Assembly (NCBI RefSeq): GCF_003704095.1
Contig: NW_020845410.1
Span: forward strand, 992,001 to 1,056,000
Origin: Pocillopora damicornis
Taxonomy: Eukaryota
Reading direction: 5' to 3'
DNA length: 64,000 bases
The notes under the pieces were generated by a model. It was given only the letters and a program-made list of their open reading frames with translations. It searched no databases and was not told the origin of the DNA. The position numbers and the translations under genes are program-made. Shown here in pieces: positions 1 to 64,000 of this stretch (its first letter is position 1; every line of letters begins with the position of its first letter).

Positions 1-1019
1 AGCGAATTCCTCTGTTAATGCACTTTTTATCATATACTGCAGACTTCTGCCATCTGTTTCTTGTAGATCGACAGAGAAGAAGTGACAGGCACATGAAAAA
101 GGCGAGTTCTTTACGACTATTAGCTTTGCACCGTGGAATATCGACAAAAAATTTACACGTTCTGAAAGGTGCAACGTTTTCAAGCGAGTATTATCTGTAT
201 CCTCCTCGTGTTTGATTACTAATAGCGCGTTACTGAAGCGCACTTGTCAGTAGCTTAAATCTTCAACGTTTTTCTTTAAATTTAAGGGTGTAACATTTAT
301 ATTGAGGAGGATGACAAAAAGATTGTGATTAACGCAACAAAGACAGCCATCCGAGGCCAGTAGCCTCTAAAATGACTTGCATTTATCATTAATCACACTT
401 CAGTTTAATCTGGTTTGAAAAATACTGCATTGTATTAGCTACTTGCAGTATTCAACTTTCTTTTGTACCCGGATTCTTTTCCCGCCATTTTTTTGCGCAT
501 GTGCAAAGCCTCTGCACTTATGTGACAAATTTCTATGAGAATTGAGGCCTGAATTCACCTTTGGGTTTTTTCAAAAACGTATTAACTTCCTTCACTATTT
601 CTCAAATAACTCTTTTTCCTACTTAGTTTGTATTTATGCTTCAGACCAAATTCGTTAAGTTTGAATGAAAGCCTGAAGATTTTTTCCGGAAAAGACAATT
701 CCATTTAATACTCTTTAGGTTGTTTATTCTTTACCAATGTTCTATAGCTTGTAATCTCTCTCTAGAACCAAAAAATCGCGGGTCATGAGGAAACTTGTGA
801 TCAATTGATGTCAGTTATACCGAAGCAACAGGCAGTCATTACGACAGTCCTTCTTTGTTCCAAAAAATACCCAAGAACTTGAAAATCCCTCGAATACTAA
901 CTAGTTTAAAACTCACTGTTGAATGGATTAGTTTTGCTCAGCCGCGCAACTGTTAACAAATAGGATTTTTCAGACTGAGTGAAACTACTAGTTTCAGAAA
1001 TTCAAAACACTTCTCAGAA

Positions 1020-1054
1020 GTCGAGGGCACATGAAACTTTCATGTGCCCTCGAC
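1020..1054. repeat. Perfect 17-bp inverted repeat with 1-nt spacer
   Basis: gtcgagggcacatgaaa-c-tttcatgtgccctcgac. Confidence 0.9.
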
Positions 1055-2907
1055 GAGAAAACAAAATGATGCCAGGAGCTTTTTTCAGCATTCAACTTCC
1101 AGGCCATAATATTGCTCCTCTTCCATAAGCGTTCCTGCAATCAGCTATAATGCTATTGAAATAACTTCTTCGCAGTTTACTCGTTGCTCCTGTCAGGATT
1201 CCGGCAAAATTCTGAGGATTAATATCAGGGCTGTATGGTCAATATACAAATATTAAAATACGCCTTTAAGGCATATTGCATCCACTTTAAGCCGTTTGAA
1301 GCTAGTACATGAACACCAGTCAGTTTCAAAAGACTAACAATCTGAGTTGTGGTAAATACAAGACTTACTCAATCCTGACCTGCTTTCGTGACAAAGCGCG
1401 AATCACACAAACCTCTTTTTTTTAATTTATCCAAGATTTTCCGTGTTGCGGGTGAATGATGTCATTCTCAATGAGATAATGGCCCAGACGTGAACAATAT
1501 TATGGAAAACAATCATTCCTATAGTGCACAATAAGTTTCTTTCTGGCTAGTACAAAGTTCCGCATACATTGTCGGTCAATGAAAACAAATACAGGGCAAT
1601 TTTAGAAACCTCCACAAGAGCGAGTATTCCGTTTCCGATGAAGAATGTCATATATTGCTAAGGAAATTGTTCAAGTTTTCCGTTTCCAGGTTTCTTATAT
1701 AAGATGACCTCTCAGATTAAAATATCCCACACGGATATGAGTGTAAGGATGTTTTTCTTTTAAATTCTTCTTCTTCTTCTTTTTTTTTTTGTAAAGAAAT
1801 GCAGGCTTAAGCCTTCTTCATCGCGATCGACATTAACAGATAATCCAGTCTCAGAATTATCAAAAAGAGAATTGGGCACTTCGTTCGTATGTGACAGAAT
1901 TTATTTTGATTATTTGCCAAACTCGAGTATAGCGCTATCCGGTTTAGCTAAAAACTTATCGCAGAAAAAAAAATATATAAGTGGTCTTTTTAGTTCTCAT
2001 TCTATATTTAAACGCACTCGAGAGATTATGCATCAGATACTGCCTTCAAAAAGCTTCGTTTCCAAGTAAACAAACAAATAAGAACCTAGTATTTCTCTGC
2101 CGGGGACTCCATCAATGATATTTTGTAGAGACCCCAATAAACATGTTCACGTAATGAGTGAGTAATTATGTCTACTTTGCATATACAGATTCTATGAGTC
2201 AGCTTCTTTTCGCCACTTTTGGAAAACTTATTTCTACTTGTTTTGAAGGGAAAGGGTCACCACACTGCAACAACAGGCCTTGATTTCGATCCTCACTTTT
2301 TTTTAGCTGAAAATATTTCCCATTTTCAGAATTTAAGCTGCACAAAGAAGTGTAAACACGCGCGCTGTTTTAGCTGAGCTGAACTGTCATGGCGGGTCAC
2401 GACACAGCCACCGGAATGCGGAATTTTTGAGAACAATAATTATTGTCGGCATGGAAGTACAAAAGGTTAAGGATATATTATATATTTTATGCTCCGTAAG
2501 GGTGATACATGAAAGTTTTCTTGTATTTCTACACATCTGGAGATCTAACGAAGCATAGTTTTGCCGTCAAAACGAACTGAATGACCAACCTCGCGGAAGG
2601 AGAAGAGGAAAGGCGACTTCATTTTGGTGAGTAAAGTTTGATTTCCTTAGAACGTATTTTAATAAGTAAGATAGTGGAGAAAATGAACATTCAGATTGCA
2701 CTTTGAGCCCGGCGACCCAACTCAAACCACTAATGAAGAGGTTTCTGCACTAAAATCAACGGAATATTATCGCAATTTCTGTGAGCATGCTTCGGCATAA
2801 AGCCTTGTGGGACAGAGAGCTGTGAAAATCACTTCCATGTGGACGTATGCAACCTACAGCAGTTACATCTTGAAGAACTGAATTTCGCGGTCAGCAGGAG
2901 AACTCTT

Positions 2908-2977
2908 AAACAGAAGACAAGCTCTCAGACACGTTCCCGTAAAAACAGAAGACACGCTCTCAGACACGTTCCTGTAA
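2908..2977 (+). repeat. 35-bp tandem duplication (2 copies, 2 mismatches)
   Basis: aaacagaagaca(a/c)gctctcagacacgttcc(c/t)gtaa x2. Confidence 0.85.
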
Positions 2978-4104
2978 AAACGTACATGTTGCTTGCTTCC
3001 TCTCTTTAAACCGGTCGGCCAACATAAACACAGCCATTTGATATCAACCTTGTCATCTCATCCACGCCTTATGCTCTGTCATACAAGAAGGAAATGCTTT
3101 AAAACGGATTTTCCCTCTTCTCACGTGTGGTTTACCTTGCTTGGAAAGACCTCTTGGTCCATGGCCCGCGGTCATGAAAACAAACGGGAACAAAAAGTGA
3201 ATTTTCCACTACACGAGGTAACAAACAAGGAAAATTTTCGGACCAATTAGAGTTACGCAGCGAGAAGGGACAGCGAATAATTCAACACGTTTTTCTCGAA
3301 ATTAGAACAAAAATGGCGGAAAGTAAAATGTATCCATCGCTCTTTTGACCCAGCAATTCTCTTCATGATAAAATCCATCGAGGTCATACAGATGATATAG
3401 TTTTATTGTCTGTGATTCGATCAACGGACATTTCAAGTCTGGTTCGATCAACTTCTTTTAGCGCTGGCCAAATTTTTCCCCCAGTTCTGCATAGAGGCAG
3501 ACAACAACATTCATCACTATTAACTCACTACTTCAATCCATGGTGAAAGAAATTTTAAACCTCTGAAAAAAGTTTGATCTTCACGTGATTGCAGGCAACT
3601 CAAAGTTCAGTATAAAATCCAAAAGTGTCTTTAATTCCAGAAGAAATAGTTAGCTACATCGTAAATAAAACTTATAACTAATATAGACTCATTATCATTT
3701 TGATACCTCTCCAACTCAAGTAAGGCTACAGATATGGTTTGTGTCAACGATTGACAGGGAAGTATTGAATTTAATTTACCTTAATTAGTTAGGGTTTAAG
3801 AAAGGCTAGAATGTTCTGCTGAAAACAAATTGACGAGTCTTTTTGTATGTTGCAGAGAGTCATAGAGCAAAACGAGTAAACATTTTCTAAAAATAACCAA
3901 TGGAACGAACTTTCCTGCCTCGCAGCTGGTTAAAATTTTCCTAGTGCATTCCAGTGAATATCAACTATTGAGTTCGAATTTTCGGCTTTTCAAATCTATT
4001 TTCGTTGATACAAAAGAAGTTTAGTGTTATGCTTAAAACATAATGTTTAAATAATGAAATTGTGAATGCTTGTTTCTCATGCAGCATAAACCCGCTGGTT
4101 ACAA

Positions 4105-7100
4105 ATGGAAGACAAAACCGGCTCAAAACAAGAAGACAAAAAAGAATACTGTGGGGGAAATGGTTATTGTCTGATCGATGAGAGAACTCTAAATTTACTT
4201 TTATATGGTTCCCGCGAAGTCAGAGTTATAGACGTGCAGAAACTAAAACGGAAGGTTGAAGATGAACAAGGTACGAAAACAGCTTGTTAACATCACGGTA
4301 AAACCAATTATTTATCAAGTGCGCCTAAAAAAATGGCTAAGAACAATATCACTGATATTTTTGATACAGGAGGGAATTTGACTCAGCTCTTAAAACTACC
4401 ATAAAGCAATACAAGCCCGTTTCTACTTCCAAATAAAACCGCACCATTTACCAAATGTTTCGAATCATACGTAGACCCTCAAGCATTCATAAAAATATTC
4501 AGGATAGCATTGATAAAGTTGTTATTCTCTTTTGTTGACATTGAATTAATTTAATTGTTCCAAAAATTTCCGCTTTCACTGTTGTGTTTACGAGGTTTTT
4601 ATGTCCGCCCTGAGTAATTACCACAAAAAAATTTGCATGGGCAGAGTAATTTAAGCCGATATATACCCTTGTGTGTATTGTTCACTTGCACTTTCCTTTA
4701 TCTTGAAGCAATACTTTTCGGAGGGAGTGGAAACATTTGATACTCTGCAAATCCTATGCAAAAATTTTATCGACTAGAAATCACGTGAAAAGGAAAACGT
4801 CTAGTTTTCTGTCAATCTTGAGGTTTCCTAACGATGAATGTGTCTTTGTATTTAACAATTATTACATAATTTTATTCATTGGTATCCGAGCCACAAATTA
4901 ATTGTTCATTTTCCAGACCTTTTTTTAAACTACAACGGTTGTCAATATCCACAGAGTGCATTTAAGTCAGAAAAGCTCAGGTTCCGGTGAAAGGTTTTAG
5001 AAAAGGGCTTCTTTTGAAACGCAAGTAAAATACAGATCGGAAATGATCTTTCACGTTGCGGTTTTGGTCAGTTGGATGTTGTCATGTAGAGTCTGTTTAT
5101 TCTGTAAGTAAGGCTTTGATTAAGCACGTAACAGATCCACACTTGATATGACAAAATTCTTAGCGTTATTCATAGCACCATTTCTGTATTCTTGTCCTTG
5201 TCGATAAGCTCTGATCTTGATTCACCTTGCGGGGTGAATCATTCGAAGTATAGAGGCTCTAGTATTCAGGGTCATGCCTAGCTCCCTCCAATCACTCTAC
5301 GTGATCTCGCACTGCTGTATTTTTCATGGCATCTGACGGGCACTTGACTATGACATAGATGAAAGTTTCGGAGCACTCAGCCTCAGGCTAAATGTACCTT
5401 TGTTGCAAGCTACCTTATGAGGAACAGATACTTAACAGTACAACTGCTCATTCAAAATAGTCCTCCCTTTCAAGTATTCAATCGATTTTTCACAGGAGGT
5501 TCGTCTTCCAAAAAACAGAACAATACCGATGACCATGAGAAGCCTCGGCTCACAAACGCCATTAGATCATTCCCGGATGAAGTGCATCTCTGTAGATCGA
5601 GTATTCCTGGTGCTGGTTATGGAGTGTGCGCGAAAGAGCACATTCCGCTGGGCACATGGATAGGTCCGTATGAAGGAAGCCGCCTGCCCGCCCGAAATTT
5701 TCCTTCAAATTATGAAACAGGATATCTATGGGAGGTGAGATTTGAAAAAATAGTTTAGTGGGTTGTTATATGGGCTTCAGTCTTAAAGTAATTCCTCTTG
5801 AGATATTTTTATATCTTTCTCCTTTTCGGAGTTGCTACACTCATTTGTCTGTAAATAGATCTTGACATGCTTGAGTCTAAATATAACTTTAAAATAATTT
5901 AGAAAACAATTATGAAAAGGTGAAATATTCTAAAGACACATGTCTTCTTATGAGCTTCTGATATTGTATTAAGGTGTCTTCTTATGGATATATTCTGTAT
6001 CAAAAAGAAAGTGACCGAAAATGTGCGTTTATTTTGAGTATACGCATCTGTGAAGAAAATAAATACACTGACTCCATACCAAAAATCTAAAAGATTGAGT
6101 CCTTCATAGAGAGATATCTAACTTCGAAAAATTGATATTAAAATATTGGGAGAAAAATGGTTTAGTTTTATTTTAGGACTTGGAAATAAATCACAGTGCG
6201 GTAATCCAGTAAGTTGCAGGGGAGGGGGAGGGTTGGGAGTTGAACTTGGAAGCACCAGATGGCAAGTGAAACACTTTAACTTCTCGGTCACGTTGCCTCC
6301 CGTCCTCTTGCTTCGTTTTACTTGCCCAACCTGAAGAAGAAGTGAAATGATGAATATTTAAATTCTTGCTTCATAGATCTACAAAGATGGCCGCCTAAGT
6401 CACTACATTGACGGACGCGATGAAGACAACTCCAGCTGGATGCGATTCATTCAATGCGCACGTCATGTAAAGGAGCAGAATCTATACGCTTTTCAATACT
6501 GTGGCAACATTTTTTACCGGGCGTTTAAGGAGGTCCCCCCTGGTACAGAATTACTGGTTTGGTACGATGAAAAATATCCACAATTTCTTGGAATTCCTCT
6601 TGGTATACAGGACTATGAATTCTTCAGAGAATCTGGTAAGGCGGTGTTGATTTTTCAATTCACCTTAAAAAAAATTTTTTTTGATCTTCAATAACGGGTT
6701 GAAAGAGAACTGGTTAATGTTTCAGTTGTGAATGATTTGCAAAGTCTTGTTTGCTAGTAAGTCGAACTAAAAAACTAAAGCGAAAAGATGTAGGCAGTGT
6801 CACAAACGGAGAATTACTATTCACTGTTTCCACTATGCTGTGATCAAATTTTTTAACCACCAGGATTTGTATACAATATTAATACGAAAAAATACAAAAA
6901 GACAACAAAATTGCACGAGCCCGTTGGGCGAGTGCAATTTGTGGTCTTCGAAAAGTTTATAAAACCTTATTACATCAAATTGCACGAGAAATCATGTCAT
7001 TACTTGTTAATAATTTACATGAAAAACGCATCACAGTAAGTCAAGACTGACGAAATTTGGCAGTGCGTGTGCTATTTGTAATTTGCACTCGTGTTACATG

Positions 7101-8771
7101 AAAAATACATTCGTTTTCAGCCACTCAAACGCGCGTAATTTTTTCACGTATATTATTAAGTGTGTAGATCGAAGGCGCTGAGCATAACTTTTATTTGTTT
7201 TATCTGTTTTGAGTGACAAAGTGTCCTGAACTTTATTTTAATGACCGTATGAAAGATGCTAAGAGTTTATGAATCCTCCGAACCGAACCCCATAACTTAC
7301 TCTCTCCATGGCTTGTAAATTAAGACCGCTCGACTGAAATTTCACATTTAGCTTTCCTTTTTTATTCACAGTGTCATCTTCCAATACCCAAAGCTCTCCA
7401 GCCTGCAGTTCCGCCAGTTTGTTTGTTGACTCAGTGACACGGTATCCAAAAACCCACGGTTTTCAAGAATCACATGATAATCCTAATACGGGTAGTTTTA
7501 GATTCCCTTCACCACGTGAGCCACCTCCACGCTTCGTACGCCCCTCAAGCAGTGCGGGTAATGTTTTCCCGCGAGACAAGCTTGGCACTTCTGGAATTAG
7601 AGGTGGTCCTAGTTTCGCTGCAGGCTCAGTTGAAAGTAAAATGATTGAGACAGAATTAACCGCAACGACAACAGTTGATGGACAATTTTTCAGGAACTTT
7701 TCGCAAATACCTGCGCCCAGTGGTAACAATTTTTATTCGCCGCAAATAAAGAACAAGGACTCGCAAGAAAAAGTTGTGAAAACTGAAAATTCAACCCGAG
7801 GGTATATGTCTGATAAACATTGGGAAAGGCAAAGAGATGAGGATCCCTTGTCTAATAACGAAAGAAGACTTCCAGCAAAAATAAACGCTCTGCGTGAAAT
7901 GCCGCCATTACAATTCTTCGATAGTGAGTACTAAATTTATTCACTTAAAAAAAAAAGTTTCCACACAGGGTCGATTTAATAAAATTAGTGTTACTTTTGA
8001 AAGCCCTTTGCTGAAGCAGGTGACCCGTTATTTGCAGACCTACGTGTTTCACAGAAATTCTAACTTGCTTTCGACGCATAGAAAAAATATGTTTTCCATA
8101 AAACGAGTGCTTTTTCCAAAAGCCATATTTTAAAGCGTGTTAGGCCAGAACGTAACTTCCCATGAGTTAATGTATTGGCATGCCTCTTGTTAATTTAATA
8201 CTTAAGATAGAAACGCCCAACTGTGACTTTTCCAGATGATCAAAAACATTCTCCTCGCACGAATGAAGTTCAAGCTCTCAAGCGAAATGGAGATGGAGTG
8301 AAGAGTGTAATGCCAGCGCTTCGTCCTGCTATGCCTCCGCTTCTCCACACACCGCAATATCATGAACACTTAGGAACAAACATATCAGGAATTTCTCTGT
8401 CTCCGGATGAATTTGGTATGTGGAGGTGCCGGCAGTGCTTAAAGACTTTCACTCAGCGGGTTCTTCTTCAAATGCATGAGTGTTCCCAGACCCCTGATAA
8501 ACCGTATCAGTGCGGCCAGTGTACGCTTTCATATGGGACGCCGTCAGAACTCAGAAGTCACGTGGACACGCATACCAATGAGAAGTTGTTTAAGTGCGGG
8601 TTCTGTTCGCGCTCTTTCTCAGGGGCTACCACCTTAAACAACCACATACGCACCCACACCGGTGAGAAGCCATTCAATTGTGAGAAATGCCACAAGACAT
8701 TTTCACAAGCTAGTCATTTAGCGAGACATCAGCGAGTCCCTGGGGACTGTGTTCCCTGGCAGATGGGATAG
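4105..8771 (+). CDS. PRDM6: PRDM6-like PR/SET-domain zinc finger protein (paralog A), ~583 aa, 5 coding exons
   Basis: Exons 4105-4270, 5496-5734, 6377-6635, 7372-7923, 8236-8771, all GT-AG and phase-compatible (1752 nt). PR motifs [34 protein letters not shown]. The four C-terminal fingers ([21 protein letters not shown]...[20 protein letters not shown]...HQRVPGDC) closely match the PRDM6 finger array. Confidence 0.88.
6870..7160 (+). repeat. Interspersed repeat, with an inverted copy at ~38608-38920
   Basis: aaagacaacaaaattgcacgagcccgttgggcgagtgcaatttgtggtc is the reverse complement (with mismatches) of gaccaccaattgcacttgccctaccggcttgtgcaattttgttgtcttt at about 38817-38866. Confidence 0.7.
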
Positions 8772-10214
8772 ATCAAAAGTCAGCTTAGCTGCTGCAAATT
8801 GATAAACAGACTCAGCTAAAAAGCTTTCTTGCCACCCAAATCAGATCATACGACTACTTTTTTGGGAGGTAAAAACTGATAGATTTGTAACACGGAATTG
8901 AAAGAAATGATGTGTATGCAAACAGAGAAAGTGTAACTTCCCAAATGAATAATCAAACGATCTGATCTTAGCGGAAACAAAGATGGGAACACGAGAGCCA
9001 AACCCGCATCTGTTTGTAAGGATTTGGCCCGATCATTCCAGTCAATGCTCAAGCGATCGAGAATTTAATGAAATCAAGATCAGACAATCACTGGCCCGCA
9101 CGATCCGCGCGTTCGGATAGAACTAAGTTCGTGTTTGAGCCTGATTCCCACTTGATCGCCTTAATCGTCCCAGTCGCCCCAAAACCTTGCGCAAACGAGA
9201 CGTTCCAGATTGTCACGTGACAATCAGCCCTTAACTTACACACAGAGTCGTTCTAATGTTTCTCAACAAAAAATTTTAGTTAATGAAAAGCGTGCACTTG
9301 GAAATGGTAGGGTTTATTTTCACACCGAGTCAGTTTAAGGTCCATCTCTGGTTTTTTCACTGCACTAATACAACTTAGTCAAGTTTTCCTATAATGTCTC
9401 TCAAATGTCATCCCTTATCCAGTAACACTCATCCACTCCGTTTCTTGAAATATCTAATTTTTTGGCTGGGAATTACTCAAGAAGATACTCAACGGTAGAA
9501 GCATTTATCATTAGGGATATTTTGTATTCAAATTGGAAAGAAAAGAGTAACAAAAATGAGCTTTCTGTAGAATCTTGTTTGTACATTTTCGATCCGTTTA
9601 ACCTGAAGGGTTACTTTCCACCGTCTATTGGAGTTGATGACCCCGTTTGAATGTGCAATATGATAATTAATTTCTCCTTGCAGTGGATACCGTCATCCAC
9701 GACTTCCTCTAACAACTGCAAATTGGATGGACGAGGGTACTCTGGAAATACGTACCAACGTAGTAACTGAATATACTAAACGAAAAGCGTTTTATCTGCT
9801 TTGCAGAAAAATAGAACATTTACAAGTTAAGAATTGTTTTTTCTTTTTTACATGTCACAGGTTTCTGTGCGCCATCAATGTTATTTTGTACAGTGGAAGA
9901 TTAACTATATACAAAGTTTATGTTCTAGCGCATATCGTCTACCCCTCAAGTGTTAACTACGTGTTTCTCAGTAACGACGACAAGGCAGTGCTCACCAAAA
10001 AAATTAAAAAATGCTTGATTCAGGGCTGGATTAAAGTAATACTAAATTTCGTTTTTTAAGTATCCAACTATAAGGTCAGTCTAGATTTAATAATTCAAGA
10101 CAATGTCTAACAGGTTGGATCCTCTTTCTCGACTTCGATAAATAGATTGAAGGAAATCAACTGATGCGCAAGCGTGTAAAACTTTTTAGTCCGGCCATGT
10201 GACGTGGAATGTTT

Positions 10215-13099
10215 TCATTTCTCTTTTGCTAGAATCGAGAATGGATCAGGCGCATCGGTAGCACTGTTTATCACAATGGCTCTTCGCTGAGAGTCTGGGC
10301 CTTGTTGTCCATAATGATACGTCTGTGAATGGTGACGTTTCTTTCGCGTATGACTAGATTGAGGACCGTCTGCAGTCACGAGATAATTAGCATGGCATTG
10401 CGCATATTCAGGGGGAAGTGAAACGACCGCTGACCAAGAATTTTGAATCACTGGTGATTTATGGGGTGATATTTGTGGGGTGTTTTTCCAGCCAGAAAAT
10501 TCCGTGGGTGGTTTGAGCTGGACCGATGAACCAAACTGTGCTGAAGAACCTGTGTGAAATACGTTAAGTCGCAATTAGAGCCATTCACTATTGAGCGCCG
10601 AGATTGCTTTGATTTTACTTAGCTTTGCTCTGTGATTGGACCAGATAAGTCGCGCCATCCTTCCAACCAATTAGATGCAAAAACAAAAACAATTGCAACT
10701 TGGTCACTGGAATTTTCCCGCGCTTTAAGCAGTTTTCTTTTTTTCACTTTGAGTTTACATTGGCTAATGATGATGTAAACCTTTCTTCTGATAGGTCTTT
10801 GCGATTGCTGTACTTTTTCGCTTTTCTACACTTAATTAAAACTCCTCTAGTATCCTTTTACATTGGATTGGTTGAGAGAATGACGAATTGTTTTCGAAAA
10901 AATCAATCAGCGATGAATAGAACAAAGTTTGGAAAATTGTAAGGCACTTTGTACACTTCACTGTAATTTACCTTAAAGGTTTTCTGATTAGTAATACGTA
11001 CTTGAGCCATAAACCTCTAAACTGATATCGGTGATGTTCAGCGGTATACCCATGTACTGTGGATATGTATCTTCGTACCACACCAGTAGTTCTGATCCCG
11101 CAGGAATGTCAGCAAATGCTCTGTAATAAATCTCTTTGTTGTATTGAAAGGCGTAAAGGTTCTGTTCCTCTTTGTGACGAGCACATCTTATAAAACGCAT
11201 CCAACTGGACGTTGTTTCGTCTCTACCGTCCACATATTGAAGCAGTTTACCATTTTCGTATATCTAAAAAAAGATTGTCAGATTAGGGATTTTAGTCTAA
11301 TTATTTGTTGCTTCCAGATCGTCTACCAATGCGTCTACTAGATTTTATCTTGACAATATTTATACAATATCGAGCAGACAAGTGACGGGAATAAAGAAAA
11401 ATATCAATTAGGGGGTTATCAGTTGATCCAATATCGAATTCTTCGAACTTGCACAATAAGAATTGTATGACAGAATAAAGGAGAATTACTAATGACATCT
11501 TTGAAGTGAAAGGACACTTCAATGGTACAACATGACAAGGAGACTGAGGTGCTTTGAGCGTCTCTCAATGGTTCAGATTTATCGCAGACCTCAAAACCCA
11601 TCTAAAATTAGCCACTGATATTATAATGCAGTTTCACAACAGAAAAAATATTTTACATTTAGTTTGAACTGCATTTTCTATGATTGGCTTGAAAAAACTT
11701 GTCCGCCAGCTGCTAAAATCAATCACAGAATCGTAAATTGGTCAGTCGCGTGCCCTTTCCCGCACCTTTAAGCACCGACTTTTGTAATTAAATCAAGTTG
11801 TCAATCCTAAATGTTGATTGCCAATTTGATTTTAAGCATTGATTTGGTGTTACGATGGCAAATCAATTATTTAGCCTATTGGAGTAAACGTAAGGTATTA
11901 AGTAGGAGTAAAAACCTCTTTACCTCCCACATGTATGAGGTATCTGTGGCGGCCGTGAATTGATTAGGTTTAACAATATTGCCTTGATATGGACCCATCC
12001 AAGTTCCTTCTGGAATAACTTGTCTTGTGCGGATTCCCAATTGAGAACCAGTGGTTGATGGACAAAGATCGAGTTCATCCGGACAAGAGGATTTTGCAAA
12101 CGTCAGTTTTTCGCCATTTTTCTTTTTTGTTGTCATTTTAGAAGATGACACTGAACCTAAATAAAATAAAGTTAGAAATTATTTGTGATAAGCAGAACAT
12201 ATAAATGAGTTCTGAAAGAAAAATCAAGGTGTGCACATGTAGAGTACGAAAGATGTTAGATTTTGAGCTTGATCAACAAGCAAAGAAAGTTGTTATTCCT
12301 TTCGTCAAGAGCGTGCAACAGAACAATTTTTAAGCACCCCGAGAAGAATCCATCCTTATATCGTGACCTTCATAGAGAGCTCAAATGCTTTCTGTGTCAC
12401 GCTCTCGAGACGAAACGGAGAACATCTTCCCTTGAAAGTCAGTTTGTTTTTCTCTAGAATGTAAGATGATATGCAACTCTAAAGTACGTTTGGATTAAGA
12501 GCAGCCTGATTGAACTCCTGAACTAAAGTGGCGTTAAGTTTGTTGCAAACCTCAGAGGAAACAAAACGTACATAATACTTGGTCCCAGTCTCACAGACCG
12601 CGACGATCGGTAAGAAACGATGCTAATTTTGAGCTCAGTTTACAAATAAGCAAAGATGATTTAAAACATACATATCAAATTGAGCTAGGGGAAGAATCAA
12701 ACATCTGAGTTTCTTTTAAAGAATTAAACACTTTAGTTATCAATATCGGCTCCCTCCATTGATAATCTGCAGTTATATCGATCATATTGTCCGGGTTTTA
12801 AGGAAAATACTGCTATACGTGACTTCAAGGTAAGATAAGACTTGCTGTTACTAGGTAACAGAAATACTAATAGTGCATCCTGAGTTATCAGTGACCAGTT
12901 TGAAGAATGCTTTACCTTTTCGCCTCGGTGCACTTGTCACCTTTCCTACAGCTGTTTGGCTGGTTGATTCTTCATTACGTTGATACAAACATTTGTATAA
13001 ATTTTCATAAGTGAACGAAAATGGCGCGCAACCCGAGGAAACTGCTGGCTTGACATCATGATAAGGAAACTGCGGAAAACAGGGGCTTGTGTTCGCCAT
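10215..13099 (-). CDS. PRDM6-like PR/SET-domain protein lacking zinc fingers (paralog B), ~337 aa, 4 coding exons
   Basis: Exons 13099-12916, 12156-11924, 11263-11002, 10549-10215 (1014 nt, phases 1/0/1 as in the paralogs). PR motifs GTWMGPYQG, YMWEI, SWMRFIRCAR..EQNL, ELLVWY. The last exon is S/P/Q/H-rich and ends at TGA with no C2H2 motif. Confidence 0.8.
10575..10850. repeat. Interspersed repeat (tagagc...gctcta family), with copies at ~35118-35386 and ~11627-11860
   Basis: Shared core gctctgtgattgg.ccaga...cgc.ccatcc...aaccaat.agat...ttttcccgcgctttaagc. Confidence 0.65.
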
Positions 13100-16000
13100 T
13101 GCGAACGCTGTAAATACTGTTCTAAACTAAAAAATAAATTTAAAAAAATGTCAGATCAATACTAACGTCATCATCCCAAAAGGCACCAAACTCTGATTTT
13201 CATTAAACGTCTTATAACACCTTTTCTCGATATGGAGAGTTTTTCGCGAAGTAACTTCTGCTCGCCGAAAGAAAAAACCTATGACTTTCGCAAGGCAGCT
13301 GAACACTTCCGAGCTGGCAACTTTATCCACTCTATTTCAAGAGCCTAATGTAAAGTTCCTTTGCTAATGGATTATAAACGACCCTGCCGGGCTAGATGAT
13401 ACGTGCCAGTTGCCGTATCTCTAATACATATTCATGTTTTTCGAGTTCTGACTCCCTGATTGAATTGTCTCGGGGGTATGAGCCGAGCGTGGAAAGAGAA
13501 AGGTGCAGATTCCATTGTCTGCGTCGGAGTAAGTTTAGTCGACAGTCGTTATGTTGTAAACGACAGAAATCTTGCCATCATTCACAAGTGTAACACAGTT
13601 TAGAACATTACTGCTTATATTGTTGCAAACTGAGTAGGAAATTGTGTCGAGGTGTTTAGATACGTATTTTTTCAGTTAGTCTTAACGGCCTCTAGTGGTT
13701 ATTTAATATTCTTGTCTATTTAGGTTAAACGTGTTAAAAAAAAATTGAAGCAAGCCTTGAATAATTTGTTTACAAGAAACGATGGCGTTAAAATTGCTTG
13801 CTAGCACATTTCTTGGACGGACGTGCTTGCTCTGGAGCCAAGGGCACCGTGTATGGCTGAAATCACGTTAGATTCTCCAATATCGTACATAGATGATCAG
13901 ATTAGATGTCGATTTAAAGGAGATATTGTTCAAGACCAAAATTTTCACTTAGAACCATTGCGTGTTTACAAGAAAGAATACTATAACATAGGTGATCTCC
14001 TGATGAACAATGAATAAAAACTGTTCAGTTATACAGAAAATACTATCGTTACAACATGGTATGTTTGTGTCAAATATGTTAAGCAAACATCCCTCATCGA
14101 ACTGAATGTACTTCGTAGCTGGTGAACACTTTGAAGCAATATTACTAAATAGTTTAACAATTCAGTATTATCCTCATTTGAAACGTGTATTTTCATGAAT
14201 GATATTTTCATGCAGTGTCTAGTTACCTACCGTCGTATTCTGTGTGTTGTAAAAGTAGTTCCAGCAGTTTTTCGGGGTTGTAGACTTTCACTGGCGTGAT
14301 TAAGAAGTTGTTTATATGTTTTTAAGGTCAAAGTCGATTGGCTTCGCGTCGTTTCACCACAAAACAAATCTACATCAGTCACACATCGTGAATTCGTTGT
14401 TTTAACTGCCAAGTATTTGTCAAATTGTAGTCCATGCATTGCAAATTAACAATGTGTGAAGAGCTACGTTATGCTTCACAGGAAGCTCACGCTATCAGTT
14501 GCCATGGTAAAATGCATAAGTTTCAACATGAAAACTCCTAACTTTTTAAGGGAACTTAAATATCAGCTACAAAATTTTTGCCAGAGTAAACTTACGATTT
14601 TTGGCGTTTTTTTCCAGCAGATTCGCAAGGTTGGTTCCGGCAAGACGAAACGAAAACAATAGCAAAATTATAAATGACGTATTTAGTCTTGCCCAGAAGG
14701 GTTGGAACAGACGGGCGGAAGTCAATGACAGTTTAACACAATACACATCAATGTCCCATGGCTACCTCAGCTACTTCAATAAAACGTGCATTATTTCCCC
14801 CGGTTTTTTTTCCCACGCAATTACTGAATTCCGCCAAAAACACGTTTCGTCAGAAACTGATTGCGTTTTTCAAAAAACTGAATAAAACCGATGAGCCTAG
14901 TTCTTGCGTGTGAATGGGGAAAACCAAATAAAAAAAAGGTTAATGTAAACTCATTTGCCACAGTCCTGATACATGCTGTTAAAAATTCACTCATCTTGTG
15001 GTTTGTCAAAAATGCAGAATATTTGAAAAACCCAAAATACACAAATTGAATTAGAGAGAGTTTTGCTACACTCCTTGCAATTTGATTCGTAAGTTTGATG
15101 ACAAGAAGCAGGCTTCACCTCTTCTGAAATAACAGCTAACAAACGATAAAAACAAAATGGTTGTGTGAAATTGTCAAAATTGTTCTAAAATTGTCCATTA
15201 TCGTATAAAAATCACCTTATTGTTGTGTAGATGGAAAATTTCAGTTGACAGCCTGTTGGCTATACAGTGTTCAAAGAATTCCCTTTAGCAAACCGGTTCA
15301 GGCTGCGCAACGACGAAAAAATATATTCGTCGAATTTGATACGTATAAAAAAAACTGAAAGGTGATTTCAAAACGAATCCCGCATTGAAAAACAAAAAAA
15401 CAAAAAAAAAATACGAAAAAACAGAATGTATTAAAATTCATGATGTCTTACAGGCACAAATTATACTTAGCTATTCGAAACTATTGTAAAATATTGACAC
15501 AACCTTTACTGAAAAATACTTTTATGACTCTATCTTGTATCATAAATGCAAAATTACATAATAAATAAATGCAACTCAGGGTTTTTTTTGTTTAATTCCA
15601 CGCGTGTCATAAACTGTATTTTTTGAAACCGCTACGAAGTTTGCCTTGCGAACCGCGGCCAGGTGAATCGTATGAATTAGCTTACATGTTGAAGGCACAA
15701 TGTAAACGACTGTGAGTTTTTCAAAACATATTTGACCTTCCTTCTTCGTTGTTGAGATTCTCTGTCACTCATTTACATGTAACAAACACGAATCTGGGTA
15801 AATACATTTTTACAATTAAATCCAAAAAATTTTTGTTTGTTAGTCTGAAGTTAATTTCTATGTAAGAAAACAATGCTACATAACTCAGCGTAAGTGTTAC
15901 TATAAGTAGTGCTATTGCGTGTTTAGTGCTATTGCCTAATTCTTACTTACCGAAATATTTCTTGTGGTTTATATCCATGTAAAGCGTATTCTGTATTCTG

Positions 16001-19000
16001 TATTCTGCCGAACTTAGGCACACATGTATATCCCAGGTGTAATATGCAAAAATGACGATTTCGAAATGTACCGATCATTTATCTTTCTCGAAAATTGGAC
16101 AATGACCTATACTTTAAACTTTTACCCTGTTCGATGTTCCGGTGTTCTGCGCTTCCGGTGCACTAGCTTCGATGCTCAGAGTTCAAGAGCATATTACCGA
16201 TAACGTTGCCTCAATAGCTGATCTCTAGGCAAATATTATATAATGTTACAAGCTGATTGTGTTCATTTTGCAAATAACTTGTTTTTTTCCGACACGGAAC
16301 TGGTAAGGACAAGCATTCAATTTAAAATTTTAATATCGAAAAATAAATTTCATAGAGGACTTGATAGCAGCAGGTATTAGGGTATTGACGTCATATTCTT
16401 TATGTCGGTGTATGTAGATTTTTAAAACAATGTCGGAAGTTTCAATAGACATAATATCAAAGCGAAACTCCAAACAGTGGCTTTGACGTCAATTATTTCG
16501 CAACATTTGACACGCTTGAGCGATTACCCCACAGAGTTTACAACACAACGATTTCGAAATTTTTTCGCCTTTATAGATCGCCCTGTTTTTTAAAAACGAA
16601 AATGAAAATCTCTATATTTAAGCAATTTACCTTGGACTTCCTTGTATTCAAGAGTATGAGAGTTCAGGTTGGAAAAATTTCAAGTTTTGAAAGTTAACTC
16701 AAACTGTACGTGATCTAAACACTACCTGTAGATCTACAGAATTTGTGATAAGCGCATTAACATTTTTGTAAAAAATAAAAAATGTAAGCAGTAAGAAATA
16801 ATGTTTTTCGAAGACAGAACATCGCCTACTGAGTGTCAAACACTTACCGTCAATAGATGCTGTCAAACAACAAATCCTTCCGATTACTTGCTTAATTTTC
16901 GATATGGGAAACTTTTTGCATTGCAAGGACTTACATCGAGATCCTTTATCAAATGAGGGTATTGTTATATAATCGTAGTGATATTTGTGCGATTTTGCAT
17001 CAATATTTCTCGTAAGTAATGCAAATGAACCTTTCTGTGTTTTTGTTTTGTTTTGTTTTTTTAAGAAACAAAATTCCCGCCCTGCGAAGGTCACCGCGAA
17101 AATATGATCGACGATGGTATAGTTAATTCTGAAAACTCCCACGCATTTTGCAAGTTATCCTTGCAAAAGCGAGAAAACTTACCGACCCTACCCTACTCAG
17201 AGGACTGAGTTAGTGTGGCTAAAGCCAGTCGATGGAAAGAACGGGACGGATTGATTAGCAAGTTTTGGCAAATGGAAACTGGCCTCAGATTGAGGATTCT
17301 GCGGCCAAGAAGCGCAGATACGAAAAATTTAGATGAGTTCATCCCTGAATATTGGAAGCTAATGTAGTTCGAAATTTGTTTTGATCTGGTTAGATCTCCT
17401 GAGGAATTGGAAGATCTAAGCGATAGTTATACAATCACCTTATTTTCTCTTGGTTCGGATCTTTTTCTGGATCATATCCATAGCAGAGCGGCACAACCAT
17501 TCAACTAACCGAACATTTTCATCGGTTCACCAGCGTAATGACCCACATAGAACAGTGAAAAACCGGCTTTTGGAGTGTTTCCGAAATATCCAATTTGTGA
17601 CATTACGACGGTAAGCCCTCAAAGATGCGGTATTTCGCTTTTCTTTTCTGTTCCCTTGCAGCACATTAGCAATAAATTGGAAGATTTTAGGACTTTAAGT
17701 TTCCTATGAGTTTACCTTAACAGTGGAAAAAAAAAGGTTTTAACCAATCCAGCTCCTGTGGTTTGTAACTAAATATAGGAAGACCCTTCTCAACTCATCA
17801 GATCATCTGCTGAAAGGATGGCTTCCAAAAGATCTCTAGTCCTTTAAGCTATGGCTTGAGTGCCAGCGACCTGCAAGCGTGATTTCCGTTTTTCATAGCC
17901 CGCATAGCTTGCGGTTATGTCTACACTTTGAGACGTTGAGCGGTGGAATCTCGAAAGGTTTGCGATGGAGAAATAAAAGCTCGAAGTTTCTTTTATTGTT
18001 TTCGCGGCTCCGCCGTTTCGATTTCCGTGGAGCTCCCATAAGACACGGCCAGCTTTTCTGGCTACGTGCACCTTTGCTGGTGTTTGGCGTTCTTCCAATT
18101 CCTGTTGGCCATTTCTCCTAATCCTCCTTCTACCCAGTTGCAGCTACGTATGACGCACCATTTTCGGCCGGCCTACTCGTTTTGATATCTCACCGGTGAC
18201 TGTATACGTACTGGTGTGCCCGAGCGAACTGTTCGAGAGATCTGATCGAGCGAACTCATTCAGTCATTAGACTCAGCAATGCTTCTCAGCTTGATGGAAC
18301 CTTAGAAAACGACTGAGATATCGTATTTACCTTAACACCGCACCCCGTTTTCCACCAACGCCTCGTTTCTGGTTAAGAAAGCACAAAATTGAAGATAGAT
18401 TACGTTGGGTAGTGTCTCATCTGCGGTTGAAGCCTCGCAGGTATTAGCGCCAAAACGAAGCGGACGCCGACAATCAAAAAGAGGTGTAGTAATGAGGTCA
18501 CGGGTTTGATTTTATCGTTCTGAAAACGTGATCATTCGCTTGTTCCTTTTCAGGTTTCGACATTATTACCTTTTATATTTCTTTCGTTCTGTTTTGATTA
18601 ATGTGATAACTTATTATTATATGAAAAATAATTTTTCATGGTTTCATAATCTTTTGAAGGAATTGTTTTAGGTTATTTTGGGTCACATAGAACACCGTGG
18701 CCGGTCCGCTCGTACTTGTTCTTAATCGCTTCACCCGGCTTCAAGTCCAAGGCTCCAACGCTATTTAAAAGCCTGACCTTGATTATTTTCTTTGTTTGTT
18801 TATTTGTTTCGTTTTTCATCTTTAAAGTGCCCGGCTATTACACATCGACACATACCAAATTATTCCAAGTGAAACAAAGTTTGCGGTTACGTAATAATTT
18901 CCGGGTTATCAAAACAGAAAAAATGGATTAATCCATAAGCTTCTGAGTATCACACCACTTAACTTTTTTTCATTTCTCACAGAATTAGTTTAATACACTT

Positions 19001-22000
19001 AGTAAGCTGTAGTTGCAAAATGAATATATGAATTTCATGTGCTCCTCGATAACTAAAGGTATGAAATGACGAATTTCCGTGCATGGTTTCAAAACGCATT
19101 CGGACAAAAAGGAAAATTTGGAAAAAAATGTAACGAATACATAGTTGAATGAAAGAAGAACTTAATTTACTTAAGAACCAAAAACAATTAAATTTTAAAC
19201 CTTTTTTAAAAATTGGCAATATTTATAGCTGTCTAAAAATTTTCAGTTTGATCTTGTTAATCTTCTCTAATCCGCCTCCCGTGCATTTTTTATTTAAAAA
19301 AATATCAAAAAAATTGCCATCACAGTGAAGTTTTTAAAGTGTATTTTGCTTTGCAAGATGCACATTTTCCTTTTCTTATAAATACCACCTAGGAATATCA
19401 ATGGAACAGATAACGAAAAAATTTACCGCAAAGTGACCCAGAACTATTTTAGTCGAGAGCAAATCTGGTGTCATGTCTAAGATTTACCATTTTTTTCTTA
19501 ATCCATCATGCAGTTGTGGGTTTTCAGAAGCTATTGTCGTGCAAGCGACAAGAAATGCACGTGGCAACGAGCTTATTCATGCACGGTCATTGCATAATGC
19601 ACCTTTACCCTCCAGAAGCCACCTCTCGCAAAGAAATATCAGGCCGCGTGCAAATTACGAGGCAGATCCAGCACAAGATATCGGAAATGCCATTGATAAA
19701 ATTAAGCGCATGCAGCATTTGCGCTTCTGCATATCTGACGTGAGCAATAACTAGGCCCAGTTGCTTTCATAACACGCTGTAAGAACTACGACTGTCCATT
19801 ACTATGTTAGTTCAAGGGGAAATCGTGACAGCTAACTTCCTTTAAGTGAAAGACGCTCTGAGTACGCTGTGTAAATATTGACAAGATACTCTTATCAGCG
19901 GAAATGGAATGAAGTTTTTTTTATGAGTTTTGTAATTCGAAATTAGCCGACAGAGCGAGTGCTAGGAACTGGAAGTTTTATCTTCACAAAATTATATCGC
20001 GAAATCTAATTAACAATGCGACATTTAAATGATGATCGTCTGAGGTTATCAATTTTCAATCATTTTAATTTTTATGATTGGTTATGTCGGCAAATCCAGA
20101 TCGCCATACCAAACAAGCCTGCACGCAAACATGAATACAACAGCTTAGAACTCTTAAGATTCCCCTACCTTTTCAGTTGGAGTCCCTAAGCCCAGATCCA
20201 CATTGTAGTAGCAGTGCTTGGTCTATTAAGACTTCTCAATCTCAAAACATGTTATTTTCATTCAGCCTGGCGAGGGACGCATATACACAACGAATTATGT
20301 CACAGACATGTCGGAATAACATATCAGCCCCCACATCAGTCGTGCGATACGAGATTTGGCAGTGTCCCAAGCTGTCAAAAACTTTTGACGTTTACCCAGA
20401 GTGATTGACACACACCCGACCGGAGATCGTAGAAAAACGAGAGTAAAAGAACATGCCGCTCGCTGTTCCACGCCAAATGTTTGTTGTGATTATCAAGTGA
20501 CAAGACCCTCAGTTTGGCAGAACCAACTAAGCCCAGTTTGGGTGGCCAAATCGAACACCAGATCGTTCCTGAATAGGGTCTTTGAGTCAAGAAATTGCAC
20601 TTTGAAAAACTGGTGTCCTGGAAAAGATAAGGTTTGTATGTGCTATTTGGTAATAAGTGAAATAATGTTTGCGTGAGTAACGCTGTAACTAATTCGCGAC
20701 AGACTTACACTATTAGAATGTTATCATAACTTTGACACACATGTACATCTTAACACTGTCTCTTTCTTTTTTTTTTCAATCACGTTTTTTCCTTTGTCGA
20801 GAAATAAGGAGTGTCCGATTCAAATCATTCTCTGTGCAGTATTCAACAATGAATTTGACGCTCATTTCATTTGAATTTTTCTTATTTTTCCTTTTTTGTC
20901 AAAACGGATTTACTAGTAATCACTGAGTATTAAGCGACGTCAATGTCACGAACACCTCAAGCGTATTCTTTACATTTCTGCCTTTTTTGTCTGGAGACTA
21001 TCCATATCAGTGCAGCAAAGAGGCACAACCTTACGATAAAAGAGCATTCTATATCGATCAGCTCTAATCCTCTTCTGCTTTAAAACGGTTTTCACTTCCG
21101 CGCCTCCATCCAATTACGATATTTAACATAACGTTTTATTTTCTAACACGCATGCAAACAAGAGGAAACAATTTCTTCACAAATAAAGTTTTTCGAATTT
21201 TAAAGTTCTAAAGATTACATTCTCAGCCTGGATGCTATACCTTGCGACATAACACGTATTTTTTTCGTAATCGTTGAGTGGTTAATTTCAGCCGCGGAAA
21301 GTTTATACTGTAAACAGTTATTACATTGTGACTTTTGAGTTGTTAACTGTGCCTTGCTCATCAGCACCTCGGAGGGCGGGTCCTAACCTATCTCATTGAA
21401 GCCAAATTCCTTCTCGTACTTTCTACTGATATAGATATCGAAAGAAAAGATTAACTGTTAACTCTTCAATTTAAGAAAAGCCGTCTCTGTTGCTTATAAG
21501 GGGCTATTCATGTGCTATCTGCGGGAGTTTATTCACCAATTAATCTGGCGTAAAACATTTACGAAAGGAATGTTTCCCTATACACATAAGAAGTCTTTAG
21601 AAATATTGTTCTAAGCTCCTATTGTTTCTTTGAAATTGCCGACACAGCCGGATCTTGCGTGCAGTTTGGCAGGGATAAAAAAACAAAAGTTTTTCTTTTA
21701 GTCTCCATGCGGAAATATCAGCAAATTGAATAAAAGGAAAACTAAAGCGGATGGTTTTCTCTGTGGCAAAGTTATCGTTTTTGTTGCACCATATTTAGCC
21801 AGTAATCAGCCTATTCGTAGATCTAGGTATTTACTCAGCTAAATTCCAACACTTTCGTTCCGGGGTATTAATAGTAAGGCTTTAAAGATAACAAATCTTT
21901 ATTTGCTTGTGACATAACTTTTAAATCTATCTGCAATACGAAGCCGTCCTTTTGTTAAATACCTGCTTAATCATATGATAGAGGAAGTTCTTAAACCTCA

Positions 22001-23639
22001 TCTCATTGATGCCCTCTGGCTGGCATATTCGTCACAAAATTGCTTGGTATTTCCACATCAATGCATAATTGATTTCAATTTGGCTTCACTTAAGACGAAT
22101 CACAACTTTTCCGCTTTTCAACACATGGAAAAAAAAAAAAAGCCATGACGATTTCGCTCATTGCATCCAAGGAGACAAATTATTTATTACTGACCCATTG
22201 TGTTAAAATGTGTCAAGGAAGTCGCTTCTCACTGCGGCAAAGCTATCAACTTATCATTCAGCGGATTGCCCTTTCCCTGGGCTCAGTTTTCCTTGGAAAA
22301 TACGACCCTTATCAAATTGTCCAATTTCCGGCTGAAACAATAAACTTGGCAGTTCATCAACTCATCTCACGAGTCTGAACTTTTTTGGTCTTGAAACGCG
22401 AGTCTTTTGTCATTCAAAATAGAATGACGTACATCTGGAGGGACGAAAATTTCAACCATGTAGTAGGATTAGCAATAAAGTAATACTGTCCTGCATAGTG
22501 GGCAGAAAAAATGTCGAGTACTCTCACAATCATTGACCGCGCGTATCTGCTGCAGTAGTAGATACGTATCGAATATTTGGTAGGTTTTGTCTTTAATTGA
22601 TTTTTTCATCGAATTATTAATGATACTTACTTATTTTTACCAAAAAAATCGGGTATTTGCGAATGAAAGAGTTCTCTAAGGAAAACTCCTATAAAACTTA
22701 ATTTGATTTTATTGGAAAAGCATAAGTTTTAGATTGTACATCGTCAAATTCCACATTGGACTCGAAATGCTAGTCACTTTGAGAGGTTTTGTGAATGTTA
22801 TCACAAAAATGCGTACAGCTTTCATTTAATAGGATGTTGACCACACATGAGGGCTTCATTATTGGCCTAGCTGACAGACTCGTGGAATTTCTCAGGCAAA
22901 GACTGGAAAATCGCTGAGGTTCCTCTGGTTGTAACATCAAATTGTAATAGTGTTTGAATTGAATAAGAGCGCTCTGCATTTCAAAGTAGTGAGAACTAAA
23001 ATTTGAGCAGTGCTACCTAAACTAATTTGCATGTAGTTCAAGAATGCCGTTGTTTACAGTCAGTACTTCATTCATTAGGTTTTTTTTAACCTATTACGCC
23101 CGTGATTATTATGCAAGGTGGCAATTCATTGAGAAAGAATACTTCTATTCTTGACGTTTCTGTCGCAATTTTTAAAGGTTTGTTGATTTAGCGTCAAAAA
23201 ATTACATTTTGTTTAGTTATCCTCTATTTTGTCTCCCGAGGAGACTGCCCTCGTCGGTGCAGCTTATCTTCGTTGTTTTGTTACTGAGTGATAGATGTTA
23301 TCTATGTTAGCGTCGTTTCAAACAGGATTACGACAGCGATAGATACAAGTTTGAGAGACCCGAAACACATAGATGATTTAAGCACATAAACTCCGTAACA
23401 GTTACGACCAAATTTAGGTAGCAAAGAGTTTACTACGACGTTTACTATTAGCGACAGACATCTGTTGGACAAAGTTTTAATTGATAGTGAGAATTTGTCA
23501 GTTATGTTTTTTTATTTTCTAAATACAGATAAGCAGAGAATTTGATTTTATCATATTTTTTCATGATATATTGAAAAAATGCCATTCTCTGTTTGTTACA
23601 ACTTCTTGTTTCAGTTTTCCTGAACGTAAAGGCACGAAA

Positions 23640-26600
23640 ATGGCGCGAAATGGGGTGGCGTTCACTGCTCATTTTCCCGCCAGTCAGGCATCTCTGCAAA
23701 GCACTGCGCCGCACAGTTCCAAGAATTTTGCATTTACTTACGACGACTTATACAACTGTTTGTATCGCCACAATGAGCTACAACTAATCGACATCGAAGC
23801 ATTCAAAGCACAAAGAAAATCAAGTCAAACAGACGCGGAAAAACAAAAGGAAACGACTAGTAAGTTAACAAAACAAACCATTTTAATCTTTACAACATTG
23901 CGTGCCAAATTATAAATGTCCTATAGTACTTAATAACGATATTACCTCGAATTCAATCTTGTATTCAGCAAATTTGTCTTGCATTAATCTTATTGCTGCT
24001 GTCAATTTGTGATCTTAAGGCTTTTTGCAAGTTGATCCCTCTATGCATTTTTTTTGTCTCATAAAAACAAACTGTGGAGAAACAGCATAAAAATGAACAT
24101 CGATAACTTGCGCTCGAGAAATGGGTGCGAGTCATCTTAACCGCAAAAGCAATACAATTGTTGTTTTTTCGAAACCCAATTTTCCGGTTTAAACCGAAAG
24201 GGAAGTGAATTGTGAGTATTTGCTGGTTGCAGGGGAAGACCCCCTGAAGTAGAATGTTATGATTACACAAGTACCGCATTAAACACGAGAAACTAGAATA
24301 TTCGAAGGAAAAACATCGGTTTTCTTATAAAATAGACTTTGTTTGTTGTGGTGATAAAAATAGTACCTGTTAATCTTTATTCTACCGCCAGACATACCAT
24401 GGTGAAAGTGGTTTTTGTCCATTGTCTACAACAGTGTTGCTATAACAGGAATTGTAATTACTTCCTTCTTTAAGGAGAGGATCTTCTTAAAGGCAAAAAT
24501 CTAAAATTGAACAGATTTTCTTTCATAGTTTCCAAATTCTGGTCATGTTCACTTAGCCCGCCCAACTGGACGACTAAATCACCCTTGAAGCTTGCTTGAA
24601 CCGATATACCACTTAAGGTCACGACATTTCCGGCAAGCGGAAACTTCGGCAAATTTTGTTTTATCATCATTGCATTGAAAATCCCCACGATGCAAGATTT
24701 GGTGGGCGGAGCTACCATGGCGCGCGAGCTCACACAGATGACAGAACGCTTTGTTGAAATTTTTCACATTTTTCAATTACGTGTCTGGAGATAACTCTTC
24801 GTATCCAATGTCGGAAGAAGCTTTGCCAATGTCGGTACCTTTGAAGCTTTATTAAAATCTTTCGTTAACAGTGTTTTCTTTATTTTAAAGTGAATAGTTC
24901 TGGCAATCACCCCGATTTTGAACTAACCTTTACAATCACTATTGGAAAAGAAAGATTGCGAAAAAAAATGAAGAGAGGGGGGAGGGGGGGAAGGTACTCC
25001 CAAGCAATATTTCGACCTCACGCTGGGGGCTCTGTTTTGGAACTGAACTGTCACAATGTTCCGTCCGTTTTGTGTCTTCCTTTCTTTTGCTTTGTTAAAG
25101 TAATTCCCTGACAATGTGTCTCTTTTAGTTCCCTCAACAAAGCTTTTTTTTCTGAAAAACTTACTGAACAATCTTATGTTAAACGGTTCTGAACTGGGTC
25201 AAAAGCTTTCTTCGTATAAGTCATGACCATGATTCACAGAAGAGCCTTTTCCTGAGCACTACTGTGTATTCTAAGAGAATGCTGAAGCCACGAATGTGAC
25301 TGCCATTACGTGATTATGGCCTAAAAATGATTAGTCTTGTATTTGTATCGTGGCTGTTGTTTATAATGGCTAACTTACCTCTTGCACAAATATTTTTCTT
25401 CTGAATTTTGAGCCATTTTCGTTTTGTGAGAATCTTTTACCAAACGGAAAACGTGGTTGAATCCATTTTTTAAGGGATCAAAGGTCAATTTTTTACTGGC
25501 ACCATCTGATGTTGTGCTCTAATGATTATAACATTTTAATCAGGAAAAAAGCGTTTCCCCTCCTGATAAAACTGAACACGTATAATTCAGATTGTAAACA
25601 TATGTTAGCCAAAGGTAATTTGCGTGGAATGTGGCAAAAACTTTCCTGTCTTACTTCCTAACTTAATTCACTCCTCTGGACAGTCTCTTTTTGTGTTGTG
25701 ATTTTGGATTTGCTCCAAAAGTTTCGTTTGTCTGCCAAAACAAACCACGTCCGGGAGATAACTGAGGGTGGGAGAGGGGGTGAGTGGGGGACTCCATACC
25801 CAGGGGGCTGGGAGTCTGTGCTACCAACACATACGCTGCTTGTACAGTAATGAAAAATGCCTTTGTTGCGGTGGAGAAATAACATGACAATTTTTCCTTT
25901 TTGTATTCGTAGACTGTGATGCATGTCGTTCAAAGCAAGACGCATGTCCAGTGCACAAAGTTCCAAATTCTGGAAGGAAACTTCTTATTCCAGGACAGAA
26001 ACAACCGGTCAAATTTAGTTACGCCATAGCGTCCTTTCCAGAGGAAGTGCAGCTCTGTGTGTCAAGTATTCCTGGGGCGGGTTGTGGAGTCTGCGCAAAG
26101 CAACATATTCCTGTGGGCACGTGGATTGGACCATATGAGGGAAAACTTGTTAAATATGATGACGTTAAACCCAATACAGACACCTCTTACATGTGGGAGG
26201 TAAGTCCCTTATTTTGAAACCAAAAAGGAAGTCAAAATCGAAGTATCTGAGGGAGAATGTAGTAGGAAAATGGACACTGTATTTAATTTACTAAAATCTT
26301 GACTGAAATGTAATTTCTTTCGACCCTTAGGACTGCTTCACCTGTGTGTGTGTGTGTGTGTGTGTGTTTTTTTTTTCTTGCAGTTAGACATGTGTTGTCT
26401 AGGTTACCATTAGTTACAGAGTCATAACTACTTTATTTTTGCACCGATCATTTGCAGATTTACCAAGATGGCAAGCTCTCCCATTACTTGGATGCCAGCG
26501 ACGAAAACACCTCGAGTTGGATGCGATTCATCCGATGCGCACGATATAGGGAAGAGCAGAACCTCTTCTCGTTTCAGTACTGCGGAAACATCTACTACCG

Positions 26601-27873
26601 GGCTTTCAGAGAGATATCCGTAGGGACGGAACTTCTCGTATGGTACGATGAAAAATATCCTCAGGATATGGGAATACCACTGGAAGTTCAAGATATGGCA
26701 CTTGTGGACCCCAACGGTATGTCATAACAATGACGAAGCAACTTAGTTTAGGTAATTGAAAAAATATTGCTTTTAGGCTCTCAGTGTTTAAGAAACGAGC
26801 CATTAGTATGAAGTGCTAGGATCAGTGGTCGGCTTAGTGCTATTCTTTTAAAATGAAAGATTTTCATATTTTCTAGGGGAAGTTAAAACTGTAAATGGCA
26901 AACAAAAATCATTCTTTACCTCGAGGAAGGTTTTCTTTATTTAATTATTAGCTATTATTTGTCACAGTTGGGTTTTATCATTAAAAGCTCTTTTCGATAG
27001 TGCCCTCGAATGGGGCAGGAGTCCGATCCGCTTAAACGTAACTTAGCATTCAATCATTTAATCAGATTGCTTATCCACCTTTTGCTTATTAAATGCTATT
27101 CACGAACCTCGCTGTCCTTCTCTCTAGGTACCAGACTCCTTCAAGAGGTCTTAGCAGCACAAGGTCAAACGCAACCTTCAGATCGACCGATCAACACCAG
27201 GCAATTTTCTATGCCTGCAGTTTCAAGTCAGCCAACGGTTGTTTCAATTACTCCTACGAAGACATCTTCCCGAAAATCACCCCTCCCTGTTCCTCGTGAC
27301 AACATGAAAGAGAGACCCTCGCCTACGTCTCCAAATGACACTCGTATTTCGTGGCACCACAAAGTTCCAAATCCTACTATTTCTCACAGCGCCATTCCCA
27401 TAGGGAACAATTTCGTCCAGGCTGAGCGAACTCGAAAAGTGGAGCCGGTCGCCTTAAAAGAGGAAAGGGTTGTTATTGAGGATTGTGATGACGACAGAAG
27501 GTTCAATTTAGCTGAAGGATCAGAGATGAGCCTTATGAAATGCGGTCAATGTAGTCAGTCATTCGCGCAGAAGAACATGCTCCAGGTTCATGTATGCCCG
27601 CGTATGCCAAGGAGACCTTACACATGTAGCTACTGCTCTGAATCTTTCTCCTTACCTAACGAACTGCGCACGCATGTTGTCACTCACGCTAATGATAAGC
27701 CATTCAAGTGCGGCTATTGCTCGCGCACATTTGCTGGAGCGACAACGCTAAACAACCATATCAGGACACACACGGGAGAGCGACCATTTCTTTGTGATAA
27801 ATGTGGCAAATCTTTCACACAGGCATCCCAGCTAAGCAAACATCAACGAATTCCTCACGAATGCAAGTACTAG
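23640..27873 (+). CDS. PRDM6: PRDM6-like PR/SET-domain zinc finger protein (paralog C), ~503 aa, 4 coding exons, with PR zinc knuckle
   Basis: Exons 23640-23859, 25913-26199, 26458-26716, 27128-27873 (1512 nt). Knuckle CDACRSKQDACPVH, PR domain, and four fingers including [26 protein letters not shown]...FTQASQLSKHQRIPHECK. Confidence 0.9.
26343..26367 (+). repeat. (TG)n microsatellite in a PRDM6-C intron
   Basis: Directly visible. Confidence 0.9.
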
Positions 27874-28445
27874 GTCTGTAATTTAGTATCACTGTTGTTT
27901 AGGAATTTCATCGCCTACAGGACACGTATTTTCATTTAGCCTTTTTGACGACAGGATTTTTAATCTTCACACGATGAAAACTCTATATCAACATTTCTTG
28001 AAATCTTTAAAATCAGATAATTTGATCCTTATTTACAGCGTAAGTCTTGAGGTGAATTACTGTGATGGCTCGCTTAAAATTTTGGCGCGTTTTGTAGCAA
28101 TGTTTATCTTCAACAGGTGCTGGCAAGCGCAACTGTACAAAACTTCAATTGTCCGAGAATGAGACATAATTTAAGCCGACGCGACTTCTTCACTAACTGA
28201 TAGTTGAGTGTTATGATTCTGTATTCGAAATTTGCTGGTTATGTTTTTTATTTGAAAAAATCACCACAATGGTCACTTCATATTTTATTTGACCCGCAAG
28301 ATATTTACTATCAAATTTCTTTTTTCATATCTGACATATGGTTTTCTTTACACCACGAAGAATTTTTTATTGCTAAGACGATGAACCGCGCATCAAGCGA
28401 GGAGTATAAAGAAATGTAAAAACAATATGTACATTGAAATGTGTA

Positions 28446-28468
28446 AATAAATAGATAAATAAATAAAA
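28446..28468 (+). terminator. Clustered AATAAA polyadenylation signals, probably for PRDM6-C
   Basis: aaataaatagataaataaataaaa, about 570 bp after the stop codon. Confidence 0.5.
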
Positions 28469-29090
28469 CAAAAGACCCTATCCTAAAAACAATTTCTTCG
28501 CACTACCCTTCTATATTTCCAAGCTCTCCAGATATTTATTAGCCTCAGCTGAGCTCTTGGTCGGCGGAGGAAGCGGAAAAGCGGGCGAGTGAAAAATGGT
28601 AGGTTGTCCGAAGGAAAAGTTTCTTCCGTTTCCATTGATAGCGGGAGCCTGTTACAGGAAACCTTTCCACACAACATGATTCTACTTACTTCCAAATACT
28701 GATTGAAAAGTTCAAAAAGAGATTTTTCGCTGGGATAAGCATTGTAACATGTGAACTTTTGGAACCAGATTTAAGAGTCGTGTGTCGCTGAGTAGGCAAG
28801 GGGGAGGAAATCTGCTTCCAGATTTTCCAATTCTTGAGAGCAACGTGACAATTTTCGATGACAATTATTACTCCTCAGCTCAAGGGTGATACTGAAAGCT
28901 TGAAATCAAACTTCTCTGAGTTACGTTCTTGCAAAGTTTCGTTTCCAGAGCAGTTTCCACGGAAAATCGCAAACGAAAATGGGAAATCTTAATTAACGAC
29001 ATATGTTTTGTTGCTTTTCTTGTACGCTCCAAAATAGATCTGGTCTATCTCGAAGGAAATAACACCACAGTGGGGACACCACAAAGACAA

Positions 29091-29273
29091 TTAACTCTTT
29101 CACTCCCAAGATCTGACTGTTAATTCTCTCCTCTAGCTGCTACGCATTTCCTCCTTTCCTAAGATAGCAGCTTCTGCCTGATAAGTTCAAATAATCTCAT
29201 TACCTGTTTGCTGATGTATGGATATCATAAAGAGAAGTTTCATGTTAATCACTTCTGGGAATTAACGGGTTAA
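29091..29273 (+). mobile_element. Related TTAA-flanked MITE-like repeat
   Basis: ttaactctttcactcccaaga...cttctgggaattaacgggttaa with imperfect terminal inverted repeats. A similar element lies at about 58883-59077. Confidence 0.55.
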
Positions 29274-30236
29274 AGTTTGGAAATGCTCGTGTCAAACGTC
29301 TAATAATCAACCATACGTACCATCAAGTTTTTGGTGAGTTTTATTTTTCAATTTTTACGTAGACCCTCGTTTTACAACATTTAAGTAATGGCAATTTAGT
29401 GCGATGCAGTGGTCTGAAATGCCACGTATTTCGTGATACAATCCCAAAGTCCCCGTTTATTTTAGTCACGAGATATTTTAAAGGGGGACTGGGTGAAACT
29501 TAATGGCTCTGGGGACGAGAAAGTATCTGATTTAGTAAAATGATCTGAATACAGATTTGAATTCTTGTGATGCATTTGAATTCTTAGAATTCACAAAATT
29601 TTCTTTATTTAACTTAAAATTCTCTCTTACGATTTACCTTCTTAATTTAACTTCAAATATAATCTACATTCGTTTCTTTTAACAAAATTCGCTTGAAGTG
29701 TAATGAGTATGAAAACAAACGAAAAAGTAACAATAAATCTTGACTTCAGTGATTCAACAATAATGTAACAAACATAAGAAGAAAAGGAAGGAAGAAATAA
29801 GAGAAAGGAGAGAAGAGGAAAAGTGCAAGTGAAACTGTATGCGAAAGAAAACAAGCGCGTGTAAATAAACAGGGTGCCACTCGACACAGCACCATTTTTA
29901 ATAACTTAAATTTCGTAATGACCAATAGACCAATCACAACCTAAGACAGGGGGGGGGAGTGGCATCGCACATGACATATTGAGTAATTTTCACCCGCCGG
30001 CAGGTTGTCCCCCCCCCCCCCCTTATACCTCTACCCCTCCCCACCCCCCTCTTTTCCATGAGCACCTAACGAGCTTCAGTTATTACCAAACAAAAAAACA
30101 TCAACACGTCAGTAACTCTTGAGAGACTACATTACATTGCTGTTGGGAGACCGTAAATTTTCTTTTCTTAACAAAGTAACAATTGTGACCAAAAATAATT
30201 TTGAAATAAAAACTGCGTAATACTTTTGTTATGGTA

Positions 30237-33200
30237 TTATTGACTGGAGACATGTCGCTTAAATTTCCAAACTGTGTTCCTGCCAATGTCTGCTACGTAC
30301 ACAGCACCATCTTGACTTGAAGTGACATCATGAGGTTGTGAGAAACTCTAAAATTACAAGTCGATTACGCAATAAGTACAAAACGTTTAGTTGAGTGAAA
30401 AAAAAAAGTCTACCCAGCCGGAACTTCTTCCGGTTTCCTGAGCACTTAAAGATTAAAGTGAATACAAGTCCATCGCAAGTTATCCCCCGGCAATAAGACC
30501 GACCCAATCTTCACACAGTTGAAGTTATATTTTAGCGGAGCTCGCAAATCGTGCAAAGCGTAACACCATAGCTAAGAAAATTTGGTAAACCATCAAGCCC
30601 AGAAAATAACCGTCCAATCGGACATACACAATTCTACTTAGAATATGCGTTTGCAGCTGTACTGCAGGCACATCCACACTGCCGCGTTACTCTTGTTCGG
30701 CAAACAACTAGGCACAATGCGTGCGCAAGATTTTAAGAAATTTCCAATCACAAAAGTAGCACGCGTAGGGGTTTACTCGGCTGAAATTTAATGTTCATGA
30801 AACTCCTCCTATCCTTCGCACTACATACTTACCAAGGCTGGTTCCCAGTGCTGTAATACACTGCCTTTGTTCAAAATGAACGTGAAGCCCTGGGCTTCAG
30901 AGAAAGAAGGGCCGTTGACCACATGTAACACACCACCTGGAAAAAATTTAAGATAGTTGTTTACATAGCTACATGTCTTAAGCAGTGTACATTAATTTAT
31001 TAATATCTTGTTAATAATTAATGGATGAAAGTAAATTCTATGTGCATACCTTGCTCAGGATGATAGTGTACGGCAAAAGCTCTTTCCCCAAATGCTTTGA
31101 TTTCGCGAACGAGATGACCGTTAACAGAGTCAAACTGTAGCACTCGGCTGTTTTCTCTGTCGGCTACAAACAACCGACGGTTCTTCTCGTCCAGGGACAA
31201 GCTGTGAGGGATCTCAAAATTACTTGGAACTGAAAGAAAGGAGACCAAGGATCACTGATGTTTCCCTTTTATCCCATGAAAGCACTTGCAAGATATGTTC
31301 TTCAAGATCAAGTCTTTGAACTAGGTAAAGGTGAAAGGGAATCGATCAGATTTGAAATAATTTACGACTATTCATAACACGAAACATTTCAAACGCTTAA
31401 ACACAAAGAGTGGACGTAAATGTAAAGAACTACCACTTGGACAATCGTTTAGAGGTCTTTAGATAAGAGTGTTGACCCACCAAGCCCTTGTAATTTTTCA
31501 TTCGTTATCATCAAAAGTACTTTCTTGCCATCAGGGGAAAACTTTATGACCCGATTATTACAGTATCTGAAATGTAAGAAAAAACACGGAATCAGGAGAT
31601 ATTATATAGGAAACTGAACGACACTCCAACAACAAAAGCAACGCCAAGAGCAAACAATTCGAAACACCACAAGAACGTCATAGTTTACCCGTCAGAAACA
31701 AAGATATTCCCCTCTGAGTCGACAGCGACGTCGGTTGGTTTACAGAAATGATTTTCATCATTCCCCGGGACAAACTGTGTTCCTAGTGTCAGTGAGGCTC
31801 GCTTTTTCTCTCCCGGAGGAAACTTAAATACCTGTCAAAATTAACAGACATTCTAGGAAACCCATATGGGAAAAATTGAAGCGAGAATTGAAGACATATT
31901 TACGTAAAACAGTTCCACGGCCAAGAGTTTATTACCAACCTGATGCATGGCTACATCTGTTAACCAAATGTTGCCCTTTTGATCGATGGTCAGCCCATGA
32001 GGCATAAAGAACCTGGATGGGGGAAAACGAGAAGTTTAAGAAATGGGTGTAGATAAGAAGAATGGGTGTGGGAGGAAGGCAGGACGATAGAGGCGGGAGG
32101 GGACAGAGCGGAAAAGAGGGGGAGGGAATGAGGAATTACGGGAAGGCACGGTAGGAGAGAGAGAGAGGGCACCAGAATACAACGAGGGTAAACGGCAAAC
32201 AGGAAGTAGGGAGCTAAGAATTAAAGGAGGAAATGAGAATTTTCGCAACTGGAAGGAGGAAGTGCAGGGAGTACGGAACTGAAGCGGGAGCATAAGCAGT
32301 TAAATGGGGAACGAGAAGGGAGGACTAGGTGGTACGGACTTGGAGAAAGAGTGGGAGGAAAAGTGTGCGTCCATAACATATAGACCACCAGCAAAGTAAG
32401 ACATTTACATTCGTTCTCCCCAGCTGTCAATAACTTCCCCTGTTTGTGGATCCAACTTCATCACAGTCGATTCTGGGATGGGATCACTTGTAGCGGAGAA
32501 GATATTGTGCTCATCGAACGAACTGCAACCAGAAAACACTTGTTAAAAAAGGTCTTTTAGTAGGATTTGAGGCACGGCTTGGAAAACAATGAAAAATGCG
32601 GCGAGTTATCTTTACGGCGCTTTCACCCCGTGCACCCTAACATCAGTATGCATATTCTCCATACTGTTCTCTGTACATTTCTTTCGATTTCTTAAGGGGC
32701 TGACAAGGAGAATTTGTTTTAACGATCGAGACCTTCTTTAGTGGGTGGTCATTTCCTTTATTCTCGTGATCTTAATGTTTGATTCCGGGATGATATTGTA
32801 AGGAGAAATTAGATACTATTCATTCCTAGGAGTTAAAGGGTAAAACCAGACGTGATGCAGACACTTACTCAGCTTGCCATTTTCTTGATGCTCGATGGAA
32901 TATGAGCACTTTTCCTTCCGAATCAATGTCGACGGCAGTAACTTGACCAAGTTTACTCGACCGTCTCATAACGTCAGCCAGCTTATTTCCTTGCCAACTC
33001 TGATCTTCTTCAAGTAGCAAAGGTGAACTCTCGTCATCGCAATTCGGTGCGCAGAATCCTGAAACAAGTCACAATCAGACATGGTTTGATGCTACTCTGG
33101 TTTACAGATTTAATGAATGTAACCGAAGAAGTTACAATTCACAGACCCACAGTGTTATACGATTATACGATTAGCCACAGTGTTATACGATTAACGTTAT

Positions 33201-36200
33201 AACCTTGAGCACCTTCATCGTTCAACACTAGCCGCGCGAAGCAAGATCTGGTGTCTCTCAAATATAGAAAAAATGGCAGAAATCACCAAAACCAATCCAC
33301 ACCCACCCCGGAAAGTTACAAAATACTATTTTTAAACATTCAGCATTAGATAGATAAGATTAAAATTATTGCTACCCGCTTCTCGAAAGACATACACTGA
33401 TAAGAAGAAAAAGTGAGATCACAAGATAATTTATAATCACCTAGTTTAAGGCACCCGTTACTACTCGCCATCTATGAAGAGGAGAGTTAAGCCCATCTTC
33501 ACCTCCTTAAACTAATTAACAACGCAGACATTATTCTCAGGTAGTTTAGATCTAGTTGATCTCTTTGATTTTATCTTCTCATCTTTCGGCCACCTTTGAC
33601 TTTACAATCAGAATTAAAGTAATTTAACCAAGGACCAACCGTGTGAAAAGGGATTAACGGAGGGGGAAGGGGAGGAATTGCACCAGGGAGGGGGGGGGAC
33701 TTGTCTCTGAGAGTACCAACACTTTCAGGTAGAGGATTGGGTAGAATGCAAATAGAAAAAATGACAATTCTTGAATCTGGAAATGTTGATTGTGACGTTA
33801 ACTGATACCTATTTCGCTAAATACATCATAGAAAACAAGGCAAGATGTGATAACAACATCATGATCACGAAAAAAAAACAAAAAAACCAAAAAAAACAAA
33901 AACAGAGATCTGCTGATCATGCTTTAAAAAATAACTTTATTCTTTATCGAGATGCAATTGAACTTCAAAAGAAGTTATAACAAGCCATTGGTGTCAAAAA
34001 GTTAAAACATAGTTTATTATTTTACTTTCACTGGGTTAAACATTTAAATAAATACACCGCGCTTAGTGTAGAAATATTTTGTCGGTTACTTTAACCGTAA
34101 AAATTATTGGCGTTTCTAATTAAATTCGTTGAACTCTTCTTATCTATTTTTTGGATGACATCTTTTATTAATATCTTCCATTGAAACATTTTTTCCAACC
34201 AGTTCTTTCATCAGATCGCATCTTTCAACGCTTATCACTTTCATCAAAGCTGGCCTGCGATTAAAAGAAACGAAACAAAAAAAAAATCAGCGCTTTGTTT
34301 AGCTCGACAACGAGAGGGATTTCGCGGTCAGAAAGATGAAAGTGATAGCAGCAGAGTCAAGAGCGCAGAAAAGATGAGATGAAACTGGAAAAAGAGGAAA
34401 GCGCCATCGAACCCTTCCGCATAGAACCCGAAACCACCCGTGTAAAACCTGAAAGATTCCGAGAAAACTCGAGATAAACTGTAACCTACAGGAAATTTCA
34501 CCCAGACGATTCTAAGCCTTTTGAAAATGACTTGAAATCGAAACCCGTTAACAACCACAAAATCCCGCATATGGCCAAACCCACTGCTAGAAGAGGCTTC
34601 ATGAAAAAAAGAAAAAAAAACCCGTATGTGACTGACTGATACTCCCAAGTTGAATTCAAGTGATCGTTTCCCATAAAACAATAGTTACAGTTTCATTGAA
34701 TGAACCACCTACTTTCGCCAAGGTTTCTTTTCATCTCCATTTTTGGTCCACTGCCTGGTAACGGGACATCAGAGTCTGACGGGAAGTCGAGCTGTCTCTC
34801 GTCAATAATCTGACACATGTCTTCGACACTGACACCTCCCAGGTCATTCAGTTTTGGGTCATACCAATACATCATGTAAAAATTACACATTTCGTCCTTC
34901 ATAGTTGCTCTGCAAAAAATGAGGCATAGCTAAAAAAAATTAAGCTGTAACTTAAGTGAGAGAAACACAACTATGGTTTTGGAATACAGCTTAATGCGGC
35001 TAAGTGCCAAACTTTTCAAGTGAAAATGGGTTGCATTTGAAAAAGAATGAAATATCATTTTCGTGTTAACGACATCTGCCCATAATTTCTCCCTTCAGAC
35101 AACTATTAATTTCCTTGTAGGGCAATTTTCAATCGAGTTGTGAAACAAATTAAGGATCACATTGGTTTTACTTTTGTAAGCTCTGTAATTGGTCCAGAGT
35201 ACTCGCACCATCCTCTTAACCAATCAGATTTAAAAACCAAAGCCAGTCGCACCTGCGTCACACGCGTTTTCCCGCGCTTTAAGCGGTCTGCTTACTTTTA
35301 CCTATAATTCTCATTTTCTCGTCGTGTTATTTTCCTTTCTTCTGATTGGCGTTTGGTTTTACGACACTCAATCGAAATGCGCTCTAAAGTAACAGAATTT
35401 GCTGTTCTGTCAAGATTATGTTTGAAATGTATGTCGACTCTCGTCACCAGTTTGTAGGATAATGTATTGATATGGTAATAAGTTACATGTTTATGACTTC
35501 TGATAGTAAAATTGTAAACATACCCGATATATGTTACATGGTCTCTCTGGGTTGAATTGTAAGTGCATCGGGCAGCCTGGCGATTGAGAGTATTAAATAT
35601 TGGATATCAGGGAAAATAAACTCGGCTTCTATTACAAGTTTCACGAGGAAAAAACCCTGAGGCATGGGTCACCTACGAGACGCACAGGACTAAAACAGAC
35701 ATTTGTGAAACTAGAAAGAAAGTGCGCAATGAAAGAGATGGAATGCAAGACAATTAATGGAGACACCACAATACGACAACGATGCTCGAAACCAAACTGG
35801 GAACACAACAGTTCAGGGAAGAAGAAAAAGGTCAAGTTTTTATTACCATAGAATCCCCACTTTTTATGTCCACATCTTTATCCACTGGGTAAAACGCCTG
35901 AAAAATAATCAAAAAAATATATTAGGGCCAGAATACTCTAGGAAATGCCAAGAAACTTTGCACTACATCCTGTCAGTTGTTTACATGAATTCAACGCCTA
36001 GCGTAAAAGAATAATAAAAGAACAAGAATAAAAATCATTTCAACGAAGTGCCTCAAATCAAAACTGAAAATGTGTCATGCAAGAAAAAGGGTTGTCGTAT
36101 CTATCAAGCTTTCATTTTTGGTTTTGGTTTAGTTGTTTTTGTGATGGTTGATGGTCACTAATCTCTGATTTGCAAAAAGGTGCTCAAATGTTACCCCACC

Positions 36201-39200
36201 TGCGGCCGCTGTGGATCTCCTTTCCCTATGAGAGTCCATTTTCCATCACGTATTCTGTAGCCAGTAATAACACTCCCTATAACGATTTCACAATGAAAAA
36301 CATATAAATACTTTGTGAAATAAACCTGCGTTCGTGAACAATTACCGCATCATTCTACAATTTGAGAACTCCGTAAAGTAAACAGTCTCACAATGACTTA
36401 AGTCAAGCTTACCAAGAGAATGAGCGTGGACCCGGAAAGCAAAAGGGTGTAGGTCGGGTCCATAGCCGTAACCACATCCAGTGTCTAAATGCCAGGCTAA
36501 ATAAAAAATAAAGAGTAAATGTCAAAGACGCAGAGACGATGATTTACAGCGCTTAAAAAATTAATGGAGTGGTCACCAATTGGTAGAATAAAGAAATTAT
36601 AGAAAGAAAAGGTACATGTCAACTAAAGATCGTCTGTGTATAACTTGCCAAATGCTTTAGTTGAAATCATTTACAGTTCAGCTCAGAATACTTTTGAAAA
36701 TAGTACATTTTCTAGCAATGACAACTATTCACTTGCAGGATTACTTTAGCCAACCGTGCCTGTCTTGCATGGTCATGGCTTTGGTTACAGGGTTTATTGC
36801 GATGTGACTATATGAATTGGGAGCCCGAGATTGACAATAATTTCGTAAACGGTTACTGTACTTTATCAGTGCAACCTTCCAGTAAGTTAATTCTAATCGA
36901 CCTTCTCGTTGGCTGATGTATAATGCCTAAACAACTTTGATGTCAGAAGTTAGGTAGCAGCAACAATCATTTTGTGTGATTGTGTAGCCTGATCGTCTGA
37001 ATGAGGGTAGTCATGAAAGGAATGATGTTGTTAGTAGTGATGGATGTTTTGACAAACTAAGTGGAAGTCATCATCAGAGTCAAGTCAAGAGTTTGTTGTC
37101 AGTTAAGCGTACAGAGTACAGTTCGTGTAACAATCGTTTCAGTGGTTGTTTAGGCTTGTCAGGCGATGAACGGCAATATCAGTTGTTGTTGTTGTTGTTT
37201 TTTTTTTTTCATACAATGTAAATGCATGTGTTCAATTGGTCAAGTTGCATACACTCAAAAAGTTTGGATAATAAGATAAACAACATCAATCAACCTTTCT
37301 CATTTGCAGGAATAGTTCCACCAGAGGCTAAAAGAAATATCGCAGCCAAATGACTAGGTCTGTGATAAGGAGAGAAACAAAACTGTGAGAATGGAATTTA
37401 AAGATCAAAGAACAATTGGGCTTATTATCATAGATGTGTCAGCACATGAGGATTTTACCTCACTTTAGAACAAGTTTTGCCACAGAGATCTTGGAACAAA
37501 ATGAAAAAAGAGGGGATTTCTGCCAGAGTGATGTCATGCATGGCTGAGATCAGGATCACTGTCAGGGTCAGGGAAGTTGTTACAGAAAATACTTGCATTT
37601 ACATCAAGTGTTCCAGTGGATTTAAGATGAATTATGTTCAGTTGTGACTTCAATCAGCCCCATTGAGATTTATCATGCTATTTCACAGAACCAGTCATGA
37701 TAGGAGGAGAAACTGTCCTTTCTTACAAATATAACAATGCCACATTCAAACAAATAGTAATAACAGCAAGAAAGCTTAGAACTACAAGCAAAATCACAAA
37801 AACTAACTAACTGGTTAACAGAGGAAAGATTATTTTAGACCAGAAGGACAAATTGCTTGCATTGCCCAAGACCATTGTTCAGCCATTATTCAGCCATTAA
37901 CTAACATTAAAAAAAGATGCAGGCGATTTGAATGAGTGAATGGGTGAGTGTTTATCAGTTTTATGGTAGAGGAGATTGCAGGTCTCATTTTTGTCAGAAA
38001 CAAAAAAAAAATTATTAAGATTGAAGATAAGAATATCCTGCTAACACACAGCCAATCCATTCTGGCTGATAAGCTACGTTTAGGTTTCAGACTTCTTTGA
38101 AGGACAGTGTAATCACTAAAGAAAATGTGGATTTAACAGTAAAATCCTCTCTTATACCTGGAGTAGCTAACTTCACATGGGAAAACTGAATGGAAAATTT
38201 GCCAGCAGGATGAAAACTCATTTATTAATTAAATACACACTACTGCAATTTAGATTTTAAGACCTTTTTTAATATGGTATAGTTAAATTATCTGTTCTTC
38301 ATTTGAATGTACTTTTGAAAATTTGGCCTTTTAGTTTATGTTATGCTCAAACAACATTTACTCTCAGAAAACCATTTAGTCCATTCAGTCAAAGAAAAGA
38401 AGTGGGCATTAGGCAAGTTATACAATTGATGTTCAAGAAAAATTAAATCTTTACTTTGAAAACCTGAGTTTTACTGTCTGATTTAATCTCTGAAAATCAA
38501 AATTTATACTTTTAAGTTGTTAAGAATATTTTCTCTTAAACTGTCAGTTTAAAAATTGTTAAATTGTTTCATAGTAACTGATTTTATGCTATCATTCAGA
38601 ATACATTGATAATGATGTACATGAAAAAATTACCTTCTTCTGATTGGCTAAAAATAAGTGCATTCTCATGTAACACAAGTGCAAATTACAAAGAGCAACC
38701 TTTCAAAATTTTGTCTATCCTGACTTTCTGTGATGTTTTTCATGTACATTATTAACAAGTAATAACATGATTTCTTTAGCAAGTTAGTGTTAATAAGCAC
38801 TTGTAAATTTTTCACAGACCACCAATTGCACTTGCCCTACCGGCTTGTGCAATTTTGTTGTCTTTGAAAAATTAACTTGTGCTTATTAACACCAAATTGC
38901 ACTCAAAATTATGCTATTACCCATACTATCAATTTAATTCATAATTTCAACCTTGTTTTTTGGGTGGGACAAGGGACCAACTAACAGCCAGGATCTTGAT
39001 GCCAGCCTTGTACTGCGGCCTACATATAGCAGGAGGAGCAAGGGAATCTGTTTTATTTGTGACTTGTTTCTTACAAGACACAGTGGCAAAAAAGTGAACA
39101 AAAGGAAAGAGGGAAGGAAGCCAGTGTGGAGAAAAGTGGTAGAAACTAAAATGGGAGGATGATGTACACTGTGAGAAAGACAAGGGGGTAAGTGAGAAAA

Positions 39201-64000: not shown

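Follow-up and report, generated by a model that had tools for sequence, protein, structure and literature searches.

Gene B of Pocillopora damicornis is a real, expressed and conserved gene, which is PRDM6 by descent and carries no zinc fingers. We propose, with a probability of roughly 45%, that its product is an adaptor that binds the ETO co-repressor and is tethered to its targets through a new C-terminal motif. The gene lies at 13099-10215 on the minus strand of the window, the stretch of 64,000 nucleotides that was analyzed, and its open frame of 337 aa encodes a PR domain and zero zinc fingers. The parts of the gene are as follows.

12916 to 13099, minus strand: coding exon 1 of B, with the ATG at 13099; its splice joint is present in four of four RNA runs
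11924 to 12156, minus strand: coding exon 2, in which the PR domain begins at 12088 and runs for its first half, without a zinc knuckle; RNA joints
11002 to 11263, minus strand: coding exon 3, with the other half of the PR domain, which ends at 11024 (Pfam PF21549, E 1e-29); RNA joints
10215 to 10549, minus strand: coding exon 4, a disordered, finger-less tail with the stop at 10215
15951 to 15980, minus strand: 3' end of a 5' untranslated exon of B, joined to the acceptor at 13126, with a GT donor at 15950
9300 to 10214, minus strand: approximate 3' UTR of B, directed toward the 3' end of A, with a putative end, AATAAA at 9318, and unspliced RNA contigs across it

The three coding introns are all of the GT..AG type and have phases 1, 0 and 1. 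CT..AC joints of introns 1 and 3 are present in four of four RNA runs and that of intron 2 in three of four; the splicing is read from RNA contigs only, and one of the four runs is merely guessed to be RNA. The intact four-exon frame reported in a preliminary description of this DNA is thus borne out by the 337-aa frame, the GT..AG introns and the RNA joints. Its statement that the intron phases equal those of both neighboring paralogs holds for paralog C (1, 0, 1), whereas paralog A has an extra fourth, phase-1 intron in its linker. No splice joint leads out of exon 4 in the RNA contigs of four runs from four studies, and unspliced contigs continue beyond the stop codon of B. Splicing on to finger exons, which the preliminary description named as the outcome that would speak against it, is not seen in the RNA contigs. 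On the upstream side of B the RNA contig view reaches 14000, and loose contig ends behind 13131 in two of the four runs match 15956-15976 exactly. The contigs show neither transcript ends nor strand; their depth is higher over B than over A, although depth cannot rank the genes.

One contig of run X7 joins approximately 10980 to 10551 (window 10971-11001, minus strand). A second B donor behind an in-frame stop at 10971-11001, which gives a PR-only form without the tail, is possible. The segment 14230-14440 on the minus strand is a possible alternative first exon, as it matches the N-terminal extension of a 395-aa form in the Stylophora cluster. Parts of the B introns (10604-10805 and 11340-11513) consist of dispersed repeats, which recur several times in the 154-kb region and have a high RNA contig depth.

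B is flanked by two paralogs with fingers.

4105 to 8771, plus strand: paralog A, tail-to-tail with B; its five coding exons encode 583 aa with four fingers
23640 to 27873, plus strand: paralog C, head-to-head with B; its four coding exons encode 503 aa with a zinc knuckle and four fingers

Ten close PR genes are located within 941-1020 kb of contig C2045, and seven of them lie upstream of the window. The resulting cluster of about 80 kb (G000:C2045:938000-1020000, which is window 1-27873 plus the upstream sequence) is composed of PRDM6-type genes in mixed orientation, and two further genes of the PRDM6 clade are on other contigs. A finger profile run over 154 kb found exactly nine arrays for the ten PR genes, in all cluster members except B, and no array near B on either strand. 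The arrays of the nine neighbors belong to the PRDM6 type that is seen in fish PRDM6. The profile confirms the earlier claim that no finger-coding frame lies on the minus strand before A, and the gap between B and A, given there as about 1.4 kb, is 1444 bases to the stop of A. A finger relic between A and C was sought and rejected, the best tblastn match having an E value of 0.003 and lacking zinc ligands. The loss of the fingers shows that B cannot read DNA as its siblings do. Direct finger-based DNA binding, which the preliminary description had denied to B, is contradicted both by the finger profile and by the lack of an RNA joint to finger exons.

Several members of the cluster show variations of their own. 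Paralog g4 (G000:C2045:956000-958800, minus strand) is a recent twin of g2 and retains only fingers 2 and 3 of the four. The last intron of A (7924-8235, plus strand) is found retained as well as spliced among the RNA contigs, and read-through to a stop at 7934 gives a finger-less form of 408 aa (P0076); PR-only forms of C (P0052 and P0053) are similar. The finger exons of two cluster neighbors are 98-99% identical to Pocillopora verrucosa proteins. Elsewhere in the window, an intronless RRM-cyclophilin frame of the PPIE type, about 300 aa long, is located at 56596-57540 on the minus strand and is possibly a retrocopy. Pieces of genes resembling a peptide-amidating enzyme (Cu2 monooxygenase C and NHL repeat), together with two similar signal-peptide exons, occur at 31018-34929, 43122-43481 and 52613-52897 on the minus strand.

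Finger-less orthologs of B were found in 14 named stony-coral species from six genera; named members of the ortholog clusters come from Stylophora, Oculina, Orbicella, four Porites, two Montipora and five Acropora species. Searching with exon 3 returns finger-less proteins of approximately 290-395 aa with 79-95% identity, which rank above the fingered paralogs, and fingers are present in 0 of 68 orthologs. In a tree of 84 rows, the bootstrap of which is not fully settled, B sequences form a clade of 12 rows (100/100) on a stem of 0.49, and all 12 are finger-less and bear the C-terminal motif. The clade divides into two halves of six rows each, which we take to be the robust and complex corals. 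Eight PR-domain positions are fixed in all 12 B rows and present in less than 10% of the 70 other rows.

Outside the stony corals, no B ortholog from an anemone, octocoral or hydrozoan was found among 71 profile matches or among the best 150 of 3022 representatives, where the three rows that reach the tail are all B-like. B is, as judged from these sequence searches, likely absent outside stony corals. The search for orthologs and synteny that had been recommended thus gave a positive answer for corals, with 14 species and the tail-to-tail arrangement with A in 4 of 15 metagenome loci, and none in anemones among the matches covered. In seven species, a B record and another PRDM6 record lie on contigs of equal length, and in Oculina their locus tags are four apart, which suggests that the linkage of B to other PRDM6 genes has been kept across corals. 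Several PRDM6 records also lie on contigs of equal length in each of Nematostella, Exaiptasia and Dendronephthya, and the PRDM6 cluster may therefore be older than stony corals.

In a quick tree of 39 PR domains, B falls into a 24-row clade with vertebrate PRDM6 (SH-aLRT 96) and outside the PRDM9-like clade. In the tree of 84 rows, no one paralog emerges as the sister of B. When the N-terminal motif is added to the PR domain, B is weakly grouped with C and g6, in a tree the support labels of which are unreliable after re-rooting. B likely originated by duplication within the older PRDM6 cluster. The duplication would have preceded the split of the two main stony-coral lineages, and the copy would then have changed rapidly, as indicated by the long stem and the eight fixed PR substitutions, before it became conserved. 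Public records name B as PRDM6, PRDM14-like or PRDM9-like, and because of this misnaming coral expression studies cannot currently distinguish it.

It is very improbable that B is a decaying copy or an assembly artefact which lost its fingers by misassembly or recent breakage. Of the 15 metagenome loci that were fetched, 14 are B-type, and the 10 that reach the last exon all end in the motif and a stop codon. A is tail-to-tail with B in the four loci mentioned above; locus L045 is without A across 3.1 kb downstream, and the rest are too short. One of the 15, L044 (1557-1853), joins the 5' half of B to exon 3 and the fingers of another paralog, as a misassembly or breakage might. However, it switches at the SSWMRFI stretch common to all paralogs, and the similar contigs L045 and L046 carry a normal B, so that L044 is most likely an assembly chimera, the alternative being a recombinant allele. 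At least three within-species differences are present in exon 4 among those listed (40 of 160 rows), and all are non-synonymous, as expected of a decaying gene, but they fall in the unconserved part of the tail. The read support of the window itself consists of RNA contigs only.

The selection on B points the same way. The pair L035/L036 has a dN/dS of 0.063 for the PR domain and 0.078 for the N-terminal motif; the values are 0.097 for the C-terminal motif (last 23 codons), 0.25 for the remaining tail and 0.62 for the linker. The dS between the window and its orthologs is near saturation (pS 0.6-0.7), and therefore only this pair gives a firm ratio; five near-saturated pairs have PR-domain values of 0.06-0.10. 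A dN/dS near 1, which the preliminary description had set against a functional gene, is far from the value of about 0.06 in the PR domain, and the orthologs together with the dN/dS values refute decay or artefact.

The surfaces that B retains are those of the interface between a PRDM protein and ETO. The N-terminal part of this interface is a short motif.

12983 to 13021, minus strand: pre-SET motif, aa 27-39, which resembles the ETO-binding pre-SET helix of PRDM14

The N-terminal motif of the preliminary description was thus found, at 13021, and its complete PR domain is verified by Pfam PF21549 and by a structure model of an ortholog. The ortholog profile aligns the motif to the first residues of 5ecj_A, the best PDB match (E 4e-34), although exon 1 alone gives only chance matches against the PDB. 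The ortholog model has a helix at 31-39. The pre-SET F-x-F and hydrophobic helix are present in 54 of 68 orthologs, and the other 14 are 5'-short records; in Porites the motif is weaker (9 of 16 identical). In most fingered siblings the helix is followed by a hydrophobic run, which B has lost. The zinc knuckle is found in 0 of 14 B-type N-segments and in 29 of 43 others, and A and g7 are also without it. The PR domain of the Stylophora ortholog model has a pLDDT above 90 for aa 81-200 and Foldseek matches to PR domains; an earlier fold from 11 sequences had reached a pLDDT of 37.

The SET-side contacts of PRDM14 with Mtgr1 are named in the available text of Nady 2015 (PMC4749557). The corresponding residues (S290, M292, E294, C319, Y339, Y355 and P366), mapped through the 5ecj profile alignment, are kept in 68 of 68 tail-bearing orthologs with a whole PR domain. 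The genome contains one ETO-type locus, which keeps the matching R and K, while the other TAFH match resembles TAF4 (both named by sequence resemblance). According to the available part of a review (PMC9986075), CBFA2T2 is an interaction partner of the PRDM6 PR domain. Since the two-part interface is kept and homologous to that of PRDM14-Mtgr1, B likely binds NHR1 of the single coral ETO/CBFA2T co-repressor, by analogy with that complex. The earlier proposal that B keeps its partner-binding surface agrees with the pre-SET alignment and the contact residues. The kept contacts nevertheless do not single out ETO, because they are common to most paralogs and overlap with the catalytic cleft.

The overlap with the catalytic cleft also bears on enzymatic activity. 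B could be a stand-alone lysine methyltransferase or bind a non-ETO partner of the PR domain, with the motif recruiting the substrate, but we consider this unlikely. The positions of the three catalytic tyrosines of PRDM9 (Y276, Y341 and Y357, counted along the 6nm4 alignment) are Tyr in 68 of 68 orthologs, and a review table gives PRDM6 an H4K20 activity. However, two of the three tyrosines double as ETO contacts, PRDM14 is inactive despite having them, and in this inactive protein the same cleft binds Mtgr1. Furthermore, the Asn of the VNCAR sequence in PRDM9, which has a role in cofactor binding, is missing from all 68 orthologs of B, where R, C or Q takes its place.

The main rival of the adaptor, possible but less likely, is that B is a decoy, which would bind ETO off DNA and damp all fingered PRDM6- and PRDM14-type proteins that share one ETO, with the motif setting its half-life or location. 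Retention of the interface alongside loss of the fingers and the zinc knuckle fits such a role, as does the position tail-to-tail with A in 4 of 15 loci. Eleven fingered or PRDM6-clade genes besides B face the one ETO locus (among these, L012 has no fingers visible within 1.5 kb), and so do four PR genes that belong to neither the PRDM6 nor the PRDM9-like clade. The self-contained repressor/antagonist module of B with A and C that had been suggested is too narrow, given the nine fingered neighbors, the two PRDM6-type genes elsewhere and the single ETO gene. On the other hand, a pure sponge could do without a 23-residue motif whose spacing is fixed, and without eight fixed PR substitutions specific to B, and A and C already yield finger-less read-through forms, which are perhaps unspliced RNA.

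The tail of B carries two elements.

10215 to 10286, minus strand: C-terminal motif, aa 315-337, RR[AT][IV]VI-x4-[DNG][AV]PDPF[CS][IV]L-x-[RK]-x-K-stop
10335 to 10346, minus strand: basic cluster RKKR, a possible nuclear signal; basic residues occupy a like place in ortholog tails and are loosely conserved

The C-terminal motif comprises 23 residues with fixed spacing. Ten positions are invariant in 13 distinct tails, four of them fixed by choice since the tails were picked by PDPF. In all five genera tested, the motif is better kept than the remaining tail (Fisher p 1.5e-3 to 6e-6). The view of the tail as merely low-complexity is refuted by this motif, the dN/dS of which is about 0.1, and the last 118 residues have 4.0 bits compared to 4.18 for the PR domain. 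Nothing resembling the motif was found in Pfam, the Atlas, the rest of the genome or 355 other fetched proteins, and the whole B protein hits only generic PR clusters in the Atlas. Derivation from the pre-finger segment of C was considered and rejected, as the best local match (E 0.26) is no better than that of other clades. CtBP, eh1, SIM, LIR, PxIxIT and PxVxL motifs, compared by eye, fit poorly.

In the Stylophora ortholog model, the tail is disordered, without fold-back, and the motif is about 95 residues from the PR domain; as modeled, this would be the usual anatomy of a docking motif. The purifying selection on the motif sequence points to a probable second partner. A second docking site is favored because the spacing of the motif is fixed, selection on it is as strong as on the PR domain, and it sits on a flexible tail; the adaptor is favored because the motif fits such a site. 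We hypothesize that the pre-SET helix and PR domain bind NHR1 of the single coral ETO/CBFA2T, whereas the terminal motif would dock on a second protein and replace the lost fingers as the targeting step. B would thereby carry ETO to another protein and not to DNA, with repression as the presumed output and the nucleus as the putative location. Against the adaptor, the conserved motif could instead serve a decoy as a degron or localization signal, and a box of this kind is present in Id proteins.

B might also reach DNA by pairing with a fingered paralog through its tail or PR surface, or act mainly through overlap of its 3' UTR with A, but this is quite unlikely. In data from two other corals (L037 and L039), as among the RNA contigs of the window, individual contigs cover both spliced B and antisense A; a contig across two genes does not, however, show that one transcript covers them both. 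Selection on the B protein cannot be accounted for by UTR overlap, and PRDM6 dimers are without support here.

The adaptor suggests a wider scenario, which we advance tentatively and consider possible rather than probable. When stony corals arose, one copy of PRDM6 may have swapped its zinc fingers for a docking peptide and become an adaptor that re-routes the sole ETO to a non-PRDM factor. This coral-specific regulator would lie in a cluster of ten PRDM6 genes that is undescribed and Hox-sized, and it may help to specify a coral-specific cell type. B would be a clean natural case of the change from transcription factor to cofactor, in which DNA binding was lost, the co-repressor surface stayed and a new motif became fixed in the two main lineages of stony corals. 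Through B one can test how PR domains function in the absence of fingers. One can also test whether PRDM and ETO, known as partners in vertebrate stem cells and medulloblastoma, were already tuning cnidarian cell fate.

The literature searched, largely outside subscription journals, contains no paper on gene B or its cluster. The available text of one coral paper lists PRDM6 among heat-responsive genes (PMC11639872), the available parts of PMC10415408, PMC7177584 and PMC12360431 contain nothing on B, and 'prdm' is absent from the main text of the Stylophora cell atlas (PMC8162421). Prdm6 is ancestral according to Vervoort 2016 (PMC4760075), the available text of which does not name a PRDM6 cluster.

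B shares with vertebrate PRDM6 (PRISM) the PR clade (SH-aLRT 96) and the pre-SET motif, and its nine neighbors have the PRDM6-type finger array. It differs in the absence of fingers and zinc knuckle, in its own terminal motif, and in being a separate gene and not an isoform; to our knowledge, vertebrates have a single PRDM6. The complex of PRDM14 with Mtgr1 (CBFA2T2; 5ECJ) has in common with B the aligned pre-SET start and the named contacts on both sides, but PRDM14 reaches DNA with its own fingers, whereas the PR domain of B is of the PRDM6 type and its binding is predicted from sequence. Id proteins and microProtein decoys likewise keep an interaction domain and lose DNA binding, although B has no sequence relation to Id. 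FOG/ZFPM proteins are PR-bearing cofactors tethered by a partner (FOG1), but FOG docks through zinc fingers, which B does not have.

The available part of a preprint (bioRxiv 10.64898/2026.09.07.749791) describes a PRDM9 paralog reduced to the SET domain, present in every stony coral of that study, which resembles B as a SET-only PRDM kept across stony corals. Its authors assign it to PRDM9, as far as that part shows, whereas B is outside the PRDM9-like clade. The locus L017 (G000:C1986:40234-40434) has a PRDM9-like PR exon and no fingers within 1.5 kb, and, from the available part of the preprint, it is a likelier match than B. Acropora B records carry the name 'PRDM9-like', and for this reason B and the paralog could conceivably overlap. 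Finger-less PRDMs are already known, namely PRDM11 and splice forms of PRDM6 and PRDM9, as given in the available text of PMC4009873. They share with B a PR domain without fingers, but belong to another subfamily or are splice forms, whereas B sits among nine fingered siblings, and the searches run found no B tail motif in them. What is new in gene B is the combination of a finger-less PRDM6 with a terminal motif of no known family.
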